Source: Candidatus Woesearchaeota archaeon (lineage in GTDB: Archaea; Nanobdellota; Nanobdellia; Pacearchaeales; GW2011-AR1). From it: a stretch of DNA of 64,000 bases. The position numbers and the translations under genes were made by a program. Shown piece by piece: positions 1 to 64,000 of this stretch (positions within the stretch are counted from its first letter, which is position 1; each line of letters begins with the position of its first letter). The stretch spans positions 86,602 through 150,601 of the forward strand of contig CAYLOQ010000001.1 of the NCBI GenBank assembly GCA_964385425.1. Direction: 5' to 3'. A model generated the notes under the pieces. The model was not told the DNA's origin and made no database searches. It saw only the letters and a program-made list of their open reading frames with translations.

Positions 1-696
1 GAGTTTATTGCTGAGGATTTGAGGCGTTGAAATCTCCTGATACTCAAAATCCTTCAATAGATCTCTCATAAACTGTATCAGTTCGTTGTATATTATGAAT
101 CCGTTATTGTGCCAGAAAACAGAACCAGGAGCAACTTCATTAAAAGAAAAAAGATCCATGTCTTGTCCGATAATTCTGTGATCGTAAAGCTTTAACTTAG
201 ATCTATCCAAAATATTCTTTCCAATACTCCTCAACAAATTTTTGTGATCAATCTTTTCATCCTTTTCCTCTTCAACCCTTATTTCCCTGCTCAACTCACT
301 CAAGGGATGCCCTTTAACTTTTAATTCAAACTCCTTATAATACCCAAACGGTGCTTTCACAACCTTGTAATTTTTCTTCAAGGTTTTCTCTGCTTTATCC
401 AAAACAGCAACAGCAACATCCGGGGCAGCCAGATTACTAGAAAGGTGGGCATAGGGATAGAGAACAATCTTCCCTCTTGTTTTAATACCCACTTGTTTTG
501 CAATGTCTTCTATGTTCTCAACAAGTTTTTTTACAGAACTCACGGTATCTCCTTTCTCAACAGCTGTCAGCACAACAAGAGATTCCCGAACCTTCTTCCC
601 TTTTTTCTCTATGCCAGTCAAATCCGCAGTTTTCTTCAATGCTTTTTTCAACGGCTTAAAATTAATATAGTCAACGTGCAAACCCAAAATTTTCAT
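1..696 (-). CDS. thrS: Threonyl-tRNA synthetase, N-terminal part (gene continues past the left edge)
   Basis: Minus-strand translation from the ATG complementary to 694-696 reads MKILGLHVDYINF...LYDHRIIGQDMDLFSFNEVAPGSVFWHNNGFIIYNELIQFMRDLLKDFEYQEISTPQILSNKL, matching the conserved ThrRS 'RDHRKLG-DLF' catalytic-core entry region. The frame stays open to position 1. It is absent from the ORF track because it runs off the edge. Confidence 0.6.
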   Translation of the reverse strand, partial: MKILGLHVDYINFKPLKKALKKTADLTGIEKKGKKVRESLVVLTAVEKGDTVSSVKKLVENIEDIAKQVGIKTRGKIVLYPYAHLSSNLAAPDVAVAVLDKAEKTLKKNYKVVKAPFGYYKEFELKVKGHPLSELSREIRVEEEKDEKIDHKNLLRSIGKNILDRSKLKLYDHRIIGQDMDLFSFNEVAPGSVFWHNNGFIIYNELIQFMRDLLKDFEYQEISTPQILSNKL

Positions 697-726
697 ATCT
701 AATTAAAAGAAGATGATTTTATAAAA

Positions 727-1860
727 TTAATCTTTATACAGAAACTTACTAATCTGCCCTCTTGCTTTCTCCCTTCTCTTCTGATGTTCTTTCAAGAAAG
801 TATTTATCTTTTTTATCAAGATTTCCTTCAGCTCAGAGGTCAAAAGTTTTCCCGACTTGTAATCGTCATAAATCTTTTTGAGTTTTTTATCATTAGGTTC
901 AAAAAACATCCTCAAATATTGGAAGGAAACATCTACTTCCGGGTCTCCACCTTTTTCTCTATGTTCTTTCATATTCTCTCTTCCTCCTGAGAAAGCATAC
1001 CTCCTTATCTTCCTTTCAACTTCTTCCGGAGAATCTGTAGTCCAAACAGTGGCCTTGCTCTCGTTAGAAGCAGACATCTTGCCTTTTGGTCCTGTTAAGG
1101 GGGGGAGGAAAACATTATGAAGAATGGCTGGTTTGTAATAACCTAATTTTGGCATAACATCTCTAGATATCCTGAAATGAGTATCCTGATCAACACCCAA
1201 AGGAATTAGACAAGGAATCTTTCTTTTCTTTAATACACTGGGAAGAAAAGCAGGAACTGCCTGCATGCTGGTATAAAAGATGCTTCCTATATTCTGGCTA
1301 TCAGAAAATCCAAAACTAGATTTTATTGTTGAAAAGGTAATTTTCTTTGCAACCCTACAGGCTTCCCTATACATCAACCCTGCGTGCTCTGTATCGACAA
1401 GAAAATGTGTCTTTTTTGGATCAAAGCCAATAGCAATAACATCTAACATATCTTCATACGTGGCTTTTTTTGTATCTTCTAAAGTCAATTCTTTCTTATA
1501 CAAAAATTTTTCTTCATCTGGGAATTGAAACCACATCTCAGCTCCAAATTTATCTTGCAACCACTTACACATAATCCAAGGGATTAGATGCCCTATATGT
1601 ACCTTGCTTCCTTTCGAAGAAGCCCTTCCTGTATAGAGAAAAAACTTATTTCCCTTCTCATACTCATCCATTAACCAATTCAAATCCCTGTGGGAAAAAA
1701 ACACCTTTCTTCTCAAGAATAAGTGCAAATCCTTCGTGTGCTTTTCTAACCTTTTCAAGAGAGCGTCATCTAGCTTGGAAACCCCAAATTCTTTTATTAG
1801 TTTTTCATAATCAACATTCCCTGTAACTCTGTAAGGAGTGACCTCCATCACTTTTTTCAT
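727..1860 (-). CDS. trpS: Tryptophanyl-tRNA synthetase, archaeal/eukaryotic type
   Basis: 377 aa with a class I HIGH motif (SKVHIGHLIP) and a KMSAS (KMSKS-like) motif, and overall TrpRS-like layout. Confidence 0.85.
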   Translation of the reverse strand: MKKVMEVTPYRVTGNVDYEKLIKEFGVSKLDDALLKRLEKHTKDLHLFLRRKVFFSHRDLNWLMDEYEKGNKFFLYTGRASSKGSKVHIGHLIPWIMCKWLQDKFGAEMWFQFPDEEKFLYKKELTLEDTKKATYEDMLDVIAIGFDPKKTHFLVDTEHAGLMYREACRVAKKITFSTIKSSFGFSDSQNIGSIFYTSMQAVPAFLPSVLKKRKIPCLIPLGVDQDTHFRISRDVMPKLGYYKPAILHNVFLPPLTGPKGKMSASNESKATVWTTDSPEEVERKIRRYAFSGGRENMKEHREKGGDPEVDVSFQYLRMFFEPNDKKLKKIYDDYKSGKLLTSELKEILIKKINTFLKEHQKRREKARGQISKFLYKD

Positions 1861-1994
1861 GTTTTCTTAAGGATAAACCATCTTTTAAATATTATCAATC
1901 AGTCATGAACCAAACTCAAAGGAAAATCGAAAAAAACCATTGGTTGTTTTCAACGTCCAAATATTTATAAATAACCAGAGTTTTATTTATTAAA

Positions 1995-3995
1995 ATGGGG
2001 AAAATAATATTTTTTTTGGCTTTTATGTTTCTTTTGACACAATTTACATCTGCAGAGATAATAATTAATCAACAACCAAAAGAAATCTATAGTTTAGGGG
2101 ACATAATCCCTGTTCCTGCAACAGTAAAATCAATAACAGACGTATCTGGAATTTTCCAGATGAATCTAATATGTGACGGACATGAGATAAATTTTTATAA
2201 AAACGGCATTAGTCTGTCTTCAGGAGAAGAAAAAAGATTAGAACCCTCTTTAGTCCTCACTAGAAACGTAATCGGAGAACTCAAGGGAACATGCAAGATA
2301 AAATCCCTCTTAGGAGAAGATTTTACTCTAACGAACGAGTTTAAAATTTCAGATTTAATCAACATCCAAGCAACCTTAGAAAAGCCAGAATTTAATCCTG
2401 GAGAATATCTTGTAATTGAAGGTGATGCTCTAAAAGAGAATGGGGGGGACGTTAATGGGTTTATAGAATTATCAATTATTCAAGGAAACAATTCAATATT
2501 GAACCAATTAGGAACCATAAATAATGGCTTCTTCTCGATAAATGTTACGTTGCCAAATGAGATGGGGGCAGGGGCCTATTTCTTAAGGTTAGATGCCCAC
2601 GAAGAAGACCTGGGAGGAGAAATTACTAACAAAGGTCCCACAACCTTAAACCTAATGATAAAACAAGTTCCCACAAGTCTAGAAGTGTTGCTCGAAGATT
2701 CAAACGTTGAACCCGGAACAGATTTAAGAGTCAAAGCTATCCTCCATGACCAGACAGGTGAAAAAATAGAATCTACCTCATTCCTAACTATAAAAGACAC
2801 GAATGATAAAATCCTTGAACAAGTGGAAAGACCAACAGATGAATTCTTAGAATTTCTGGTCGCATATAACGAACAACCCGGAGAATGGACTGTATTTGCA
2901 GTCTCAAATAAACTCACAGGAGAGGCAAGCGTAGAAATATTAGAAAAAGAAGATGTAAAAATAGAGATAATAAACAAAACAATAACAATAACAAATATTG
3001 GAAACGTCCCTTACAACAAGACGGTTTTGGTAAAAATTGGCAACGAATCCCTGAACATAGATGTGTTTCTAAAGGTGGATGATGACCAAAAATATACGTT
3101 AAGTGCACCTGATGGAAAATACGATGTAGAAGTAATAGCTGAAGAAGGAAGTGCACTAGAAAATGTTGCGTTAACAGGGAAAAGCATAGATATAAAAAAA
3201 GCCTCTAACAGGGTGGTAAGTCTAGTTAAATATCCATTGGTGTGGATTTTCATAATAGCTGTCATGGGATTTGTAATATTCCTAGTTTTTAAGAAAGGAT
3301 ACAAAAAAAGTTTTATAGGGCATATGGGCTCTAAAATCCCAAAGAGGAAAAATGGAGAAAATAGTTTACCTTTAAAAAAAAATTCATTAGTCCAGACAAA
3401 GAGTAAAGCAGAAATCTCTCTATCTATAAAAGGAGATAAACAAAATACGAGTCTGGTTACCTTTAAGGTAAAAAATCTTAAAGAGATACAATCTAAGAAA
3501 AATCAGGCAGAAGAAACAATTCAAAAAATAGTAAAGATTGCAGAAGAGAGCAAGGCAGCAGTTTATGAGAGCTATAACGAGATATTTTTCATCGTTTGTC
3601 CAACAAAAACAAGAACCTTTAGGAACGAAAAAATAGCCCTGAATCTGGCACAAAAAATAAAAGGGATTTTGGACAACCACAACAAAGTATTCAAACAAAA
3701 AATAGAATTTGGGATTTCATTAAATTATGGAACCATAATCGCAAAACAGGAAAAAGACGTATTGAAATTTATGAGCCTGGGAACCCTGATGACTACTGCA
3801 AAGAAAATCTCTTCTCTATCCAAGAACAATGTTTTGTTGAGTGAGAAAATGAACGACAGGCTTAGATCTGAAGTAAAAACAACAAAACATAAAGAAGGGA
3901 AGATTCCCGTCTATTCTATAAAAGAGATAAAAAACACTGAAGAGAACAAGAAATTTGTTCGAAGTTTTTTAGATAGAATTGAAGGTAAGAAATAA
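1995..3995 (+). CDS. Large surface protein: signal peptide, ~400-aa extracellular region, one TM helix, ~230-aa lysine-rich cytoplasmic tail
   Basis: N-terminal hydrophobic signal (MGKIIFFLAFMFLLTQFTSA), a hydrophobic helix VWIFIIAVMGFVIFLVF near aa 410, and a K/E-rich C-terminal tail. No recognisable catalytic motif. Confidence 0.5.
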   Translation: MGKIIFFLAFMFLLTQFTSAEIIINQQPKEIYSLGDIIPVPATVKSITDVSGIFQMNLICDGHEINFYKNGISLSSGEEKRLEPSLVLTRNVIGELKGTCKIKSLLGEDFTLTNEFKISDLINIQATLEKPEFNPGEYLVIEGDALKENGGDVNGFIELSIIQGNNSILNQLGTINNGFFSINVTLPNEMGAGAYFLRLDAHEEDLGGEITNKGPTTLNLMIKQVPTSLEVLLEDSNVEPGTDLRVKAILHDQTGEKIESTSFLTIKDTNDKILEQVERPTDEFLEFLVAYNEQPGEWTVFAVSNKLTGEASVEILEKEDVKIEIINKTITITNIGNVPYNKTVLVKIGNESLNIDVFLKVDDDQKYTLSAPDGKYDVEVIAEEGSALENVALTGKSIDIKKASNRVVSLVKYPLVWIFIIAVMGFVIFLVFKKGYKKSFIGHMGSKIPKRKNGENSLPLKKNSLVQTKSKAEISLSIKGDKQNTSLVTFKVKNLKEIQSKKNQAEETIQKIVKIAEESKAAVYESYNEIFFIVCPTKTRTFRNEKIALNLAQKIKGILDNHNKVFKQKIEFGISLNYGTIIAKQEKDVLKFMSLGTLMTTAKKISSLSKNNVLLSEKMNDRLRSEVKTTKHKEGKIPVYSIKEIKNTEENKKFVRSFLDRIEGKK

Positions 3996-4053
3996 AAATT
4001 ATTTTTTAATTATCTTTTTAATTTCTTCAATATAATCCTTCCGATTACCAATA

Positions 4054-4611
4054 CTAACAACTGGAAATCCATATTTCTCTGCTTCTTTTTTTTATATATT
4101 TGTTGAAAGAAACAACCCATTCAACTTCTTTCTCTTTTACATCATCAGGATATTTACTAGCAGTATCCCATAATCCCTTGGTAAAAATATTTTTCCCCAC
4201 TCTCTCTATATCCTCGTCTACTAGGAACAAAACTTTAATATTGTCCTTATTTTTGACAAATTTAAAGACTAGATGTGGTAATATAGCAACACCCTCAATA
4301 ATATAAGAGTCCCAGACATGATCTGTCTCTAATACCTCCTTAACACCCTTCCACACATCGGTACTTTCTTCGTTAGCAATTTTAACTATCTCTTCACAAG
4401 TATTTTTGTTTAAAAAATCCACACCCATTTCTGGTGTAGCTTCAGCATGTAGAAATAATGCTGGATAATCTTTCTTCCTAACTATCTCTCTCATTTGTTC
4501 CCTAATTGTATCTGTAGAAATCCAGGGCATTTTAAGTTTTTCTGCGATTTTCCTTGCAGTATAACTTTTTCCTGCAGTTGGAGATCCACCAATTAAGATT
4601 ATTTTCCCCAT
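4054..4611 (-). CDS. P-loop NTPase/kinase (2-phosphoglycerate kinase or adenylate kinase-like)
   Basis: Walker A motif at the N-terminus (IGGSPTAGKSYTARKIA); 185 aa. Confidence 0.55.
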   Translation of the reverse strand: MGKIILIGGSPTAGKSYTARKIAEKLKMPWISTDTIREQMREIVRKKDYPALFLHAEATPEMGVDFLNKNTCEEIVKIANEESTDVWKGVKEVLETDHVWDSYIIEGVAILPHLVFKFVKNKDNIKVLFLVDEDIERVGKNIFTKGLWDTASKYPDDVKEKEVEWVVSFNKYIKKRSREIWISSC

Positions 4612-4652
4612 GAAAATTTAAATCAGCCATGTTTAAATTATTATCTAAAGAA

Positions 4653-5468
4653 TCACTTCCTATTACTGCTCTGCACCTCATTTCTAACTATCTGTCTAAC
4701 GTCTTTTCTTGAAAGCTTTTTCTTTATAGATTCTAAATTCAAAAGCCTAAGAGCTATTCCAGAACCAAAAATCAATAAACCAACAATAAAAACAATCCAA
4801 AATACGTTTCCAGATTTGTTAAAGAAAAATGAGACAAATTCTAGAGAAGATTGCCCTGCTATAATAGAAGAGAGACCTCCTAACTTTAAAAGAGGCAGGG
4901 ATGAAAGCGCTAATAAACCCCCAAAAATTATGGGAAAATTCATTTTTTGCTCTGTTAAGAAGGGGATTAATATGATTAAGACTATAGATACGAGGATGGA
5001 GAAATAAAATTTCTCTTTCCAGTAATCTTTTGCTTTTTCAGAAACCAAAAATAAAGGCAAAGATTCTTTTCCAAAACAATCCCAAAAGCCACAGTCATAT
5101 TCTTTGTAATATGTCTGTTCTATTATAGAATCAATACCTTGCTCAACAAAAGTTTCTAGGGGTTCATTCACCAGATCACAAGAAACTGTAAAATTATATC
5201 TCCCTTCACTAAAAACATACGCTGTATTATTTTGGCAGTAATCTTGCATAATTTCTCTGGCTTCTTCTAAATCCTCTGTTAAATTAAAATCACCCACTAT
5301 GGAACTTGTTTGGTCGTCTACAAATTCCTGTACAATTGGCACTAAACCAGATTTAACATTATCATACTGTAGAGATGTAGATAAAACCAAAAAAACATTT
5401 CCCAATAGAAGAGACAAGAATAGTAAGATGCCAACAATAACCAACAAACCTCCTCTAAAAAAACTCAT
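4653..5468 (-). CDS. Hypothetical integral membrane protein
   Basis: N-terminal TM helix and several C-terminal hydrophobic helices; 271 aa, good codon-like composition. Confidence 0.45.
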   Translation of the reverse strand: MSFFRGGLLVIVGILLFLSLLLGNVFLVLSTSLQYDNVKSGLVPIVQEFVDDQTSSIVGDFNLTEDLEEAREIMQDYCQNNTAYVFSEGRYNFTVSCDLVNEPLETFVEQGIDSIIEQTYYKEYDCGFWDCFGKESLPLFLVSEKAKDYWKEKFYFSILVSIVLIILIPFLTEQKMNFPIIFGGLLALSSLPLLKLGGLSSIIAGQSSLEFVSFFFNKSGNVFWIVFIVGLLIFGSGIALRLLNLESIKKKLSRKDVRQIVRNEVQSSNRK

Positions 5469-5505
5469 GGAAGATAAAAGGGGGAACGATTTATAAAAGT
5501 TGAGA

Positions 5506-5886
5506 TTAATGATTTCTTCTTAGAAGTTCTACAGCCTCTTTTCTACTTATATCCAAAACCCTCTTTAGACAGGCTGTTGCAGTCTCATCTCCTTGCTTAT
5601 CCGTGCTCAAATTAACGCTTCTGGTTTTCCCATCATGACTTATAGTTATTATTCTACATGATCTGTGTAAATTACCTCCCCTATTATTCTTTGCTGTCCT
5701 ACCCTTATGGGTTCTAGACATAAAAAAAATGCCTTCTAATCCCTTAGAACATGTCAAGGAGAAATTTGAAGGAATTCTTGAAAAAGAATATTGAAAAGAT
5801 GGATTCAAAAGATAATTAAAAGTATCTAAAGCCTTTTCATAAAATCTCGAAAATCTTTCTGTAAAACGGTTCGTTGGATATTTCAT
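5506..5886 (-). CDS. Hypothetical protein
   Basis: 126-aa ORF filling the gap between convergent and divergent neighbours; no recognisable motif. Confidence 0.3.
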   Translation of the reverse strand: MKYPTNRFTERFSRFYEKALDTFNYLLNPSFQYSFSRIPSNFSLTCSKGLEGIFFMSRTHKGRTAKNNRGGNLHRSCRIITISHDGKTRSVNLSTDKQGDETATACLKRVLDISRKEAVELLRRNH

Positions 5887-5994
5887 GATGAATCTATAAT
5901 AATTTTATTTTTAAATTTTTAGTTGATTTAGTATATATTAAATTTAAGGGGGGGTGAGGAAAACCTTTATTAACAATAATTATTTTTATTAAAT

Positions 5995-8808
5995 ATGGGA
6001 GAAGGGGAAGGGGCTAAAGAGAAAAATGACGTTAAAAAAGATAAAGAATTCAAGAATAAGATAGATTTTATCGCATGGTTTTCTGAGTTAAATAAAGGCT
6101 CTGGAAACATTGCGGGTGGGAAAGGGGCAAATCTTGCAGAAATTTATAATTTAAAGATTCCTGTTCCTCCTGGATTCGTGGTTACAGCACAAGCCTATGA
6201 TTATTTTATAAAAAAAGCAGGGCTGAATGAAAAAATAAAATCCCTCTTGTCAGACATAAGCTACGAAAATACAGAGCAATTGAACAAGAGAACAGAAGAA
6301 ATAAGAAAACTTATCGAGGGATCAAAGTTCCCACAAGAAATGCAGGAAGAAATATTTGAAGCGTACGAAAATCTAAACACTGAAGAATCTAAAATCAAAG
6401 GGGTATCTGCTTTGGATGTTCTTAAAAAATCTCCGGAATCTTTATTCGTTGCTGTCAGAAGCAGCGCAACCACAGAAGACCTAGCAGAAGCCAGCTTTGC
6501 AGGACAACAGGAAACGTTCTTAAATGTAAAGGGAAAATTCGAATTACTAAAATTCATAAAAAAATGCTTCTCTTCCCTCTTCACTCCAAGAGCGACATAT
6601 TACAGAAACAAGAAGGGATTCAAACACGAAGGAGCCAGCCTTGCAGTCATTGTGCAAAAAATGGTGGATTCTGAAAAATCAGGGGTTAGTTTCTCGAAAG
6701 ATCCTACTCAAAAGAGGGATGATGTATTGATAGAGGCTGTCTTTGGACTAGGAGAGGGAATTGTCTCTGGAAAGATTACTCCAGACAAATATTTAGTTTC
6801 TAAAGAACTAGATATTTTAGAAAAAAAAGCAGCAGACAAAAAAATTGCAATAACTAGAGATTCTGGAGGAAATAAAGAAGTAGTGAAATTAAAAGAAGAG
6901 ATATCTAAACGCCTTGTATTGAAAGATTACGAAGTAAAAAAGATCGCAGAAATATCTCTAAAATTAGAAGAGCACTATCAAAAACCACAAGACATAGAAT
7001 TTGCGATAGAAGGGGGGAATATCTACATAGTCCAAACAAGACCAATAACAACCCTTGAAAAAAGAATTAGTGCAGGGGATATAAAAGAACTTAAGGGAGA
7101 AGTTGTACTGACAGGGCTACCAGCTTCACCAGGAATTGGTTCTGGAAAAATAAAAATTATAAGAGGCATGGAAGACTTGAAAAAAATAAGTCAAGGAGAT
7201 GTTTTGGTAACAGAGATGACAAATCCTGATATGGTAGTTACAATGCAAAAATCTGCAGCAATTGTCACAGACGAGGGTGGCCTCACCGCACACGCAGCAA
7301 TTGTTTCTCGCGAAATGGGAATTCCTGCAGTGGTGGGAACTCAGGAAGCCACCACCAAGTTAAAAGAAGGGGAAGTAATAACTGTCGATGGTTTCACAGG
7401 AAAGATTTACAAAGGAAAGGTAGCAGAAACAGTACAGAAAGAAGTCCTTCCTGTTGATGTAGAAACAAAGACAGAGATAAAAGTAATCGTCGATCTTCCG
7501 AATTTTGCAGAACGGGCAGCTAAAACAAAACTAAAAAAGGTTGGTTTAACGAGAATTGAAGGAATAATTGCAGAATCAGAAAAACACCCAGAGTATTTCC
7601 TAGAAAAAAACAAGATGAAAGATTACGAAGAAATAATCTTTAAAGGTGTTAAAAAAATATCCCAATATTTCGAAGAAATATGGGTTAGAACTTCAGACAT
7701 AAGGAGTGATGAATTTCAGGATTTGGAAGGGGCACCAAAAGAAATAGAAGCAAACCCCATGCTGGGCATGCATGGAATAAGATACGGAATAAAAAATCCA
7801 GAAGTGCTCAAGGCAGAACTAATAGCACTCAAAAGAGTTTCAGAAGAAGGAAAAAAGATTGGTCTTTTATTGCCTCAAATAATTTCTGTAGATGAGGTAA
7901 AAAAAGTAAAAGAATTTGTAAAAGAGGTTGATTTTCTAGAGGCAAAAATCGGGATCATGATTGAAACCCCTGCCGCGGTTCAGATAATCAGAGAACTCTG
8001 TGATGAAGGAATAGATTTTATCTCTTTTGGCACCAATGATCTTACACAATATATACTGGCCGTAGACAGGGGAAACGAACAAGTACAACACATCTATGAT
8101 GAGATGAATCCTGCAATCTTGTACCAACTGGAGTTTGTATTAAGGGCCTGTAAAAGAAGCAATATAGAAACCAGCATCTGTGGTCAAGCGGGAAGTAAAA
8201 AAGAAATGGTCAAATTTTTAGTAGAAAGGGGGATAAACAGTATAAGTGTAAATGCAGATGTTGCAAGTGAGATAGCAAAGTATGTCGCAGAACTTGAGGG
8301 GAACAAAAATAGTGGTTCCGCACCTCCTATAGATAAAGAGTCACCTCCCATGAATAAAGAGCCAGAAGAGGATTTTGTAAAACCCCAACATATCAAGGAA
8401 CCAGAAAGTGAAGAACAACCAGAGATTACCAAAAATGAAGAAACTGCTAATAGACCAGAAAAAGGTGATAAGGGTGATGATGGATTAGAAAATAAAAATC
8501 AATCCGATCCTTCTGGAGAGCCAAAAAAAGAAATCCCAGAAGAAGAACTTCCAAAAATCCCTGGAACAGAAAATCTTCAGGAAAAGGATGAAGAAGGAAC
8601 AGACGAAGAAATAAAAGAAGAAAAAGAAACATCTGAAGAAATAGTCAAAGATATTGAGGGAAGTGGTGTTCCTGAAAAGATAGCTGAGAAAGAAGAAGAG
8701 CTTGATGAAAAATCCACAGAGGAACAAACCCAAGAACAACATCAAGAGCCGGTTAAAGAAGAATCAAAATCTGAAGAAAAAAATGAAGAAGTTTTGGACA
8801 TTTTCTAA
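5995..8808 (+). CDS. ppsA: Phosphoenolpyruvate synthase (pyruvate, water dikinase) with a ~170-aa acidic C-terminal extension
   Basis: N-terminal PEP/pyruvate-binding domain (GGKGANLAEI...PPGFVVT), a phospho-His swivel domain (GGLTAHAAIVSREMGIPAVVG), and a C-terminal PEP-utilising TIM barrel. This is followed by an E/K/P-rich low-complexity tail from about 8290. Confidence 0.85.
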   Translation: MGEGEGAKEKNDVKKDKEFKNKIDFIAWFSELNKGSGNIAGGKGANLAEIYNLKIPVPPGFVVTAQAYDYFIKKAGLNEKIKSLLSDISYENTEQLNKRTEEIRKLIEGSKFPQEMQEEIFEAYENLNTEESKIKGVSALDVLKKSPESLFVAVRSSATTEDLAEASFAGQQETFLNVKGKFELLKFIKKCFSSLFTPRATYYRNKKGFKHEGASLAVIVQKMVDSEKSGVSFSKDPTQKRDDVLIEAVFGLGEGIVSGKITPDKYLVSKELDILEKKAADKKIAITRDSGGNKEVVKLKEEISKRLVLKDYEVKKIAEISLKLEEHYQKPQDIEFAIEGGNIYIVQTRPITTLEKRISAGDIKELKGEVVLTGLPASPGIGSGKIKIIRGMEDLKKISQGDVLVTEMTNPDMVVTMQKSAAIVTDEGGLTAHAAIVSREMGIPAVVGTQEATTKLKEGEVITVDGFTGKIYKGKVAETVQKEVLPVDVETKTEIKVIVDLPNFAERAAKTKLKKVGLTRIEGIIAESEKHPEYFLEKNKMKDYEEIIFKGVKKISQYFEEIWVRTSDIRSDEFQDLEGAPKEIEANPMLGMHGIRYGIKNPEVLKAELIALKRVSEEGKKIGLLLPQIISVDEVKKVKEFVKEVDFLEAKIGIMIETPAAVQIIRELCDEGIDFISFGTNDLTQYILAVDRGNEQVQHIYDEMNPAILYQLEFVLRACKRSNIETSICGQAGSKKEMVKFLVERGINSISVNADVASEIAKYVAELEGNKNSGSAPPIDKESPPMNKEPEEDFVKPQHIKEPESEEQPEITKNEETANRPEKGDKGDDGLENKNQSDPSGEPKKEIPEEELPKIPGTENLQEKDEEGTDEEIKEEKETSEEIVKDIEGSGVPEKIAEKEEELDEKSTEEQTQEQHQEPVKEESKSEEKNEEVLDIF

Positions 8809-8945
8809 ATTATTTTAAAAAATAAATATTATATATCTATTGTAGGATATTATTCACAATTTTGTCAATACATATGTTATTTTACCCCACATATATGGAT
8901 AGATAAGTTTAAATAAAAGAGCAACCTTAAAAAGAAAAGAGATGA

Positions 8946-9176
8946 TTGAAAAACATGGCAACAAGAATTGATTACGTCGGTTTGGCGGGAGATTTGAAAG
9001 CATTTGTTAATAATTCTACTGTGAAGTTTGCCAACGACGATTTAAGAACTAAATTATTTTCTTCTAATGATTCTGATTTTTTAAGGGTTATTAAAACAAT
9101 AGGTTCAAATACAACGATAGTGAGTATAGATCTTGTTGATGATAATTTTGTTAGAAAAGCTGTGTTGGGTGAATGA
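8946..9176 (+). CDS. Hypothetical protein
   Basis: 76-aa ORF; no motif. The antisense ORF 8972-9202 is a weaker alternative. Confidence 0.25.
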   Translation: MKNMATRIDYVGLAGDLKAFVNNSTVKFANDDLRTKLFSSNDSDFLRVIKTIGSNTTIVSIDLVDDNFVRKAVLGE

Positions 9177-9177
9177 A

Positions 9178-9633
9178 ATGCCTTCTTTCCAGTTTGAAGC
9201 AAGATTAGTTTTTGATGAACATTTCTATAATAAAATTATAAAAACAAATCCTGAACTACTTACAAAATTAATGTATATCAATTCTTGTTCATTAGGTCAT
9301 AAAAGAGTCTCAAATATAATGTCTAAGGGAATTTTTTTAAAAATTTTGAATAATAATCCATCAATGCCAAGGTCATTGTTAAGATCTTCTTTCTATGATA
9401 TTGAATTGGTAGAACTTGAAGTAATAAGTGATGAAATAGAGAGAGTAATAAAGTATGCTATACACATAACTTCAGAATCTCCCTACAAATCTATAATTCT
9501 AACTTCTGACGATATTAAGGAGAAATATGAAAATAATCCCCATCGTCAAGGTGTTGAAGAAATAAGTGTAATATCTGGTGAAAAAGCAATGGAATTGATT
9601 GAAAAATATTGGAGAGAATGCACAGACAGGTAG
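9178..9633 (+). CDS. Hypothetical protein
   Basis: The track ORF 9133-9633 is trimmed to the Met (MPSFQFEARL...) that immediately follows the stop of the upstream ORF. Confidence 0.3.
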   Translation: MPSFQFEARLVFDEHFYNKIIKTNPELLTKLMYINSCSLGHKRVSNIMSKGIFLKILNNNPSMPRSLLRSSFYDIELVELEVISDEIERVIKYAIHITSESPYKSIILTSDDIKEKYENNPHRQGVEEISVISGEKAMELIEKYWRECTDR

Positions 9634-9745
9634 TTACACTGTTTCTAATAAATGGGTTTAATCTTACAAGATATTTAGCTATTTTTCCAAACATTTTCTA
9701 GATATATTTGATTAAATTTATAAATAAGAAATCCTTATATGGGGT

Positions 9746-10360
9746 ATGGCTAAAAAAGCTGCTTCTAAAAAAAGGAAAACGACAAAAAAGAAAGTTAATA
9801 AATCTAAAAAAAGGAAAACGACAAAAAAGAGGAGAACAACTAGAATAAGATACGAATCAGTCAAAGAAATTAAGGTGGAAAGAGCCTTGGTAGAAAACTT
9901 TGTTGGTTTACAAAAAGTGATGGTGGGTCTCTCTGCCAAATTTGATAATCTCGCACACCAGATATCAAAACTGTTGGAGTTATTTGAAATTTCTGCAAAA
10001 GCACTTGCAAGAAAAGAATTTGGTATAGAAGGGAGTAAAGATAGTAAAAAAATAATGGAAAAACTAGATAATCTATCTGAAAAAGCCGGATTGATAGGGA
10101 AGGGATTGGCATTGATACACGAATCAGGTCAAGGCCTGCCTCCGCAACATAAAACAGGAGAGATTCCAGAACAGAGAGAAATGACTCAAATAAGGAGGCC
10201 ACCAATGGCTCCGGGAACCCCTATGGCCCAAAGAACCCCACAAAAAACAGCTCTAAAAAGTCCTGAAATGTCAGGATACCAGAAATCAATAACCTCTACT
10301 TCTGAACATAAAAAAACAAGAGAAGTTTCTGAAGAAGAACATGATCAAACAAACTTCTAA
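9746..10360 (+). CDS. Hypothetical protein with a lysine-rich tandemly repeated N-terminus (possible nucleic-acid binding)
   Basis: N-terminus KKAASKKRKTTKKKVNKSKKRKTTKKRRTT is encoded by a 23-bp direct repeat (aaaaaggaaaacgacaaaaaaga, present twice). The remainder is alpha-helical and Pro/Gln-rich. Confidence 0.4.
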   Translation: MAKKAASKKRKTTKKKVNKSKKRKTTKKRRTTRIRYESVKEIKVERALVENFVGLQKVMVGLSAKFDNLAHQISKLLELFEISAKALARKEFGIEGSKDSKKIMEKLDNLSEKAGLIGKGLALIHESGQGLPPQHKTGEIPEQREMTQIRRPPMAPGTPMAQRTPQKTALKSPEMSGYQKSITSTSEHKKTREVSEEEHDQTNF

Positions 10361-11012
10361 AAACTTCAAGACACTTTTTCTCTTACAATTTACAAAAGAA
10401 TTAATACAGAGTTCAGAAACATACAGAGAACTCAAGATAAAGGCAGAAGTTCACAGCGTAATTAAAGAAAAAGAATTAAAGGAGAAAGAAAAAGGAGAAT
10501 TAAAACCAAAAAGAGAAATAAGAGAAATAGTAAAGGAAAAGATAGAAGAAGATGAAAAAAAAGTAACTAGGATGGAAAAAGAAGGTATCCCAATTGAACT
10601 GGCGATCTTAAAGCGCCCTATAAGGAGAATTGAACATAAACCAAATATTTTGAAAATTCCTGAACCAGAACTTCCCCCGACAATCCGGAACATAAGACCA
10701 ATCCCAACGAGAAGAGAGATAAATCTAGGAAAACTCAATGTCCTAATAAGAGATCCATTGGTCAAAACCATGGAATGTAATGGGCCAAACGAAAAAATTG
10801 TGGTGAGTGGAACAATGGGAAGAAAAAATACAGGCATTACCCTAACAAAAGAAGAAATTGATGGTATAATAAGGAGATTCTCTGAAGAAACAAGAATACC
10901 AGTTGAAGAAGGAATTTTTAAGGTGTCTATTGGCAGCCTTATACTCTCAGCAATAGTCTCTGAGGTGATTGGCTCAAAATTCATAATTAATAAGATGGGT
11001 TATGGTTATTAA
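10341..11012 (+). CDS. Hypothetical protein (K/E-rich N-terminal half)
   Basis: 223-aa ORF; no confident motif. Confidence 0.35.
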   Translation: MIKQTSKNFKTLFLLQFTKELIQSSETYRELKIKAEVHSVIKEKELKEKEKGELKPKREIREIVKEKIEEDEKKVTRMEKEGIPIELAILKRPIRRIEHKPNILKIPEPELPPTIRNIRPIPTRREINLGKLNVLIRDPLVKTMECNGPNEKIVVSGTMGRKNTGITLTKEEIDGIIRRFSEETRIPVEEGIFKVSIGSLILSAIVSEVIGSKFIINKMGYGY

Positions 11013-11271
11013 AATGGGGGAAGACAATATTGAGGTTACTTTTACTCCTAATGAAAGATATGAACCACAGATCATGGGAAGAGGAAAGAGTGTTGAAGAA
11101 GCCCGTAGAGACGCAGAAGCAAGATTAGAAGAGTTATGCGTAGAAATGGGTTATGATCTGGTTTTCCTTGGAAGATTTGATTTAGATTTGTATCTGGAGA
11201 GCGATGGTGTTCATTATTGTAGGCGTGATGCTGCATTAATTAGAAATTTACCAGAAAATCAAACAGAATAA
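11002..11271 (+). CDS. Hypothetical protein
   Basis: 89-aa ORF overlapping neighbours by a few codons, which suggests an operon. Confidence 0.3.
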   Translation: MVIKMGEDNIEVTFTPNERYEPQIMGRGKSVEEARRDAEARLEELCVEMGYDLVFLGRFDLDLYLESDGVHYCRRDAALIRNLPENQTE

Positions 11272-12770
11272 TTTCCAAGGAATTCTTCAGCTTCTCCCTC
11301 AACTTCCTTTTGTTCTGAAATCCTCTTGGCTATATCCTTCAACCATTTTATCCTATCTCGTTCCATGAAAGATTCCAAGGTAGTTTTGTCGAGTTCTTCT
11401 TTATAAGAATGCTCTACCCAATAATCCCTTAACCCATATCTTATAATGATAAATCCGTTCTTTGTTTTTGCTTCTTTAACTTCTAGGGAAATACTCCCAA
11501 ATTCTGAAATTAATATAACCCTTTCTCTGTCAGTTAAATTCTCTGAAATTATTATGATTGTTAGGTTGGTTTCTATTTGAATTTCTTCTGGTTCAGGAAG
11601 TAATTCTACTTCTTCAGAGACAACCCCCACACTTTTTTCTTCAGGGATTGTTTCACTGGCAGAAACATCTCCTTCTCCTAACAGGGTTGTTAGAGAAACT
11701 ATCTCACTTTTACCATAGACCAATCTTAATTTTAGTTCTCCAGGCTCAAGAATTAAGTTTAATTTAGATAAATCTACAACAAGATCTTTCCCAGTTCCCC
11801 CTAAATATTCCTCTCCAAAACCCTTTTCTGATTCAAAATATCCTGTGGTCACGACAACCTCGTTACCTTCCACATTAATATCTATTTCACTATCAGACAA
11901 TTGTTCAAAATCTGTTCTCACGCTTCTCGGTTTAAGTTCTGCAGTCTCTCCTTCCTGCAATGTATAAGTAAAAACATTTCCTGCAGAAACAGATCCTTCT
12001 ACCTCACTTTCAAATTCTATGACAACATTTCCTGTTCCTGTTAATTTTCCAAAAAATTTTCCTATGACTCCTCCAGTTATGGGTGCTTCGCCTTCAGAAG
12101 GTTCTTCTTGTTCTGCTGGTTCTTCTATGATTTCCTCAAAAACATCAGATTCTTCAGCAACAATTTCTTCTGCTTCTTCGACCACTTCCTCAGGAGTTTC
12201 TTCTGTTACGTTTTCTTCTGTTTCAGATATCTCTTCGGGGTTCTGGGGAGTTTCTGGATCTGGTTTTTTCTGAGAGAAGATGCTCAATATAAAGTGTACT
12301 GTAGGGGATGTCTGTTTTTCTCCAGATATTCCATACCCTTCTCCTGTTCCAGAAACAGAAGATCCTTCGATATAAAAATCTCCTTCAACAGGATCATCTG
12401 AGATAACACTCTTTAAATCATATTCAAAAGTCTTATCTTTATTTTCAAAAACAATTTTAGATGATGCTGGTAAGAGTTCTCCTTCTTTCAGAGAAAGCCT
12501 TAATTTTCCCTCTAGTGGCTCTGCTTTTTGGTAATTTGCTTCTATATTTACTATGGCTCTCCCAGTTAAGGTTTCTCTAGGAAAAAAAGAAAAATAAACT
12601 AAAGCAACTACAATAAAAATTCCTAGAGCAATCCATAGAAATTTCTTATTCTTCGTTCCCTCTTCAGCACCACGATATTCCGATATGACCTTACCATCAA
12701 CTCTACGACTGTGATATATGTATGGCCCGTAAATCCTCCCTCCTTTTTTTATATATTTTTTATAAGCCAT
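11259..12770 (-). CDS. Membrane-anchored hypothetical protein with an acidic low-complexity region
   Basis: N-terminal TM helix (FLWIALGIFIVVALVYFSFF), then an extracellular region with an E-rich segment (EETPEEVVEEAEEIVAEESD...). Confidence 0.45.
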   Translation of the reverse strand: MAYKKYIKKGGRIYGPYIYHSRRVDGKVISEYRGAEEGTKNKKFLWIALGIFIVVALVYFSFFPRETLTGRAIVNIEANYQKAEPLEGKLRLSLKEGELLPASSKIVFENKDKTFEYDLKSVISDDPVEGDFYIEGSSVSGTGEGYGISGEKQTSPTVHFILSIFSQKKPDPETPQNPEEISETEENVTEETPEEVVEEAEEIVAEESDVFEEIIEEPAEQEEPSEGEAPITGGVIGKFFGKLTGTGNVVIEFESEVEGSVSAGNVFTYTLQEGETAELKPRSVRTDFEQLSDSEIDINVEGNEVVVTTGYFESEKGFGEEYLGGTGKDLVVDLSKLNLILEPGELKLRLVYGKSEIVSLTTLLGEGDVSASETIPEEKSVGVVSEEVELLPEPEEIQIETNLTIIIISENLTDRERVILISEFGSISLEVKEAKTKNGFIIIRYGLRDYWVEHSYKEELDKTTLESFMERDRIKWLKDIAKRISEQKEVEGEAEEFLGNYSV

Positions 12771-12834
12771 TCTGTAGGGTAACTCTTTTTATAACAAAAC
12801 TAAAGAAGATATTTAAAACTTTCTCAGAAAAATA

Positions 12835-13791
12835 TTAAACAGGTCCACAAGTATCTGTCTTCCAGACTTGATAACCATCTCCTACTGAAATTTGTGGGAC
12901 TGGGTCGCTCGGATCTAACCCTAATCTTATATAACTATAATCCCCCCCTGAACCAGAAGCAACTATGAAATCAAATATAAGTATACACCTAGATTCAACA
13001 CTACTAAAATTAACATAATGATTCTCAGTAACCCAATTAGGATCTGTTGTTGGGAGGTCAGGACTATCAAAAAATCTTTTGGATACAGAAGGCCATACAC
13101 TAAAGATTGTTCCTGTGTTTTGAGGAGGAAAATCAATGGTACAAATGTTTGAGTCGCAAAGACTTCCGGGAGAACAGGTTCCGCAACTAACACTGCCACA
13201 AGTTCCATTATCTGCTGTTCCGCATGTGAAAGATCCACAGATCCCTGAAAGTGTGGGGTCTGGTGCAGGAATACAGTCATCACCATTTCCGTTACCGTTA
13301 CCATTTCCATCCCCGTTACCATTTCCATTGCCGCCAACATTGACTGGAGGCTCGCTTGCAATTTCTTCTGTATCTGTTATATCTCCTATATTTTCTCCAG
13401 AACCAGAAGAATACAATGGAGCGACAGAAACATCGTCACCACCTCCAATGCCTGGAACCTCTGTAGAAATAAAGGTAAAAGTTCTCTCGTCTAATACTCC
13501 TAAAGCTATATCTCTATCTATGATTATGCTATCTGTTCCATTATAAAAAACAAATCTTACTCCTGTAACATCTCCTCCCCCCGGACTTCTTCTAACATCA
13601 ACCTTAATCTCTGTAGAATCTACATAAGCCCTCTTAATCCCAAAATCAAAAACAAATCTTCCAAGAGAGACGTCTTCAGCTCCCTCTGTAAACAGGTTTT
13701 TTATTACAACCCAGACGACCCCTACTGAAATAAAAACTAAAAGAATTATGAGAAGTGTTGTAATAACAGCAGACAAACCTCTTTTATCCAT
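12835..13791 (-). CDS. Archaeal type IV pilin-like protein (class III signal peptide) with a (GN)n repeat and a Cys-rich module
   Basis: N-terminus MDKRGLSAVITTLLIILLVFISVGVVW matches the class III (prepilin/archaellin-like) signal pattern K-R-G followed by LS and a hydrophobic run. Internally it carries GNGNGNGDGNGNGNGNGDD and CGSFTCGTADNGTCGSVSCGTCSPGSLCDSNIC. Confidence 0.5.
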   Translation of the reverse strand: MDKRGLSAVITTLLIILLVFISVGVVWVVIKNLFTEGAEDVSLGRFVFDFGIKRAYVDSTEIKVDVRRSPGGGDVTGVRFVFYNGTDSIIIDRDIALGVLDERTFTFISTEVPGIGGGDDVSVAPLYSSGSGENIGDITDTEEIASEPPVNVGGNGNGNGDGNGNGNGNGDDCIPAPDPTLSGICGSFTCGTADNGTCGSVSCGTCSPGSLCDSNICTIDFPPQNTGTIFSVWPSVSKRFFDSPDLPTTDPNWVTENHYVNFSSVESRCILIFDFIVASGSGGDYSYIRLGLDPSDPVPQISVGDGYQVWKTDTCGPV

Positions 13792-13836
13792 AAGAAAATA
13801 TGATTTTATGATTTATAAAATTAACATAAAATAAAA

Positions 13837-14103
13837 CTATTGTGTGGGTTGCTGAGCTTGTTGTGCTTGTGGATTAAATGGTGCTAACAATAATGTCTGA
13901 TTTCCTACCTGTATTTGTACAAAACCTTGCTGCTGTACTTGGGAGATAATATTCGCAAAAACAAGGCCCTGAGCATCAATTTGTTTTTGAACCACATATC
14001 CGTTAAATGTCGGTTTTATCCAAAAAGAGAAAATAACTACTGCAACAAGGATAACAATGACTAGTACCAAAAATCCGATGAGTAATGCTGTTCTATTCGC
14101 CAT
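13837..14103 (-). CDS. Small membrane protein with a Gln-rich tail
   Basis: 88 aa with an N-terminal TM helix (LLIGFLVLVIVILVAVVIF), then a C-terminus ending QQAQQPTQ. Confidence 0.35.
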   Translation of the reverse strand: MANRTALLIGFLVLVIVILVAVVIFSFWIKPTFNGYVVQKQIDAQGLVFANIISQVQQQGFVQIQVGNQTLLLAPFNPQAQQAQQPTQ

Positions 14104-14144
14104 ACAGAAATTAAATCAAACCCATTTAAAAAGTTTATGGCAAT

Positions 14145-14930
14145 CTAACTTATAGTTGTAATCTCAACCATTGTGATAACATCCTGCCAGGAAACATCTC
14201 CCTGAGCCCTCACATATACAGAAATAACATCTCCTGCCTCAAAAACAACGATGTCTTTCGACTGAACATCGTAGTCGCTCTTCACACCATGAGAACTTGT
14301 ATCGAAGGTGTTTCCAAATCCTATCGCTTCCCCATTCTTGTAAACTATAATCTCTATCTGTCCTACACTTGTCTGAATTACTTCTAAATTTGTGGAAACA
14401 GCAGTAATACTTCCGTCCCTCACCATAACATATCCTTTCTCCAGACTTCCCTCTACTCCTGTTGAGGTTTTCAAGAACCCTGATTCACTCTTGGCGCCGC
14501 TGAACCCGAAGTTAAGGAATTGTCTCTTATCGTGAGCAATGATTAAATCTCCTTGAGCCTTTAGTTCTTGAACAGAATAGGTTATTACATACACCTGGTC
14601 TTCTTCCCCATTTTCATCATAGGAAATTTCATATATAGCTAGATTAGTATCACCCACATTTTCTATATTCACTTCCTTGGGCAAAGATTCAAAATCAACT
14701 TCTCTTACAAGATTAATCTCTGAAGGGAGGACGCCCCTCTTCTTCACAAAATCCAGAATATATTCATGGACATCTCCTGAAATCCCTCCTGCAGAAGCTT
14801 TCTCAGCCACGTCCTGAACTTCTGCTATAAGTTCCGGAGAATCATCAATATCTTGTGCAGATATGAAAAACACACCAACACCAAATAATAAAAACAATAC
14901 AATCCCTAAACCGAAAAATATTTTTTTCAT
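14145..14930 (-). CDS. Secreted hypothetical protein
   Basis: Signal peptide (MKKIFFGLGIVLFLLFGVGVFFISA), 261 aa. Confidence 0.45.
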   Translation of the reverse strand: MKKIFFGLGIVLFLLFGVGVFFISAQDIDDSPELIAEVQDVAEKASAGGISGDVHEYILDFVKKRGVLPSEINLVREVDFESLPKEVNIENVGDTNLAIYEISYDENGEEDQVYVITYSVQELKAQGDLIIAHDKRQFLNFGFSGAKSESGFLKTSTGVEGSLEKGYVMVRDGSITAVSTNLEVIQTSVGQIEIIVYKNGEAIGFGNTFDTSSHGVKSDYDVQSKDIVVFEAGDVISVYVRAQGDVSWQDVITMVEITTIS

Positions 14931-15052
14931 TTCTCTTTATGCGAAGGATATCTTCACAAGCATTTCTTTTTTAATAAAAATACTAAAAGATTGTTATATT
15001 TAAATATTTCTCATTTCCGTATATTTAAAAATAGAAAAACTATTAAACGATC

Positions 15053-15334
15053 ATGCAAAACAAAATAACCAAACAAAAAATCCATAAATACGAAGAATTG
15101 ACCAACAAAGCACTGGATATTGCAAAAAGATCTATAATCAAGGGGGAAGAAAATCATGCCAGAGAAATAATTGAGATGGTTTCAAACTATCTTTCTGATT
15201 CAAAATATTTTGAAAAAACAGGAGATTTCGTAAATGCCTTTGCTGCACTAAACTATGCACATGGCTGGCTAGATTCAGGGGTGAGGCTCAATGTCTTCAA
15301 GGTAAAAGATGATAGGTTTTTTACTGTAAAGTAA
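15053..15334 (+). CDS. Hypothetical small protein
   Basis: 93-aa ORF directly upstream of pyrG. Confidence 0.35.
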   Translation: MQNKITKQKIHKYEELTNKALDIAKRSIIKGEENHAREIIEMVSNYLSDSKYFEKTGDFVNAFAALNYAHGWLDSGVRLNVFKVKDDRFFTVK

Positions 15335-15417
15335 GGGGGTTGTTTTTAGTTATCTAATCTATTTTACCCCTTTTTCATAATTATAAAAATTTATAAAAAA
15401 ATAAAACATTATTTATT

Positions 15418-17046
15418 ATGCAACGTAAATATATTGTTCTAACAGGGGGTGTTCTTTCTGGTTTGGGTAAGGGTGTCGCCCTTGCAAGTATAGGGAAAAT
15501 CCTTTCTTCTTCATATAAGATTGTTCCGATAAAATGTGACGGTTATCTAAACGTTGATCCAGGTACAATGAACCCTATTGAGCATGGAGAGGTTTTTGTT
15601 TTGGATGATGGAACAGAGGTTGACATGGATTTTGGACATTACGAGAGATTTCTTGGTATAAATTGTAAAAGTGAGTGGAACCTAACAATGGGGAAAGTTT
15701 TTCATATGATTCACGAAAAAGAACGCAGAGGAGATTATTTAGGTAAAACAGTGCAAATGATTCCCCATGTTTCTAGATTCATAAAAGATTATTTTCTTGA
15801 CATTGGAAATGAAACAAATGCAGATGTTGTTCTTATTGAAATTGGAGGTACTGTCGGAGATATTGAAAATGAACTTTATATAGAGGCTGTGAAAAACCTT
15901 TCAAGGAGTGTAGGAAAGGAAAATATTTTGTTTGTGCATTTAACTTATGTTCCAGTTCCTGTTGGAGTTAATGAACAGAAATCAAAGCCTACTCAACAGA
16001 GTGTTTCTTTGTTAAGACAAAAAGGGATAGAGCCTCAAATTATTATCGCAAGATGCTCTGAGATGTTAACAAATGATTTTAAAAGAAAAATTACAAGGGA
16101 TTCGAATATTAATAAAGATGAGATCATAACAGGAATTGATGTGGATAATATCTACAAAATTCCCCTAATTTTTGAAAAGCAAGGTATGTCCAAACTATTG
16201 GAGAAAAAACTAAATATCCCAATTCATCCTGAACTTGGAGCCTGGAATGACTTAATTATTAAGAAAGAGGATGCGCAGGAAGAGATTATTATTGCAATAG
16301 CCGGAAAATACACAAAACTTGAGGATTCTTATGCGAGTGTAATTGAGGCTTTGCGTCACTGCGAGGCTCATTTGGATGTTAAAATTAGAATTAAATGGGT
16401 TGAAACAAGCAACCAAAAGATTATTGAAGAAACTCTTTCCGAGGTCCATGGAGTAATTGTTCCAGGGGGTTTTGGGACTAGGGGAGTTGAAGGAAAAATT
16501 TCTGTGATAAAGTATTGCCGGGAAAACAAGATACCTTTTCTTGGGATTTGTTATGGGTTACAGGTGGCTATAATTGAGTTTGCAAGAAATGTCTGTATGC
16601 TCTCTGAAGCACACACAACAGAAGTTGATCAAAACTGCAGATATCCTGTAGTAGATTTTATAGAAGGACAAGAAACAATAAATGAAAAAGGCGGTACGAT
16701 GAGGCTAGGTGGTTATCCGGCAGTTATAAAAGAAAAAAGCGTTGTCGAATCTCTTTATGACAGCAATGAAGTGTCTGAGAGACACAGACATCGTTATGAG
16801 GTTAACCCTAAATTTCACGATATTTTACAAAGTAAAGGGCTGATTATTTCGGGAACTTCTCCTGATAAAGTACTTGTCGAGTTTATTGAATTATCTTCCT
16901 TAAACCACCCCTACTTTGTTGCTACCCAGGCACACCCTGAACTTAAATCAAGGCTGGAAAAACCTGCACCGTTGTTTTACGGATTTGTTAAAGAAGCAAT
17001 TAATTTTTCCAAAAACCCCTTGTTGCAGATAGAAAAAAGGTTATAA
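15418..17046 (+). CDS. pyrG: CTP synthase
   Basis: N-terminal synthetase domain (YIVLTGGVLSGLGKGVALASIGKIL) and a C-terminal class I glutamine amidotransferase domain (GICYGLQ, with a downstream His). Confidence 0.9.
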   Translation: MQRKYIVLTGGVLSGLGKGVALASIGKILSSSYKIVPIKCDGYLNVDPGTMNPIEHGEVFVLDDGTEVDMDFGHYERFLGINCKSEWNLTMGKVFHMIHEKERRGDYLGKTVQMIPHVSRFIKDYFLDIGNETNADVVLIEIGGTVGDIENELYIEAVKNLSRSVGKENILFVHLTYVPVPVGVNEQKSKPTQQSVSLLRQKGIEPQIIIARCSEMLTNDFKRKITRDSNINKDEIITGIDVDNIYKIPLIFEKQGMSKLLEKKLNIPIHPELGAWNDLIIKKEDAQEEIIIAIAGKYTKLEDSYASVIEALRHCEAHLDVKIRIKWVETSNQKIIEETLSEVHGVIVPGGFGTRGVEGKISVIKYCRENKIPFLGICYGLQVAIIEFARNVCMLSEAHTTEVDQNCRYPVVDFIEGQETINEKGGTMRLGGYPAVIKEKSVVESLYDSNEVSERHRHRYEVNPKFHDILQSKGLIISGTSPDKVLVEFIELSSLNHPYFVATQAHPELKSRLEKPAPLFYGFVKEAINFSKNPLLQIEKRL

Positions 17047-17068
17047 ATGATTTCTACCTTAAAAGTTA

Positions 17069-17758
17069 ATGAAAAAAAACATAGTTGTCCTTAGCCTTGG
17101 CGGAAGCCTGATAATTCCTAACGAGGTAGATGTGAAATTTCTGAAAAAATTTAAAAAAGTGATTCTTAGAAATTCAAGGAAGTATAAATTTTTAATTGGG
17201 TGCGGGGGTGGAAGTATTGCGAGGAAATATATCTCTGCCTTAAGGAAAACGGGGAGGGGCGCAAAACACCAGAGTCTTGCGGGAATCGCGGCCACAAGGA
17301 TGAATGCAAGATTCATGAGTTATTTTTTCAACATTGACCCTGAACACGGAATCCCACATACAAAAGAGATGCTCATGAAATACATCAAAAAAAACGATAT
17401 TGTTTTTTTCGGAGCTCTTGAATACAAGCCGAAACAAACCTCTGATTCTACAGCTGTAGAGATTGCAAAGCATTTCAAAACAAAATTCATAAACCTCACA
17501 AATGTCAAGGGTCTTTATGACAAGGATCCAAGAAAAAACAAGGATGCAAAATTCATTTCTAAAATAAACTGGAAAGATTTTGATAAGATGGCAAACAAAT
17601 CAAAATATATACCAGGACAACACTTTGTTCTGGATCAGACAGCTTCAAAAGTCATAATGAAGCACAAAATCAAAACCCATATTCTTGGAAAAGACCTGAA
17701 ACAGCTCGAAAACGTCTTGAAAGGGGAAAAATTTCTAGGAACTGTTGTTAATGGATAA
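17069..17758 (+). CDS. pyrH: Uridylate (UMP) kinase, archaeal type
   Basis: Amino-acid-kinase fold signature (IVVLSLGGSLI) and 229-aa size; it sits directly after pyrG. Confidence 0.75.
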   Translation: MKKNIVVLSLGGSLIIPNEVDVKFLKKFKKVILRNSRKYKFLIGCGGGSIARKYISALRKTGRGAKHQSLAGIAATRMNARFMSYFFNIDPEHGIPHTKEMLMKYIKKNDIVFFGALEYKPKQTSDSTAVEIAKHFKTKFINLTNVKGLYDKDPRKNKDAKFISKINWKDFDKMANKSKYIPGQHFVLDQTASKVIMKHKIKTHILGKDLKQLENVLKGEKFLGTVVNG

Positions 17759-17800
17759 AGTTGATTTAAAGTTTATAAATACCAGTGTTCTCTTTAAAAA

Positions 17801-18253
17801 ATGGAAAAGTATATGTTCATTCAAGAAGGTAATTTTGAAAAATCTAGGAAAAAAATAAGAGAAAATTCAAAAAAAAGGATTATTTTTTCTAGTAAAGACG
17901 ATGAACTAAATAGAAAAATTCTAGAAAAAGAAAAAATAAATGTTTTGCTCTTAAACCAGAGCCAGAGAAGAGACAGGCCAAAACAGAGGGGCTCTGGGCT
18001 CAATCACGTGCTAGCAAAAATTGCGAAAAAGAAAGGGGTAGATATAGGAATAAATTTAGATGAGATTCTGCAGGCAAAGGGAAAAGAGAAATCAAACATT
18101 CTTGCCAGGATAAGACAAAATATAAAGCTGTGTAATAAGAATAAACTAAATATGAAACTGCTTTCTCCAGAGGAAAATAAAAGAAACGATTACGACTTAA
18201 AATCTTTAGGATTAGTCCTTGGTATGCCAACATGGATGACAAACTCACTATAA
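17801..18253 (+). CDS. Putative RNase P protein subunit Rpp30-like (shortened)
   Basis: The C-terminal half (LNHVLAKIAKKKGVDIGINLDEIL...ARIRQNIKLCNKNKLNMKLLS) resembles the conserved Rpp30/Rnp3 PHP-domain C-terminus. At 150 aa it is shorter than typical, so the call is tentative. Confidence 0.35.
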   Translation: MEKYMFIQEGNFEKSRKKIRENSKKRIIFSSKDDELNRKILEKEKINVLLLNQSQRRDRPKQRGSGLNHVLAKIAKKKGVDIGINLDEILQAKGKEKSNILARIRQNIKLCNKNKLNMKLLSPEENKRNDYDLKSLGLVLGMPTWMTNSL

Positions 18254-18254
18254 A

Positions 18255-19781
18255 ATGGATATAAAGAAATTAATAGATTCATTAAGCCCTATTGAGAGAA
18301 AGATTCTCCCCCACATAGAAGAAGAGAGCTTGAGTGACATCTGCAAGAAGTCAAACTTGGACAAAATTAGTGCTGTAAGAGCGTTGGAGTATTTAAAAAA
18401 TAAAAAAATAATAAAGATATCTACTAAAAAAAAGAGAATAGTAGAGATAGGAACCAATGGAGCGCTCTACAAAAAAAAGGGCCTGCCAGAGAGAAGACTC
18501 TTAAATCTCTTGAATGAAAAAAGGATTCTTAAATTAGAAGATGCACAAGAGCAGAGCAGGTTGTCAGACGATGAATTTAAAGCTTCCCTGGGTGCATTGA
18601 AAAAAAAAGAACTTATAAATCTTAACAAAGGAAAAATAATTTTTAGTGCTAAAAAAGAAGAGATTTCTAAAAAGAGTTCTGAAGAATCCCTAATAGAGTC
18701 TCTTCCCCTAGAACATGATTCTCTCTCTAAAGAACAACTCCATGCCTTGAAATCTCTTCAGAGCAGAAGAGATATAGTACAAATAAAAGAAGAAAAAAAT
18801 ATAGAAATAGAAGTAACTGATTTAGGTAAAAAATTAATCAGGGGTGAGATAAAAGGACCAGGACTAATAGAACAAGTAACTCCTGAAACTCTAAGGAAAG
18901 ATTCTTCATGGAAAGGGAAAAAGTTCAGAAGATATGACATAACCCATCCTGTCCCAAGGATTAGTGGGGGGAAGAGACATTTTGTAAATCAGGCAGTTGA
19001 TTATGCGAGGGGGGTCTGGACAGACATGGGTTTTAAAGAAATGACTGGGAACCTTCTCGTAAGTTCTTTCTGGAACTTCGATGCGCTATTCACTGCACAA
19101 GATCATCCTGTTAGAGAGATGCAAGATACTTTTTTCATAGATAAAAAAATAGATCTACCAGAAAAAGCCTTAGTAAGAAGAGTAAAAGAGAGCCATGAAA
19201 TAGGTGTTGGAAAGGGGCATGAAAAAAGCAAGGGCTGGCAATATTCTTGGGATGAGGAAGAAGCGAAAAGACTAGTTATGAGAACACACACTACGTGTTT
19301 GTCTGCACAAACCCTAGCCAACCTAAAGAAAGAAAAAATGCCTGCTAAATTTTTCGCGATTGGTAAGTGTTTTAGAAACGAAACTGTTGATTGGAGTCAT
19401 AGTTTTGAATTCCATCAAACAGAGGGAATCGTCGTAGACAAGAATGTAAATTTTAGACACCTCCTAGGATACCTACAACAATTTTTCAAAAAAATGGGAT
19501 TTGAAAAAGTAAGATTCAGACCTGCTTATTTTTCATATACAGAACCCTCTGTAGAAATAGATGTATGGCACCCTGATAAAAAAGTCTGGTTGGAATTGGG
19601 TGGAGCTGGAATTTTCAGACCAGAGGTAACTATCCCTCTTCTTGGAGAAGCTATTCCTGTACTTGCATGGGGTCCTGGATTTGACAGGATATTGATGGAT
19701 TATTATAAAATAAAAGACCTCAGAGAGCTGTACAAAAACGACATTGCAGAACTAAGGAGAATGAAATTCTGGATAAAATAA
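18255..19781 (+). CDS. pheS: Phenylalanyl-tRNA synthetase alpha subunit (archaeal)
   Basis: 508 aa with N-terminal winged-helix repeats and class II core motifs (FFAIGKCFRNE, FEFHQTEG, GGAGIFRPEV). Confidence 0.85.
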   Translation: MDIKKLIDSLSPIERKILPHIEEESLSDICKKSNLDKISAVRALEYLKNKKIIKISTKKKRIVEIGTNGALYKKKGLPERRLLNLLNEKRILKLEDAQEQSRLSDDEFKASLGALKKKELINLNKGKIIFSAKKEEISKKSSEESLIESLPLEHDSLSKEQLHALKSLQSRRDIVQIKEEKNIEIEVTDLGKKLIRGEIKGPGLIEQVTPETLRKDSSWKGKKFRRYDITHPVPRISGGKRHFVNQAVDYARGVWTDMGFKEMTGNLLVSSFWNFDALFTAQDHPVREMQDTFFIDKKIDLPEKALVRRVKESHEIGVGKGHEKSKGWQYSWDEEEAKRLVMRTHTTCLSAQTLANLKKEKMPAKFFAIGKCFRNETVDWSHSFEFHQTEGIVVDKNVNFRHLLGYLQQFFKKMGFEKVRFRPAYFSYTEPSVEIDVWHPDKKVWLELGGAGIFRPEVTIPLLGEAIPVLAWGPGFDRILMDYYKIKDLRELYKNDIAELRRMKFWIK

Positions 19782-19782
19782 G

Positions 19783-20109
19783 ATGGAAATAGAAGAAATA
19801 AACAAGTTCATAAATGAAGAAATAAAAAGATTGGAAGAATATCATTCTGAAAAAGATAAAGATGAATTAACAATGGCTATGGGATTTAAGGTCGTTGAAG
19901 AAATTGGAGAATTATTTGAAGAAATGTTAAAAAAGAAGGGCTATCAAAGAAAGGACAAACTAGAAAAGCAAAGTGAAGAGGAAATAAAAAAGGAATTTGC
20001 CGATGTAATATTCACGGTTTTAATCTTGGCAAAAAGATTTGATATAGATATAGAAGACGCTATAAAAATAAAAATGAGTGAAATAAAAAAGAGAAAATAC
20101 ACAAAATAA
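19783..20109 (+). CDS. MazG-like nucleotide pyrophosphohydrolase
   Basis: All-alpha 108-aa protein with the EEIGELFEE metal-binding EExxE motif typical of MazG/NTP-PPase domains. It is wedged between pheS and pheT. Confidence 0.55.
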   Translation: MEIEEINKFINEEIKRLEEYHSEKDKDELTMAMGFKVVEEIGELFEEMLKKKGYQRKDKLEKQSEEEIKKEFADVIFTVLILAKRFDIDIEDAIKIKMSEIKKRKYTK

Positions 20110-20112
20110 AAA

Positions 20113-21759
20113 ATGGCCATAATAAACCTCAACAAAAAACTCTTTGAAAGGGAACTTGGAACCTTGGACTCCAAGATGAAGAACAGAATTGCTATGTTTG
20201 GGACTCCTATTGAAAGGATTACCAGAGACGAGATCCAGATAGAAATATTCCCGAACAGACCAGACCTGTCTTCATACCAAGGATTCAAAAGATCCTTCCT
20301 TGCTTTCTTAGGAAAGAAAACAGGGTTAAAGGAATACAGAATAAATAGTCCTGAAAAAAATTACCAGGTGTATATAGATTCTTCTGTGAGGGATGTTCGT
20401 CCTTATACTGCTTGTGCAATAATAAAGAATCTAAGATTGAATGACGAAAAAATAAAAGAGATAATTGAAATCCAGGAGAAACTGCACATCACTATCGGAA
20501 GAAAAAGAAAAAAAGTTGCAATTGGTATTTATCCCTTAGAAAAAATAAAGCTTCCGATAACCTTCAAGGCTTTAGAGCCAGACAAGATAAAGTTCATCCC
20601 CTTAGAAATGGGTAGAGAGCTTTCCGGACTTGAAATTCTTCAGAGACATCCTGCAGGTAGGAATTATGCCCATCTTTTAGCTGGAAAAGCTAAATTCCCA
20701 ATTTTCATAGATGCGAATAAACAGATATTAAGCATGCCCCCTATAATCAATTCTCAAGCAACAGGAAGAATAACAGAAAAAACCAGGGATGTTTTTGTAG
20801 AGTGCTCTGGATCTGATCTAAAAACTTTAAAACAATGTCTAAATATAATCGTTACGAGCTTAGCGGAAATGGGTGGAGATATTTATCAAATGAAACTAAA
20901 TTACGGAAAGACCCCGGATCTTACACCAAAAAAAGCGAGAATTTCCTTAGAAAATACGAACAAGCTCCTTGGATTGGAACTTAATGAAAAACAACTCAAA
21001 CAACTTATAGAGAAAATGGGCTATAATTATAAAGAGGGAACTGTTCAGGTCCCTGCTTGGAGAACAGATATTTTACACGAGGTCGACCTTATAGAAGACG
21101 TTGCAATAGCCTATGGTTATGATAATTTTATTCCAGAAATTCCAGATATATCCACAATCGGTGAAGAAAATCCGATAGAAGGGATAAAGAGAAAAATATC
21201 AGAAATTTTTTCTGGATTAGAAGTGCTGGAAGTTTCTAATTATCACCTAACAAATAAGAGAAACCAACTGATAAAAATGAGTGTTTTAGAAAAACAAGAG
21301 AAAAATCTTATAGAACTAGAAGAATCAAAAACAGATTTTACAATTTTAAGAAAAAACCTCACCCACCTTTTATTAAAAATTTTTTCAGAAAATGTAGATG
21401 CAGAGTACACACAAAAAATATTTGAAGTTGGAAAGGTTTTCAGATTAGAAGATTCCGGAAAAATAAAAGAGGTTGAAATGTTTGCCATGGCTCTCTCTCC
21501 AGGAAATTTCACAGAAATAAAACAAATATTAGAATATTTCTCAAGGATGACAGGCATACCCTTAAAATTGAAAGAGGGTGAAGAAACACCTTTACATTTT
21601 ATCAAAGGCAGAGTTGCTCAGGTATTTTTCAAAGGAGAGAAGATAGGGTTTCTTGGAGAAATCCATCCAAAAATTTTAAAAAGCTGGAAGATAAAAATGC
21701 CTGTAGCATTAATGGAAATTGAATTAGAAGAAATTTTTAAAGAATTGGAAAAAGATTAG
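20113..21759 (+). CDS. pheT: Phenylalanyl-tRNA synthetase beta subunit (archaeal)
   Basis: 548 aa with a B3/4 editing-like domain and a C-terminal class-II-like fold; it is operonic with pheS. Confidence 0.85.
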   Translation: MAIINLNKKLFERELGTLDSKMKNRIAMFGTPIERITRDEIQIEIFPNRPDLSSYQGFKRSFLAFLGKKTGLKEYRINSPEKNYQVYIDSSVRDVRPYTACAIIKNLRLNDEKIKEIIEIQEKLHITIGRKRKKVAIGIYPLEKIKLPITFKALEPDKIKFIPLEMGRELSGLEILQRHPAGRNYAHLLAGKAKFPIFIDANKQILSMPPIINSQATGRITEKTRDVFVECSGSDLKTLKQCLNIIVTSLAEMGGDIYQMKLNYGKTPDLTPKKARISLENTNKLLGLELNEKQLKQLIEKMGYNYKEGTVQVPAWRTDILHEVDLIEDVAIAYGYDNFIPEIPDISTIGEENPIEGIKRKISEIFSGLEVLEVSNYHLTNKRNQLIKMSVLEKQEKNLIELEESKTDFTILRKNLTHLLLKIFSENVDAEYTQKIFEVGKVFRLEDSGKIKEVEMFAMALSPGNFTEIKQILEYFSRMTGIPLKLKEGEETPLHFIKGRVAQVFFKGEKIGFLGEIHPKILKSWKIKMPVALMEIELEEIFKELEKD

Positions 21760-21780
21760 TTTTTTATTCCTAGAGAAAGA

Positions 21781-23196
21781 ATGGAAGATGTTTACGCCAA
21801 AATTAATTCAATAGAAAATTTAACATTGGCTTGGCAAAATGCAAAGAAAGGGAAGACTAAAAAAAGATATGTAAAAAGATTCCAGAAAAATCTAAAAAGT
21901 AATTTATTATCTCTACAAAAAGAACTTAAAAATCATACCTACAAAACAAGACCTCAAAAGAAATTCATATTGAGAGATCCTAAAACAAGAAAAATATTAA
22001 AATCCGTTTTTAGAGACAGAGTTATTCATCATGCGTTATGTAATATTATCACTCCTGTTTTTGAGGGGGGATTTATCTATGATTCACACGCCAATCAAAT
22101 AGGAAAGGGGACGCTGAAGGCGTTAGAAAGATTTGACAAATTTAAAAGAAAAGTTTCTAAAAATAACTCTAGAAATTGCTATGTTTTAAAGGCAGATATA
22201 AAACACTATTTTGAAGAGATAGATCATAAAATCTTGATAGATATCATAAAAAATAAGATTAAAGATGAGAGAGTTATATGGCTCGCCTATAAAATCTTAA
22301 AGAGTAGCAGAGAGAGAAACGAGCAATCCATTAAAGATAAAGGCATGCCTTTAGGAAATTTAACATCGCAATTTTTTGCTAACGTTTACCTTAATGAATT
22401 AGACAAATTTGTTAAACACAAGTTAAGAGCAAAATATTATATAAGATATGTTGATGATTTTGTAATTCTGCATAGATCTAAGGAACAGCTTGAAAAGTGG
22501 AAGAATAAAATAGATATCTTTCTAAAAGAAAAATTGGATTTAAAATTACATCCAAATAAATCTCAGATTTTAAAATTAGAAAAAGGGATTAAATTCTTAG
22601 GCTTTAGAATTTTCAATTATCATAAGCTTTTAAGAAAGAGCAATATGAAACATTTTGAAAGAAAATTAAATCATATGAAAATAATGCTTGAGGAAGATTT
22701 ATTAAATAGAGAAGAAATTGTAGAGAAATTAGAAGGTTGGCTAGCTTATGCTGTCAAGGGTAATACTCATAAATATAGAAAATATATAGTTCAGAATTTT
22801 AATAGACTTTTTCCTATAGATAAAACAATCCCAATAAAAAATAAGAAGAAACATTTTAACTTTTTGAAAAAGGTTGATGAAAGTACTTTGGAATTTTCAG
22901 TTCAAAAAACTCTTTTTATGTTTTGCAACGGAATGAAAATCAAAGACCTTGCTGAGAAAAGAGGGATAAAAGAAGGGACAGTGTGGAAGCATTTAATAAA
23001 TTTGATAGAGCACAAACAAATTTTAGTATCTCAAGTTTTGCCTAATAAAAAGATTAGACTAATTGCAAATAAGATTTATAATAAAAAAGATGGGCTGAAG
23101 GTGATTAAAAGAAGATTGAAAAGCCATAATATTAATTATGATGAAATTGCTTGTGTTTTGGCAAGTATAAAATCAAAAAATAAAAAAGTGTCCTAG
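21781..23196 (+). CDS. DGR-type reverse transcriptase
   Basis: RT motifs 1-7 are present (DRVIHHAL; SHANQIGKGT; LKADIKHYFEEIDH; YIRYVDDFVIL; LGFRI). Motif 4 reads LGNLTSQFFANVYLNELD, i.e. the DGR-specific [ILV]GxxxSQ rather than the group II intron QGxxxSP. There is a ~150-aa C-terminal extension with a possible HTH (IKDLAEKRGIKEGTVWKHL). Confidence 0.8.
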   Translation: MEDVYAKINSIENLTLAWQNAKKGKTKKRYVKRFQKNLKSNLLSLQKELKNHTYKTRPQKKFILRDPKTRKILKSVFRDRVIHHALCNIITPVFEGGFIYDSHANQIGKGTLKALERFDKFKRKVSKNNSRNCYVLKADIKHYFEEIDHKILIDIIKNKIKDERVIWLAYKILKSSRERNEQSIKDKGMPLGNLTSQFFANVYLNELDKFVKHKLRAKYYIRYVDDFVILHRSKEQLEKWKNKIDIFLKEKLDLKLHPNKSQILKLEKGIKFLGFRIFNYHKLLRKSNMKHFERKLNHMKIMLEEDLLNREEIVEKLEGWLAYAVKGNTHKYRKYIVQNFNRLFPIDKTIPIKNKKKHFNFLKKVDESTLEFSVQKTLFMFCNGMKIKDLAEKRGIKEGTVWKHLINLIEHKQILVSQVLPNKKIRLIANKIYNKKDGLKVIKRRLKSHNINYDEIACVLASIKSKNKKVS

Positions 23197-23215
23197 TAAG
23201 CAAGTCCAAGTTATT

Positions 23216-23300
23216 AAAGGCGAAACGACCATTGTCGTTGCTAAGATTAGTCCTCGCATTCGACCTAGCCCCGCTGCCGAGCCTGTTGACGTACCACGCC
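23216..23300 (-). repeat. DGR template repeat (TR); sense strand is the minus strand
   Basis: Its 85 bp are identical to 23705-23789 except at 9 positions. All 9 carry T in this copy and C in the other on the + strand, i.e. A vs G on the minus strand. The minus-strand sense reads AWYVNRLGSGARSNARTNLSNDNGRFA, with the AAC/AAT/AGC codons typical of TRs. Confidence 0.75.
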
Positions 23301-23467
23301 GCCCAAGTTAGCCTATTTACTTCTTGTTTTCACCACCACTTCACACATTAGGTGTCGTGATTGTATTTTATAAGAGCAAGCTCCCATCGTAAATAAACGT
23401 ATAGCCTAGCTTACTTCGTAAAAACGGTTGCTAGGACAAAATTATATGATAAAAACGCTATAAAAAT

Positions 23468-24400
23468 CTATTGACTTGTTAAATCATCAATCGCTTTTCT
23501 AACCTCAGACTCATTAGCAGAACCAATATAATCTCCAATTACAGAATAAATTTGATCAGTAGTTAATAGTCTTTTTCTTAATTGGTCTCTTTCATCTAAA
23601 GCACTTCCAATTTGATCAATTTGTCCAGATTGTAACGTTCCTTCTAAACTTTGAAGTTGAACTCTTGCTTTATCGATGTCAACCTTAGCGTCTCCGACGC
23701 CATAAAAGGCGAAACGACCATCGCCGCCGCTAAGATTAGCCCTCGCACTCGACCCAGCCCCGCCGCCGAGCCTGCTGACGTACCACGCCTTCAAGACTCC
23801 TTTATCGCTAACATCAGGCAAATCTTGTCCCATCATTGTAACATCTTTATCATTAATATATTCTCTTCCTAATTCAAATGTCTTGCCAATAATTTCTGCA
23901 ACTTCATCTCCCGACCTTGCGAATTTAGAATCAACATGATCTGGATGTCCTAATTTTGTTAAAAGTAATTTGTGCTTCATTGCTTGACTTTCTGTTAAAT
24001 CTTTATTAAGAATTAATCCTTTTCTTTGAAGAGTATAAACTCCGTTTCCTTCTAATTTTTCCCATCTGCCGTCAACATCCAAGTTTACTCCGTAATTCAC
24101 TAGCTCTTCATCAGGATTGATTAAGCCTAAACCAAATCTAGCAACCTCTGTCAATTCTCTACTTCCAGTCTCATAAGGTAAAATAACTTTTACAGTTTCT
24201 CCTTTTGTTGCTGATAATGTTGAAGTATCCCAATATTGATCCCTTATTTCAGGATTTTCAATTCCATATTTTCTTATGTCAGCTTCTGAAAGAATAACAC
24301 CTTCGCCTTTTTCATATCTTGCTAAAAGCACTGGTGAGGTATCTACATTTCTACCATAACAAGGTTCTATTGTCCTTCCTTCTAATTGGATGTTTTCCAT
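23468..24400 (-). CDS. DGR target (variable) protein
   Basis: 310 aa with no signal peptide. The VR lies at aa ~205-231 (KAWYVSRLGGGAGSSARANLSGGDGRFAFYGVGD) and is followed by an ~80-aa helical C-terminal tail. Confidence 0.7.
   Translation of the reverse strand: MENIQLEGRTIEPCYGRNVDTSPVLLARYEKGEGVILSEADIRKYGIENPEIRDQYWDTSTLSATKGETVKVILPYETGSRELTEVARFGLGLINPDEELVNYGVNLDVDGRWEKLEGNGVYTLQRKGLILNKDLTESQAMKHKLLLTKLGHPDHVDSKFARSGDEVAEIIGKTFELGREYINDKDVTMMGQDLPDVSDKGVLKAWYVSRLGGGAGSSARANLSGGDGRFAFYGVGDAKVDIDKARVQLQSLEGTLQSGQIDQIGSALDERDQLRKRLLTTDQIYSVIGDYIGSANESEVRKAIDDLTSQ
23687..23701 (-). promoter_or_regulatory. GC hairpin immediately 3' of the VR (5-6 bp stem GCGTC/GACGC, loop GGA on the sense strand)
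   Basis: A perfect inverted repeat, g-GCGTC-GGA-GACGC-t, 4 nt downstream (sense) of the VR homology end. The TR has no counterpart. Confidence 0.5.
23705..23789 (-). repeat. DGR variable repeat (VR) inside the target gene
   Basis: It matches the TR at 76 of 85 positions. It encodes AWYVSRLGGGAGSSARANLSGGDGRFA in frame in ORF 23468-24400. Confidence 0.75.
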
Positions 24401-24482
24401 AATTTTTTATAGAATTGTAGTTTATAAATCTTTCTATGGTGTTACCACTTGGTAATTAATAACGAGAATAGTTAGAAAAACC

Positions 24483-24968
24483 CTAACCGAAGTAACCTTT
24501 ATTGTTTGCTTCTGATTTGTTATCCCAATTTTGATTTATTTTATCCAAAATAACCAAAAAGTCTCTCTTTATTTCCTTCCATAGATCGTAAGAATACCTT
24601 ACAAATTCAGCTTCTTTTTCTTCAGAAAATTCTGTGTCAAGCCTGATCAAGGTAATTTCATTTTTTGTAAGTTTTTTATAGATGTCTGATGCCTTTTTTC
24701 TCTCTTCTGTTCCAAGGGTCTTAATAATAGAAAAAACAAACATAGGAGCATTTACGGGATTAAGAAGAGTTTCTATAAATCTCATATATCCCCCCAATTT
24801 ATCTGCCATGAACTTCCTTATCTCCCTTATCAAGATATCTGTCTCAACCTCTGCCGCTTTTTCTATCTGAAAATCTTCGTTAAGTTCCCTAAAATCAGGA
24901 AGGTCGTATTTCCTTTTGATTACTTCATAATTTTTCTTTAATTTTTCCAGTTTAGATTTTTCTTCCAT
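24483..24968 (-). CDS. Hypothetical helical protein upstream of the DGR target, a candidate DGR accessory factor
   Basis: 161 aa, predicted all-alpha and charged, co-oriented with the target gene. No Avd signature could be verified. Confidence 0.35.
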   Translation of the reverse strand: MEEKSKLEKLKKNYEVIKRKYDLPDFRELNEDFQIEKAAEVETDILIREIRKFMADKLGGYMRFIETLLNPVNAPMFVFSIIKTLGTEERKKASDIYKKLTKNEITLIRLDTEFSEEKEAEFVRYSYDLWKEIKRDFLVILDKINQNWDNKSEANNKGYFG

Positions 24969-25106
24969 ATTTTGAAGTGTGAATTGGGTTTTATAAATCT
25001 TCCTTAGAAGAAAAGCCTCGTCAGGTTTTAAAGTGAGTTATTTTTTATAATCTTCTAATAAGAATCTTATCACTTAAAATATCTAATCAACTTTACGGCA
25101 AGTGGC

Positions 25107-26039
25107 TTATCTTTGTTTTAAGGCATATTTAAGCCTATTTTTAGCGGTCTTCACATAGTTTTTTATTTCTGAAGGGTTCTTATCAATTGCCCATCGAAGT
25201 TTATCAAATGCAGAAAGTAATAAGAATTCACTAATATCTTTTCTTAATTTTATATATTGTTTCTTTTTTATTCCATATCCTTTTGAAAATTCATTAAAAT
25301 CCTTTAAATTTAATTTTTTATATTCCAAAAGCCGATACCCTAATACCTCAACAAATTCTCCATAGGGTATTATATTTGATTCAGCACATCCCCAATCAAT
25401 TAGAATGAAATTTTTATTATTGTCCACAATAATGTTTTCGGGAACAAGATCATTATGAGTTAATCCGAATTTATGTTTTTTTGATTTTAATTGCATAAAA
25501 TACTTTCGTATGATTGGTATTTGTTTTTCATTATAAACTTTTAATTCAATTAATTTATCTTTTTTATTTAGACTCTTAATGTTATAATTAATAAATTTAT
25601 TCCAGCTTCCTAAAAACTTTCCTGTTTTTATATCAAGTTTGTCTCCATACCCTTTTGTTTTAATAGAATTAATTTTCTTTCCATATTCTCCCAATTTTCT
25701 CCAAATTATTGATTTATTAATTTTTATTTCTTTACCACTTTTGCCTTCTATAAATTTGTATGCCATATAAGTTATCCCTTTGTATTTACCAACTTTTAGT
25801 ATTTCAGGGCCAAGGACTCCTTTCTTTTTTGCCTTATTCATACACCACTCTTCTTTTCTAAATTCATCTCTTTCTTTATTTAATCTTAATAAAACTTTAT
25901 TTTTGCTAGTTTTTACTACAAAAACTTGATTTACATCACCTTTGCCAATTATTTGCCTAATTGATATTACTTTTTCTTTTGATATCTTTCCAAATATCTT
26001 TTTAATATTTGTTTTTGAGACCATATTATAATTTAGCAT
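25107..26039 (-). CDS. Protein-kinase-like phosphotransferase (APH/ChoK family)
   Basis: Catalytic loop HNDLVPENIIVD and metal-binding IDWG, with a Lys-rich N-lobe; extremely AT-rich. Confidence 0.55.
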   Translation of the reverse strand: MLNYNMVSKTNIKKIFGKISKEKVISIRQIIGKGDVNQVFVVKTSKNKVLLRLNKERDEFRKEEWCMNKAKKKGVLGPEILKVGKYKGITYMAYKFIEGKSGKEIKINKSIIWRKLGEYGKKINSIKTKGYGDKLDIKTGKFLGSWNKFINYNIKSLNKKDKLIELKVYNEKQIPIIRKYFMQLKSKKHKFGLTHNDLVPENIIVDNNKNFILIDWGCAESNIIPYGEFVEVLGYRLLEYKKLNLKDFNEFSKGYGIKKKQYIKLRKDISEFLLLSAFDKLRWAIDKNPSEIKNYVKTAKNRLKYALKQR

Positions 26040-26097
26040 AATAATATAAAAAAGTATGCGAAATGGAATAATTGAACTCAGGACATTTACATTAAAA

Positions 26098-26168
26098 GCC
26101 TCGAGTGGGATTTGAACCCGCGACCCCCACCTTACCGAGGTGGTGCTCTACCACTGAGCTATCGAGGC
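26098..26168 (-). tRNA. tRNA-Thr (anticodon GGU), atypical
   Basis: Reverse complement GCCTCGATAGCTCAGTGGTAGAGCACCACCTCGGTAAGGTGGGGGTCGCGGGTTCAAATCCCACTCGAGGC folds as a cloverleaf with a 7/7 acceptor stem, a TTCAAAT T-loop, and anticodon loop UCGGUAA. There is an A-C mismatch in the T-stem and a C at position 33 where U is almost universal. Confidence 0.65.
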
Positions 26169-26205
26169 ACAAATATTAATAAAAGGATCAGTATAAAAAT
26201 TAATC

Positions 26206-26460
26206 CTATTTCCTAGAAATTTTAAGAATCCAAAGAACCAATAAAGCAATTAGAAATGCAAAAGCCACAAATCCTGTTAATATAGACAATATGGCGAAAA
26301 GATTAACAAATATCTGGTTTGAAGAAGCATTATACAAAACAAATGAAAGAACAAATAAAATTACAAATAAAAGAAAATTCCTAATGGACAGATTAATTCT
26401 CTTAGCAATATTACGAACAGGTCTCTTAACTGTTCTCTTTGCCCCTTTCTTTTTCACCAT
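26206..26460 (-). CDS. Small membrane protein
   Basis: 84 aa with a basic N-terminus and two TM helices. Confidence 0.3.
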   Translation of the reverse strand: MVKKKGAKRTVKRPVRNIAKRINLSIRNFLLFVILFVLSFVLYNASSNQIFVNLFAILSILTGFVAFAFLIALLVLWILKISRK

Positions 26461-26494
26461 CTTGTGATAATATTGAAAATATACTTTATAAATA

Positions 26495-26692
26495 TTACTC
26501 GGGGAACCAATCCAATTTAATGGCTTCTCCGGTCAGGGTTTGGGAATTTATATATATCTGATTCATCCATTCGAGATATAGATCAGAAAAAATCTCAATG
26601 TTTTCTTTTTGATGCAGTGCCAAATTATTGTTGCTGATTATTAAAAGAGCTCCCAGTATAAAAAACATAAGAATAATTATGAGAATCTTCAT
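26495..26692 (-). CDS. Small membrane protein (paralog of the adjacent ORF)
   Basis: 65 aa with an N-terminal TM helix; the C-terminal motif EAIKLDW resembles AISMDW in the neighbouring ORF. Confidence 0.3.
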   Translation of the reverse strand: MKILIIILMFFILGALLIISNNNLALHQKENIEIFSDLYLEWMNQIYINSQTLTGEAIKLDWFPE

Positions 26693-26693
26693 T

Positions 26694-26996
26694 TTACCCT
26701 GTTTTGTTGGATATCCAATCCATACTAATTGCCTGGGCCGTCATTGATTTCAAGTTATTAAATACAGAAACCAGCCAGGAAACGTAGAGTTTTGTGGCAG
26801 TTATCGCTCCAGGGATTGTTTTGAAATCTATGTCTTGTCCCTTAACTGTAACTGAAAAACTAATATACGTGAATAAGATTAATGCTATTAAAAATATGGC
26901 AAACACCTTATGCCTGAGTCTTTTTATTTCCACTATTACCCATATTGCGATAATCAATACAGCAACTATAAAAAGGGTAAGACCAAATTCTACCAT
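26694..26996 (-). CDS. Small membrane protein
   Basis: 100 aa with two TM helices and a C-terminal TAQAISMDWISNK. Confidence 0.3.
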   Translation of the reverse strand: MVEFGLTLFIVAVLIIAIWVIVEIKRLRHKVFAIFLIALILFTYISFSVTVKGQDIDFKTIPGAITATKLYVSWLVSVFNNLKSMTAQAISMDWISNKTG

Positions 26997-27078
26997 TTCT
27001 TATAAAAGCGAAGGCAATATAAAAACGTTTCGGGGAAGGAAAATATTTTAATACCCTAATCCACAGATTAATTAATAA

Positions 27079-27151
27079 AGCCCCATAGTCTAGTGGTCAA
27101 AGATACAACCCTCTGGAGGTTGGGACCCAGGTTCGAATCCTGGTGGGGCTA
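27079..27151 (+). tRNA. tRNA-Gln (anticodon CUG)
   Basis: AGCCCCA acceptor stem with an A1:U72 pair (typical of archaeal tRNA-Gln), anticodon stem CAACC/GGTTG with loop CUCUGGA, and T-arm CCAGG-TTCGAAT-CCTGG. A TATA-like ttttaata lies ~28 bp upstream. Confidence 0.8.
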
Positions 27152-27210
27152 TTTTAAAAACCGCTTTTTATTACAATAATCCTTTTTAACCAGCTCTTTA
27201 TAGAAATTAA

Positions 27211-27948
27211 ATGGATAAAATTCAAGAGTGGTGGGATACCAATGCGCAACAATACCAAAGCAAAAGTAATCTTCCAATAGATATTTCTTATGGCCCGGGG
27301 GCTCCAAATGAAGAACAACTAAATTTAATGGGAAATCTTAGTGGAAAAGATATTCTTGAAATCGGTTGCGGGTCAGCACACTGTGGAATAGCTTTTGCAC
27401 TTCAGGGAGCGAAGGTTTCAGGGATAGACATCTCGGAAGAGCAGTTAAAGATAGCAAGAGAGTTAATTAGAAAATATAGGGTAGATATCCGTTTGTTTCA
27501 AGGAAACATGATTAACTTAGAAGAAATAGCCTCAGAAAGTCAGGACATTGTTTTTTCTTCATGGACTCTCCAGTATATCGGAGACTTATCCAAATGTTAT
27601 CAAGAGGTAAACAGGGTATTACGAAGAAGGGGCTTATTTGTTTTCAGCTTAGATCATCCTTTCTGGAGAAGAATAGATAAAAAAGATTTAAAAATAAACA
27701 AAAAATATTTTGAGGTAGGAAGATATGAAGAACCATATATGGGGGGAACATTTGTAGCCTATGACAAGACTGTGGGAGACATTGTAAACCCCCTTTTTGA
27801 CTCAGGATTTACAATTGAGAGATTAGTTGAACCCATTTTGGAAGAAAGAAATGTTGACAAGAGTACTTCAACTGATCAAGCAGAATATAGGACAGAGGCG
27901 CAGAGGTGGATTCCAAGGACCATTATTATCAAAGCCAGAAAGAGATAA
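27211..27948 (+). CDS. Class I SAM-dependent methyltransferase
   Basis: Motif I ILEIGCGSAHCG plus an acidic residue (GIDISEE) for SAM binding. Confidence 0.65.
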   Translation: MDKIQEWWDTNAQQYQSKSNLPIDISYGPGAPNEEQLNLMGNLSGKDILEIGCGSAHCGIAFALQGAKVSGIDISEEQLKIARELIRKYRVDIRLFQGNMINLEEIASESQDIVFSSWTLQYIGDLSKCYQEVNRVLRRRGLFVFSLDHPFWRRIDKKDLKINKKYFEVGRYEEPYMGGTFVAYDKTVGDIVNPLFDSGFTIERLVEPILEERNVDKSTSTDQAEYRTEAQRWIPRTIIIKARKR

Positions 27949-27995
27949 CCGTAATAAGTAACAAAATTTATAAACTCAAACTTTTCATAATTTAT

Positions 27996-28499
27996 ATGGG
28001 ATTAAAAGATTTAAGATTCACAGATGACCAAGTAAGACAAATTACAAGAGATGCTAATAACCATGAGATGACTGATGAAGTAAGAGACTCACTTACAACC
28101 TATCAGCAGTTAGTAGAATCTGCAATAGAAGCAAGAACAGGTCCTGCATATGTTGAAGAGGCTATTCAAAGACATATACAAAAACCTCCCAAGAGATTTG
28201 TTATGTTATTTGGCATAAATCCAAATTATACCGGTCCAACTACTTATGATGAAGATGGTCTCGCAGATAGTCCTTATTATGTGGGTGAGGAATTAACTAA
28301 AGAAGAAATATTCTCTAGGTTAAAAGACGCAGGAATAGTCTCCAAAGGACTTTTAGGCAAACTCAGAACGGAATTTTTACTTCAGACAAAAGTTCATAGT
28401 AGTGGGAATCATTATTCCTTTAAGAGGGTAAAAAGTCACTCCTCAGGGGACAGAAGGTATAGGCTTGAAATAGTATTCCCTCGCCATTCCCATGATTAA
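27996..28499 (+). CDS. Hypothetical protein
   Basis: Track ORF 27906-28499 trimmed to the first Met beyond the overlap with the methyltransferase (MGLKDLRF...). Confidence 0.3.
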   Translation: MGLKDLRFTDDQVRQITRDANNHEMTDEVRDSLTTYQQLVESAIEARTGPAYVEEAIQRHIQKPPKRFVMLFGINPNYTGPTTYDEDGLADSPYYVGEELTKEEIFSRLKDAGIVSKGLLGKLRTEFLLQTKVHSSGNHYSFKRVKSHSSGDRRYRLEIVFPRHSHD

Positions 28500-28543
28500 G
28501 TTAGATTAGCAAAACTATATTTTTTATTAGTAACCACAAACTT

Positions 28544-28565
28544 CAGTTCGAATCCTGGCAGGGCT
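28544..28565 (+). other. Orphan tRNA 3'-end fragment (T-loop plus 3' acceptor strand); possible att-site remnant
   Basis: cagTTCGAATCCTGGcagggct resembles the 3' end of the tRNA-Gln at 27128-27150 (caggTTCGAATCCTGGtggggct). No 5' half is present upstream. Confidence 0.4.
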
Positions 28566-28956
28566 ATTTTTCGGGTAAATCCAGGCCATATTTCGCAAAA
28601 AGTTTTTCCACTTTGTCCTTTCCTGTTGAGTAAGGAAATGTTAAAACAAATCCAAGATATGATTTCTTCCACCTTGGTAAGAGGATTTCATCTTCAAAAA
28701 TAATTTTTTGTGTTTCAGAGACAACCCTAACTAATTGTGAGTCAACAGATGTTTTTCCTACTAGAATCGGAGGGTGAAGAGCTCCAGGTTCTTGAACACT
28801 TATGCAAAGATAATCTGTATCATTCCTAAAATAAGGATTCAATATTCCTTCTCTTATACCCCACCCCCCAAGGTCACTTAGGTATTGAACAAGGACTTCA
28901 TGTTCTTTAAAAGGGGCTATTTTTCTAGCAATTTCTTCTTGTAGTTGACTAGGCAT
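28564..28956 (-). CDS. Hypothetical protein
   Basis: 130-aa ORF; no motif. Confidence 0.35.
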   Translation of the reverse strand: MPSQLQEEIARKIAPFKEHEVLVQYLSDLGGWGIREGILNPYFRNDTDYLCISVQEPGALHPPILVGKTSVDSQLVRVVSETQKIIFEDEILLPRWKKSYLGFVLTFPYSTGKDKVEKLFAKYGLDLPEK

Positions 28957-28999
28957 TAAAAAAATTTAAACAAGGGTTTTTATAAATCCTCCTAAAAAC

Positions 29000-29536
29000 T
29001 CAAATATTCAAAACTTCTTTCCAATTATTCCAAGTTAACCTTTTTTTATTTTTAATGTGTTTATTATATGGCCTATCAAAGATTATGTGCTCCCATTCAG
29101 GATCTTTTAATCCAAATATTTCTGGCTTATCATCAATAAGTATATCTCCTTTTATCAGTGTTTTGTCTTTTGTCAAAATTATTTTTTTAATCCACTCATA
29201 CCCAAAATATTTTTCAACCCACCTATATTTTTCCAACACACTATTTTTATAATTTGTCAGGGGAGATGTGCATATAAAAACCTCGTGACCAATTTTTTCG
29301 ATTTCTTTCAAAGATTCTATACTATCTTTTAACGGCTCAAGATTTTCTATTAACCCTTTTAGGGACTTTATTCGTTGTATTGACTTCTCAAATTCAGGAT
29401 ATTCTTCAGAAAGTTTGAATTTCTTTCTTTCTTTCTCAAAAAACTCTTTTTTTTCAGGATTTTCTTTCAATAGAATTTCAAATATTTTCTTTTCAAATTC
29501 AACAATTACATCATCCATATCCACTAAAATAATCAT
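29000..29536 (-). CDS. HAD-superfamily 5'(3')-deoxyribonucleotidase-like (NT5C family)
   Basis: N-terminal IILVDMDDVIVEF matches the DxDx[TV] motif and the MDGVLADF-like pattern of NT5C; 178 aa. Confidence 0.5.
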   Translation of the reverse strand: MIILVDMDDVIVEFEKKIFEILLKENPEKKEFFEKERKKFKLSEEYPEFEKSIQRIKSLKGLIENLEPLKDSIESLKEIEKIGHEVFICTSPLTNYKNSVLEKYRWVEKYFGYEWIKKIILTKDKTLIKGDILIDDKPEIFGLKDPEWEHIIFDRPYNKHIKNKKRLTWNNWKEVLNI

Positions 29537-29586
29537 AGTGATACAATCACAATAATGCTTTTATAGTTTTATGAAAATATTTTCTA

Positions 29587-30258
29587 ATGTCTGAACGAAT
29601 TAATAAGGGTTTTAACATAGGAAAAGAGGAATTAGACGACCGTCTAGGGTTTACAACACAGGTTCCAGAGGGATATCATGTAGTAACCTTAAAAGAAATT
29701 GAAAACTCTGAGGATGTTGTTATCATGGGTATTGAAGAAATGGAATCGTATTTAAGGCGCATACCTTTGATAAGCTCGGGAGATATTTTTCCATATGCTA
29801 ATGCCACTTTTGTTCGGCACGTTTCAAGTTCTAATGGTTTACATGTACCACAAAGGTTTGTCCAAAGAAGTAAATTGATATCAATAATTGAGGGGCTTAA
29901 TCCCTTATACGATAATTTTTGTTTTCCAAATCTATGCAAAAGGCCTGCCCATTACGTATTTGGATTAGATTCTGAAGAAAGGCGTGTTGCAGGTGTTTAC
30001 TTTCCTCCCTTAGTTGAGATAGGTGCCCATACAACACAAGCACTTCTTATTGATGGAAATCATCGTATGACTCTTTATGAAGGGGTGGGGGCAACAGGTG
30101 AGACAATTTTGATAAAGGGCTCCTCAGTTGATCCCCCATACAGTGGAATTCCATGGCATTCAAGATTTGTCGATGAAAAACCCCCCTTGTCAGAAAGATA
30201 TGTTGATTTTAATCCGGTTTTATTAAAGGATTTTGATCATGTTGGAATTGACGGCTAA
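29587..30258 (+). CDS. Hypothetical protein (relatively GC-rich)
   Basis: 223-aa ORF; no motif. Confidence 0.4.
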   Translation: MSERINKGFNIGKEELDDRLGFTTQVPEGYHVVTLKEIENSEDVVIMGIEEMESYLRRIPLISSGDIFPYANATFVRHVSSSNGLHVPQRFVQRSKLISIIEGLNPLYDNFCFPNLCKRPAHYVFGLDSEERRVAGVYFPPLVEIGAHTTQALLIDGNHRMTLYEGVGATGETILIKGSSVDPPYSGIPWHSRFVDEKPPLSERYVDFNPVLLKDFDHVGIDG

Positions 30259-30305
30259 CTAATTAATATCCCAAACTTTAAATATCCTTTATTCTTAAAT
30301 AAAAC

Positions 30306-30557
30306 ATGGAAGAAAAAGAAATTGGACGTGTCTCCAGCTATTTCAGCCATGTTGGAGTGGCTGCTATAAAACTCTCTGGAAAATTAAAAGTAGGGGACAA
30401 AGTCCATATAAAGGGTAGCACTAGTGACTTTGAAGTTGGTATAGATAGCATACAGATAGACAGGAAAGATGTGAAAGCAGCTAAGAAAGGAGACCACATC
30501 GGAATAAAAGTTCCTGAAAAAGTGAGACCTAACGACAAGGTTTTTCTAGTGAAGTAA
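30306..30557 (+). CDS. Small beta-barrel protein (translation-factor domain-2-like)
   Basis: 83 aa with a G/K/V-rich pattern (KVGDKVHIKGSTSDFEVGIDSIQID) reminiscent of EF-Tu domain-2-like barrels. Confidence 0.35.
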   Translation: MEEKEIGRVSSYFSHVGVAAIKLSGKLKVGDKVHIKGSTSDFEVGIDSIQIDRKDVKAAKKGDHIGIKVPEKVRPNDKVFLVK

Positions 30558-30707
30558 AAGGTTTAACTTTTAAATACTAAACCAATGTTTCTAAAAAAAA
30601 TTTATTAATTAATAAGACTTAAATAGGTCTGAACCTCTAAAAATTTAATCAACCTTGAGTCAAGATTAAAGGAAAGTTTGATAGAGTAAGTTAAGATTTT
30701 ACTCTAT

Positions 30708-30812
30708 GCCCCTATAGTTCAGAGGCCAAGAATGCGGCCCTCTCAAATGGCAACTTGTTGACGTTTGTCGTAGAGCACGGCCGTGACCTGAGTTCGAATC
30801 TCAGTGGGGGCG
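30708..30812 (+). tRNA. tRNA-Glu (anticodon CUC) with a 32-nt intron at the canonical 37/38 site (intron 30746-30777)
   Basis: Acceptor GCCCCTA/TGGGGGC, D-arm GTTC-AGAGGCCAA-GAAT, anticodon stem CGGCC...GGCCG, and T-arm CTGAG-TTCGAAT-CTCAG. Removing 30746-30777 leaves the anticodon loop CUCUCAC. Confidence 0.75.
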
Positions 30813-30828
30813 CTTACATATTTTTAAG

Positions 30829-31485
30829 ATGAAAAAAAGAGAAAGAATCGAGAAAGTCATGGAAAATCTCGTAAAGTATTATGATTACAAAGAAAGAACT
30901 ACCCTAAACAGTATGAGGAAAAATCCAAATGCGTTCAAAATTCTTATTTCCTGCCTTCTCTCCTTAAGGACCCAGGATAAAAATACAGAAAAAGTTTCGA
31001 AAATACTCTTTGCTGTTGCAGATACTCCCGAAAAGATCCTTAAATTATCTGATAAAAAGCTTGAAAAACTCATATACAGTTCAGGACATTATAAAAAGAA
31101 GGCAAAGACATTAAAGCATGTCTCAAAAGTTCTAATAGAAGAACATAATGGAAGGGTTCCTGATAAGAAAGAGGAACTTTTAGAAATAAAAGGGATTGGC
31201 CCAAAGACAGCGAATATTGTTTTGGCTTTTGCATATGGTCAAATTGTAATTCCTGTGGATGTTCATGTTCATGTTATTGCAAATAGGTTGGGATGGGTAA
31301 AAACAAAAACCCCTGAACAGACAGAAAAAGAGCTTGAAAGAGTGCTACCAAAGAAATATTGGAAAGAAATAAATGCAATTCTAGTACTATTTGGAAAAGA
31401 GATATGTGATACTCGTTCACCAAAATGTTCTCAATGTCCAGTAAGACGTTATTGTCCACGTATAGGGGTTGTACATAGTAGATAA
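30829..31485 (+). CDS. nth: Endonuclease III (HhH-GPD DNA glycosylase/AP lyase) with a 4Fe-4S cluster
   Basis: HhH-GPD motif (LLEIKGIGPKTANIVLAFAY) and a C-terminal Cys cluster CDTRSPKCSQCPVRRYCP. Confidence 0.8.
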   Translation: MKKRERIEKVMENLVKYYDYKERTTLNSMRKNPNAFKILISCLLSLRTQDKNTEKVSKILFAVADTPEKILKLSDKKLEKLIYSSGHYKKKAKTLKHVSKVLIEEHNGRVPDKKEELLEIKGIGPKTANIVLAFAYGQIVIPVDVHVHVIANRLGWVKTKTPEQTEKELERVLPKKYWKEINAILVLFGKEICDTRSPKCSQCPVRRYCPRIGVVHSR

Positions 31486-31515
31486 CTTTAAAAGTAAATT
31501 TTTCTAAAAACTTAT

Positions 31516-31632
31516 ATGAAACGCTCATCAAGAAGGTGGAAGAAAAAAAGACAGATGCGTTGGAAGTGGCAGCGTAAAAGACTCAGAAAAGAAAAGCATA
31601 AGCGAAAGCTAAGAAGAGCTAGAAGCAAATAA
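31516..31632 (+). CDS. rpl41e: Ribosomal protein L41e
   Basis: 38-aa, extremely basic peptide MKRSSRRWKKKRQMRWKWQRKRLRKEKHKRKLRRARSK, matching the eL41 R/K/W pattern. It is too short for the ORF track. Confidence 0.6.
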   Translation: MKRSSRRWKKKRQMRWKWQRKRLRKEKHKRKLRRARSK

Positions 31633-31675
31633 GACAAAAGATACTTCTAATTATAATAAATTATAAAAGGGGTTA

Positions 31676-32068
31676 TTGTTTGTACACTTCATGCCATTGC
31701 TAGAAACAGATTCTGCAAAAATGGGAGAATTAATGGAGCGTTATACAACACTAAGAGCTCAACTAAAAGATCTCTCTGTAAGCGAACTTGAAGGTTCAGA
31801 TGATTATAGAGAACTTATCCAACTTCAAGACCGTTTAGTTGTGTTTGTAACAGATGCGCCAGAGTTTAGGGGATTATCAGAACACACAGGAATAGTAGCT
31901 GAAATAAGAAACATTATAAGACCCCCTAGAACAGAGGCAGGAGAATCCCCCTTTATTCAATGTTGGCAGGGGAGAGAGATACACGAACAGCCAACTACCT
32001 GTTCGGTCGGCAAAAATAAAATAATTCTTCTCAAGCCCCATAATGTTTATAAGTCAGAACATAGATAA
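31676..32068 (+). CDS. Hypothetical protein
   Basis: 130-aa ORF upstream of rfcS; the start may be the internal Met at 31721. Confidence 0.35.
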   Translation: MFVHFMPLLETDSAKMGELMERYTTLRAQLKDLSVSELEGSDDYRELIQLQDRLVVFVTDAPEFRGLSEHTGIVAEIRNIIRPPRTEAGESPFIQCWQGREIHEQPTTCSVGKNKIILLKPHNVYKSEHR

Positions 32069-32074
32069 TCTATA

Positions 32075-33034
32075 ATGGCATCTGAGATCTGGACAGAAAA
32101 ATACAGACCTTCTAAATTCTCTGAAGTTGTTGGCCAGGATAACATAATAAAAAAAGTGGAATCACTGACAAATTCCCTAAATATACCTCATTTGTTGTTT
32201 GCTGGACCTGCTGGAACAGGGAAATCGACGCTAGCACTCATAGTTGTAAAAGAACTCTTTGAAAAAAACTGGAAGGAAAATTATTTAGAATTAAATGCCT
32301 CTGACGAACGCGGAATCCAAGTGGTGAGAGAAAAGGTAAAAAATTTTGCAAGAACAAAGTCCTTGGGAAACATCCCTTTTAAGATAATATTTCTAGACGA
32401 AGCAGATGCCCTTACACCAGAAGCTCAACAGGCATTGAGAAGAACGATGGAAAACTATTCTTCAACCTGCAGATTTATCTTGTCCTGTAATTATTCAAGC
32501 AAAATCATTGATCCTATTCAATCCAGATGTGCTATCTTTAGATTCAAAATCCTAGAGAAAAAAGACATTGAAAGGGTTGTAAGAAAAATTGAAGAAGGAG
32601 AAAAATTACAGATTGGTCCTGAAGCCATGGAGATGATATATGAAGGGAGTGGTGGAGACTGCAGAAGATGTATAAATATCCTCCAATCAACAGCCTCAAT
32701 TTCTCCAGTAATAAGCACAGATCTCGTCTCAACAGTGATTTCCAGCGCAAAACCAAAAGACATCAGAATTGTTCTTGATTATGCTTTATCAGGAGACTTT
32801 CAACGGTCTAGAGAAAAACTTCTTGATGTAATGCTGAAGGAAAGCATCTCAGGACAAGACGTTATTAAAGCGATTCAGAAAGAAATCTGGAATCTTCCTG
32901 TAGAACCAGAGCTCAAGGTCAAACTAACGGAAAAAACAGGTGAAACAGAGTTTAGGATCGTAGAGGGTTCTGATCCTTTCATCCAACTACAATCTCTCAT
33001 AGCCAGTTTTGTCTTAGCTGGCTTGGGGAAATAG
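32075..33034 (+). CDS. rfcS: Replication factor C small subunit
   Basis: Walker A (LFAGPAGTGKST), Walker B (IIFLDEADALT), and sensor-2 SRC (IQSRCAIFRF) motifs; 319 aa. Confidence 0.85.
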   Translation: MASEIWTEKYRPSKFSEVVGQDNIIKKVESLTNSLNIPHLLFAGPAGTGKSTLALIVVKELFEKNWKENYLELNASDERGIQVVREKVKNFARTKSLGNIPFKIIFLDEADALTPEAQQALRRTMENYSSTCRFILSCNYSSKIIDPIQSRCAIFRFKILEKKDIERVVRKIEEGEKLQIGPEAMEMIYEGSGGDCRRCINILQSTASISPVISTDLVSTVISSAKPKDIRIVLDYALSGDFQRSREKLLDVMLKESISGQDVIKAIQKEIWNLPVEPELKVKLTEKTGETEFRIVEGSDPFIQLQSLIASFVLAGLGK

Positions 33035-33037
33035 GAA

Positions 33038-33517
33038 ATGAAAAAGAAATTTGTCGGAGTGGGATTCGGAGTTATGTTATTAAAAGATAGGAAGATCCTT
33101 TTAGGAAAAAGACACGAAGATCCTAAGAAAGCAGATTCAGAACTTCACGGAGAAGGAACATGGACAATGCCTGGGGGAAAACTAGAATATCAAGAAGAAA
33201 TTGAAGATGGGGCAAGAAGAGAGGTTAAAGAAGAAACAGGAATAACTTTAAATCAAGCACGAGTAATTTGTGTTAATGCTGACAAAAACGAACATGCCCA
33301 CTTTATAACATTTGGATTATTCTCAGAAGATTTCGATGGAGAGGCACAGGTATTAGAACCGGATGAAATTACGGAATGGGGATGGTTTAAGTCCCACGAA
33401 TTACCAAAAAATATCTTCCCTGCGAGCAAGAAGATACTTGAAAACTTTAAAGCTAAAAAATTTTACATAAAATGCAATGGACAGAGAAATATAGACCAGC
33501 TTATTTTGCAGACATAA
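33038..33517 (+). CDS. NUDIX hydrolase
   Basis: Nudix box GGKLEYQEEIEDGARREVKEETGI; 159 aa. Confidence 0.7.
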   Translation: MKKKFVGVGFGVMLLKDRKILLGKRHEDPKKADSELHGEGTWTMPGGKLEYQEEIEDGARREVKEETGITLNQARVICVNADKNEHAHFITFGLFSEDFDGEAQVLEPDEITEWGWFKSHELPKNIFPASKKILENFKAKKFYIKCNGQRNIDQLILQT

Positions 33518-34644
33518 GGGGGCAAGAATTTGCAGTTGAAAAACTCAGAGAATTTTTTAGAAAGTTTGGGAAAGAGAAAAGCATAATTCTTCACGGTCCT
33601 CCTGGAACAGGTAAAACAGCCCTGGCATACGTTTCGGCAAGAGAAACAAAATCTGAAATATTTGAGTTAAATGCTTCTGACCTAAGAAACAGAGAAAAGC
33701 TGGATGCAATCCTAAGACCTGCAACAGAGCAGAGATCTTTAACACAAAAAGGGAAAGTAATCCTAATTGACGAAGTTGATGGAATTTCAGTAGTAGATAG
33801 GGGAGGGATAACAGAGCTTTTATCATTAATAGAATCTTCTGCACACCCAATAATAATAACTGCAAACGACATATGGAATAAAAAATTCAGCACCCTAAGA
33901 AAAAAATCTATACTCGTTCAATTAAAAGAAGTTGATTATAGAACAATGAAGGACGTATTGATAAAAATCTTGAGAAAAGAAGGAAAATTCATAGATAACG
34001 ATCTTCTTACAAACATTGCAATAAAGGCTAAAGGAGATTTAAGGGCAGCCATAAATGATCTACAAACAGCATCTGGAATGAGGGATCCCTCTCAAATATT
34101 GGTTGATGAAAGAGAGAAAGAAACAGATATTTTCAATGTTCTAAGGTTAATTTTTAAGGGAAAGCCAACAAACAGTCATCTAAAAATTTTCGACTCCTTA
34201 AAGATGCCTATAGACGAGATAATGCTCTGGATAGAAGAAAATATTCCTACAGAATATCAAGGAGAAGAACTAGTAAAAGCCTATGACGCCCTAAGTAAGG
34301 TGGATATTTTCAAGAGAAGGATATACAAACAACAATACTGGAGATTCCTAGTTTATGAAAATGCCTTCTTGAGTTATGCTGTTTCTGCCTCAAAAAAAGG
34401 CATAAAAACAGGTTTTACAAGTTACAAAAGACCCACAAGAATTCTAAAAATTTGGTTGAACAACAGAAAGATTGAAAAGAAAAAATCAATCGCCAATAAA
34501 TATGCAAAATATGTTCACGTTGGACAAAAACGTGCGCTCAAGGAATTTCCAACAATAAGACAAATTCTTCTAAACCCAAAAGTACAAGAAGAACTCAGAC
34601 TTTCAGAGGAAGAAATTTTGTATCTAAACAAACCAAAAGATTAA
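33472..34644 (+). CDS. rfcL: Replication factor C large subunit
   Basis: Walker A ([14 protein letters not shown]) and Walker B (ILIDEVDGI) motifs with an RFC-like C-terminal helical region. Confidence 0.8.
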   Translation: MQWTEKYRPAYFADIRGQEFAVEKLREFFRKFGKEKSIILHGPPGTGKTALAYVSARETKSEIFELNASDLRNREKLDAILRPATEQRSLTQKGKVILIDEVDGISVVDRGGITELLSLIESSAHPIIITANDIWNKKFSTLRKKSILVQLKEVDYRTMKDVLIKILRKEGKFIDNDLLTNIAIKAKGDLRAAINDLQTASGMRDPSQILVDEREKETDIFNVLRLIFKGKPTNSHLKIFDSLKMPIDEIMLWIEENIPTEYQGEELVKAYDALSKVDIFKRRIYKQQYWRFLVYENAFLSYAVSASKKGIKTGFTSYKRPTRILKIWLNNRKIEKKKSIANKYAKYVHVGQKRALKEFPTIRQILLNPKVQEELRLSEEEILYLNKPKD

Positions 34645-34648
34645 GAAT

Positions 34649-35188
34649 TTAATAAGAAGGGAGATTTAGCCTTTCCCCAAAATATTTTTTAATTCTCTTT
34701 AATTTCCTATAAGTTAAAAATGTCATGATCACAAAGAGAATAAACAATGAAGAAAGAACGATAACTTGGGTCTGATTCTCTGAGATTATCTCTGAGAGCT
34801 CTCCTCCTTCTGCCTGTGGTATTCCTACAACAATTAACAACAACACTAAACATATCACAGCTATAACTCCAAAAATCATAACTAATGTAGCATAGACATC
34901 AATTTTTTTCTTTGCATTTAATCTCTCTGTAGGTATTGTTGCACTGATCTCTCTTATTTTTTTCCTAGACTTAGATAAACTTCTAAGGGAAAAGATAAAA
35001 ATTAATAACCCCATTATTGAAAAAAATAGAGCAAGGATTGAAAGGGTTTCTCCATTCTTTACATTGTTATAAAGACCATATCCCCCCACAAGAAGAAAGA
35101 AGCCCCCCAAAAAAACCCCCCCAAACATCCCTTCGTGAGAGTCTTCCACATTATGGAGTCTCGCAACATTATACTCGTCTCTTTCCAT
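34649..35188 (-). CDS. Hypothetical membrane protein
   Basis: Four predicted TM helices; 179 aa. Confidence 0.4.
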   Translation of the reverse strand: MERDEYNVARLHNVEDSHEGMFGGVFLGGFFLLVGGYGLYNNVKNGETLSILALFFSIMGLLIFIFSLRSLSKSRKKIREISATIPTERLNAKKKIDVYATLVMIFGVIAVICLVLLLIVVGIPQAEGGELSEIISENQTQVIVLSSLFILFVIMTFLTYRKLKRIKKYFGERLNLPSY

Positions 35189-35273
35189 GAATAAAAAAAG
35201 ATCCTATCTTTTAAAAATACTTCTTAAATCTTTCCACAACTAATTTTATAAACATCTTCCCCTATTTCCTACC

Positions 35274-36584
35274 ATGCCCTATGATATAACTATTGGAAGA
35301 AACGAAGCCGATAAAAAGAGTTTCGGTGATCGTGGTTTAATATCTCTTGGAAAAGGTTATGTAAGAATGGGTCAATATACCTCCTTGAGCAACCAAATCC
35401 TGATGGATATTGCGAGGAGCCACGTAGTCCTCATTGCAGGAAAAAGGGGTTCTGGAAAATCTTATACACTGGGAGTAATTGCGGAAGAACTTTCAAACCT
35501 TCCTGTAGAAACCAGTCAAAATATAGCTTCTTTAATTTTCGATACAATGGGAATCTATTGGACAATGAAATTTAAGAACGAAAAAGACAAATCCCTTTTG
35601 AGCGAATGGAACCTCAAGCCAAGAAATATCCCTATAAAAGTTTTTGTTCCGTTCGGCCACTACGATGAATATCTGGAAAAAGGGATTCCTGCTGACGAAG
35701 CTTTTGCTCTAGATGTCACAGAATTAGATCCAGAAGATTGGATTCTAACTTTTGGACTAGACCTGATACACCCTGTATCTGTATTAATTCAGAGGACTTT
35801 AACTAAACTTAAGGTAGAGGGAGACTTTGATATCGATGAAATAATCTACCTTCTAGAGAGAGACGAGAAAAACCCCAGAGAGATTAAGAATGCCGCAATA
35901 GGGCTTTTCGAGGCAGCAAACACCTGGGGAATATTTGCAAAAAAGGGTAAAGAAGCAACACAAGTAAAAAACCTAATTTCTGCCGGAACCACGTCTGTTT
36001 TAGATCTAAGTATCTATAATGCTGTTGGTGCATTTAACATAAGAGCACTAGTTATCAGTCTAATCTCAAGAAAAATTTTCAATCAGAGGATGGCTTCAAG
36101 AAAAAAGGAAGAAGTAAAAGCCGTGTCTCGTGGTCTTGACTTCTTGTCTGGGACAGAAAAGAAAGAAGAACCTCTTGTCTGGATTTTTATAGATGAAGCC
36201 CATGAATTTCTTCCCTTGAATGAAAAAACAATTGCGACAGATGCTCTAATCCAACTCCTAAGAGAAGGGAGACAGCCCGGAATCTCTTTAGTTTTAGCTA
36301 CGCAACAACCAGGACAGATCCACAGAGATGTTATGACACAATCAGACATTGTAATTGCTCATAGAGTCACATCCAAGCCAGATCTTGAAGCCCTTAATTA
36401 CATAATGCAATCTTATCTCCTAGAAAGCATAAAGAAATATATCGACGATCTTCCCACGCTAAAAGGGAGTGCAATAATTCTCGATGATAATTCAGAAAGG
36501 ATATATCCAATGAGAATAAGACCAAGATTCACCTGGCACGGTGGTGAAGCTCCAACAGCCATCAAGGCAGAGAAGAAGTTATAA
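35274..36584 (+). CDS. HerA/FtsK-superfamily (DUF87-like) P-loop ATPase
   Basis: Walker A (VLIAGKRGSGKSYTLG) and Walker B (WIFIDEAHEFL) motifs, plus a downstream VLATQQPGQI...VIAHRVTS block. Confidence 0.55.
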   Translation: MPYDITIGRNEADKKSFGDRGLISLGKGYVRMGQYTSLSNQILMDIARSHVVLIAGKRGSGKSYTLGVIAEELSNLPVETSQNIASLIFDTMGIYWTMKFKNEKDKSLLSEWNLKPRNIPIKVFVPFGHYDEYLEKGIPADEAFALDVTELDPEDWILTFGLDLIHPVSVLIQRTLTKLKVEGDFDIDEIIYLLERDEKNPREIKNAAIGLFEAANTWGIFAKKGKEATQVKNLISAGTTSVLDLSIYNAVGAFNIRALVISLISRKIFNQRMASRKKEEVKAVSRGLDFLSGTEKKEEPLVWIFIDEAHEFLPLNEKTIATDALIQLLREGRQPGISLVLATQQPGQIHRDVMTQSDIVIAHRVTSKPDLEALNYIMQSYLLESIKKYIDDLPTLKGSAIILDDNSERIYPMRIRPRFTWHGGEAPTAIKAEKKL

Positions 36585-37370
36585 AACCCTAAAATCAACC
36601 CTAACTCTAATTTGATAAGGGGCAATTTCTCCAGCTTTCTTAATTCTTAAAATTTTAATCTTCTTCCTGGCTTTCTTCGCCTCTGCTTTTATCTTTTCAA
36701 CAACTAAACCAATCTCATCATCCTTACAAAAATCATAATAAAACACCTTAGTTCCTTTTTTACTCAGAATAAATGCTTGCTGTAAAAAACTATCTTTTAG
36801 TTTTGGTCTAGGCATTACAATTACTTCGAATTTTTCTTTCAACTTTCCTGCAAACCTCTTAACATCCCCCTGAATTAATTCAACCTTATCTTTCACCTTA
36901 TTTAATTCTACATTTAATTTTGCGTATTTATTTGCTTCCCTATTTATCTCAACAGAAACAACCTTTCCTGCCTTAGAGTTTTTGGCAATCACAATTGAAT
37001 AAGGAGCTACACCTGCGAACATCACGAGAACCACATTTCCTTTCTTTACTTTCCCTGCAATCTCCTTCCTTTCATTACTCAACCTAGGAGAAAAATAAGT
37101 TGAATCCAAATTAAAACGAAAAACACAATTATTCTCTCGATACAAAACCTCCTTGGTTTTTTCTCCTGCAAGATATTTTGTTGTCTGCTTTCTAAGCCTG
37201 CCCTGGAATTTTCCAGTCTTCTCTAAAACAGTCTTAACAGATTTATTTTCTTTTAAAATTTTATTTGCAAACTGTTTTTTATCTCTGACTTTTGTTAATT
37301 TCGGAAACTTCACAATAGCTATATTTCCTAAAATATCGTAAGCTCTTTGTCTCATAAAATAAAGAAACAA
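36579..37370 (-). CDS. Trm5/TYW2-family SAM-dependent tRNA methyltransferase (m1G37-like)
   Basis: Motifs VLVMFAGVAPYSIVIAK (motif I), VVSVEINREANKYAKLNVELNKV, and ELIQGDVKRF match the Met-10+/Trm5 family. Confidence 0.55.
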   Translation of the reverse strand: MFLYFMRQRAYDILGNIAIVKFPKLTKVRDKKQFANKILKENKSVKTVLEKTGKFQGRLRKQTTKYLAGEKTKEVLYRENNCVFRFNLDSTYFSPRLSNERKEIAGKVKKGNVVLVMFAGVAPYSIVIAKNSKAGKVVSVEINREANKYAKLNVELNKVKDKVELIQGDVKRFAGKLKEKFEVIVMPRPKLKDSFLQQAFILSKKGTKVFYYDFCKDDEIGLVVEKIKAEAKKARKKIKILRIKKAGEIAPYQIRVRVDFRVL

Positions 37371-37426
37371 AAATACAATTTAAAACTTGTGGAAAGATTT
37401 AAAAAAATGATTTTCTTAATGGAGAT

Positions 37427-37780
37427 ATGAACAGAAGAGGACTAATCGGTTTTATCAAAGGTCTTTTATTTTTTGGAGGACTTGCACTAATCGGTCTTGG
37501 CTTCACAGAGCTTTTATCTAAATTTAATCCCTTACTTGGTTTTGTATCGAATGAAATACTCTCTATTGTTATAGGTGCTTTATTGGTCTTATTCGTGCTC
37601 TGGAGATTTCTGGCTAATAGGAAGAAAAGAAAACTAGCTATGGTTAATACCGAAGTGGGGGAACCAGCTGTTTTACCAAAAAGAGAAAGGGGAAGATTTG
37701 GGGAAAGAAGACCCGTAAATACAGAAATTTTGAAAAACATAAATACTGTTAAAAAATTGAGAGAACTGGAAGGAACATAA
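37427..37780 (+). CDS. Small membrane protein
   Basis: Two TM helices followed by a basic tail; 117 aa. Confidence 0.35.
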   Translation: MNRRGLIGFIKGLLFFGGLALIGLGFTELLSKFNPLLGFVSNEILSIVIGALLVLFVLWRFLANRKKRKLAMVNTEVGEPAVLPKRERGRFGERRPVNTEILKNINTVKKLRELEGT

Positions 37781-37809
37781 ATAAAATAATTATTTCTAAA
37801 AAAGATTAA

Positions 37810-38952
37810 TTAAGGCCCTGCACCCGGTGGTGCTGCTCCTGGCGTGAATCCTGGTCCCGGTCCTGGTCCTCTTGGTATTCGTCTAACATAATCTCTAGCT
37901 TTTGTATAGCCCAAATTTGCTGCTCCTTTTAATTGTTCTCCAGAAAAAACAAGAAGAATCCCTGTTACAAAATAAAACCCAGGCCCAAACACATCCCCTA
38001 TCTCTGGAGCAAAAGAGGTAAGATTATTAAAGAAGTCTATAACCGGAAGAAGTATAAGATCGTTCAAAAAGTCAAAAAAGATTATTCCAATTTCAGAGAA
38101 AGAGAGAAGAATAGCTAAGGAAGCTAAAAGAAAACCAATAACCTTCACATTAGGCGGAAATTCCCCGGGATTCTTTATTATTCTCTCAAATATATAAAAT
38201 CCAGAGAGAACTGAAAGAATTCCTAAAACAAGAGCGAGCCAAGAGATCCCAAAAAAATCATAGAGATCAAAAAAACCTATGAAAATAGTAATTAATCCTT
38301 CATTGATTCTAGTTGCAACAGGAGGCAATGTAAATAAAGGTAGAAGAACACCCAAAAACTTAGGGAGAATTCCTTTCACCTTCCACAACAAAAAGATTCC
38401 CATTAAAAGAGCTATTATAAAAAGAAAATAATTTGGATTTACCGCTCCAAATTTCTGAAGAACATTTGATATTCCAGAAGTTCCCCCACTTATCGAACCT
38501 GTAGTAATCCCTGCCAACAGAAGCAAAGCTCCGAGTATCTTATGGAGAACACCAACTCCAAATAATACCAAGAAAATCCCAAAAATTAATAGCAAAAAGG
38601 GTTTCCATACGGAATCATCCGCAATACCTGGAGTATCTCCTGCCAGACCAATCAAGGTAGAAATAAAACCACCACCCTTGACAAATATCAATAAGAACAA
38701 TAAAATAGCCGAGAAGAATATCACAAGGATTAAGAAGATCAATCTCCAATCAGACCATATTCTCTGAAGGAAAGTTTGAAATCCCCCTCCTCCAGAAGAC
38801 CTAAGATATTGAGCAGTAAAGATTATTATCCCTAAAACAAGTAAAATTAGAACCCCATAAAATGCAAATTTTATCAAACCTAAACCCCCCATAATCATTA
38901 AGATGACTCCTATAAAAATCGTCACACCCCTCGGATTTCCCACAAAAGCCAT
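37810..38952 (-). CDS. Polytopic integral membrane protein with a GPGPG/Pro-Gly C-terminal tail
   Basis: At least 10 hydrophobic helices; the C-terminus is RGPGPGPGFTPGAAPPGAGP. Confidence 0.5.
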   Translation of the reverse strand: MAFVGNPRGVTIFIGVILMIMGGLGLIKFAFYGVLILLVLGIIIFTAQYLRSSGGGGFQTFLQRIWSDWRLIFLILVIFFSAILLFLLIFVKGGGFISTLIGLAGDTPGIADDSVWKPFLLLIFGIFLVLFGVGVLHKILGALLLLAGITTGSISGGTSGISNVLQKFGAVNPNYFLFIIALLMGIFLLWKVKGILPKFLGVLLPLFTLPPVATRINEGLITIFIGFFDLYDFFGISWLALVLGILSVLSGFYIFERIIKNPGEFPPNVKVIGFLLASLAILLSFSEIGIIFFDFLNDLILLPVIDFFNNLTSFAPEIGDVFGPGFYFVTGILLVFSGEQLKGAANLGYTKARDYVRRIPRGPGPGPGFTPGAAPPGAGP

Positions 38953-39039
38953 TTTCTTTTCTTTAATAAAACCCCAAAGAACTTTATAAAGATTTCTTTA
39001 CAAAGATACATTTATAAAAAACACCCCCTTAATCCAATT

Positions 39040-39444
39040 ATGCGGATTAAGAAACAAATATTAATGCCGATTACCGCATTATTCTTAATAAATTTTGTAA
39101 GTGCGTCTTTTCACTACTATAACCGTTTTTCTTTGAGGGAATTGTTATACAGGATAGATTCTTCAACAATGTTCCTAGGTGTCATGTTTATAATCTCATT
39201 TGCACTTATTTTCATGAGTTTATCTAGAGTTTTAAAAGACCCATATGGGAGACCGAACACAACTATTGCAGCTGTTATTGCTCTTTCAATTTCTGGATTG
39301 ATAATATATAGCCTTAATAGAACCTATATCGATGTTGAATATTTTTTCTATAAGATTTATTATTCTGGTTATTTTTTTGGGGTAGCCGGCATATTGCTTT
39401 TTGTTCTTATAATTTATCTTATTTCAAAATTAGTTAAAAAATAA
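39040..39444 (+). CDS. Hypothetical membrane protein
   Basis: Four TM helices; 134 aa. Confidence 0.4.
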   Translation: MRIKKQILMPITALFLINFVSASFHYYNRFSLRELLYRIDSSTMFLGVMFIISFALIFMSLSRVLKDPYGRPNTTIAAVIALSISGLIIYSLNRTYIDVEYFFYKIYYSGYFFGVAGILLFVLIIYLISKLVKK

Positions 39445-39451
39445 CCATAAA

Positions 39452-40495
39452 TTAATCAAACCACCCTTCAAGATTTTTCTGTTTTTTCTTATCTGCTAAA
39501 TCCCTTAACTTATCCAACTGCTTATCAACCCTCTCTTCAGAGAAATCGTGTTCTTCAACCAGAATTTTCTTAATTTTCTCTTCATCAACCTTCTCGAAAT
39601 TGAAATCAGCATTAACTACATTTGGCTTATGAAAGAGTTCAAAAATTTCTTGCCAGTCAAACCTATCTTCTTCCTTAAGAATCATGAGCTGTTCTTCAAC
39701 ACTCTTAAAAATCAGGACAGGCTGCTTATAGGTCTTAACAATTTGTAATGCTCTTTTCTGCCCTATTCCTGGAAGCCCCTTAGGATTGTAATCTGTTCCT
39801 ACAAGTATGCCTAAACATATCAGCTGATCTAGATTTATTTCTAAAAAATTCAAAACTTTCTCTAACTCTATCAACTCTGGCCTTGTTTCAACCCAACCAG
39901 TTACAGTTTTCCTTTTCCTTGAAAGAGCAAGATTTCTGATAAGTATTGGTGCACCAAACAGCAGACTATCATAATCCTGACTCACGCTTGCATAAACATC
40001 TGATTTAACCCTTGATAAGTACGCTGCCTCTGCTTCTCCTTCTCCAGGTGCCTGCACGACAGCCACACCCATTGCTTCTAAAAGTTCTTTACTCTCTTCA
40101 ATCATTTCCTCATCTAGCCTTATGAGCTGACTGCCATATCTCCTCATTGCTTCGAAATCTTCTTCTTGTTTTGCTCCTTCATACCTCCCCCGTGCAAGTT
40201 CTCTCCCTTCTTCCCTGATTTTATGAGTTCCTTTTTTCTGCTCAGGCGGCTTTCCATCAAAAACATAAACTAGTTTTATTCCTTCTGCCAAAAGATTAAT
40301 GTTTCTATAAAAAATTCCAGAAAGATGGCTGGTAACCCTCTTCTTATTATCCATTAATGGTGTTGAATCTGGCTGTCTGATGGTGGACAAAAACTGATAG
40401 AGCATATTGTAAGCGTCCACACAAACAAGTTTCCCATTCAATTCAGATATTTCTATCTCTCTACGCGGAATTATCTCCCTAATGTTTAATCCCAT
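39452..40495 (-). CDS. fen: Flap endonuclease 1
   Basis: N-terminal XPG-N domain (MGLNIREIIPRREIEISELNGKLVCVDAYNMLYQFL), XPG-I/H3TH region, and C-terminal PIP-like tail (NLEGWFD). Confidence 0.85.
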   Translation of the reverse strand: MGLNIREIIPRREIEISELNGKLVCVDAYNMLYQFLSTIRQPDSTPLMDNKKRVTSHLSGIFYRNINLLAEGIKLVYVFDGKPPEQKKGTHKIREEGRELARGRYEGAKQEEDFEAMRRYGSQLIRLDEEMIEESKELLEAMGVAVVQAPGEGEAEAAYLSRVKSDVYASVSQDYDSLLFGAPILIRNLALSRKRKTVTGWVETRPELIELEKVLNFLEINLDQLICLGILVGTDYNPKGLPGIGQKRALQIVKTYKQPVLIFKSVEEQLMILKEEDRFDWQEIFELFHKPNVVNADFNFEKVDEEKIKKILVEEHDFSEERVDKQLDKLRDLADKKKQKNLEGWFD

Positions 40496-40538
40496 TTGTC
40501 TTATATATTATAGATACAAGAAATATAAATAATTATGG

Positions 40539-41024
40539 TTAATTTAATTTAACTTTTAAAACAGGAGAATCTTCTGGGAATAATTTCAATAAGGGTGAAT
40601 TTTCAGGAAGTCCATCTATTTGAATACAAACTCTTTCATTTAGCCGATCTCTCTCAAATCCCTGTTTCATTTCTCTAAGAGTTCCTATATTTCTAAGTAT
40701 GGCTCTTTCATAATGATCAAATTGATCAACTATTCCAGAAGAACTTGCTAGAAGTCTTTCTGCTACCCTATATAATTGCCTTTCAGAAACATCTTCAACA
40801 GGGACCCAATTAAGGGTACTATAACAAACATGGACGAGTCTCAATTGATCGTCATAGGGCATAGCCTCCATATTTACTCCATGAAACATTCTATCAATTT
40901 CAATTGCTCGTCTTACACTTCTAACAGGCAGTTCTCCTATACTCTTTACCATAAAATAACCTTCAAATAAGGATATATAAAGCTTACTGATATCAAGATT
41001 TAAATAATTAAAACTCTTTTTCAT
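40539..41024 (-). CDS. Hypothetical protein between fen and polB (replication context)
   Basis: 161-aa ORF with no motif, positioned between two replication genes. Confidence 0.35.
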   Translation of the reverse strand: MKKSFNYLNLDISKLYISLFEGYFMVKSIGELPVRSVRRAIEIDRMFHGVNMEAMPYDDQLRLVHVCYSTLNWVPVEDVSERQLYRVAERLLASSSGIVDQFDHYERAILRNIGTLREMKQGFERDRLNERVCIQIDGLPENSPLLKLFPEDSPVLKVKLN

Positions 41025-41027
41025 AGA

Positions 41028-43517
41028 ATGATAACCTTGGATTTCATCCCGATAGATTATGACTATTTTGACTTTGAAGGAAGGAACTATGCAAAGATTA
41101 TCGGAAGAAATAGCAATGGAAAAAGGGTCTGTGTAATTGATTCCTGTCCTGTATATCTCTGGGCTATCTTAAAAAGCGGATTAAAACAAGGTAAGATAAA
41201 CAAACTTATCAAAAAAATAAAAAAGATAAAACTGGACTCCAAGGGAAGGCAGACAAAAGTTGAAGATGTGGAATTACACGAGAAAAATTTCATGGGTAAG
41301 AAGGTGGAGGCACTCAAGGTATTCGCCACAAACTACAAAGATTTACATGATATTGCCGATAAACTGGGGATAAGTGAGATAAAAAACAGGAGGGGATATG
41401 ATTTAGGTTTTATAACTCATTACATAATAGAGAAAAAGATAAACCCGCTCTGTTGGTATGAAATCTCTGGATCTGTGTTAAACAATTCTCAAGAGTTTGG
41501 GGGAGTTGATATGGGATTGGATGTTGATCTCTGTATAAAACTATCATCGTCAAAGAAGATAGCCGATGCCGACAAAAGACTGGGATTCAAACCAAAAACG
41601 ATGGCCTATGATATCGAAACAGATGATTTAAAAATTGGGGAAGGAGAAATTTTAATGATATCTCTTGTCTCAGAAGATTTCAAAAAAGTAATAACCTGGA
41701 AAACAAGTGCTGGAAAAAAACCAGGCTTTGTAGAGTATGTGAAGGACGAAGCAGAATTACTAGAGAAATTCGTGGAATATGTAAGGGAGGTTTCCCCTGA
41801 CTTCCTTGTTGGATATTTCTCAGATGGCTTTGACCTCCCATATATAAAAGCAAGAGCTGAAAAACACAGGGTGGATTTAGCCCTAGGTTTAGATGACAGC
41901 CAGCCAAGATTCTCTAGAGGGGTAAACCTCACTGGAAAAATCAAGGGAATCGTCCATGTGGATATTCTAAAATTCATAAGAACTGCATATTCACAATACA
42001 TGCAATCAGAAACCCTTTCTCTTAACGAAGTATCCAAAGAATTTTTAGGGGACACCAAAAAGGAGTTTAAGATAAAACATTCTTCAAAGCTACACGATAA
42101 TGACTGGGAAGAATATTATGAGTATAACTTACACGATTCTATTTTAACTCTCGGTTTGTTTGAAAAGTTCTGGCCAGATCTTGTAGAATTCTCAAGAGTA
42201 ATACAGGAACCTATTTTTGATATCTCCAGAAACGGCCTTTCCAAACAAGTAGAAGGTTATATTTTACATAATCTAGAAAGGTTCAACGAGATTCCAGAAA
42301 AAAGACCAACCCATGAGGAAATAGGAGAGAGAAGACACAGGGAAAAAGTAGAGGGAGCATTTGTCCTGGAACCCCGGCCAGGACTCTATGAAGAAATAGC
42401 TATGTTTGATTTTACCTCAATGCATACCAGCATAATAATCTCCATGAATATATCAAAATCAACCCTTCTCCATAAAAAAGAAAAAAATGCTTATGAGTCC
42501 CCTGAACTAGAATTAAAAGGAGAAAAAACAAGGTTTTATTTTTCAAAAAAACAAGGGTTCATCCCTTCCTTACTCAAAGATATTTTGGAAAAAAGGAGGA
42601 AGTTCAAGGACGAATACAAAAAAAATCCAAACCAAATAACTTTGGCAAGAAGCAATGCATTCAAACTTCTTTCTGCCTCTGTCCACGGCTATATTGGATT
42701 CTTTGGTGCTAGGTATTATTCCATAGAATCAGCTGCATCAATATTAGCCTTTGTCAGAAAATTTAACAAAGAAATAATAGATAAGGTGAGGAAAGCAGGC
42801 CACGAAGTTATTTATGGGGACACAGACAGTATTGCGTTTTTAATTGGAAGAAAAACAAAAACAGATGTAAAAAAACTCCTAGAAAAACTCAATTCAGAGC
42901 TTCCAGGAGTAATGGAACTAGAATTAGAAGACTTTTACAAAAGAGGGATCTGGGTAACAAAAAGGACAGGGACACTTGGAGCAAAAAAGAAATACGCTTT
43001 AATAGGAAGAGATAAGAAAATAAAAATAAGGGGATTTGAAACAGTCAGGAGGGACTGGTGCGCCTTGGCCAGAAATGTCCAGAATAAAGTGATACGATTG
43101 ATCTTATCAGATGGAAACGAAAAAAAAGCCCTAAAATATGTAAAGGATATAACTAAAAAACTCAAAAATAGGGAGATAAACAGAGAAGATCTAATAATAA
43201 AAACAGTTCTTCAAAAACCACTTTCAGAGTACAAAGCAATCTCACCACATGTAATTGCTGCACGAAAGATGCTAGAAAAACAAATCCCAATAGGTCAAGG
43301 TAGCCTCATAGAATATTTTATAGCTGAAACCAGAGATAAGAAAAAGAAACTTGTAAGGGATAAGGTAAAGCTCCCGGAAGAAAAGGGGGAATATGACATA
43401 AATTATTACTTGGATAGACAAATTCTTCCTGCGGTTGAAAATATTTTTCAAGTTTTTGACATAAATACCAGAGAAGTCATTGAAGGAAAAAAGCAAATGA
43501 AGTTGGGTGATTTCTAA
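41028..43517 (+). CDS. polB: DNA polymerase B (family B replicative polymerase), no inteins
   Basis: Exo I motif (YDIETDD), Pol A motif (DFTSMHTSII), KxY region, and Pol C motif (VIYGDTDSIAFL); 829 aa. Confidence 0.9.
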   Translation: MITLDFIPIDYDYFDFEGRNYAKIIGRNSNGKRVCVIDSCPVYLWAILKSGLKQGKINKLIKKIKKIKLDSKGRQTKVEDVELHEKNFMGKKVEALKVFATNYKDLHDIADKLGISEIKNRRGYDLGFITHYIIEKKINPLCWYEISGSVLNNSQEFGGVDMGLDVDLCIKLSSSKKIADADKRLGFKPKTMAYDIETDDLKIGEGEILMISLVSEDFKKVITWKTSAGKKPGFVEYVKDEAELLEKFVEYVREVSPDFLVGYFSDGFDLPYIKARAEKHRVDLALGLDDSQPRFSRGVNLTGKIKGIVHVDILKFIRTAYSQYMQSETLSLNEVSKEFLGDTKKEFKIKHSSKLHDNDWEEYYEYNLHDSILTLGLFEKFWPDLVEFSRVIQEPIFDISRNGLSKQVEGYILHNLERFNEIPEKRPTHEEIGERRHREKVEGAFVLEPRPGLYEEIAMFDFTSMHTSIIISMNISKSTLLHKKEKNAYESPELELKGEKTRFYFSKKQGFIPSLLKDILEKRRKFKDEYKKNPNQITLARSNAFKLLSASVHGYIGFFGARYYSIESAASILAFVRKFNKEIIDKVRKAGHEVIYGDTDSIAFLIGRKTKTDVKKLLEKLNSELPGVMELELEDFYKRGIWVTKRTGTLGAKKKYALIGRDKKIKIRGFETVRRDWCALARNVQNKVIRLILSDGNEKKALKYVKDITKKLKNREINREDLIIKTVLQKPLSEYKAISPHVIAARKMLEKQIPIGQGSLIEYFIAETRDKKKKLVRDKVKLPEEKGEYDINYYLDRQILPAVENIFQVFDINTREVIEGKKQMKLGDF

Positions 43518-44125
43518 TGAAAACAAAAGAACTAATTCACGAATTAAAACACCATCTTCCACTTACAGCATCTGCGACTATTCTTGCCCTTGTCGTTGTA
43601 TTAATCATTGATTATTACCTAAAACAGAACTTATCTGAATCTTTTTTCGATATTTTACACCCCCTCCACATCTTTGCTTCTGCAATCGTTGCATCAACAA
43701 TTTTTTATAAATACAAACCAAAAATAATAAATGCGCTAGTGGTTGGAATAGTGGGAGCGATATTAATCGGAAGCTTTAGCGATGTTTTACTCCCTTGGGC
43801 TGGAGGAAATTTATTAGGTTTAAAGACTGTATTCCATCTTCCCTTGATAGAAAGCCCATATTTAATTCTGTTTTCAGCCCTTTTTGGAGGTGCTATAGGA
43901 ATAAAGACCAGAATAACTAAAATTCCTCATTTCGTCCATGTTTTCCTTTCTGTATTTGCAAGCCTGTTCTATTTGATAGCATTCAGCACAGGAATGACAG
44001 TCTTCCATTTTTTCGTGGCTTTTTTCATAGTATTGATTGCGGTGGTAATCCCTTGTTGTATAGGGGATATAATTCTCCCATTCTTCTTCCTCGGAAAGAA
44101 AATCAAAGGATGCAATTGCCAATGA
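43517..44125 (+). CDS. Hypothetical membrane protein (6 TM helices)
   Basis: 202 aa; hydrophobic throughout. Confidence 0.45.
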   Translation: MKTKELIHELKHHLPLTASATILALVVVLIIDYYLKQNLSESFFDILHPLHIFASAIVASTIFYKYKPKIINALVVGIVGAILIGSFSDVLLPWAGGNLLGLKTVFHLPLIESPYLILFSALFGGAIGIKTRITKIPHFVHVFLSVFASLFYLIAFSTGMTVFHFFVAFFIVLIAVVIPCCIGDIILPFFFLGKKIKGCNCQ

Positions 44126-45183
44126 ACCAAAAAAAAACTCCTGAACCAAAACCCCTCTTCGTTGAGAGGATGAAAGAACTTCTTGGAAATGATTTTGAAT
44201 CTTATCTAGAAATCTTAAAGCGAGAGCCTGTAAGATCTATCAGAGCAAACAAACTAAAGATTTCTCCAGAAGAATTAAAAAAAAGGCTGGAAAAAAAAGG
44301 CTGGAAAATAAATCAGCCATTTAAAGAACATAAAGAAATAATGGTTGTTGAAGGTAAGTCAATCAGCCATGAGCAGAAACTTGAAGGAAGGTTGAATGTT
44401 AAGGAAACCTTGGTTTCCTTACAGCCAGGAGAACTCGGAAGAACCCTTGAACACTTATTGGGTTATTATTATATCCAAGAATTGGCGAGCATGCTTCCAA
44501 TCATCGCCTTGAGACCAGAACCAAATCAATTAGTCTTAGATCTTTGCTCTGCTCCAGGAAGCAAGACAACGCAGATGGCTGCAGAGATGAGAAATACAGG
44601 GACTGTAATCGCAAATGAAATTAGTTTAAAGAGAATAAAAATTCTAGCATCAAACATGGAGAGGTGCGGTGTTATGAATGCGATAATAACAAAAAAAGAA
44701 GGCTTGGCTCTCTGTAAAAAACTGAAAGAAGCAAATCTAAAGGAGGTTGATGGTCAAGGAAACTTGGTTCCTTACCTGTTTGATAAAATTCTAGTAGATG
44801 CTCCTTGCTCTGGAGAAGGGACCCTAAGAAGCTCACCAAAAACATACAAAATGTGGAATATAAATACAATAAGAAAACTTTCAAGAATACAAAAAAGCCT
44901 TCTTCGTTCAGCCATTGATATTCTAAAACCAGGGGGAGAACTAGTTTACAGCACCTGCACACATTCACCAGAAGAAAACGAAGAAGTCATTGATTCTGTT
45001 TTGAAAGAATTTAGAAACAAGATAAAAATAGAACAAATTTCTCTTCCCGTGCAATCAAGACCCGGAATTAAAAAATGGAAGGATCGGGAGTACTTAGAAG
45101 ACGTTAAACTTGCCTGCAGGATTTATCCCCAAGACAACGATACAGAAGGATTTTTTATTGCCAAGTTTAGGAGGGTAAAATGA
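44110..45183 (+). CDS. NOL1/NOP2/Sun-family RNA m5C methyltransferase
   Basis: SAM motif LDLCSAPGSKTTQMA, catalytic motifs DAPCSGEGTLR and LVYSTCTHSPEENEEVI. The start is uncertain; the track ORF begins at 44053 and overlaps the upstream gene. Confidence 0.7.
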   Translation: MQLPMNQKKTPEPKPLFVERMKELLGNDFESYLEILKREPVRSIRANKLKISPEELKKRLEKKGWKINQPFKEHKEIMVVEGKSISHEQKLEGRLNVKETLVSLQPGELGRTLEHLLGYYYIQELASMLPIIALRPEPNQLVLDLCSAPGSKTTQMAAEMRNTGTVIANEISLKRIKILASNMERCGVMNAIITKKEGLALCKKLKEANLKEVDGQGNLVPYLFDKILVDAPCSGEGTLRSSPKTYKMWNINTIRKLSRIQKSLLRSAIDILKPGGELVYSTCTHSPEENEEVIDSVLKEFRNKIKIEQISLPVQSRPGIKKWKDREYLEDVKLACRIYPQDNDTEGFFIAKFRRVK

Positions 45184-45698
45184 ACTACAATAAGATTCTC
45201 ATAGTTGGGGGAATAGGTTCTGGAAAAACTACTTTAGCAAATAAAATTACAAAAATTCTAAAGATAAGGAACTATGAAATAGATAATATTGCATATAAAA
45301 CTAGGGATGTCTGGGTTAAATCTGATTATCCAGAAAGAAAGAAAAAATTAAATAAAATCTTTAAAAGAAAAACCTGGATTCTTGAAGGCTTTTACTCAAC
45401 ACCTTGGACACACCCCATTTACAAAAAAGCTGATTTAGTAATAATCTTAGAGGTAAAAAAAACAAAAGCCAAAATTAGGGTGTTCAAAAGATTCTTAAAA
45501 AGAAAATTCCTCATGAAGAAAAATAAAAAAATTAATAAAAGTCTTAAAGGCATGATTAAAATTATTAAGCACATACATCTGGAGAGGTATGAGAAAAAGA
45601 TAAAGAGAATAAAAAGAGTATCCAAAAAACATTCTAAAAAATACATAATTTTAAAAAATAAAAAAGAAATAAAAGAATTCATCAAAAAATTAAAATGA
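45180..45698 (+). CDS. P-loop NTPase (FlaR/adenylate-kinase-like)
   Basis: Walker A motif ILIVGGIGSGKTTLANKI; 172 aa with a very basic C-terminus. Confidence 0.5.
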   Translation: MNYNKILIVGGIGSGKTTLANKITKILKIRNYEIDNIAYKTRDVWVKSDYPERKKKLNKIFKRKTWILEGFYSTPWTHPIYKKADLVIILEVKKTKAKIRVFKRFLKRKFLMKKNKKINKSLKGMIKIIKHIHLERYEKKIKRIKRVSKKHSKKYIILKNKKEIKEFIKKLK

Positions 45699-46102
45699 AA
45701 CCTGAAAAAAATCCTTATGAAAATCAAAAAGAAGTTTATGATAAATTTCTAGAATTTATATCCCCATTCTTAAAAGGAGAAGAAATAGAGGAAGCTTATT
45801 TATGGGGGAGTTTAGCAGATGGTACATTTGGAAGATATGTAGAAGAATATCACAATCGTCTAGTAAGTGATGTTGATTTGGTAATTTTTCTTAAAAAAGA
45901 TGCGAGCATACCAAAAACATGGAAAAACTTGAGAGATTACCATTCATGGTTCGATGTATATAAAAATAAAAAGTTCAGAAAATTTGAATATAGTGGAAGC
46001 CACCACCCTGTAGATTTATTAGTAGCGCATAAAGACAGAAGTATAAAAGATTTAGAAAAAGATAATGCTAAAGTTAATAAAAAGTTCAGAAAATTAAAAT
46101 GA
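45695..46102 (+). CDS. Minimal nucleotidyltransferase (Pol beta superfamily)
   Basis: Motif GS...SDVDLVIF (G[SG] followed by D-x-D); 135 aa. Confidence 0.55.
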   Translation: MKPEKNPYENQKEVYDKFLEFISPFLKGEEIEEAYLWGSLADGTFGRYVEEYHNRLVSDVDLVIFLKKDASIPKTWKNLRDYHSWFDVYKNKKFRKFEYSGSHHPVDLLVAHKDRSIKDLEKDNAKVNKKFRKLK

Positions 46103-46566
46103 ATTGGCTAAAAATCTTAAACAAGAACGAGAAAAGAGAAATAGAAAATCAACTGAAAAAACAGTTTGGAATCTCTAAGGTCCCAGGAATAATTGTTCAG
46201 AGGGGGGAAGGCAGACTCTTTCTTTTCACAGGAGATTTCAATAAAAAACAAATAAAACAACTAGAAAATATGATTATAATTGAACGGCTCGGTATCTATT
46301 TTGCAAGAACTTTTGGCAATGAGGTTAGATTGAGCATTGAGGGAGCTCAGGCTTTAAAAAGCCAGATAAAGAAAAATATCTTTTCTTTGGATTCCAAACA
46401 AGCAGAAGAATGGATGAAAGGCCAGGAACTTCCTGTAAAAACAGGGAAACACGGGTTCCTCGCCATGAAGTACAAAGATGATTTTCTTGGAACAGGAAAA
46501 GCATCAGAAGAAAAAATAGGAAACTTCATCCCAAAATCAAGAAGACTTAAAAACAAGGAAAATTAG
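46099..46566 (+). CDS. Hypothetical protein, possibly PUA-domain or Nip7-like
   Basis: 155 aa; the C-terminal half (GFLAMKYKDDFLGTGKA) is PUA-like. Weak call. Confidence 0.3.
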   Translation: MNWLKILNKNEKREIENQLKKQFGISKVPGIIVQRGEGRLFLFTGDFNKKQIKQLENMIIIERLGIYFARTFGNEVRLSIEGAQALKSQIKKNIFSLDSKQAEEWMKGQELPVKTGKHGFLAMKYKDDFLGTGKASEEKIGNFIPKSRRLKNKEN

Positions 46567-46574
46567 AGAGAAAG

Positions 46575-47084
46575 ATGGAAACAAAAAACATTATATTCAT
46601 GGACGGAGAGTTTGCAAAGCTAAAACCAGATGGAATTGATTTATTATCAATAGCCTTAATCAAACCAGGTGGAGAAGAACTTTATCTAGAAATAGAATTT
46701 ACTAGGGAAATAAGTCCTTGGGTAAAGGAAAATGTATTGCCTAATCTTAAACAAGAAAAAGTATCAAAAGAGAAAGCAGCAGAATTAATTAAAAATTTTG
46801 TTGGAGATGAAAAACCCTATTTAATCTCTTATGTAAATCAATTTGATTGGATGGGGGTTTGCAATTTATTTAACGTAAAAAATGTGGATGATATCTCAAA
46901 ATTACCTTTTTTCTGGGCACCTATAGATTTTGCAAGTGTTCTATTTGAAAAAGGAATTGAACCAACGAAAAATCCAATAGAGATTGCACAAAAATATGAT
47001 ATAGATGTCTCAGATATAAAAGAACATAACGCATTAGATGATGTTAGATTACTAAAAAAGATATATGATAAGGTCATAAAATGA
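46575..47084 (+). CDS. DEDDh-type 3'-5' exonuclease (DnaQ/RNase T-like)
   Basis: N-terminal acidic motif (IFMDGEF) and a C-terminal H-x-A-x-x-D motif (EHNALDDVRLL). Confidence 0.5.
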   Translation: METKNIIFMDGEFAKLKPDGIDLLSIALIKPGGEELYLEIEFTREISPWVKENVLPNLKQEKVSKEKAAELIKNFVGDEKPYLISYVNQFDWMGVCNLFNVKNVDDISKLPFFWAPIDFASVLFEKGIEPTKNPIEIAQKYDIDVSDIKEHNALDDVRLLKKIYDKVIK

Positions 47085-47269
47085 ACAAAGAAGATAAATT
47101 ACACATGAAATTCAATCCTGGACTACAAAAATACGAACCATCCTTGCCATTAAGAAAAACAGGAAAAGAAGTCAAAGTAAAAATGGATTTAAAAGATATA
47201 ATAATAGGAATAATTATCTTGATATTAATAGTAGTATTTATGCTAGTAATAAAAAATTATTATCTATAA
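47081..47269 (+). CDS. Small membrane-anchored protein
   Basis: 62 aa with a C-terminal TM helix (IIIGIIILILIVVFMLVI). Confidence 0.3.
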   Translation: MNKEDKLHMKFNPGLQKYEPSLPLRKTGKEVKVKMDLKDIIIGIIILILIVVFMLVIKNYYL

Positions 47270-47273
47270 AAAC

Positions 47274-48149
47274 ATGGAAACAGAAAAAATTCTTCAGGCA
47301 GGAAAAATTGTATCGCAGGTAAAAAGTTATGCGAAGTCTATTGTTAAAAAAGACACTCCTTTGTTAGAGATAGCTGAAAAAATAGAGGCAAAGATAGAAG
47401 AACTTGGAGGAAAAAACGCGTTCCCTGTAAATCTTAGCATAAATGAAATTGCTGCACATTACACACCAAGCCATGATGATATTTCAATGGCTCGTGGTTT
47501 ATTGAAAGTTGACTTCGGTGTCCATATTGATGGGTGGCTCGCAGATAACGCATTCTCTCTTGACCTAGAAGACTCTGAAGAAAATAAAAAACTCATAGAA
47601 GCTGCTGAAAAAGCCTTGGAAAATGCCCTTAATATTGTTAAGACTAACATTCCAGCAAATGAAATAGGGAAAACAATCCAGGAAACAATAGAATCTTATG
47701 GATTTTCTCCTGTAGTAAACCTATCAGGTCATAGCATGGAACAACATAACTTACACGCAGGAATAACAATTCCAAATATAGATGATAAAAGAAACATTCC
47801 ATTAAAAAAAGGATTTTACGCGATAGAGCCTTTTGCAACCCCTGGAAGTGGAAGAGTTCATGATGGAAAACCTTCTGGGATTTACGAGCTCATTTCTGAG
47901 AAAAACGTGAGAAGTCCTATTGCCCGTGAAGTCCTTGAGTTCATAGAAAAAGAATATGAAACATTGCCTTTCTGCTCTAGATGGATTGTAAAAAAACTTG
48001 GAAGAAGGGCTTTGTTTGGCTTAAAACAACTGGAGGATAACGGAAACTTAAATCAGTTTGCACAACTCATAGAATCATCACGCAGCAAAGTCAGTCAAGC
48101 AGAGCACACAATTCTGATAGAAAATAAGGTTACTATAACGACAGAGTAG
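47274..48149 (+). CDS. map: Methionine aminopeptidase, type 2 (archaeal)
   Basis: Metal ligands and motifs AAHYTP, VDFGVHIDGWLADNAFS, SGHSMEQHNLHAG, and AIEPFAT; 291 aa. Confidence 0.85.
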   Translation: METEKILQAGKIVSQVKSYAKSIVKKDTPLLEIAEKIEAKIEELGGKNAFPVNLSINEIAAHYTPSHDDISMARGLLKVDFGVHIDGWLADNAFSLDLEDSEENKKLIEAAEKALENALNIVKTNIPANEIGKTIQETIESYGFSPVVNLSGHSMEQHNLHAGITIPNIDDKRNIPLKKGFYAIEPFATPGSGRVHDGKPSGIYELISEKNVRSPIAREVLEFIEKEYETLPFCSRWIVKKLGRRALFGLKQLEDNGNLNQFAQLIESSRSKVSQAEHTILIENKVTITTE

Positions 48150-48351
48150 GTTGATATTCGTTTATTTTTGATTGTAAAAAATCTCTTGCAAAAAAGTTAG
48201 TAAAACTAGGAAGAATACGTTCTGCCATTTCTAGATAAAAATACCTAATATTTTCTGTCCTACCTTCAACCTCAACTGAACAGGGATTTTCGATATGCGT
48301 GGCTAACATCATTGCAACTTCCATATTTGAAATCCTTTGTGTTCTTCCCAT
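48133..48351 (-). CDS. Hypothetical small protein
   Basis: 72-aa ORF in an otherwise empty 230-bp gap; weak. Confidence 0.2.
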   Translation of the reverse strand: MGRTQRISNMEVAMMLATHIENPCSVEVEGRTENIRYFYLEMAERILPSFTNFFARDFLQSKINEYQPTLSL

Positions 48352-48382
48352 AAAATTTCTTCATGAATTATTTATATAAATC

Positions 48383-50677
48383 TTATCCTAAGTAAGAACT
48401 CTCCATAGGAACAGCAGCCTTTGCAGATCTGATGAAACTATCCTCTATTTTCTTATAAACTTCTAAAGTTGGTTTGCTCACGCTTGGTTTAATTTTTCTC
48501 AAGGCTTCGTTGAAATGTTTCTTCTTCACCTGCTTCGCTTCTTTTGACTCTCTCAGTGCGAGCATTGCAGCTTCCCTGGTCAGGGCTTCTATGTCAGCTC
48601 CTGTGTAACCTATCGTCTTCTTTGAAATATCTTTAATGTCAACATCTCTTGAAAGAGGCATATTTTTTGTATGGATTTTCAAGATTCCCAGCCTACCCTC
48701 TTCTTCAGGAGAAGCAACCAATAAGATTTTATCAAATCTTCCAGGCCTTAATAATCCTGAATCAAGCATGTCTGGTCTGTTTGTAGCACCGATCACAAGA
48801 ACGTCATTTAAATCTTCGAGTCCATCCATTTCAGCCAGCATTTGATTTAAAACACGATCAGTAACTTTTGTTCCTGTTTCTATTCCCCTCTTACCTGCAA
48901 GTGCATCTATCTCATCAAAAAATATAATACAAGGGGAAACCTGCCGGGCTCTTTCAAAAACTTTTCTCATTCCTTCCTCTGACTTACCAACCCACATGCT
49001 CAACAATGACGGTCCCTTAACCTGTATAAAATTAGCTTCAGATTCTTTTGCGACTGCTTTTGCTAAAAGAGTTTTCCCTGTTCCTGGTGGACCATACAAC
49101 AAGATTCCACGAGACGGCCTTATTCCCATCCTCTCAAAAGTTTCAGGGAATTTCAAAGGCCATTCCACAGCCTCCCTAAGCTCTTCCTTGATCTTATCAA
49201 GTCCCCCAATATTTTCCCAACCAACCGAAGGGGTTTCTACAAGAACTTCCCTCATAGCAGAAGGTCTAACAGTTTTAAGAGCATCCATAAAATCGTTCTG
49301 TCTAACTATTAATTTTTCCAAAATCTCTGGAGGAATCTGCTCTTCCGCATCTAAGTTCATTTTGGGAAGAAATTTTCTCAAAACATTCATGGCAGCTTCC
49401 TTAGAAAGAGCTTCTAAATCTGCACCAACAAAACCATGAGTTACAGAAGCTATCTCTTCCAAGTTGACACTCTTAACTAAAGGCATTCCTCTTGTATGAA
49501 TTTTTAATACAGACAGTCTTCCCTTTTTACTCGGAACATTAATTTCTATTTCTCTGTCAAACCTCCCTGGTCTTCTCAGAGCAGGATCAATAGCATTTAC
49601 TCTGTTTGTAGCGCCAATTACTACTACCTTACCCCTTGATTTAAGACCATCCATCATAGTCAATATCTGGCTGACAACACGCCTCTCTACTTCCCCTGTT
49701 ACTTCTTCTCTCTTAGGAGCTATGGCATCTAACTCATCAATAAAAACAATTGAAGGGGCTGTTTTTTCAGCTTCTTCGAAAATATCTCTTATTTTTTTCT
49801 CAGATTCTCCATAGAATTTTGACATTACCTCAGGACCGTTCAATAAGATAAAATTAGCTTCTGATTCATTCGCAACTGCTTTTGCGAGCAACGTCTTTCC
49901 CGTACCTGGTGGACCATGAAGTAAAACCCCTTTTGGTGGCTCTATTCCCAACTTTTGAAAAATCTCTGGATGTTTTAAGGGGATTTCTACCATCTCTCTT
50001 ATTTTTTTAATCTCTTCAGAGAGTCCTCCTATGTCTTCATAGGTAATTTCAGGTATACTCTCTTCACTTATCTCAACTGCCTTAGGATTTAAAGAAACTT
50101 CTGTATTTTCTGTTATAATGATTGGCTGGTTTGGACTTGTATTAACTACTAAAAATCTAATTTGGGTAAAACTACCACCCAACTGCCCAAAGCCCATATT
50201 TCCAAGCATGTCACCCAACATGTCTCCAAACTCCCCGCCTAACTCGTCTGACAATAAATCCTTTCTTCTCTGAACTCCTCCAAGAACAACCAGATCACCC
50301 TTAACAACTGCCCTTCCTAACAAACCTCTTCTCAGACCCTCTGGATCTCCTTGAACCATTATTCCCTTTTGTGCAGGTGCTATGATTATTTTTTTAGCCT
50401 CTCTAACTTCTGATTTAAAAACATCCACAACCTCACCTATTCCTGTCTTCGCGTTTCTCCTTAATATACCATCAATCCTTATTATACCTTCTCCGACATC
50501 TGCAGGATAAGCCCTGTCTGCAATCGCAACTGTCTCCCTATTACCTTTAATTACTATAACATCTCCCCTCCTAATTCCAAGATCCCTCATTATCTCTGAG
50601 TCTATCCTAGCTATTCCCTTATACGCATCGTCTTGCTGCGCTTCCACAACCTTTAATTTAACTTCATTTTTAGTCAT
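48383..50677 (-). CDS. cdc48: Cdc48/VCP-like AAA+ ATPase (double AAA module)
   Basis: N-domain plus two AAA domains, each with [15 protein letters not shown](N/K)ESEANFI, DEIDA/DELDA, and SRH regions; 764 aa. Confidence 0.9.
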
Positions 50678-51027
50678 CTTCTTCTCCCGAGTTCATAAAA
50701 ACTTAAGGACAACCTTCCTGCTTCTTCGAAACATAATCTAACCATATCATCCATTACCTTCTCTTGTTCCTTGATAAAAGATACTATCTCTTTAGGAATT
50801 GAAACAGTGTAACTATTCCCAACAAGTCTCATTTTTACTTTAAATTCTTTATTTTTTAGGTTAATAAACCTGTTGTATTCTTCTGCATCAACAGGGTGAA
50901 CAGACCTTCCGTTACAATCCGGGCACACTACTGTCCTTAAAAAAAATCCATTTTTAACAATTTCTTTTTTCTGCATCTCAGTACTGCAATCTTTACAGAG
51001 AATGGTATTGTCAAACATATCTGTCAT
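50674..51027 (-). CDS. Zn-ribbon plus AbrB/SpoVT-like (swapped-hairpin) domain protein
   Basis: CKDC...CPDC zinc ribbon, then MRLVGNSYTVSIPKEIV, which is typical of AbrB/MazE-like barrels. It overlaps the cdc48 start by 4 nt. Confidence 0.45.
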   Translation of the reverse strand: MTDMFDNTILCKDCSTEMQKKEIVKNGFFLRTVVCPDCNGRSVHPVDAEEYNRFINLKNKEFKVKMRLVGNSYTVSIPKEIVSFIKEQEKVMDDMVRLCFEEAGRLSLSFYELGRRR

Positions 51028-51088
51028 TTTATGTATACTTCTTGTGTATACTTAAAATATATACCATTTATAAAGATTTTGGTGGATC

Positions 51089-51535
51089 TTACTTTGTGTA
51101 AGATTTGTTAAGATATAAAAACTCTCTCCATAAGTCAGCAAAAAAAGCCCCAAATCCTTGTCTTCTAAGAATAGTAAATGGGCTCGGGTCAGATTCGAAA
51201 GCAAAAGGGGATTCTCTTGAACCATCAATAGGATATGTATCAAAAAAAGAGCTTTCTTGATCAGTTAGCGGAGCTCTATTAAACCAATCCTGACGATTCA
51301 TTCGTCTCTCTCTGTCCAAGGTAGAACCTGTATAACAAGGAGGGCATTTGTCTCCTCCTTCATCCATATATCTTAGATAAGCACTCAAAACTATTCCATT
51401 AATTCCGGCTATTGCTATTTGTCTCCCACATGAGATGCAATCATAAGGCACCATTCCCCTTGGTGTCTCACGAGAGATCCCCGTGTTCTCTGGTTCTCCA
51501 TCAGTTACCTTAATTAGACTTAAGGTCATATTCAT
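51089..51535 (-). CDS. Cys-rich hypothetical protein (possible Zn-binding)
   Basis: Track ORF trimmed to MNMTLSLIK..., downstream of a TATA-like ttttttaaag. Contains CISCG...CPPC. Confidence 0.4.
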   Translation of the reverse strand: MNMTLSLIKVTDGEPENTGISRETPRGMVPYDCISCGRQIAIAGINGIVLSAYLRYMDEGGDKCPPCYTGSTLDRERRMNRQDWFNRAPLTDQESSFFDTYPIDGSRESPFAFESDPSPFTILRRQGFGAFFADLWREFLYLNKSYTK

Positions 51536-51606
51536 GAAACCGTCTTTTTCTTTATAATGTTTTCTATTGCATAAATCTTTAAAAAATAGCTTTTTTAAGA
51601 TAATCA

Positions 51607-52607
51607 ATGGAACCAGAAGAAACTTACACTGCAGACTCGGGAAGAAGATATAAGATTATCAAAAAGATTACTCCAAAAGTTTTCACTACAATATCTCTAG
51701 ACGAAGAAGATCAACCCACGAGGGTTCTTAAAAAATTCAGAAAGAAGAATAATGGGGAAGTCGAATTTGAAGAAGAAAGAAAAATATTGACTCAATTAAA
51801 TCAAACTAACGGCGGAACAGGTTATCCAGGGGTTATAACCCTATATGACAGCGGTGAGAAAGATTTCTTTCTGATACTAGAATACAGTGGGGAGGAACAT
51901 TAAGGAACATCATTGATGAAAGGGGTAGACTTGAGCTATCTAAGGGGGTTGCTGTAATAAAATCCATGTCAGAAACGTCGGCAGATATTTTTGAAATTTT
52001 TGAAGATGGGGGAATTGTCCACAGAGACGTCAAACCAGAAAACACACTTTTATCAAAAAGTGCTAGGAATTGTTTGAATAATGATCAACCAGAATCAGGA
52101 AAATGTTTAGAAGAGATTTCCAAAGAAGGTGCCATAAAATTCTGTGATTTTTCTCTTTCCTTAAGATACAATAAAGCCACAGGAGAATATGAATCAAAAG
52201 TCCATGATAGAACTAAAGCAGGATATTTTGTTGGATCGTTACAATATTGCGCACCCGAGATAATAGAAATGGTAAGAGGAGATGAAAGGTCTGATATATG
52301 GGCTTTGGGAGTTGTTGCCTATGAGTTGTTAGTTGAAGGGGGTGCATTTCCTGGTGTTAGATCACCAAAAGATATGTATGATGCCCTTATAACATTTGAC
52401 TGTCCAAGAAAAATAGAAAGGAAGCTTCATGGATTTGAAGAAATTCTGTATGGTCTGTTACAGAGAAATCCTGATGACAGGCTAACGGCGAGACAAGTCC
52501 ATGACGCCTCTTCTGATTTTGAAGAAAAATTAAAACAAGGTACAATAACAGAAGAGCCTGAGCAAGGAATACTAAATTTTGTAAGAAGGATGTTTGTTAG
52601 AAGCTAA
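51607..52607 (+). pseudogene. Hanks-type Ser/Thr protein kinase interrupted by a 1-nt frameshift in a G4 run (~51890-51896)
   Basis: N-lobe in ORF 51607-51903 (VLKKF, EEERKIL, LILEYSG). The catalytic loop (IVHRDVKPEN), DFS motif, and APE motif (YCAPEII) are in ORF 51966-52607. Shifting frame at agtGGGGagg restores the canonical hinge 'EYSGGGTL'. Confidence 0.65.
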
Positions 52608-52643
52608 CAAAACATTTTAAAAAGCCAGAAGGTTAAGTTTCCT

Positions 52644-53273
52644 ATGAATTTAAAGGGTGATTTTAAAAAACTTTGGAAGAAGTTCTGGTTTTTGCTATGG
52701 AAAGATGATAGCTGGAAAGGATGGATTTTCTCAATAATCTTCCTATTTGTTTTTATAAAATTCCTATTTTTCCCTGCTCTAAGTTTGGTAACAGGAACAT
52801 CTCTGCCTTTAGCAATAGTAGAATCCTGTAGCATGTATCACAAGGGAAATCTTTTCTCTGATTTTGATGCCTGGTGGGAAGACCACGAGTCTAAGTATTC
52901 AGAATTCACGATAAATAAATTAGATTTTCAAGATTTTAAATTAAAAAATGGGTTCAATAAAGGAGATATCTTATTCATAATAAAAGCAGACCCAGAAAAG
53001 TTAAAAGTGGGGGATGTAATAATTTTTGAAGCGGGAACGGAGCACCCTGTGATTCATAGAATTGTTAAAATAAGCGAAACAGATGGCAGCAGAATTTTTT
53101 CCACTATGGGAGATAATGTGGGTAATGTCCAGAGCTTTGAAGAAGAAATAACCCAAGATCGGTTGATTGGAAAAGCTGTCATTAAGGCCGTCCCTTATAT
53201 GGGTTGGATAAAACTAGCTCTTTACGAATGGAAAAAACCAGAATCAAAAAGAGGGTTATGCAACGAGAGATAG
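52644..53273 (+). CDS. Signal peptidase I (Sec11/archaeal type)
   Basis: N-terminal TM anchor, catalytic Ser box (IVESCSMYH), and His box (EHPVIHRIVKI). Confidence 0.7.
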   Translation: MNLKGDFKKLWKKFWFLLWKDDSWKGWIFSIIFLFVFIKFLFFPALSLVTGTSLPLAIVESCSMYHKGNLFSDFDAWWEDHESKYSEFTINKLDFQDFKLKNGFNKGDILFIIKADPEKLKVGDVIIFEAGTEHPVIHRIVKISETDGSRIFSTMGDNVGNVQSFEEEITQDRLIGKAVIKAVPYMGWIKLALYEWKKPESKRGLCNER

Positions 53274-53308
53274 GAAAAGTTTTTAAAGAGCATTAGATAA
53301 AAACTAAG

Positions 53309-53617
53309 ATGGAATTTTGTCCGCGGTGTGGTGCAGTTCTAATTCAAAAGAGAAAAAAAGACGGTTGTCCTAGATGTTCTTATTCTACAAAAGGCAAGAT
53401 AAAAATAAAGACTTCTGAAAAAATGGATGAAAAAAAGAAAGTTGCTGTTATATCTGAAAAAGACACAGAGATCAATCCCATAATTGAACAAGAATGTAAG
53501 GACTGTGGGAACAAGAAGGCATATTTCTGGACCCTTCAAACTAGAGCAAGTGACGAAGCTGAAACAAAATTCTTCAAGTGCACAAAGTGTGAGCATACTT
53601 GGAGAGAGTATAGATAA
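53309..53617 (+). CDS. tfs: Transcription factor S / RNA polymerase subunit M (TFIIS-type zinc ribbon)
   Basis: N-terminal Zn ribbon (CPRCG...CPRC) and a C-terminal TFIIS-type ribbon with acidic hairpin (TLQTRASDEAETKFFKCTKCEHTWRE). Confidence 0.75.
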   Translation: MEFCPRCGAVLIQKRKKDGCPRCSYSTKGKIKIKTSEKMDEKKKVAVISEKDTEINPIIEQECKDCGNKKAYFWTLQTRASDEAETKFFKCTKCEHTWREYR

Positions 53618-53673
53618 AGTTTTAGAAATTATATTTACTAACCTTTAAATAATAAATACTTCTTAATTAGTTT

Positions 53674-54471
53674 ATGAAGAAAAAGAAACCTGACCTGTGG
53701 TGGAGAATGAGGGGTTTAGGCGAAATGGAAACGCGTTTTGGAAAAAACAAACCTATTGAGAGATTCATCAAGAAAAGGTTGAAATCAAAAAAGGTTGTGC
53801 GTGTTCTTGAATTTGGTTTTGGCGAAGGAAGGTGTCTTCTGGATATAAGGACAATCTTCCCAGAAAAACAGGTTGAATTATACGGTATTAATGATAAAAA
53901 AGAAGGAAAAATACATAAGAGAAAAGATTTTGTAACTAATGCAAAAAAATTTGGATTAACTGTTCCCATAACAACTCTTCTTCCTAAACCATTTTTTTAT
54001 GATGCGGGAAAAGGATTAAAATTTAAATCAAATTATTTCGATATAATAATTAGTCAGGTGGCTTTTCCTTATGTGGATGACAAAGCTAAACTTCTTGAAA
54101 ATTTTTGGAGAGTACTTAAACCTGGAGGAAAGGCTTTTTTGCATATTGATTCTTATGAAGAATCTTTTCCTGATTTCCTTCAAATAAATAAAGAAACACC
54201 AAGATTTAATATTTATAATAACAAAAAATTGATAAAATTGGGTGTATACCTGAACAAGTTTAGAAAAAAAGGATTTGATGTTAAGCTTAAAAAAGAAAGA
54301 AAAGGAAAAATTGAATATAGGACTCTTATAATGAATAAGAATACGACAAAGCCCCTTAAATTTGGTCTTAAATATGATGATGATTCATCATTTGATCTTT
54401 ATAGGTTTATTCACGAAAAAAAGGTGCGAAATGTTTGGTGGGGAATACGTAGCGTTTTTAAGACTAAATGA
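53674..54471 (+). CDS. Putative class I SAM-dependent methyltransferase
   Basis: Motif I-like VLEFGFGEGRCLLD and post-I/II motifs (ISQVAFPYV, LKPGGKAFL). Confidence 0.5.
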   Translation: MKKKKPDLWWRMRGLGEMETRFGKNKPIERFIKKRLKSKKVVRVLEFGFGEGRCLLDIRTIFPEKQVELYGINDKKEGKIHKRKDFVTNAKKFGLTVPITTLLPKPFFYDAGKGLKFKSNYFDIIISQVAFPYVDDKAKLLENFWRVLKPGGKAFLHIDSYEESFPDFLQINKETPRFNIYNNKKLIKLGVYLNKFRKKGFDVKLKKERKGKIEYRTLIMNKNTTKPLKFGLKYDDDSSFDLYRFIHEKKVRNVWWGIRSVFKTK

Positions 54472-54563
54472 TCAAGTGTTCAATTAATTTTAAGCATACT
54501 TAAAAGAATACTCAGCGTTAATATAGATAAAGTTTTTTAAAGTTCTTCTAAATTATTTAATCA

Positions 54564-54677
54564 GGCTCCGTAGCTCAGCTTGGTCAGAGCACCAGACTCT
54601 TAGCAGAACCGAGGTTCCGCACCTCCTATTAATTGAGAGATATCTGGGTGTCGAGGGTTCAAATCCCTCCGGGGCCA
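54564..54677 (+). tRNA. tRNA-Lys (anticodon CUU) with a 39-nt intron at 37/38 (intron 54603-54641)
   Basis: Acceptor GGCTCCG/CGGGGCC, D-arm GCTC-AGCTTGGTCA-GAGC, anticodon stem CCAGA...TCTGG, and T-arm GAGGG-TTCAAAT-CCCTC. The spliced loop is CUCUUAA. A TATA-like tttttaaag lies ~28 bp upstream. Confidence 0.75.
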
Positions 54678-54788
54678 TTGAACTGTTTCGTTCACAAAAG
54701 AGGGGAATACGATTTGTGTCTTTCAGCGTAGGCACTTTGAGTGAGTTTGAGAGTTAATTTTATATAATCCATCATCATAATAGAAAAT

Positions 54789-55361
54789 ATGATTCAAATA
54801 CTTCTCACAGCATTGATGTTGGTGTTCGCTCCAATCCCTTGGATTGTAACTACAATACACATACTCATAGAAAACAACAAGTGGCGCGCGAGTCGTGTAA
54901 AAATCCTTATGTGGATAGTCTCAATCGCAGTGTGGGCGATTCTCGCATTATGGCTTAAATCCAACTATCAAATTTTATTTGAACGACAATTTTCAACATC
55001 AATTTCGATATTCTTTGGAATTGCCCTCTTGCTTATCGCCGTTGTAATCGAAATAGCCACCACACAAGCTCTCGGTAGAAAGCGTATTCTTGGGAGCAGT
55101 GAATTTAAAAAAGCTCAAGACAAACTGATTACGACTGGAATTTACAAATATGCGCGCCATCCTAGATATGTTGAACACCCTTTGTGGTTTGTGGGATTGG
55201 GATTCATACTTGGATATACATCATTGCTTTGGTTTGCTCTTTACCTATTCCTTGCATTCGTAATAACAGCAAACTTCGAAGAACAAGAGTTGGTAAAACG
55301 TTATGGTAAGGAATATTTGAAATATAAAAAGAAAACGCCTGCTTTCTTCTTGAGATTTTAG
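54789..55361 (+). CDS. Isoprenylcysteine carboxyl methyltransferase / PEMT-family membrane methyltransferase
   Basis: Multi-TM protein with the family motif YKYARHPRYVEHPLWFVG and a C-terminal EEQELVKRYGKEY. Confidence 0.6.
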   Translation: MIQILLTALMLVFAPIPWIVTTIHILIENNKWRASRVKILMWIVSIAVWAILALWLKSNYQILFERQFSTSISIFFGIALLLIAVVIEIATTQALGRKRILGSSEFKKAQDKLITTGIYKYARHPRYVEHPLWFVGLGFILGYTSLLWFALYLFLAFVITANFEEQELVKRYGKEYLKYKKKTPAFFLRF

Positions 55362-55404
55362 CGTTTGTGATGGGCTTTTTGTGCAACTTTAGTTTTCTCA
55401 TGCT

Positions 55405-55650
55405 TTATTTTCGAGAAATATTCTTTAGATTCCTCGCCAAATTCACCCGCTTCTCAAGAACTCGTGTGACTTTTATTCTCTTCCTTCCCTTACTGGTGGG
55501 ATTTGTAATTGTGTCTCCTGGTTTTGCAGCAATAATTTTGTTGAGAAGCGATATAGGAATCTTATGCTCCTGTGAAATTCCGAGTTGTCTATGCAAAGTT
55601 CCTTTTTTCAGATGGATCTTCTGAATCCATTTAACCACCATGAAAAGCAT
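55405..55650 (-). CDS. Hypothetical basic protein
   Basis: 81-aa ORF; weak. Confidence 0.25.
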   Translation of the reverse strand: MLFMVVKWIQKIHLKKGTLHRQLGISQEHKIPISLLNKIIAAKPGDTITNPTSKGRKRIKVTRVLEKRVNLARNLKNISRK

Positions 55651-55718
55651 AATAAACTAAATCTTATAAATTTTTTGGAAAACAAAAAGTATAAAAATAT
55701 GTTTAATTTTTTATGTGA

Positions 55719-56165
55719 ATGAAAGGAAAAAGGGGTTCAACCAGTGAATGGTTTTTAGTTTTTTTGATAGCTGTGGTGGTTGGAGGGCTAGTTCTATTTA
55801 TTTCTTCAAATATTTTTTATAAAAAATCTGAAGTTTATACAAAAGAAGAGGTTAATAACTCGCTGGACAAGATATCTTGTGAATACTTACTTTTTGAAGA
55901 TACCAGTTATTTCGGACAAACCCCAAGAGCCATATGTGAGAGCATGGGAAAAGAACCAGAATTATTATTTATAAGAGAAGTTGTTCATGTCCTCTCTTCA
56001 GAAGGTTTTAATACATATGATGATGAGAACTACCTTGTAGATAACACATTATTCGATGTACCTTTAGGACTAGCCGAAGATTTAGAGAGATCTTACGGAA
56101 ACCCGAGCTTTGGGTATGGGGGTGATGTAAATAGAATATCAAAAGGACTACTTTGCTGCGGATAA
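55719..56165 (+). CDS. Membrane-anchored hypothetical protein
   Basis: N-terminal TM helix (WFLVFLIAVVVGGLVLFISS); 148 aa. Confidence 0.4.
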   Translation: MKGKRGSTSEWFLVFLIAVVVGGLVLFISSNIFYKKSEVYTKEEVNNSLDKISCEYLLFEDTSYFGQTPRAICESMGKEPELLFIREVVHVLSSEGFNTYDDENYLVDNTLFDVPLGLAEDLERSYGNPSFGYGGDVNRISKGLLCCG

Positions 56166-56261
56166 TTAATAAACACAGGAAAGAAGAAGTCATAAATTTT
56201 TCTGAATAATAAACGCCATACTAAGTATTAAGAAAACGTACATTCAGGGGCGGTAGGAGAA

Positions 56262-56528
56262 TTATCTTATAAGTTTCTGGATATTCTCAATAGCGTCTGC
56301 AACTTCTCTTCCTTTCTTGGTCAGCCTTATAATTTTTATTCGCCCCTTTTTTTCAAAGCTAACCAATTTCAAAATTTCCAAAGTCTGCAGAATTTTCACT
56401 GCGTGGCTATAAGTACAATCTACTTCCTTAGCCAGTATACTACCATACCTCATCCTTGTGTTCTTCTTTAAGGAGACCAACATGAGTGCTGGCTTTCTCC
56501 TGAAAAAGATGTCAAAGTTATCTTTCAT
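56262..56528 (-). CDS. Winged-helix transcriptional regulator
   Basis: 88 aa; the helix-turn-helix-wing pattern (YGSILAKEVDCTYSHAVKILQTLEILKLVSFEKKGRIKIIRLTKKG) matches ArsR/MarR-like folds. Confidence 0.5.
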   Translation of the reverse strand: MKDNFDIFFRRKPALMLVSLKKNTRMRYGSILAKEVDCTYSHAVKILQTLEILKLVSFEKKGRIKIIRLTKKGREVADAIENIQKLIR

Positions 56529-56634
56529 CTCGACATGTGTAGTTTAAAGTATATATCTGGATAGTGGCTTGCTTTTAAACCTTTCGCAAAACATATTTCA
56601 CAATATTTATTAAGCAATATACCCAATAAAAACC

Positions 56635-57249
56635 ATGAAAAAATCCAAAATAAAGATACTCGCAATAGGAGATATACACGGAGATACGAGGCTTGTTAAA
56701 AAACTGGCCAATAAAGCGAAAAGAGAACACGTGGATTTGGTGATCTTAGCAGGAGATATGACTTTTGCAGAACAATCCACAGATCAGCTCATAGGTCCTT
56801 TCATAAAAGAAGGGAAACAGGTTCTCTTAATACCTGGAAACCATGAATCTGTTGCAACAATAGATTTCTTGGCACAGATGTATCCTAACACTAAAAACAT
56901 TCATGGATATGGATTCAAAAAAAATAATGTTGGGGTTTTTGGAGCAGGAACCGCAAATATGGGAATACACCAGATCGGAGATGAAAATATCTTTAAACTA
57001 TTAAAAAGAGGGAACGAAGAAATAAAAGACGCAAGAAAAAAAGTAATGGTAACACACATACATCCAAGAGGGAGCAAGGCAGAAGTTTTTGGATTTCCGG
57101 GATCCAGAGCAGTGAGAAAAGCCATAGAAAAATTTCAACCAGATATATCGATAACTGCCCACATGCACGAGGCAGGTGGTCTGGAAGAAACCATTGGCTC
57201 CACAAGAGTGATCAATGTCAGCAAGAAAGCAAAGATTTTTGAGGTTTAA
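56635..57249 (+). CDS. Calcineurin-like metallophosphoesterase
   Basis: Motifs ILAIGDIHGD, ILAGDMT, and GNHE. Confidence 0.7.
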   Translation: MKKSKIKILAIGDIHGDTRLVKKLANKAKREHVDLVILAGDMTFAEQSTDQLIGPFIKEGKQVLLIPGNHESVATIDFLAQMYPNTKNIHGYGFKKNNVGVFGAGTANMGIHQIGDENIFKLLKRGNEEIKDARKKVMVTHIHPRGSKAEVFGFPGSRAVRKAIEKFQPDISITAHMHEAGGLEETIGSTRVINVSKKAKIFEV

Positions 57250-57286
57250 CAAAAACCTATAAAAACTCTAATTCTTCCTCATAAGA

Positions 57287-59590
57287 ATGCCAAGAAAACA
57301 GAAAAAAACAAAAGAAGAGAAAATTGCAGAGAATTTTTTTCCTGTTGATCCTGAAAATATTAAGAGGATAATTGAAAAAAAATATAAAAAATCAGACAGG
57401 AAAATTTTAGAAAAAGTAGAAAAAGTTTCAAAAAGAAGATACAGGAGGAAAGGGACTGTTAAAAAAACCATAAAGAAAGAATATAAAATTCCTAAAATAA
57501 AATTAAAAAAAGATGGATATGAACTAATAATAACAGAGAAGCCGCAGGCTGCCCAAAAAATTGCTTCTGCCTTAGGAAAATCTATAAAAAAAACCGATAA
57601 AAGTGTTCCTTATTATGAGGTTGACAGAAAAGGAGAAAAAATAGTTGTTGCCTGTACCGTCGGGCATCTTTTCACACTAAGCCAAAAAAAAGCGCGTTCA
57701 GAAGTCCCTGTATTTGATATTGCCTGGGTTCCAAATTCTTTCGTAAGAAAAACAGACTTTAGTAAAAAATATCATGATGTCCTTTCAAAACTTGCTAAAG
57801 GGGCAGGTTCCATTACAGTTGCAACAGACTACGATGTAGAGGGAGAAGTCATAGGGTTAAACATAGTCAGATTTATCGCTGGACAACCTGATGCAGCTAG
57901 AATGAAGTTTTCTACCTTAACAGAAAAAGAACTAAACAAAGCCTATGAAGACAAATCACAAAATATTGATTGGGGACAAGCAATTGCAGGAGAAACGAGG
58001 CATTATTTGGATTGGTTTTATGGAATAAATTTATCAAGAGCGCTAATGAATGCCATAAAAACAACAGGCAACTTTCGTATAATGTCTATAGGACGTGTTC
58101 AGGGTCCTTCCTTAAATCTCATTGTAAAAAAAGAAAAAGAAATTCAAGCATTCAAACCAAAACCTTATTGGCAGGTTTTTATATCCCTAGAAAATCCTGA
58201 GCTAGAATTAATACATAACAAAGATATTTTTGACAAAGAGCAACTGAAAGAATTTGAAAATTTAATCGGCAAGACAGGAAAGGCAGAAACCAAAAAAACA
58301 CAGCAAAACCTTTCTCCGAATCCTCCTTTCAACCTTACAACATTACAAACAGAAGCATATAGGTTCTATGGAATAACTCCCTCGAGAACTCTTCAGATAG
58401 CACAATCCCTCTACCTCTCTGGATTGATTTCATATCCAAGAACCTCAAGCCAAAAACTTCCAATATCTATAAACTACGGAGAAATTTTAAAAAAACTCTG
58501 GAAGAAATACAAGGTAGAGACGCTGATTAAAAGAGAAAAACCTGTGGAAGGTCGTAAAAACGACCCTGCCCACCCCTCAATCTACCCCACAGGGGGCTTC
58601 GAATCAATAGGAAGTGCGGAACCCTTGGTTCTGCAAGGAGATGAGAAAAAAATTTATGATCTTATTGCCAGGCGTTTTCTCAGTCTTTTTTGTGAAGATG
58701 CTATAATTGATAATAAGATAGTAAAGGCAAAAGTTGATGGATTAACTTTCTCGGCTAAGGGTTCTAAAATAAGAAAAAAATCCTGGATTGATATTTACCC
58801 AACCAAGTTAAGAGAGAAGGACGTACCTGATGTAAACGGTGATTTTAGGATTGGTGATTCCAGAATAGAAGAAAAAGAAACCCAGCCTCCAAGACGTTTT
58901 TCTCCCGCATCAATTTTATCTGAACTTGAAAGAAGAAATCTCGGGACAAAGGCCACTCGTGCTTCCATTCTTGAAACACTTTACAGTAGGAATTATGTAA
59001 AAGACCAGAGTATCAAAGCAACCCCCCTTGGAATGTCCCTAATTAAAACACTGGAAAAACATTCTCCAATAATAATTGACGAAGCCCTAACAAGGGAATT
59101 TGAAAAAGACATGGAATCTATCCGACAGGCAAAAAGGAATTATCTAGAGAAGGAGGAAAAAACAATTGAAAAGGCCAAGGACACTTTAAGAAAAATCTCA
59201 ACACAGTTCAATTCCAGGATTAATGAAATTGGAAAAGAACTTTTGGATGCCAATGTGAAGCTTAGGGAGCAGCAAAGAGAAGAGAATAAACTCAATCTGT
59301 GTCCTTTGTGTAAAAAAGGGCATCTTGGAATAATGTATTCAAAAAAAACTAGAAGATATTTTGTGGCGTGCAACAGTTTTCCTGCCTGCAAAAACACCTA
59401 CTCCCTACCTCCAAACGGGCTGATAAAAAAGGCTGAAAAAGCCTGTGAGAAATGTGGCTTTCCAAAACTTATGAGAATTTCAAAGGGAAAGAGGCCATGG
59501 ATATTTTGCTTCAATCCTTCGTGTATCGTGAATAAGGAGAGAATTGAGGCTTATAGGAAGAAAAAGGAAATGGAGAACAATAATAGTTAA
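57287..59590 (+). CDS. topA: DNA topoisomerase, type IA, with C-terminal zinc ribbons
   Basis: Toprim domain (LIITEKPQAAQKIA; VATDYDVEGE), active-site Tyr region (GLISYPRTSSQKL), RASILETLYSRNYV, and C-terminal C4 ribbons (CPLCKKGHLG...CNSFPACKN; CEKCGFP...CFNPSC). No helicase domain, so it is not reverse gyrase. Confidence 0.85.
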   Translation: MPRKQKKTKEEKIAENFFPVDPENIKRIIEKKYKKSDRKILEKVEKVSKRRYRRKGTVKKTIKKEYKIPKIKLKKDGYELIITEKPQAAQKIASALGKSIKKTDKSVPYYEVDRKGEKIVVACTVGHLFTLSQKKARSEVPVFDIAWVPNSFVRKTDFSKKYHDVLSKLAKGAGSITVATDYDVEGEVIGLNIVRFIAGQPDAARMKFSTLTEKELNKAYEDKSQNIDWGQAIAGETRHYLDWFYGINLSRALMNAIKTTGNFRIMSIGRVQGPSLNLIVKKEKEIQAFKPKPYWQVFISLENPELELIHNKDIFDKEQLKEFENLIGKTGKAETKKTQQNLSPNPPFNLTTLQTEAYRFYGITPSRTLQIAQSLYLSGLISYPRTSSQKLPISINYGEILKKLWKKYKVETLIKREKPVEGRKNDPAHPSIYPTGGFESIGSAEPLVLQGDEKKIYDLIARRFLSLFCEDAIIDNKIVKAKVDGLTFSAKGSKIRKKSWIDIYPTKLREKDVPDVNGDFRIGDSRIEEKETQPPRRFSPASILSELERRNLGTKATRASILETLYSRNYVKDQSIKATPLGMSLIKTLEKHSPIIIDEALTREFEKDMESIRQAKRNYLEKEEKTIEKAKDTLRKISTQFNSRINEIGKELLDANVKLREQQREENKLNLCPLCKKGHLGIMYSKKTRRYFVACNSFPACKNTYSLPPNGLIKKAEKACEKCGFPKLMRISKGKRPWIFCFNPSCIVNKERIEAYRKKKEMENNNS

Positions 59591-59614
59591 AAAGTATTAA
59601 AATATGGTTTCTTT

Positions 59615-60055
59615 ATGGGTTCACAAACTTTAGAAGAAAAAGCTGTTAAAGTTCGCATTGGAAAAGTCATGAAAGATATAGTTGAAGTTAAAGGTTCTGT
59701 AATATGGGTTGAAGGATTTAATGAACCCTTTGAAATAATGCTCAAGCCAGGAACTATGATAGTTGATGACCACCTCCCTCGTGTAACAGGATATCAAAAA
59801 AAATTACACATAGCCTTAGATTCTGAAACCTCAACATATGGAATAGGATTATTAAAATTTATGGGAACAAGTCCTGTAAGAAGAGGGGATAATATAACGG
59901 CTGGCCTTATATTAGGAGAAAATGTAGAGAAGTCTGGTGAAGGGGAAGCTCTTTATGTAAGTATGTGGGGAGATGATGAATTTCTTATAAGAAGAGATTA
60001 TATGGATGGTTATGATCCCTTACATAATGAAGCTAAAAGATTAGGATTAACTTAA
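59615..60055 (+). CDS. Hypothetical protein
   Basis: 146-aa ORF; no motif. Confidence 0.4.
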   Translation: MGSQTLEEKAVKVRIGKVMKDIVEVKGSVIWVEGFNEPFEIMLKPGTMIVDDHLPRVTGYQKKLHIALDSETSTYGIGLLKFMGTSPVRRGDNITAGLILGENVEKSGEGEALYVSMWGDDEFLIRRDYMDGYDPLHNEAKRLGLT

Positions 60056-60090
60056 AACCACTTGCCCAAAGTCATCTGGGTTTTTAAAAA
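60054..60090. repeat. Copy A of a ~35-bp imperfect direct repeat (ttaaaaccacTTGCCCAAAGTcATCTGGGTTTTTa)
   Basis: About 30 of 34 positions identical to 60594-60633. Confidence 0.5.
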
Positions 60091-60304
60091 CAACCAAAAA
60101 GTAATTAAATCAATATTTTCTTTAAAGAAAATGGAAAAACAAATTATAAATATAACTAAAGAAGAACTGGATGATTTCATGAGACAAATAGATGGGATAA
60201 AGTCCACAATAGAAATATTGCAAAATAGAGAATTAATGAGCCAAATTAAAGAAAGCGAAGAACTTGAAAGAAAGAGAATAAATCCTCTTAAAATTAATAT
60301 TTAA
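60062..60304 (+). CDS. Hypothetical small coiled-coil protein (TTG start in the track)
   Basis: 80 aa; the start lies inside the first copy of the 35-bp repeat; weak. Confidence 0.25.
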   Translation: MPKVIWVFKNNQKVIKSIFSLKKMEKQIINITKEELDDFMRQIDGIKSTIEILQNRELMSQIKESEELERKRINPLKINI

Positions 60305-60558
60305 TAAATTTTGTGAGAACCAACTGCTTCCGCAATAATCAATTTTCTAAAATCATCAATTTTATAAACCATTCTCATATTTGAGCCAAGCCAGCATGCC
60401 CATTTTCCCGATAACCTCCCATGTAAAGGATGTGCACCACATTCTCTTCGTGGATTTTGTTTTAACCTATTAAGTCTCTCTTTAATCCCTGGTCTCAAGG
60501 CAATATAGTCTCCAAGTTTTTGCTTGATTTTTTGGTTGCGTGTTACTATTTCATACAT
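60301..60558 (-). CDS. RelE/ParE-family toxin
   Basis: 85 aa; the C-terminal pattern GRLSGKWACWLGSNMRMVYKIDD...IIAEAVGSHKIY matches the RelE/ParE/YoeB core (G-x-W, R-h-h-Y, H-x-x-Y). Confidence 0.55.
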   Translation of the reverse strand: MYEIVTRNQKIKQKLGDYIALRPGIKERLNRLKQNPRRECGAHPLHGRLSGKWACWLGSNMRMVYKIDDFRKLIIAEAVGSHKIY

Positions 60559-60593
60559 AAATCATAGATGAATCACTTATTTTTAAATAATTC

Positions 60594-60633
60594 TTAAAAC
60601 CACGTTCCCAAAGTAGTCTGGGTTTTTATTTGT
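60594..60633. repeat. Copy B of the ~35-bp imperfect direct repeat (ttaaaaccacgTTCCCAAAGTaGTCTGGGTTTTTa)
   Basis: See copy A. Together the two copies bracket the RelE-like gene. Confidence 0.5.
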
Positions 60634-60725
60634 TCAAGCAACTTGCTCTTTTTAAAAATTTTACTCGGATCGTATCCAAACTTTATCATTCCTATTTTTC
60701 TGGCACTTTCTGTGATTTCTTTCAT
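60597..60725 (-). CDS. Candidate 43-aa ORF upstream of the RelE-like toxin (possible short antitoxin)
   Basis: MKEITESARKIGMIKFGYDPSKIFKKSKLLEQIKTQTTLGTWF, found by eye; it ends inside the second 35-bp repeat and is too short for the ORF track. Confidence 0.2.
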
Positions 60726-60802
60726 ATCATCAAATTCAAGTTTTTTATTGTTTAACGCTTTTCTATTCTAAGATAAAAATTTTAACTGATGGATAAATTA
60801 AG

Positions 60803-62851
60803 TTATAATAATCCTTGTTTTTTTAATCTGGATCTAATGGCATTTGGTTGTCGTTTTAAGATTTGGGCAATCTCATCAATAGAAGTATTTTCAGAATACA
60901 AATTTTTTAATTTATTATCCTCTTCTTCTTTCCAAGGTTCATAAGCATTTGGAAATTCTTCTTTAATTTGTTCCAACCTCTTATGGTAATTTGTTTTTAT
61001 ATAATTCTCAACAACATTCTTTTTAGACTTTATAATCACCCTTACTAACCTAATTTCTTCATAAGAATATTCTCCATTAAAATAATTATAAACTGGAGCA
61101 AGTCGTTCAATACCAAATTTTTCAAAGGCAGATTGTATACTCTTAAATTTTTCTCTCAATGGAAGTAAGTAATTAATATCCATTTTTTCTCCACCATCTA
61201 TGATTTTTTCAATATGGGTAATTATAGTCCTTTCTTTTAACCCCTGTGTTTCTACGATTTTTTCTATTGAGATTTTTTCTGAAATCATCTCTTTTGTTTT
61301 TTGATAATTTTTTGATAAATATCTTACTCTCTTTTTATGATTACTCCCAAGAATTTTTTCAGGAACAATATTATTTTCTCTTACATAATCATTTATTACT
61401 TCTAAAAATGATTCTCCAAAATCATTTAATTTTTGCTGTCCAACTCCGTTAATTTTTAAAAACTCATTGTCACCTTTTGGAAAGTAGAAAGACATTTCTC
61501 TCAGAGAAACATCTCCAAATATAATAAAAGGAGGAAAATTTCTCTCATTAGCAATTTGTTTTCTTAGGGCTCGTAGTTTTTCAAATAAAATCCTGTCATA
61601 AGACATATCTTCTTTTACTTTTTCAAAGATTAAGCTTTTATCTGTAACAGCTCCTTTTATTTCAGAAAGATTTAAACAAATATCACATCCACCACAATTA
61701 TTTTTCAAAAATGATTCCCCAAAATATCCAAGTATATCTTTCCTTCTGCAAGAGGTATTTTCGCAGTAGATCATCATTTTATTTAATTTATCTAAGGTAG
61801 TATTCCGAATAATTTCGTCTTGAATTTGATCAGTAAAAAATTCATGTTTTCTTTTATCCCCTTTTGAATAAAATAAAACGCAATCACTTGAAAGCCCGTC
61901 ACGTCCTGCCCTTCCTATTTCTTGATAATATCCTTCAATTGATTTTGGGAATGTATGATGAATAATTAATCGTATGTCTGGTTTATCTATACCCATGCCA
62001 AAAGCAATTGTGGCCACCATGATGTTCACTTTATCTTTAATAAACAATTCCTGATTTTGTTTCCTTATTTTATTAGAAAGACCAGCATGATATGGGAGAG
62101 CTTCAAATCCATTTTCTTTTAACCGCTGAGCAATTTTTTCTGTATCTTTACGCGAAAAACAATAAATAATTATGGATTCATTTTTATGTTTTTTAATTAG
62201 ACTTAAAATTTTATTAAAAGTATTCTTTTTTTGCATGACAATCAAATTAAGATTTTCTCTATTAAAACTTGAAATAAAAATTCGTGGATTTGTTAAAGAT
62301 AATTGTTTTAAAATGTCATCTTTTACTTTTAATGTAGCTGTTGCAGTTAAAGCAATTATAGGAACATTGGGAAAAATAGTTTTTAAAAACTTTAAATTTC
62401 TATATTCTTGACGAAAATCATGCCCCCATTCAGAAATACAGTGAGCTTCATCTATAGCGATTAAACTTATTTGGATTGTTGTTAAAAATATTTTAAAATC
62501 ATCCAATGCTAATCTTTCTGGAGCAACATAAAGAATTTTTACATCTTTTCTTTGGATTTTTTTCTTTACATTTTCAATCTCTTCAAATAAGAGAGAAGAA
62601 TTAATGTATTCTGCATCAATTCCATTTGCCTTTAGATTATCGACCTGATCTTTCATTAAAGAGATAAGGGGAGAAATTACAATGGTAAGACCTTCAAATT
62701 TAAGAGCAGGAATTTGATAACAAAGGGATTTTCCTCCTCCGGTTGGCATAAGAACAAGTGAATCTCTTTTCTGAAGAACATTTTTAATAATATCTAGTTG
62801 CATTGGTCTAAATTCATCATAACCAAAATATTTTTTTAGTAATAATTCCAT
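60803..62851 (-). CDS. recQ: RecQ-family ATP-dependent DNA helicase (with RQC/HRDC-like C-terminal region)
   Basis: Motif 0/I (FGYDEFRPMQLDII...LMPTGGGKSLCYQIPAL), DEAH box (IAIDEAHCISEWGHDFR), Zn-binding Cys cluster (CENTSCRRKDILGYFGE...CGGCDIC), and a C-terminal HRDC-like region; 682 aa. Confidence 0.85.
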   Translation of the reverse strand: MELLLKKYFGYDEFRPMQLDIIKNVLQKRDSLVLMPTGGGKSLCYQIPALKFEGLTIVISPLISLMKDQVDNLKANGIDAEYINSSLLFEEIENVKKKIQRKDVKILYVAPERLALDDFKIFLTTIQISLIAIDEAHCISEWGHDFRQEYRNLKFLKTIFPNVPIIALTATATLKVKDDILKQLSLTNPRIFISSFNRENLNLIVMQKKNTFNKILSLIKKHKNESIIIYCFSRKDTEKIAQRLKENGFEALPYHAGLSNKIRKQNQELFIKDKVNIMVATIAFGMGIDKPDIRLIIHHTFPKSIEGYYQEIGRAGRDGLSSDCVLFYSKGDKRKHEFFTDQIQDEIIRNTTLDKLNKMMIYCENTSCRRKDILGYFGESFLKNNCGGCDICLNLSEIKGAVTDKSLIFEKVKEDMSYDRILFEKLRALRKQIANERNFPPFIIFGDVSLREMSFYFPKGDNEFLKINGVGQQKLNDFGESFLEVINDYVRENNIVPEKILGSNHKKRVRYLSKNYQKTKEMISEKISIEKIVETQGLKERTIITHIEKIIDGGEKMDINYLLPLREKFKSIQSAFEKFGIERLAPVYNYFNGEYSYEEIRLVRVIIKSKKNVVENYIKTNYHKRLEQIKEEFPNAYEPWKEEEDNKLKNLYSENTSIDEIAQILKRQPNAIRSRLKKQGLL

Positions 62852-63081
62852 TTTTGCTAATTATTTTTTACGTGTTCGTTTTTAATATTTAATTATTTTA
62901 TTCCCATTCACTATTATAAAGAAATGGGTAGTGGGGGATTATAAATATTTTTATTTCAAGAGTGTCCCTTCAACTAAATCTTCTCCATCTAAAAATTCCA
63001 TTTTTTCTTAATTAATTTTCTAATACTTTCTCTAACGACCTAATACACAAACTATATAAAGATTAAAATCCTATTTTAAGT

Positions 63082-64000
63082 ATGAAAAATTACAAGGAAA
63101 TTCACATTTGGGAATTTAATCCAACACTGACTTTTATCGGTTTAAAAGAGGATTTCAGAAAAGTTCTTTTTAGCGAATTAAGAAACACCCATAATTCCGT
63201 AAAAGATTTGTTAAAAAACTTAAATAAATCAGCCAAAAAATATAAAATAAAAAGAAATTATAAAACAGGACATTTAAGTTCTTGGATAAAAAGTTATAAA
63301 AAAGACCGAGGTAAAATCAAAAATATAAACATTCCATTATGGCTACTAATAGAAATTTCAAAAATTCTTTCTGAAAGCAGGAAGAAGGATAATAAAATAA
63401 TGAAAGAAATAGAGGAAAATATAGAATATTATACTGGCACAGGGAGATCTCATCCAATAAAAAATCCTAAACTACCGTTATATTTAACTCCTGAAATGGT
63501 TTCTGTAATATTTCATTTCGTGGGGGACGGACATATTGGAAGGAAAAAGGTTGTTTCATCATATAGGCAAATGAATAAAATAGGGCTAAATAATTTTCTT
63601 AAAAAACTAAAAAATATATTTGGGGATTTTAATTATCCCAAACAAGAATTCAATAATGGAAGATTAAATATCCCAAAGACAATAACTGAATTTTATTTGC
63701 ATTATTTCAAATTACCAAGCACAAGAACATTTGATTCGTATATTCCTAATCATATAAAATCTTACAAAAAACAATTTCTCCTCTCAGGTTTAATTTCTTT
63801 TATAGTAGACGAAGGCCACGTGGGTGAAGTTATAACCATTTATAGTAAAAATAAAAGATTAATAAAAGATATAAGAGAAATTTCTATTAAATGCGGGTAC
63901 TTGTCCCACCCTATAAGAGAAAAATATGCTTATGGAAAGTTTGATGTTTATAGATTCAGTATTTCATCAAAAAACTATAATCAATTCCATGATGATATAA
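63082..64000 (+). CDS. Free-standing double-motif LAGLIDADG homing endonuclease-like protein (continues past the right edge)
   Basis: Hand translation from ATG 63082 stays open to the window end. Two LAGLIDADG-like motifs are present: VIFHFVGDGHIGRKK and LLSGLISFIVDEGHVGEV. It is not in the ORF track because no stop falls in the window. Confidence 0.5.
   Translation, partial: MKNYKEIHIWEFNPTLTFIGLKEDFRKVLFSELRNTHNSVKDLLKNLNKSAKKYKIKRNYKTGHLSSWIKSYKKDRGKIKNINIPLWLLIEISKILSESRKKDNKIMKEIEENIEYYTGTGRSHPIKNPKLPLYLTPEMVSVIFHFVGDGHIGRKKVVSSYRQMNKIGLNNFLKKLKNIFGDFNYPKQEFNNGRLNIPKTITEFYLHYFKLPSTRTFDSYIPNHIKSYKKQFLLSGLISFIVDEGHVGEVITIYSKNKRLIKDIREISIKCGYLSHPIREKYAYGKFDVYRFSISSKNYNQFHDDI

Follow-up and report, generated by a model that had tools for sequence, protein, structure and literature searches.

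Positions 21781-24400 of the window, the whole stretch of 64,000 nucleotides analyzed here, hold a three-part cassette composed of a reverse transcriptase (RT) gene, a template RNA, and a target gene with a variable repeat (VR). The two genes and one RNA take up only ~2.6 kb. The target gene and the template RNA lie on the same strand, the RT gene is convergent to them, and its start is found 21 nt downstream of the pheT stop. The features of the cassette are as follows:

21781..23196, plus strand: diversity-generating retroelement (DGR) reverse transcriptase, 471 aa, with the RT domain at aa 7-332 and HTH_40 at aa 373-460 in a C-terminal extension
23175..23209, minus strand: 3' tail of the template RNA, which pairs back to the 5' end and overlaps the RT stop and last codons in antisense
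23210..23300, minus strand: template repeat (TR), 91 nt with 22 adenines, starting 3 nt past the RT-16 match
23303..23435, minus strand: 5' structured domain of the template RNA, Rfam RF03019 (RT-16 RNA)
23459..23466, minus strand: putative archaeal TATA box TTTTTATA, 2 nt past the target stop and ~22 nt upstream of the first helix
23468..24400, minus strand: target (variable protein) gene, 310 aa, of which aa 1-235 form an AvpA-like C-type-lectin domain and the last ~75 aa a helical tail
23687..23701, minus strand: hairpin GGCGTC-GGA-GACGCT with a GRA triloop, located at the 3' VR boundary inside the coding sequence, as read from the sequence
23699..23789, minus strand: VR, aa ~204-234 of the target, aligned to the TR over 91 nt

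This locus is almost certainly a functional-looking chromosomal DGR of the DPANN/Nanoarchaeota type. The three signatures named in the original prediction, the RT, the TR/VR repeat, and a template rich in AAY codons, were all found again at the same site. The element had also been called complete, which held for the RT, the TR, and the target with its VR but not for an Avd-type accessory gene, which was absent. As to the proposed insertion after pheT, the adjacency was borne out, whereas the insertion itself is plausible because the neighborhood of the cassette differs at every related locus. The cassette type is not new and is already described in tiny DPANN archaea. The traits that had been considered atypical, namely the internal VR, the hairpin within the ORF, the missing Avd, and the orientation of the RT, all have precedents in Nanoarchaeota/DPANN DGRs or in known DGR architectures (PMC5006420, PMC4372165, PMC5758913). 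The ORF upstream of the target (24483-24968, 161 aa) is a host gene without a Pfam match; it is missing from the other cassette loci and was found near pheST in L013, a locus without an RT. With regard to a viral origin, relatives of the target were sought in IMG/VR and none were found.

The alignment of 23216-23300 with 23705-23789 was gapless and contained nine mismatches. On the plus strand, each has a T in the intergenic repeat where the ORF has a C, which corresponds to A>G in the sense (minus-strand) orientation. This reproduced the predicted 85-bp repeat with nine differences, all at template adenines. We found that the homology continues for another 6 nt toward the 3' end of the sense strand, giving a TR at 23300-23210 and a VR at 23789-23699, and that the added nucleotides hold three further mismatches at TR adenines (one A>T and two A>G). 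Over the full 91 nt, all 12 mismatches fall on the 22 TR adenines and none on the 69 non-A positions (hypergeometric P = 2e-9), so that the search for mismatches outside template adenines, as expected of a plain duplication, came out empty. The match of TR and VR at every non-A position points to recent homing. A pattern with all TR adenines masked hit two sites only in the 64-kb window, the TR and the VR, and none in 100 shuffles; it revealed no further VR or target within the window.

Translated in the VR frame, the TR reads AAWYVNRLGSGARSNARTNLSNDNGRFAFNN, the same translation as had been predicted. Its adenines are all at codon position 1 or 2, seven codons are AAY, and no stop codon can be reached by adenine changes. 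Mutagenesis at these adenines would yield up to about 5e12 variants through 15 codons, which map to the face of the lectin fold that binds ligands. Both repeats carry an A-free, IMH-like 3' segment, GGTCGTTTCGCCTTT, which is followed by TATGGC in the VR and by AATAAC in the TR. The locus thus has an IMH/IMH* pair, and it also has the inverted repeat typically seen right after a VR.

The same three-part cassette was found in 14 distinct loci, or 18 if duplicates and copies from the same strain are counted, and the genes that flank it are unrelated from locus to locus. When 11 loci were pooled, 132 of the 136 TR/VR mismatches were at TR adenines. A sister cassette, 80% identical to that of the window, occurs in the same strain in three metagenomes. 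Over 2650 nt, the only changes among its copies (L001/L026, L052, and L053) are 11-13 differences, all of which are in the VR; these occupy 16 VR positions, every one a TR adenine, while the TR is identical among the copies. The encoded target proteins (P0002-P0005) are 100% identical except in the VR, where 6-10 of 32 residues vary. The sister cassette, which also lacks Avd, is demonstrably active. The combination of an invariant TR with a hypervariable VR thus describes the sister cassette, the strain of the window being known from a single assembly.

These data bear on whether the repeat might be a plain segmental duplication of the 3' part of the target that diverged by point mutation, next to an unrelated RT. 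The decayed relatives L003/L020 do carry a second target 3' end after a TR-like segment, and TRs may therefore have arisen by duplication. However, all 12 differences in the window lie at the adenines of one copy and run in one direction, the same asymmetry recurs in the 11 pooled loci, variation among the same-strain sisters is limited to TR-adenine positions, and a DGR-type RT always accompanies the repeat. We consider this explanation vanishingly improbable; an ordinary duplication of the repeat is refuted by the mismatch spectrum.

Besides intact cassettes, we found decayed copies (L003/L020, L017, L036, and L021), and the existence of such copies, as in L003, L017, and L036, indicates that cassette erosion does happen. 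In L054, the same RNA and a related target are combined with an RT that lies upstream on the same strand. The more distant loci encoding an RT with HTH_40 (L056-L059) showed no RT-16, no other Rfam match, and no TR/VR within 4 kb; hence, the cassette architecture is not universal in the RT-HTH_40 family. One set among these distant loci adjoins phage capsid genes.

The RT matched the Pfam models RVT_1 (4.5e-24) and HTH_40 (1.9e-15), and the predicted motifs LGNLTSQ and YVDDFVIL were present at aa 191 and aa 223. Among solved structures, the best sequence match was the Bordetella phage RT (bRT, 8ub7_A; 155.9 bits, E 1.5e-44, aa 7-332), while the best group II RT reached 86 bits (1.8e-23). The same chain was also the best fold match of the AlphaFold model of the RT (pLDDT 81.5), with a TM score of 0.85 and 31% identity. 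The kinship with DGR RTs rather than with those of group II introns or retrons, as originally proposed, is thus supported by both sequence and fold, and the assignment to the DGR clade is based on these matches and the motifs. We aligned the bRT residues that cryo-EM and mutagenesis work had singled out (10.1101/2023.10.23.563531, PMC7826257) and found that K29, F66, R74, I76, and D138 are identical here (K25, F62, R70, I72, and D139), as are G182, Q187, D215, and D216 (G192, Q197, D225, and D226); I181 is conservatively replaced by L191. The C-terminal 132 aa gave no meaningful sequence match in the PDB, and the full-length model predicts for this part a helical HTH and a three-helix bundle. 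Our literature search found no paper tying HTH_40 to RTs.

The top NCBIfam model for this protein was nevertheless the group II intron RT/maturase (164.6 bits, with a cut-off of 300), weak matches to Drt3a, Drt2, and retron models were obtained, and some relatives are labeled "retron-type RT" in their sources. One could therefore argue for an RT of the group II intron, retron, or defense (DRT/Abi) type that lies next to the repeat by coincidence. All NCBIfam matches, however, remained under the family cut-offs, bRT exceeded group II RTs by 70 bits and was also better in fold, and motif 4 reads LGNLTSQ. Furthermore, the Rfam search returned RT-16 only, with no intron or retron RNA, and the locus is wholly explained by TR/VR logic. 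There is consequently hardly any chance that the RT is of a non-DGR type.

The target adopts the AvpA-type CLec fold, with inserts 2-4, the VR located after β4', and β5 encoded by the IMH. A search of the PDB with the target family profile for sequence homology to AvpA found no chain, so that the kinship is visible by fold comparison only. Across homologs, the VR columns are hypervariable within the conserved frame KAW.V..L....A.S.A...L....GRFAF. Two relatives (L031 and L044) carry compensatory variants of the hairpin at the 3' VR boundary. Most relatives have a second hairpin after the VR, which the window has lost through a deletion.

Directly downstream of the target, the non-coding template RNA would span ~260 nt, with a TATA box and a T-run of its own that would set its start and end. 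TTTTTATA is invariant in 14 loci, and the following ~20 nt are constant in length and variable in sequence, consistent with this motif being the promoter element of the template RNA. The T-run at 23187-23175 is likely an archaeal terminator. The 5' domain was detected by cmscan with 73.2 bits (gathering score 50) along the full RF03019 model (1-158), and seven related loci scored 70-78 bits. As determined by RNAalifold and pair counts, the helices covary, with 11 compensatory pairs and 98.8% of cells paired, values reached in none of 500 shuffles. Within the tail, CUUGCU (23204-23199) pairs with AGUAAG (23415-23410), where two pairs have compensatory changes, and CUAGGAC (23196-23190) can form an outer helix with GUCCUAG (23437-23431). 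The latter competes with a local hairpin, CCUAGC/GCUAGG, that belongs to the Rfam model. Either alternative is paired in 14 of 14 sequences, so that the choice between them is undecided, with one compensatory change, in L054, speaking for the long-range helix. The long-range duplex brackets the TR, an arrangement similar to the "cPRT Stop" that was reported to occur as a duplex in 207 DGRs (10.1101/2023.10.23.563531).

In the Bordetella DGR, Avd is essential. A Pfam scan of 23 small ORFs of the window detected neither PF05635 (Avd) nor HRDC, and clustering of the ORFs from 13 cassette loci revealed no conserved neighbor gene, as only the RT and the target were shared. The window DGR may work independently of Avd, or an accessory gene may be located elsewhere in the genome. 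Accessory proteins (Avd, HRDC, MSL, and CH1) are common but not universal, with about 29% of catalogued DGRs lacking one (PMC5758913).

The missing Avd could also be taken to mean that the DGR is genuine but inactive now in the genome of the window, with the VR as the frozen product of past retrohoming. The single assembly of the strain, the decayed relatives, and the loss of the second post-VR hairpin fit such a view. On the other hand, the RT frame is full length and has kept its catalytic and fidelity residues, the identity of TR and VR at 69 of 69 non-A positions speaks for recent homing, the first post-VR hairpin and the RNA helices are intact, and the 80%-identical sister is active without Avd. 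We regard present inactivity as unlikely and infer that the DGR is active in the window's own genome.

The 132 adenine changes pooled from 11 loci comprised 94 A>G, 35 A>T, and 3 A>C. In the window, A>G accounted for 11 of the 12 changes, unlike the Bordetella spectrum, in which bRT produces 22% A>T, 18% A>G, and 12% A>C (PMC7826257). Such an excess of A>G might arise without misincorporation by the RT if adenosines in the template RNA were deaminated to inosine and then copied faithfully, the more so as bRT treats hypoxanthine as G with a fidelity of 96-97% (PMC7826257). However, the A>T changes, 27% of the pooled total, are impossible from inosine, and we found no cassette-linked deaminase. 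In addition, the bRT residues involved in adenine misincorporation are matched here (R74 by R70, and I181 by the conservative L191), and one of the A>G positions is the same in all loci, probably owing to the difference between IMH and IMH* and to selection on the hairpin. Deamination is therefore a very unlikely source of the A>G excess.

By analogy with the Bordetella phage DGR, the structured template RNA would be bound by the RT, and the TR would be copied into cDNA from its 3' end toward the RT-16 domain. Misincorporation would occur opposite adenines only, with A>G as the main outcome, A>T second, and A>C nearly absent, and the cDNA would replace the VR in the target gene, which may be marked as the recipient by its IMH-like A-free end and the GRA-triloop hairpin. 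We tentatively propose, as a possibility that falls short of being probable, that the cassette family represents a form of DGR that does without Avd and has its ribonucleoprotein rearranged, with a permuted RNA, HTH_40, and a distinct error spectrum. In such a form, the RT-16 domain, 5' of the template, would position the RT and both prime and stop synthesis, while the long-range duplex would bring RT-16 to the 3' end of the template and so replace the 3' spacer. The priming nucleotide may lie in the upstream strand of the duplex; a computational search for the priming site found no location. The fused HTH_40 would assume the nucleic-acid-holding role of Avd. If this Avd-independent form is real, the near-absence of A>C would restrict an AAY codon to 9 instead of 15 amino acids.

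Since DGRs are the dominant RT type in DPANN archaea (PMC8632793) and AvpA-type targets have already been solved, one more such DGR changes little. The value of the locus lies in a very compact, self-contained cassette that has no Avd and offers natural evidence of activity, which makes it a clean candidate for testing DGR RT function without Avd. It also gives an orphan RNA motif, RT-16, a role as the scaffold of a DGR template RNA and allows the Bordetella-type upstream:downstream duplex and stem-loop/A-rich module to be tested in a permuted layout. As a minimal two-component mutagenic RT system, it is attractive for directed-evolution tools.

The DGRs of Nanoarchaeota (DUSEL4) that encode AvpA (Paul et al. 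2015, PMC4372165; Handa et al. 2016, PMC5006420; PDB 5ioo) share with the window a DPANN archaeal host, a short internal VR (about 30 aa) followed by a helical C-terminal extension, a GRA-triloop post-VR hairpin inside the ORF (PMC4372165, PMC5006420), and a G in the IMH where the IMH* has an A. The AvpA motifs GxxVxV, HPxxx..F, and RFxxGV are resembled in the target by GETVKVILPY, HPDHVDSKF, and GRFAFYGV, although sequence identity is only 13%. In contrast to the DUSEL4 elements, the window lacks the small basic ORF between RT and target that could replace Avd, its RT is convergent and carries HTH_40, and the C-terminal tail of the target is longer (~75 aa versus 46 in AvpA).

The CPR/DPANN DGR set (Paul et al. 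2017; Wu et al. 2018, PMC5758913) comes from the same host groups, and its targets mostly have no known domains. Ninety percent of these DGRs have architecture B3, TR-(avd)-RT (PMC5758913), whereas the window has no avd and an order of target-TR and then convergent RT; accessory-gene-free architectures (class A) are known among DGRs (PMC5758913). C-terminal extensions, up to ~150 aa long and without an explanation, occur in about 20% of DGR RTs (PMC5758913), while that of the window is identified as HTH_40.

When RT-16 was described (Weinberg et al. 2017, PMC5737381), only RT-10 was tied to a DGR and RT-16 was left without a role. The segment 23435-23303 matches the full model and adjoins an RT gene, as the motif was defined. 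In the cassette family, a TR always follows within ~3-10 nt of RT-16, and the RNA runs ~115 nt past the Rfam model. The long first hairpin of RF03019 is largely unpaired in the window subfamily, its 3' arm pairing with the post-TR tail instead.

The prototype is the DGR of Bordetella phage BPP-1 (mtd-avd-TR-brt), for which cryo-EM structures of bRT-Avd-RNA are available (8ub7 and related; 10.1101/2023.10.23.563531). It differs from the window in having Avd, in being phage-borne rather than chromosomal, and in the strand of its RT, which in the window is the opposite one. In the window, the large structured RNA (RT-16) precedes the TR, after which only ~25 nt follow, whereas BPP-1 has a 140-nt spacer (Rfam RT-10) 3' of the TR. 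The error spectra differ as well, the window family showing A>G > A>T >> A>C. The two elements have in common the RT family, with active-site and adenine-mutagenesis residues identical except for bRT I181 (L191 here), TR/VR differences at adenines only, an A-free, GC-rich 3' end of the VR followed by a hairpin, and a lectin-fold target. In both, the RNA segments flanking the TR pair across it, and in the window a duplex, a stem-loop, and an A-rich strand adjoin the TR, resembling the "cPRT Stop" of BPP-1.

The original prediction placed a template repeat (TR) in the intergenic region and a variable repeat (VR) inside the target gene. Our gapless alignment of 23216-23300 with 23705-23789 showed nine mismatches. 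On the plus strand, the intergenic copy carried T and the ORF copy C every time; read on the minus strand, the coding strand of ORF 24400-23468, all nine mismatches are therefore A>G and, as predicted, fall at template adenines. The homology extended 6 nt further 3' on the sense strand (AATAAC in the TR, TATGGC in the VR), adding three mismatches (A>T once, A>G twice). The repeats and genes are as follows:

23300-23210, minus strand: TR, 91 nt with 22 adenines
23789-23699, minus strand: VR, 91 nt, within the target ORF
24400-23468, minus strand: target ORF, 310 aa
21781-23196, plus strand: reverse transcriptase (RT) ORF, 471 aa, with RVT_1 at aa 70-277 and a C-terminal HTH_40 at aa 373-460

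Tabulated by template base over the full 91 nt, 12 of 12 mismatches lay at the 22 TR adenines and none at the 69 other positions (hypergeometric P = 2e-9). An adenine-masked TR pattern matched no sites in the whole window beyond TR and VR, and none in shuffles. Both repeats are GC-rich islands (53-63% GC, genome ~30% GC). In the VR frame, the TR translates as AAWYVNRLGSGARSNARTNLSNDNGRFAFNN; its adenines all occupy codon position 1 or 2, no stop codon is reachable by adenine changes, and the 15 variable codons permit ~5e12 protein variants.

Among PDB sequences, the best match of the RT was 8ub7_A, the Bordetella phage RT (bRT) of a diversity-generating retroelement (DGR; E 1.5e-44, 155.9 bits, aa 7-332), whereas group II intron RTs reached 86 bits at best. 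The same entry was the top fold match of the AlphaFold model (pLDDT 81.5; TM 0.85, 31% identity), and the NCBIfam group II, retron, DRT, and Abi RT models all scored far under cut-off. LGNLTSQ, predicted to be DGR motif 4, and YVDDFVIL were located at aa 191 and aa 223. We then compared bRT residues described to contact template or dNTP or to promote adenine mutagenesis (10.1101/2023.10.23.563531, PMC7826257). In the sequence alignment, K29, F66, R74, I76, G182, and Q187 are identical here (K25, F62, R70, I72, G192, and Q197), as are the catalytic D138, D215, and D216 (D139, D225, and D226); the sole exception was a conservative change of I181 to leucine (L191). The homologue search returned >5000 matches, whose composition is known from the 120 listed: all 120 combine RVT_1 with HTH_40, and, apart from a single Paceibacterota (CPR) record, those named belong to Pacearchaeota, Woesearchaeota, Nanoarchaeota, and unclassified archaea. 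At loci L056:4001-8008 and L057, an RT-HTH_40 relative that is longer (568 aa) and 57% identical adjoins phage capsid and cement-protein genes, so putative DPANN viruses or proviruses are among the carriers of this RT family; its surroundings, out to 4 kb, yielded neither a TR/VR pair nor an Rfam RNA.

The spacer from target stop to RT stop measures 271 nt and is more conserved than the proteins. It matches the Rfam motif RT-16, as it does at the same place in relatives. RT-1 to RT-19 were defined solely by proximity to RT genes; RT-10 was tied to the Bordetella DGR, and a DGR role of further motifs was speculated (Weinberg et al. 2017, PMC5737381). Our results show that RT-16 forms the 5' portion of the template RNA of a DGR. 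When 13-14 copies were aligned, they folded into a multi-helix structure with 98.8% of cells paired and 11 pairs with compensatory changes; 0/500 shuffles matched the observed values, and slid controls collapsed. Its elements are:

23435-23303, minus strand: RT-16 domain (RF03019), 73.2 bits (gathering score 50), ending 3 nt before the TR
23398-23389 with 23320-23311, minus strand: 10-bp helix ending ~10 nt ahead of the TR
23387-23370, minus strand: stem-loop, followed by invariant AUAAAAUACA
23365-23331, minus strand: covarying hairpin
23415-23410 (AGUAAG) with 23204-23199 (CUUGCU), minus strand: long-range helix bracketing the TR, two compensatory pairs
23437-23431 with 23196-23190 (GUCCUAG/CUAGGAC), minus strand: possible outer helix, one compensatory change, in the related locus L054

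The outer helix and the local hairpin of the Rfam model are equally possible. The invariant TTTTTATA lies 2 nt past the target stop and ~22 nt ahead of the first helix, and a T-run follows the last helix; the two may represent the archaeal promoter and the terminator of a discrete ~260-nt RNA. The last helix contains the RT stop codon, and the final lysine codons of the RT are antisense to the T-run (23175-23196). Thus, two convergent transcription units would share ~20 bp.

The target protein matched no Pfam or NCBIfam family, and no relatives were found among IMG/VR viral contigs. The few named among its 114 homologues are hypothetical proteins of DPANN archaea, and, when the homologues are aligned, a hypervariable block set in a fixed frame coincides exactly with the VR. 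At the 3' edge of the VR lies a hairpin:

23701-23687, minus strand: post-VR hairpin, GGCGTC-GGA-GACGCT

Compensatory changes occur in two relatives (GCGCC/GGCGC in L031, AACGTC/GACGTT in L044). The internal VR, C-terminal extension, and hairpin within the ORF had been considered atypical; all three were already described for the Nanoarchaeota variable protein AvpA, which has a short internal VR, a predicted-helical C-terminal extension, and a post-VR hairpin within the coding sequence (PMC5006420). Most relatives carry a second hairpin ~10 nt past the first (ACGCC-GAA-GGCGT, encoding TNAEGV; e.g., L001:3850-3880), which an 18-nt in-frame deletion removes from the window (23660-23700). At L021:4694-4714, a TGA in the hairpin loop ends the target right behind the VR, and several homologues of ~237-260 aa may have originated in the same way.

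Scans with the target alignment yielded 15 genome and 36 metagenome loci; L054 was reached via its RT. The RNA and TR were full-length or nearly so in 19 of these scan loci and in the window, the L031 copy ending near model position 258. With duplicates and same-strain copies collapsed and the chimeric, RT-less copy seen in two of the 19 (L003/L020) left out, the count came to 14 distinct cassettes. The order of target and RNA/TR was constant, and the RT was convergent except in L054 (4001-6640; 64% RT identity, the same RT-16/TR RNA, a related 270-aa target), where it is upstream and codirectional; the family thus has no fixed RT orientation. One source labels the L054 record Paceibacterota (CPR). 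Because the loci share nothing besides the three parts and flanking genes differ at every locus, the cassette is a self-contained three-part unit placed in many contexts. No Avd (the bRT accessory protein) or HRDC gene was found in the window, and none is conserved beside any cassette copy. In the window, the cassette sits between pheT and a host ORF; the region upstream of the RT (17801-21759) is housekeeping, with RNase P p30-like, pheS, MazG-like pyrophosphohydrolase, and pheT genes. L013 has a target homologue beside pheS-pheT but neither RT nor TR, with a homologue of ORF 24483-24968 nearby.

Pooled over 11 loci, 132 of 136 TR/VR mismatches fell at TR adenines. The most telling evidence came from a sister strain (80% protein identity to the window target) that had been assembled from three samples (L001/L026, L052, and L053). 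Its copies are identical across 2650 nt of target, RNA, and RT save 11-13 differences, all within the VR, at 16 positions, every one a TR adenine; the TR is identical, and the target proteins (P0002-P0005) show 100% identity everywhere but in the VR. This variation is mutagenic retrohoming in nature, in a cassette likewise without Avd. The window strain is represented by a single assembly (505-kb scaffold), and so we infer the activity of its cassette from intact parts and perfect TR/VR identity at non-adenine positions. Together, the adenine-only mismatches, the bRT-like RT, and the VR-only variation of the sister strain support the original prediction, and we consider it almost certain that 21781-24400 is a DGR.

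Several loci carry remnants. In L003:7045-7700 (contig shared with L020), a repeat whose 5' half is TR-like and whose 3' half is VR-like comes after an RT-16 domain and is itself followed by the post-VR hairpin and another copy of the target C-terminal tail, with no RT within 6 kb. This decayed cassette resembles the outcome of TR/VR recombination and hints at an origin of TRs through duplication of the target 3' end. The RT-16 domain alone remains in L017:4956-5118, TR and RT being lost. In L036:857-987, the VR is fused directly to the TR 3' flank, either by VR/TR recombinational deletion or as an assembly chimera. Elsewhere in the window, Rfam tRNA matches at 54564-54677 (114 nt) and 30708-30812 (105 nt), both on the plus strand, where ARAGORN reported none, are probably intron-containing archaeal tRNA genes; the ordinary tRNAs Thr-GGT (26097-26168) and Gln-CTG (27079-27151) lie 1.7-2.7 kb from the cassette.

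The substitution spectrum differs from that of the Bordetella enzyme. Opposite template adenine, bRT-Avd misincorporates A 22%, C 18%, and G 12% in vitro (PMC7826257), that is, A>T > A>G > A>C. In contrast, the 11 loci gave 94 A>G, 35 A>T, and 3 A>C changes, the window 11, 1, and 0, and the 16 variable sites of the same-strain triplet held A, G, and T only; the clearest point is the near absence of A>C. With A>C nearly absent, an AAY codon would be limited to nine amino acids, and the accessible repertoire would shrink. In the last codon, all loci share one fixed A>G change, probably the difference between the 3' ends of VR (IMH) and TR (IMH*) maintained by the hairpin; selection or assembly bias may contribute to the rest of the skew.

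The Bordetella ribonucleoprotein contains a duplex between the upstream and downstream flanks of the TR, which forms a "cPRT Stop" with a stem-loop and unpaired adenosines beside the template:primer duplex; flank-to-flank duplexes of this kind were predicted in 207 Avd-bearing DGRs (10.1101/2023.10.23.563531). The archaeal RNA combines these elements in another order, with a large structured part 5' of the TR and just ~25 nt 3' of it. By analogy, helix 23398-23389/23320-23311, with its stem-loop and A-rich strand, could be the barrier ending cDNA synthesis; the TR/VR homology ends ~10 nt from it. The long-range duplex would hold the TR 3' end in place for priming. Because the AAT codon at the TR end is variable, cDNA synthesis should start 3' of 23215, which would limit the start region to the UUGGA linker and the duplex.

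Useful by-products are the RT-16 assignment, a minimal architecture in which the RT is fused to HTH_40 and Avd is missing, and the skewed spectrum. Wu et al. 2018 found a TR-(avd)-RT layout in 90% of CPR/DPANN DGRs, no accessory genes in 29% of all DGRs, and unexplained C-terminal extensions in ~20% of DGR RTs (PMC5758913). Thus, the cassette falls within known DGR variation, its RT extension being identified as HTH_40. Paul et al. 2015 described hairpins with GRA trinucleotide loops and a G-rich IMH against an A-rich IMH* in Nanoarchaeota DGRs (PMC4372165), alongside which stand the GGA loop and TATGGC versus AATAAC of the window. DPANN archaea carry DGRs far more often than any other RT type (PMC8632793), and this one belongs to the described DPANN/Nanoarchaeota AvpA-type DGRs.

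What the first reader, a model, noticed from the sequence alone, without database searches (positions are those of the whole stretch)
21781..23470. Unusual DGR architecture: RT convergent to TR and target; TR sense strand is antisense to the RT gene
The adenine-bearing (template) strand of the TR is the minus strand, the same strand as the target gene, whereas the RT is encoded on the plus strand and ends 20 bp before the TR. A TR RNA therefore cannot be co-transcribed with the RT mRNA as in the canonical avd-TR-RT arrangement. It must come from target-gene read-through (target-VR...168 nt...TR) or from its own promoter: a TATA-like cttataaaata sits on the minus strand around 23360-23372, ~60 nt upstream of the TR. 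An 8-bp inverted repeat TGTCCTAG/CTAGGACA (23196-23203 and 23429-23436) brackets the TR plus leader. The RT is ~100-150 aa longer than typical DGR RTs and its C-terminus contains an HTH-like segment (IKDLAEKRGIKEGTVWKHL), suggesting a DNA-binding extension. No Avd gene is evident adjacent to the RT.
Basis: inference. Interest (0 to 1): 0.65.

Follow-up and report, generated by a model that had tools for sequence, protein, structure and literature searches.

The report
Archaeal DGR with separately transcribed template RNA
This is a real diversity-generating retroelement of a tiny (DPANN) archaeon; its template RNA looks like a self-contained gene on the strand opposite the reverse transcriptase, a layout common in this lineage and noted in general terms before.

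Summary
RT 21781-23196 (+) is convergent with TR 23213-23300 (-) and VR 23702-23789 (-). All 10 TR/VR differences fall on TR adenines of the minus strand.

New here: Rfam RT-16 (RF03019) lies directly 5' of the TR on the TR sense strand (23303-23435, 73 bits). In 103 of 105 related DPANN loci with both features it has this position, whatever the RT orientation.

A TTTTTATA box (23459-23466) sits at archaeal-promoter distance from the RNA's 5' end. An oligo-T tract follows it, antisense to the last RT codons.

The RT extension is a Pfam HTH_40 domain. The target has the C-type lectin fold of nanoarchaeal AvpA. No Avd was found.

The convergent layout appears in about 43 of 131 sampled loci and arose several times. 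Wu et al. 2018 already noted that TR and RT can lie on different strands.

Verdict: an ordinary DPANN DGR, with a modestly new reading of its RNA as a promoter-to-terminator gene acting in trans. All transcription and function claims are inferred from sequence.

The parts
21781..23196 (+). DGR reverse transcriptase gene, 471 aa
   Evidence: RVT_1 covers residues 70-277, E 4.5e-24. It carries the DGR-type motif LGNLTSQ at residue 191 and YVDD at 223. The best solved relative is 8ub7_A, a 328-aa reverse transcriptase, E 1.4e-54, covering query 4-328.
22897..23160 (+). Part of the RT gene encoding the C-terminal HTH_40 domain (residues 373-460)
   Evidence: Pfam PF14493 matches at E 1.9e-15 over its full model, positions 1-89. 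The AF2 model has pLDDT 83.6. Its best PDB fold match is the RecQ C-terminal domain 3iuo, probability 0.97, TM 0.5-0.57, although the E-value is only 0.24. The RVT_1+HTH_40 fusion is present in all 120 best homologues.
23175..23188 (-). Oligo-T tract (CTTTTTTATTTTTT on the minus strand), the predicted archaeal terminator of the template RNA; it is antisense to the Lys-rich last codons of the RT
   Evidence: Coordinates are. A T5+ run lies within 3 nt of the 3' arm in 28 of 37 convergent loci, against 4 of 71 canonical loci. Terminator function is inferred.
23189..23196 (-). 3' arm of the closing helix P0 (CTAGGACA); it overlaps the RT stop codon on the other strand
   Evidence: Coordinates are. 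Family-level covariation with the 5' arm is shown. The helix is present in the MFE fold.
23197..23212 (-). Short tail between the TR and the 3' arm
   Evidence: Sequence. The tail is 12-25 nt long in relatives.
23213..23300 (-). Template repeat (TR); the sense strand is the minus strand
   Evidence: All 10 mismatches to the VR are at TR adenines. All 20 TR adenines are at codon positions 1 or 2.
23302..23430 (-). RT-16 structured RNA domain directly 5' of the TR
   Evidence: The Rfam RF03019 hit is at 23303-23435, 73.2 bits against a gathering score of 50. My own model R1 hits 23302-23440 at 112 bits. Helices P2-P4 carry compensatory changes.
23362..23371 (-).
   Evidence: It is conserved in all 16 aligned relatives and enclosed by the covarying helix P2.
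23431..23438 (-). 5' arm of the closing helix P0 (TGTCCTAG) and the predicted 5' end of the template RNA
   Evidence: The Rfam model instead pairs the overlapping CCUAGC locally, as hairpin P1.
23459..23466 (-). TTTTTATA box, the predicted archaeal TATA element of the template-RNA promoter; it lies 1 nt downstream of the target gene's stop codon (23468-23470)
   Evidence: The 8-mer starts at -29 from the G of GTCC in 34 of 81 unique loci and at -28 to -31 in 50 of 81. An A-rich stretch lies at -36 to -32. Promoter function is inferred.
23468..24400 (-). Target (variable protein) gene, 310 aa
   Evidence: No Pfam, NCBIfam or PDB sequence hit was found. The AF2 model has pLDDT 87.9. The top Foldseek PDB hit is 5ioo_A, the nanoarchaeal C-type lectin-fold DGR variable protein, E 2.3e-7. 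Helices 242-309 follow the VR.
23702..23789 (-). Variable repeat (VR), about residues 204-233 of the target
23688..23700 (-). Hairpin GCGTC-GGA-GACGC just 3' of the VR, inside the target ORF and absent after the TR
   Evidence: Sequence. It matches the GRA-loop hairpins inside target genes described for nanoarchaeal DGRs (PMC4372165).

Best explanation
This is a DPANN-archaeal diversity-generating retroelement built from three separate transcription units.

(1) The RT gene lies on the plus strand.

(2) The C-type lectin-fold target gene lies on the minus strand.

(3) Immediately downstream of the target, also on the minus strand, lies a self-contained gene for a template RNA of about 255 nt. 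This gene has its own archaeal TATA box (23459-23466). The RNA would start near 23437 with UGUCCUAG. It continues through the RT-16 structured domain (to 23302), then the TR (23300-23213) and a 16-nt tail. It ends with CUAGGACA (23196-23189), which pairs back to the 5' end, followed by an oligo-U terminator.

Because that closing helix joins the two ends, the RT-16 domain sits next to the 3' end of the TR, where cDNA synthesis must begin. RT-16 would therefore play the role that the spacer downstream of the TR plays in the Bordetella phage element, but without Avd.

The RT, made from its own mRNA, binds this RNA in trans and copies the TR with errors at adenines. The cDNA then replaces the VR; the GGA-loop hairpin after the VR marks the recipient.

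Shown by sequence analysis: the DGR hallmarks, RT-16 and its position, the covarying helix, the conserved TATA spacing, the T-tract, and the fold assignments. Inferred: the transcript ends, trans action, the scaffold or priming role of RT-16, and activity.
For: DGR hallmarks. All TR/VR mismatches fall on TR adenines and all TR adenines are at codon positions 1 or 2. The RT has the LGNLTSQ and YVDD motifs, and its best solved relative is 8ub7 at E 1.4e-54. The target model's top Foldseek PDB hit is 5ioo, the nanoarchaeal C-type lectin-fold variable protein.

RT-16. It lies at 23303-23435 on the minus strand, 73 bits against a gathering score of 50. A model built from 16 hits finds it in 67 of 81 and 68 of 80 sources. 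In 103 of 105 loci with both a hit and a TR/VR call, it lies directly 5' of the TR on the A-bearing strand. This holds in all four RT layouts.

Internal helices. 16 of 22 predicted pairs have compensatory changes, and they enclose the AUAAAAUACA box.

Closing helix. On an alignment anchored by sequence only (91 loci, 9 pairs), 82.8% of cells pair. With partner rows permuted the figure is 73.5 +/- 0.9%, and none of 1000 permutations reaches the observed value. Slid by 1-3 columns it drops to 34-52%. Compensatory types are GTCCTG/CAGGAC, GTCCCA/TGGGAC, GTCTTA/TAAGAC, GTCCTC/GAGGAC and GTCTCA/TGAGAC. The helix is in the window's MFE fold and in 43 of 51 family MFE folds.

Promoter and terminator. 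The TATA 8-mer is focused at -29 and is preceded by an A-rich stretch. A T5+ run follows the 3' arm in 28 of 37 convergent loci against 4 of 71 canonical loci.

Independence of the RT. The layout changed at least 7 times on an RT tree while the target-RT-16-TR unit stayed fixed.
Against: No transcript data are available, so the start and end of the RNA rest on motif spacing alone. T-rich boxes are common in this 34% GC genome, and TTTTTATA could also act as the target gene's terminator.

In single loci an 8-bp helix is not significant against local AT-rich controls (median p 0.22). The case rests on family-level covariation. The permutation control ignores relatedness, and a 9-pair helix gives limited power.

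The Rfam model pairs the same 5' nucleotides in a local hairpin (P1), so P0 and P1 are mutually exclusive over about 6 nt and which one forms is unknown.

The family MFE test cut the RNAs exactly at the arms, which favours a terminal helix.

The analogy between RT-16 and the Bordetella spacer is topological only; no sequence or structure similarity was shown.

Class frequencies come from the best 80 hits in each of two collections, not from an unbiased sample.
Confidence: 0.7

Rival explanations
1. The TR RNA has no promoter of its own. It is the 3' untranslated extension of the target mRNA (target-VR, then RT-16, then TR), perhaps processed afterwards. The T-rich box after the target stop is a leaky terminator rather than a TATA box.
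For: The target, RT-16 and TR are always co-oriented and adjacent. Only 32 nt separate the target stop from the Rfam RT-16 hit (29 nt from the P0 5' arm). The boxes at 23466 and 23455 are T5 runs, which can terminate archaeal transcription.
Against: The 8-mer TTTTTATA is focused at one distance (-29) from the RNA's 5' arm, with an A-rich BRE-like stretch upstream. A terminator has no need for that spacing, and it matches archaeal TATA-to-start distances (general knowledge). The 5' arm of the closing helix begins exactly where such a promoter would start transcription.
Confidence: 0.2
2. The inverted repeat is a DNA-level feature, either half-sites for a dimeric protein or recombination sites that flip or move the module, and not an RNA helix.
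For: The module is found in four layouts relative to the RT, and the layout changed at least 7 times. Arms that co-evolve as DNA half-sites would also look like covariation. A.C cells (about 40) are not much rarer than G.U cells (about 60) in the arm alignment.
Against: What differs between layouts is the RT gene, not the segment between the repeats; the target-RT-16-TR order never changes. The arms flank an RNA whose internal helices covary on the same strand. The helix is predicted in MFE folds. No recombinase was seen next to the loci. The repeat also occurs with RTs that lack the HTH domain (L021, L042).
Confidence: 0.08
3. The copy at 23213-23300 is not the working template. It could be a second or decayed VR with the true TR elsewhere, or the layout could be an assembly inversion.
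For: None was found.
Against: Only two copies exist in the 64 kb. The direction of the differences (A in this copy, G or T in the ORF copy) defines it as the TR. It lies outside any ORF of at least 50 aa and carries the family's RT-16 leader. The same layout recurs in 42 independent contigs from many samples.
Confidence: 0.02

Closest known systems
Nanoarchaeal / DPANN DGRs (DUSEL4 Nanoarchaeota, Paul et al. 2015, PMC4372165; AvpA structure 5ioo)
   Same: The RT belongs to the same group; locus L031 comes from Nanoarchaeota AAA011-G17. The target has the same C-type lectin fold. A GRA-loop hairpin after the VR lies inside the target ORF. No clear Avd is present. RT-16 precedes the TR in those loci as well.
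   Different: Here the RT gene is inverted relative to the target-TR unit. The RT carries an extra HTH_40 domain. The target has about 70 extra C-terminal helical residues after the VR. Within the library searched, the promoter, RT-16 and closing-helix anatomy is not described.
Bordetella phage BPP-1 DGR (mtd-avd-TR-brt)
   Same: Both show adenine-specific TR-to-VR transfer. The RTs are homologous: the closest solved structure, 8ub7 (a 328-aa reverse transcriptase), matches at E 1.4e-54. That 8ub7 is the BPP-1 enzyme is my recollection and was not verified. Both have an identical TR/VR 3' segment, and both targets have a C-type lectin fold.
   Different: In BPP-1 the TR is co-oriented with brt. 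A non-coding spacer downstream of the TR binds Avd and supports priming and processivity (PMC6182149). [quoted passage not shown] Here there is no Avd, the structured domain (RT-16) lies upstream of the TR, only a 16-nt tail follows the TR, and the RNA is on the opposite strand with its own predicted promoter and terminator.
Rfam RT-16 RNA (RF03019; Weinberg et al. 2017)
   Same: The window sequence 23303-23435 (-) scores 73.2 bits against a gathering score of 50 over the full model.
   Different: The published description says only that the RT motifs lie near RT genes and may belong to retrons or DGRs. Here RT-16 is placed as the 5' domain of the DPANN DGR template RNA. It abuts the TR and carries a closing helix that the Rfam model does not include.
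DGR architectures with components on different strands, and those with HRDC accessory genes (Wu et al. 2018, PMC5758913)
   Same: [quoted passage not shown] HRDC accessory proteins are helicase-C-terminal nucleic-acid-binding domains, conceptually like the fused HTH_40 domain, whose best fold match is a RecQ C-terminal domain.
   Different: HTH_40 is not HRDC, and here it is fused to the RT rather than encoded separately. Their supplementary tables could not be read, so whether this exact layout was catalogued is unknown.
Retron ncRNA (msr-msd)
   Same: It works alike only in outline: a compact non-coding RNA with terminal inverted repeats enclosing a structured part and a template, read by a cognate RT.
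   Different: The RT is of DGR type, a TR/VR pair exists, there is no evidence for a branching guanosine, and the retron profiles score far below their cut-offs.

Membership tests
Diversity-generating retroelement | A TR/VR repeat pair whose differences fall almost only on adenines of one copy | tested here: met
   All 10 differences are at TR adenines. Only two copies exist in the window.
Diversity-generating retroelement | An RT of the DGR type ([I/L/V]GxxxSQ motif; homology to bRT) | tested here: met
   LGNLTSQ is at residue 191 and YVDD at 223. The best PDB relative is 8ub7_A at E 1.4e-54. That [I/L/V]GxxxSQ is diagnostic rests on my knowledge of the DGR literature.
Diversity-generating retroelement | The VR lies in a protein-coding target, with TR adenines at codon positions 1-2, and the fold tolerates variation (C-type lectin or Ig) | tested here: met
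   The 20 TR adenines split 12 at position 1, 8 at position 2 and none at position 3. The model's top Foldseek hit is the C-type lectin-fold protein 5ioo_A.
Diversity-generating retroelement | IMH-like identical 3' segment, and a hairpin downstream of the VR but not of the TR | tested here: met
   The 17-nt segment ATGGTCGTTTCGCCTTT is shared. The GCGTC-GGA-GACGC hairpin at 23688-23700 follows only the VR.
Diversity-generating retroelement | An Avd accessory protein (present in most DGRs, not universal) | tested here: not met
   No Avd family hit was found among the neighbouring ORFs scanned. [quoted passage not shown] Wu et al. report 29% of DGRs without accessory genes, so this does not exclude membership.
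Diversity-generating retroelement | Ongoing mutagenic homing (VR variation within a population) | not testable with these tools
   This needs read-level metagenomic data for the scaffold.
Rfam RT-16 RNA (RF03019) | Covariance-model score at or above the curated gathering score | tested here: met
   73.2 bits against 50, over the full model 1-158.
Rfam RT-16 RNA (RF03019) | Conserved secondary structure supported by compensatory changes | tested here: met
   16 of 22 RNAalifold pairs have double-sided changes in a MAFFT alignment of 16 loci.
Pfam HTH_40 (PF14493) | Profile score above the gathering cut-off over the whole domain | tested here: met
   57.4 bits against 27, model positions 1-89 of 89. 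The best fold match is the RecQ C-terminal domain 3iuo, probability 0.97 but E 0.24.
Group II intron | An RT/maturase above the family cut-off, plus intron RNA domains flanking the ORF | tested here: not met
   TIGR04416 scores 164.6 bits against a cut-off of 300. No group II intron RNA family was found in the window.
Retron | A retron-type RT with an msr-msd ncRNA and no TR/VR pair | tested here: not met
   The retron RT profile scores 59.7 bits against a cut-off of 235. A TR/VR pair is present. No Rfam retron msr family reached its gathering score in the window.

The most novel reading that the evidence does not exclude
DPANN DGR template RNAs are autonomous, portable ncRNA genes whose architecture is permuted relative to the Bordetella paradigm. 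The RT-binding or priming scaffold (RT-16) lies 5' of the TR and is brought to the TR's 3' end by a terminal helix, which allows Avd-independent, trans-acting mutagenic reverse transcription. In the convergent subclade, the RNA's terminator overlaps the RT's last codons in antisense. The RT mRNA has no oligo-T stop until about 375 nt past its stop codon, so sense/antisense pairing could couple RT and template-RNA levels.
Probability: 0.35. Interest if true: 0.65.

Novelty: new variant of a known kind. Interest (0 to 1): 0.45.

Why it matters
If the template RNA is a compact, self-contained gene that works in trans with a single RT protein and no Avd, it would be the smallest known DGR core and an attractive chassis for targeted-diversification tools. 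It would also show that the RNA scaffold needed for priming can sit on either side of the template.

Three practical points follow for annotation. RT-16 (RF03019) can serve as a strand-aware marker for the TR in DPANN DGRs. Pipelines that expect the TR next to and co-oriented with the RT will mis-orient or miss this clade. The function of one 'orphan' Rfam motif is narrowed to a specific role.

Tried and rejected
- The sigma-70 promoter and intrinsic-terminator scan showed no enrichment and does not apply to an archaeon.
- Sequence searches of the target against Pfam, NCBIfam and PDB gave nothing; only the fold search was informative.
- The 161-aa ORF upstream of the target (24483-24968) was considered as an Avd substitute. 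It was rejected because it has no family hit and a homologue near only 1 of 80 DGR loci.
- Per-locus tests of the closing helix against random windows were not significant in this AT-rich DNA (median p 0.22), so the argument was moved to family-level covariation.
- A first automatic call of the 3' arm picked a wrong site in the GTCCTGG subgroup and was redone with a motif-plus-T-tract rule.
- A search for further VR copies in the window found none.
- Group II intron and retron assignments were rejected on profile cut-offs.
- Paul et al. 2017 (PMC5436926) and the supplementary tables of Wu 2018 and Weinberg 2017 were not available. I therefore could not check whether this exact layout or the taxonomy of RT-16 was already tabulated.
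- The library holds no paper linking RT-16 or HTH_40 to DGRs.
- A search for the PDB codes of the closest RT structure returned only irrelevant hits, so the identity of 8ub7 as bRT rests on memory.
Full report
CHECK OF THE OBSERVATION

The region holds an ORF of 471 aa at 21781-23196 (+) and one of 310 aa at 23468-24400 (-). An 88-nt repeat lies at 23213-23300 and 23702-23789. Read on the minus strand, the two copies differ at 10 positions. All ten are adenines in the 23213-23300 copy (9 A>G, 1 A>T). Chance would place mismatches only on A with probability about 5e-9; that figure was computed for an 89-nt span whose eleventh mismatch is the boundary base 23301, a C.

All 20 adenines of that copy fall on codon positions 1 or 2 of the target frame. 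An adenine-masked pattern finds no third copy in the 64 kb. So 23213-23300 is a TR whose sense strand is the minus strand. The VR sits in the minus-strand ORF, and the RT on the plus strand ends 16 nt before the TR.

The inverted repeat exists but at 23431-23438 / 23189-23196. The 'cttataaaata' is at 23364-23374.

WHAT THE PROTEINS ARE

The RT has RVT_1 (residues 70-277) and a full-length Pfam HTH_40 domain (residues 373-460, E 1.9e-15). It carries LGNLTSQ and YVDD. Its closest solved relative is the 328-aa reverse transcriptase 8ub7 (E 1.4e-54, covering query 4-328), so residues from about 330 to 471 are an extension.

A model of the extension (pLDDT 83.6) is most similar to the C-terminal domain of a RecQ helicase. 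The match is 3iuo, probability 0.97 and TM 0.5-0.57, but with a weak E-value of 0.24. This agrees with the Pfam assignment. The RVT_1+HTH_40 fusion is not a peculiarity of this locus: all 120 best homologues have it, and more than 5000 proteins match at E <= 1e-10. Sources name them Pacearchaeota, Woesearchaeota or Nanoarchaeota.

The target has no sequence-level family. Its model (pLDDT 87.9) has one significant PDB match, 5ioo_A, the C-type lectin-fold variable protein of a nanoarchaeal DGR (E 2.3e-7). About 70 helical residues follow the VR.

No Avd family hit was found for the twelve neighbouring ORFs scanned between 17.8 and 30.3 kb.

The genome is archaeal. It has intron-containing tRNAs and archaeal-type housekeeping genes, and the window comes from a 505-kb metagenome scaffold.

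THE KEY NEW OBSERVATION: RT-16

Rfam finds one non-tRNA family in the window: RT-16 (RF03019) at 23303-23435 on the minus strand, 73.2 bits against a gathering score of 50. That is exactly the 'leader' between the target stop and the TR, on the TR's sense strand.

RT-16 was published only as one of 19 motifs 'nearby to RT genes'. [quoted passage not shown] The library holds no later functional work on RT-16.

I fetched 160 related loci: 80 from genomes and 80 from metagenomes. I called TR/VR pairs in them by adenine-specific mismatches. From 16 Rfam hits I built a covariance model and searched all loci with it.

The element is present in 67 of 81 and 68 of 80 sources. In 103 of the 105 loci that have both a hit and a TR/VR call, it lies directly 5' of the TR on the adenine-bearing strand. 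The gap is mostly -4 to +3 nt.

In an unbiased MAFFT alignment, 16 of its 22 predicted pairs show double-sided compensatory changes. The helices enclose the nearly invariant AUAAAAUACA. It is an internal loop of the RNA, so a transcript starting about 25 nt downstream of it could not form the conserved structure.

LAYOUTS IN THE FAMILY

With the RT set to the plus strand, the RT-16/TR module takes four positions:
- upstream on the same strand, the canonical target>RT-16>TR>RT order, in 74 loci; 7 further cases that my ORF-start rule mislabelled also look canonical by eye;
- downstream and convergent, as in the window, in 42 loci, or 43 with L084, which I reassigned by eye;
- upstream and divergent in 4 loci;
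- downstream on the same strand in 3 loci.

The order target>RT-16>TR never changes; only the RT gene moves or flips. On a rough NJ tree of RT cores the layout changed at least 7 times. The canonical layout is ancestral, and the window sits in a coherent clade of 23 unique RT sequences, 22 of them convergent.

In the convergent class the RT stop and the 3' end of RT-16 are usually 89-126 nt apart, so the TR abuts the stop codon.

These counts come from the best hits of two searches and are not population frequencies. The convergent layout is therefore real, recurrent and stable, but not rare. Wu et al. [quoted passage not shown]

PROMOTER, CLOSING HELIX, TERMINATOR

I lined up the flanks of the module. 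Three features recur.

First, a TTTTTATA box lies upstream of the RNA's 5' end. Anchored on the G of the conserved 5' GTCC, the 8-mer starts at -29 in 34 of 81 unique loci and at -28 to -31 in 50 of 81. An A-rich stretch lies at -36 to -32. This is the spacing of an archaeal BRE/TATA promoter relative to its start site (general knowledge). In the window the box is at 23459-23466, 1 nt downstream of the target's stop codon, and it predicts a start near 23437.

Second, the 5' UGUCCYAGC is complementary to GCURGGACA, which lies 12-25 nt after the TR. On an alignment made from sequence alone, so not fitted to pairing, 82.8% of 750 cells pair. With partner rows permuted the figure is 73.5 +/- 0.9%, and 0 of 1000 permutations reach the observed value. 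When the partner is slid by 1-3 columns it falls to 34-52%. The arms change together: GTCCTG/CAGGAC, GTCCCA/TGGGAC, GTCCTA/TAGGAC, GTCTTA/TAAGAC, GTCCTC/GAGGAC and GTCTCA/TGAGAC.

In a single locus the helix is weak evidence. Shuffles of the two small windows give an 8-bp match in 0.6% of cases, and AT-rich local windows give comparable helices at median p 0.22. Across the family it is convincing. The window's 256-nt RNA folds with this helix in its MFE structure (-74 kcal/mol, z -2.15). So do 43 of 51 family RNAs, although those were cut at the arms, which favours a terminal helix.

The Rfam model pairs the same 5' bases with a nearby GCUAGG (hairpin P1). The two pairings exclude each other, and I cannot say which one prevails or whether they alternate.

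Third, in the convergent class the 3' arm is followed within 3 nt by a run of at least five T in 28 of 37 unique loci, against 4 of 71 canonical loci. In canonical loci the RT's ATG usually follows the arm within about 15 nt. The predicted RNA 3' end then overlaps the RT ORF by 15-24 nt in 20 of 28 loci. In the window the arm's CUA is the antisense of the RT's TAG stop codon, and the T-tract (23175-23188) is the antisense of the lysine codons of ...KSKNKKVS*.

HOW IT MOST LIKELY WORKS

The template RNA is its own gene. It runs from a promoter (23459-23466), through the 5' arm, RT-16, the TR, the tail and the 3' arm, to a terminator. It is about 255 nt long and lies on the minus strand.

The RT is made from a separate plus-strand mRNA. 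A TTTTTAAA box lies about 41 nt upstream of its ATG. The RT must find the RNA in trans.

In BPP-1 a non-coding segment downstream of the TR binds Avd, supplies the priming site and confers processivity (PMC6182149). Here only a 16-nt tail follows the TR and there is no Avd. The structured domain is on the 5' side, and the closing helix places it next to the TR's 3' end. I therefore infer that RT-16 together with P0 is the functional counterpart of the spacer, in a permuted topology.

The stable helix P2 just 5' of the TR would also mark where copying ends. The hairpin GCGTC-GGA-GACGC (23688-23700) follows the VR but not the TR. It matches the GRA-loop hairpins inside nanoarchaeal target genes (PMC4372165) and would mark the recipient.

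The role of HTH_40 is open. RTs without it use the same RNA, for example L021 and L037, so it is not required for recognising RT-16.

All of this paragraph is inference from anatomy.

RIVALS

Read-through from the target gene remains possible, and the T5 runs could be leaky terminators. However, a terminator does not explain the fixed -29 spacing.

A DNA-level role for the repeat, as a protein half-site or recombination site, would also give co-varying arms. G.U cells are only modestly commoner than A.C cells, about 60 against 40. Against this, the segment between the repeats never inverts relative to the target, and the arms flank an RNA with independent covariation.

A mis-assigned TR or an assembly artefact is excluded by the direction of the mismatches, the absence of other copies and 42 independent contigs with the same layout.

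COMPARISON AND NOVELTY

This is a member of the DPANN/nanoarchaeal DGR group on every defining feature tested: the adenine-specific TR/VR pair, the DGR-type RT, the C-type lectin target, the hairpin and the adenine codon placement. Avd is absent, as in 29% of catalogued DGRs.

TR and RT on opposite strands is a known variation. What I did not find described is the identification of RT-16 as the 5' domain of the template RNA, its dedicated promoter, the closing helix, the terminator overlapping the RT's 3' end, and the RT-HTH_40 fusion. I could not read Paul et al. 2017 or the supplementary tables of Wu et al., so priority is uncertain.

I rate it a new variant of a known kind, of moderate interest: an ordinary element whose RNA anatomy gives a testable, Avd-free and trans-acting model.

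Noticed in passing
window 30708-30812 (+) and 54564-54677 (+): Two tRNA genes of 105 and 114 nt were found by Rfam but missed by ARAGORN. They probably contain introns, which fits an archaeal (DPANN) genome.
   Followed up: no
window 15418-21759: The DGR sits directly after a housekeeping cluster: CTP synthase, an amino-acid-kinase-like ORF, RNase P p30, PheRS alpha, a MazG-like ORF and PheRS beta. The RT ATG is only 21 nt after the pheT stop, so the element is chromosomal and not on an obvious mobile element.
   Followed up: partly
window 24483-24968 (-); L020 6493-6927: A 161-aa helical ORF upstream of the target has no family hit. Its only homologue among the first 80 loci lies just downstream of the RT in L020 (30% identity, E 6e-12). 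This may be coincidence or a rare accessory gene.
   Followed up: partly
window 23197-23572 (+): No run of five or more T occurs on the plus strand between the RT stop and 23572. RT transcripts may therefore read antisense through the whole template-RNA gene and into the target's 3' end, giving possible sense/antisense pairing.
   Followed up: partly
proteins P0096-P0120; alignment A2 columns 500-593: Woesearchaeota relatives of the RT (550-580 aa) carry a further Cys-rich tail of about 90 aa after HTH_40 (WYxRTNCxRKC...C...C), possibly a zinc-binding module.
   Followed up: no
window 23471-23696 (-), target residues 236-310: The VR is not at the C-terminus. About 70 residues of predicted helices (242-309, lower pLDDT of 59-82) follow the C-type lectin domain, and several shorter homologues (237-260 aa) cover only about 75% of the protein.
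   Followed up: partly
L015, L022, L025, L031, L037, L038, L044, L045, L051, L067, L070, L072, L076, L077: Many related DGRs have two or three VRs matching a single TR, some on the opposite strand or several kb away, so multi-target DGRs are common in this group. The window has one VR.
   Followed up: no
canonical loci, e.g. L021 4966-5001, L042, L006: In the same-strand layout the RT start codon follows the 3' arm of the closing helix by only about 0-15 nt. The template RNA would then double as the RT's 5' leader, and the helix could occlude or expose the translation start.
   Followed up: partly
window 60051-60086 and 60593-60628: A 36-nt direct repeat at 89% identity, 542 nt apart. The mismatches are not adenine-specific, so it is probably not a second DGR.
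   Followed up: no
RT-16 variable hairpin (alignment A3 columns about 175-240): The hairpin that carries an AGUA/GAA (sarcin-ricin-like) loop in many relatives, flagged for RF03019 by a 2026 JAR3D survey (PMC13085918), is reduced to a few nucleotides in the window's subclade. That motif therefore appears dispensable.
   Followed up: no

Follow-up and report, generated by a model that had tools for sequence, protein, structure and literature searches.

Does a VR in which every difference from its TR is a change from adenine to guanine reveal a new diversification chemistry, or is it an extreme case of a familiar one? The question arose from an archaeal locus in which nine differences between a template repeat (TR) and a variable repeat (VR) had been read as A→G only, an original prediction that offered three explanations: a strongly biased misincorporation, strong selection for Gly and Ser codons, or a non-canonical mechanism. 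The window (the whole stretch of DNA that was analysed, 64,000 nt) belongs to a 505-kb scaffold from an ENA metagenome assembly, and the element is flanked there by genes for archaeal-type PheRS alpha and beta subunits and by tRNA genes. A scaffold with these flanks places the element in the chromosome of a DPANN archaeon. Relatives of the element were found in metagenome-assembled genomes (MAGs) of Woesearchaeota, Pacearchaeota and Nanoarchaeota. Because the host is archaeal, a scan for sigma-70 promoters and terminators was left aside. The features on which the analysis rests are as follows.

21781..23196, + strand: reverse transcriptase (RT) gene, 471 aa, DGR-type, with a C-terminal HTH_40 domain (from the ORF, Pfam and motifs).
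23468..24400, − strand: target (variable protein) gene, 310 aa (from the ORF).
23210..23300, − strand: TR, of which 23213-23300 is certain and 23210-23212, an AAC codon, is ambiguous (from the direct repeat, in register, and the family alignment).
23699..23789, − strand: VR within the target gene, residues 205-235, AWYVSRLGGGAGSSARANLSGGDGRFAFYGV.
23687..23701, − strand: hairpin GGCGTC-GGA-GACGCT, immediately 3′ of the VR (inverted repeat).
23303..23435, − strand: RT-16 RNA motif (Rfam RF03019), immediately 5′ of the TR on the target-sense strand (cmscan).
23175..23466, − strand: predicted DGR RNA transcription unit (from the locus alignment, RNAalifold and pair counts).

Comparison of the window with sister loci reduced the cassette to the target gene, the RNA and the RT only. 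Its layout is inverted: the + strand carries the RT, and the minus strand carries the target, the VR and the TR in its adenine-bearing sense. All 14 related loci with an RT match share this arrangement.

The two copies form a direct repeat of 88 nt (23213-23300 and 23702-23789, offset 489 nt). Alignment of 23216-23300 with 23705-23789 reproduced the nine originally reported + strand mismatches with T in the TR and C in the VR (23233, 23235, 23238, 23239, 23251, 23259, 23266, 23275 and 23286), which are A→G changes on the coding strand because the downstream copy sits in the minus-strand 310-aa ORF. The accompanying counts were also reproduced: within TR 23216-23300, 9 of the 18 template adenines were changed and 0 of the 67 non-adenine positions differed. 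The chance that all nine mismatches would fall on the 18 T positions among 85 is about 1e-7 (hypergeometric), and the adenine specificity is therefore real. The further statement that no adenine had changed to C or T is correct within 23216-23300 and incorrect for the whole repeat. Homology past 23216 reaches at least 23213, so that the repeat is at least 3 nt longer, and at 23215 (VR 23704) the + strand has T in the TR and A in the VR, an A→T change on the coding strand; the statement was true only because the TR had been started 1 nt too late. In the VRs of 15 related elements the template adenine of 23215 appears as G (11), T (3) or A (1), with unchanged non-adenine bases around it, and this variation identifies 23215 as a genuine mutagenised site.

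Two more A→G differences, at 23211 and 23212 (VR 23700-1), distinguish AAC in the TR from GGC in the VR. The codon concerned, 23210-23212, overlaps the 5′ arm of the conserved post-VR hairpin and reads AGC in 14 of 15 relatives; it may or may not belong to the transferred region. On the minus strand the TR contains 20 adenines in 23213-23300 and 22 if this AAC codon is counted, and the VR departs from it by nine A→G changes, one A→T change and two possible A→G changes, that is, by 9 G and 1 T, or by 11 G and 1 T with the ambiguous codon. Surveys of DGRs have used cut-offs of at least 7 A substitutions with at least 10 TR adenines, or of 10 or more A mismatches with no more than 2 non-A mismatches per 100 bp (PMC3521204, PMC4372165). 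The window repeat has 10-12 adenine substitutions and 20-22 TR adenines, with 0 non-adenine mismatches in 88-91 nt.

The probability of about (1/3)^9 that had been attached to nine G's presumes a uniform spectrum, an assumption unsupported by the family data and by published DGR data. The target family served to retrieve 54 related loci, to which exact protein look-ups added three, and 16 distinct in-register TR/VR pairs, the window's included, were pooled. In the 88-nt register, TR adenines were represented in the VRs by A 190, G 125, T 56 and C 4 times; in the 91-nt register the counts were A 206, G 141, T 56 and C 4. Substitutions at template adenines were thus 68-70% G, 28-30% T and 2% C, and only 7 mismatches were seen at about 1,040 non-adenine sites. 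The outcome varied with the following base (64 G, 11 T and 1 C at A before C; 47 G, 29 T and 0 C at A before A). Biased misincorporation, as originally suggested, is therefore upheld as a family-wide and already published property, with a G:T:C ratio of 125:56:4 or 141:56:4, and is not upheld as an exclusive A→G enzyme.

Under this spectrum the window VR is no outlier of a new kind. With the window left out, the proportion of G among substitutions was 0.66-0.69, giving probabilities of 0.025-0.035 for 9 of 9 G, 0.10-0.13 for at least 9 of 10 and 0.05-0.07 for at least 11 of 12. The window VR stands towards the G-rich end of the family, with p from about 0.03 to 0.13 according to where the TR boundary is set, and about one VR as G-rich as this is expected among 16. 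Another such VR does exist: that of a sister element (L013/L041, target 80% identical) has G at 14 of 14 changed adenines. The TR of this sister element recurs, identical base for base, in two loci from other samples (L057 and L058), whose VRs carry 9 G and 3 T, and 8 G and 4 T. The presence of mixed VRs on one TR shows that the all-G VR of the sister element is one draw from a mixed distribution, and three different VRs on a single TR are what ongoing diversification of that element would leave behind. The original prediction had held that all four bases at the adenine-templated positions in population data would make the all-G pattern a single snapshot; the sister element does show bases other than G at such positions. 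For the window element, a degenerate TR/VR pattern (N at each + strand T) found no second copy in metagenome_contigs or genome_contigs, exact-protein look-ups for both the RT and the target led back to the source scaffold alone (ZHAO22-1_SAMN11268109 scaffold_2), and the 90% cluster of the target protein has a single member, so that the element is represented by one contig. There may be a lineage-specific shift to still more G in the window's element.

The RT gene encodes a protein with matches to Pfam RVT_1 (E 4.5e-24) and, at its C terminus, HTH_40 (E 1.9e-15). It has the DGR signature [I/V/L]GxxxSQ in the form LGNLTSQ (residues 191-197; 22351-22371) and an intact catalytic YVDD (residues 223-226; 22447-22458). 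NCBIfam models gave only sub-threshold generic RT matches for this protein and none for the target. A search for an Avd-like or HRDC-type accessory gene found no Avd-like ORF kept between the window and the sister loci. One candidate for such a gene, a 161-aa ORF (24483-24968) upstream of the target, was rejected: it has no family match and no conserved position beside the sister cassettes. Avd is common in DGRs and is not universal, and its absence therefore leaves DGR membership standing.

The strand of the template RNA could be read from the 167 nt between the target stop codon and the TR, which are conserved above the level of the neighbouring genes. This interval holds a match to RT-16 (RF03019) that spans the entire model (1-158 of 158), scores 73.2 bits against a gathering score of 50 (E 1e-11) and occurs on the minus strand only. 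Two helices enclose the TR, a closing helix in which TGTCCTAG (23431-23438) pairs with CTAGGACA (23189-23196) and a second in which AAGTAAG (23410-23416) pairs with CTTGCTT (23198-23204), and both show compensatory changes in an alignment of 13 loci. Over 42 pairs, comprising these two helices and the internal RT-16 helices, 99.1% of alignment cells were paired and 12 pairs were changed on both sides; 0 of 500 shuffles reached so high a value, and slid controls were 29-56% paired. Many of the covarying pairs are G-U and would be A-C on the other strand. The minus-strand RT-16 match and the covarying helices together place the template RNA on the minus strand, and the mutagenised base is therefore adenine, as in canonical DGRs. 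An TTTTTATA box at 23459-23466, after the target stop codon, and an oligo-T run at 23175-23187, after the closing helix, are a putative archaeal promoter and terminator. RT-16, hitherto an orphan motif in Rfam, is thereby assigned to a DGR template RNA, and the closing helices around the TR define a concrete RNA construct for reconstituting an archaeal DGR.

Two further observations concern the ends of this RNA. The RT gene, on the opposite strand, shares its last codons and its stop codon with the oligo-T run and the closing helix (3′ arm), so that the template RNA would converge on the RT mRNA and overlap it. The CCTAGC of the 5′ arm could instead pair locally with GCTAGG (23405-23410), as it does in the Rfam model.

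The target protein adopts a C-type-lectin fold of AvpA-like type and ends in a helical tail of ~75 aa. [quoted passage not shown] The AvpA likeness emerged by fold comparison only, a PDB sequence-profile search with the target family having given no meaningful match, and the motifs of the AvpA subclass (CLec fold; GxxVVVYAH, HPxxxPFxG and RFxGV) are recognisable in the window target as GxxVKVILPY, GHPDxVDxKFA and GRFAF, the last encoded at the 3′ end of the VR. The VR ends in a GC-rich, IMH-like segment, GGTCGTTTCGCC, followed by GGCGTC-GGA-GACGCT, an arrangement whose function as a cis-acting element is predicted from sequence. In 12 relatives the stem of the post-VR hairpin is conserved as AGCGTC-GGA-GACGCT, and the hairpin of one relative (L033, about 387-405) contains a compensatory double change, AACGTC/GACGTT. 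The window hairpin has G/T as its outermost pair. A second hairpin, ACGCC-GAA-GGCGT, follows after about 8 nt in most relatives and is missing from the window, as is a protein segment of 7 codons.

Many AvpA-like relatives (L004/L059, L011, L012, L019, L021, L032, L044, L045 and others) carry a VR-like segment with no TR or RT within 3-4 kb. They may be fossils, or else orphan targets whose diversification occurs in trans, as described in Nanoarchaeota (PMC4372165); in L004/L059, non-adenine positions are also changed. A further locus, L007/L043, was first taken as a TR/VR pair and then left out of the pooled set, since its second copy has a VR-type 3′ flank and non-adenine mismatches, and no RT lies nearby; that copy is probably a second VR or a paralogue. 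The two VR-like copies of this locus (4702-4789 and 5208-5295) are about 506 nt apart, both with the VR-type 3′ flank GATAGCGTCGGAGAC, and differ at adenine and non-adenine positions; the locus has no RT match.

We consider the locus to be a canonical and probably active archaeal AvpA-type DGR in inverted layout, whose all-G run is the G-rich tail of an ordinary, documented bias (probability about 0.85). An RNA of about 260 nt would be made from the minus strand, containing the RT-16 scaffold, the TR and the two closing helices and finishing in an oligo-U end. The RT would copy the TR into cDNA faithfully except opposite adenines, where the enzyme of this clade would insert mostly C (A→G, ~68-70%), sometimes A (A→T, ~28-30%) and very rarely G (A→C, ~2%). 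The cDNA would then replace the VR of the lectin-fold target gene, with the target end presumably marked by two features, the GC-rich segment that encodes GRFAF and, just past the VR on its 3′ side, the hairpin. The window VR would be one cDNA drawn from the clade distribution. Transcription, priming and homing, as well as current activity, are predicted for the window element from these features. This reading removes the apparent anomaly, in that an all-A→G VR is no sign of a new diversification chemistry, and its significance beyond annotation is small.

Selection on the protein is the likeliest of the alternatives. Lineage-specific selection for Gly/Ser/Asp-rich binding-site loops could have left only A→G outcomes where the enzyme alone would yield more T, and the VR does read GGGAGSS..SGGDG. 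As an internal control we used TR AGG (Arg) codons, in which A→C gives CGG, still Arg. The 64 TR AGG codons appeared in VRs as AGG 39, GGG 17, TGG 7 and CGG 1 times, and the probability of at most one C among 25 substitutions is 5e-4 under equal thirds. The rarity of this synonymous codon shows that the shortage of C is mutational and not due to amino-acid selection, for the one codon type that the control covers; the pooled spectrum, drawn from fixed or assembled VRs, separates selection from enzyme bias incompletely. The ratio of G to non-G was mildly heterogeneous among VRs, with a spread beyond binomial sampling (chi-square p = 0.02), possibly reflecting VR-specific selection or differing conditions. 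The window TR itself has GGC AGC GGG in place of GAC AAC AGG, and AGC in place of GAC, changes that would hard-wire small residues. Set against these points, 9 of 10 G is expected in ~10-13% of VRs under the family spectrum without any selection, the sister element reached 14 of 14 G on a different TR, other VRs of which contain T, and the only T of the window VR yields Tyr (TAT), indicating that bulky residues are tolerated. We therefore regard selection as an unlikely explanation of the all-G pattern, while selection for Gly/Ser or other small residues in the window's lineage may add to the G excess.

The remaining alternatives fare worse against the same data. An RT with an exclusive C-opposite-A spectrum, making this a true A→G-only DGR unlike its relatives, would account for 9 of 9 G in 23216-23300 and for 11 of 12 in the widest register, but at this small number of sites an exclusive spectrum is indistinguishable from one with 69% G; the A→T change at 23215 speaks against it, and RTs that are 57-78% identical and of the same architecture give ~28-30% T, so that we hold it to be very improbable. 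A non-canonical route has the attraction of producing transitions only, whether by A-to-I deamination of the TR RNA followed by faithful copying or by G-U wobble during templating from the + strand TR, with G inserted opposite U. In its favour, the TR is read in sense on the strand opposite the RT and begins 14-17 nt past the RT stop codon (23196), so that the RT mRNA probably includes the + strand TR in its 3′ UTR. Deamination, however, cannot yield A→T, which makes up ~28-30% of substitutions across the family and occurs once in the window. Templating from the + strand conflicts with the RT-16 covariance model, which fits the minus strand only, and with the G-U pairs of the TR-enclosing helices, which would become A-C. 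The polarity marks are also canonical, with the GC-rich segment and hairpin at the coding-strand 3′ end of the VR, and inverted DGRs have been described before (PMC3521204). The non-canonical mechanism of the original prediction thus finds no support, given A→T in the window and its relatives and the full set of canonical DGR features at the locus, and we give it hardly any credence. That the repeat is an ordinary duplication, diverging by transition-biased point mutation with no retroelement activity, would fit nine differences that are all transitions. However, they are one transition, in one direction, on one strand, all at 18 of 85 positions (P ~1e-7), non-adenine sites are without differences, and an intact DGR-type RT adjoins the repeat. 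The pattern also recurs in 15 related loci, with differing VRs on identical TRs, and these family data effectively refute simple duplication.

The canonical reading aligns the element with known systems. Among the closest are the AvpA-type DGRs of Nanoarchaeota and other DPANN archaea (Paul et al. 2015, PMC4372165; Handa et al. 2016, PMC5006420; 5IOO), with which it shares a DPANN host, recognisable target motifs and the occurrence of orphan targets without an RT. The window target is only 13% identical to AvpA in sequence and continues beyond the VR with an additional C-terminal helical tail (~75 aa); the cassette differs in its RT with a fused HTH_40 and in conserving no Avd-like gene. The locus is a further archaeal AvpA-type DGR, a type already known. 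With the prototype DGR of Bordetella phage BPP-1 (bRT-Avd) it has in common the adenine-specific TR-to-VR transfer, the [I/V/L]GxxxSQ motif of the RT, a C-type-lectin-fold target with the VR in the ligand-binding face, a hairpin just 3′ of the VR and structured RNA flanking the TR. Unlike in BPP-1, the window RT occupies the other strand from the target, the VR and the TR, the cassette lacks a gene for Avd, and the structured RNA (RT-16) precedes the TR, which has only ~25 nt of the RNA on its 3′ side. The layout resembles that of the 'inverted' DGRs forming group 4 in the survey of 155 DGRs by Schillinger et al. 2012 (PMC3521204), which likewise have the RT ORF opposite the TR, VR and target ORF and T-specific mismatches on the RT strand; the likeness is one of layout, as those elements are bacterial with repeats of 130-139 nt, whereas the window element is archaeal with a repeat of ~90 nt. 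For RT-16 (RF03019; Weinberg et al. 2017, PMC5737381), the window has a full-length match above the gathering score that adjoins an RT gene. Weinberg et al. only speculated on a DGR role for RT motifs other than RT-10 (PMC5737381); in the window, RT-16 lies right against the TR, and covarying helices connect it with what follows the TR on the 3′ side.

Predominance of A→G is itself already reported, in surveys and for BPP-1 in vivo. With randomised contexts in E. coli, C misincorporation by BPP-1 bRT predominates (59%), and G is disfavoured except where A is followed by C (PMC12875486); opposite template A, bRT-Avd in vitro incorporates A at 22%, C at 18% and G at 12% (PMC7826257). Where the window family departs from published DGRs is in the near absence of A→C, which stays at ~2% even at A before C, a context in which bRT shows 27% G misincorporation (PMC12875486). 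The family thereby provides a clade-level archaeal DGR spectrum (G ~69%, T ~29%, C ~2%), accompanied by a selection control, that can be compared with the Bordetella context rules.

The window TR has itself changed. Compared with 15 related TRs it carries, in minus-strand sense, four A→G changes (23277, 23274, 23272 and 23241) and one G→A change (23242) at otherwise invariant positions, as a result of which it reads GGC AGC GGG where all relatives have GAC AAC AGG, and AGC for GAC elsewhere. The changes are enriched at adenines (4 of 21 invariant A versus 1 of 40 invariant non-A; Fisher p = 0.044). Possible causes of this adenine loss include homing of mutagenised cDNA into the TR, VR-to-TR conversion and selection that hard-wires Gly/Ser. 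We tentatively suggest, at somewhat less than even odds, that at template adenines the clade's RT intrinsically yields three letters (A, G and T; A→C stays at ~2% even where C follows, the context in which the Bordetella enzyme is prone to it) and that the window TR has been eroded by the same A→G process at the four adenines that are invariant in relatives. If the outcome is indeed three-lettered, His, Pro, Thr, Ala, Leu and Arg would be unreachable from AAY codons. The loss of adenines from the window TR bears on the decay or hard-wiring of DGRs.

The surroundings of the cassette differ among close relatives. In the window (19783-24968) it has pheT on one side and the unrelated 161-aa ORF on the other, and in L057/L058 its neighbours are genes for deoxyhypusine synthase and Orn/Arg decarboxylase; these differing gene neighbourhoods suggest that the target-RNA-RT cassette moves as a unit. 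Elsewhere in the window, two Rfam tRNA matches that are absent from the ARAGORN output (30708-30812, + strand, 105 nt; 54564-54677, + strand, 114 nt) have lengths suggesting intron-containing archaeal tRNA genes.
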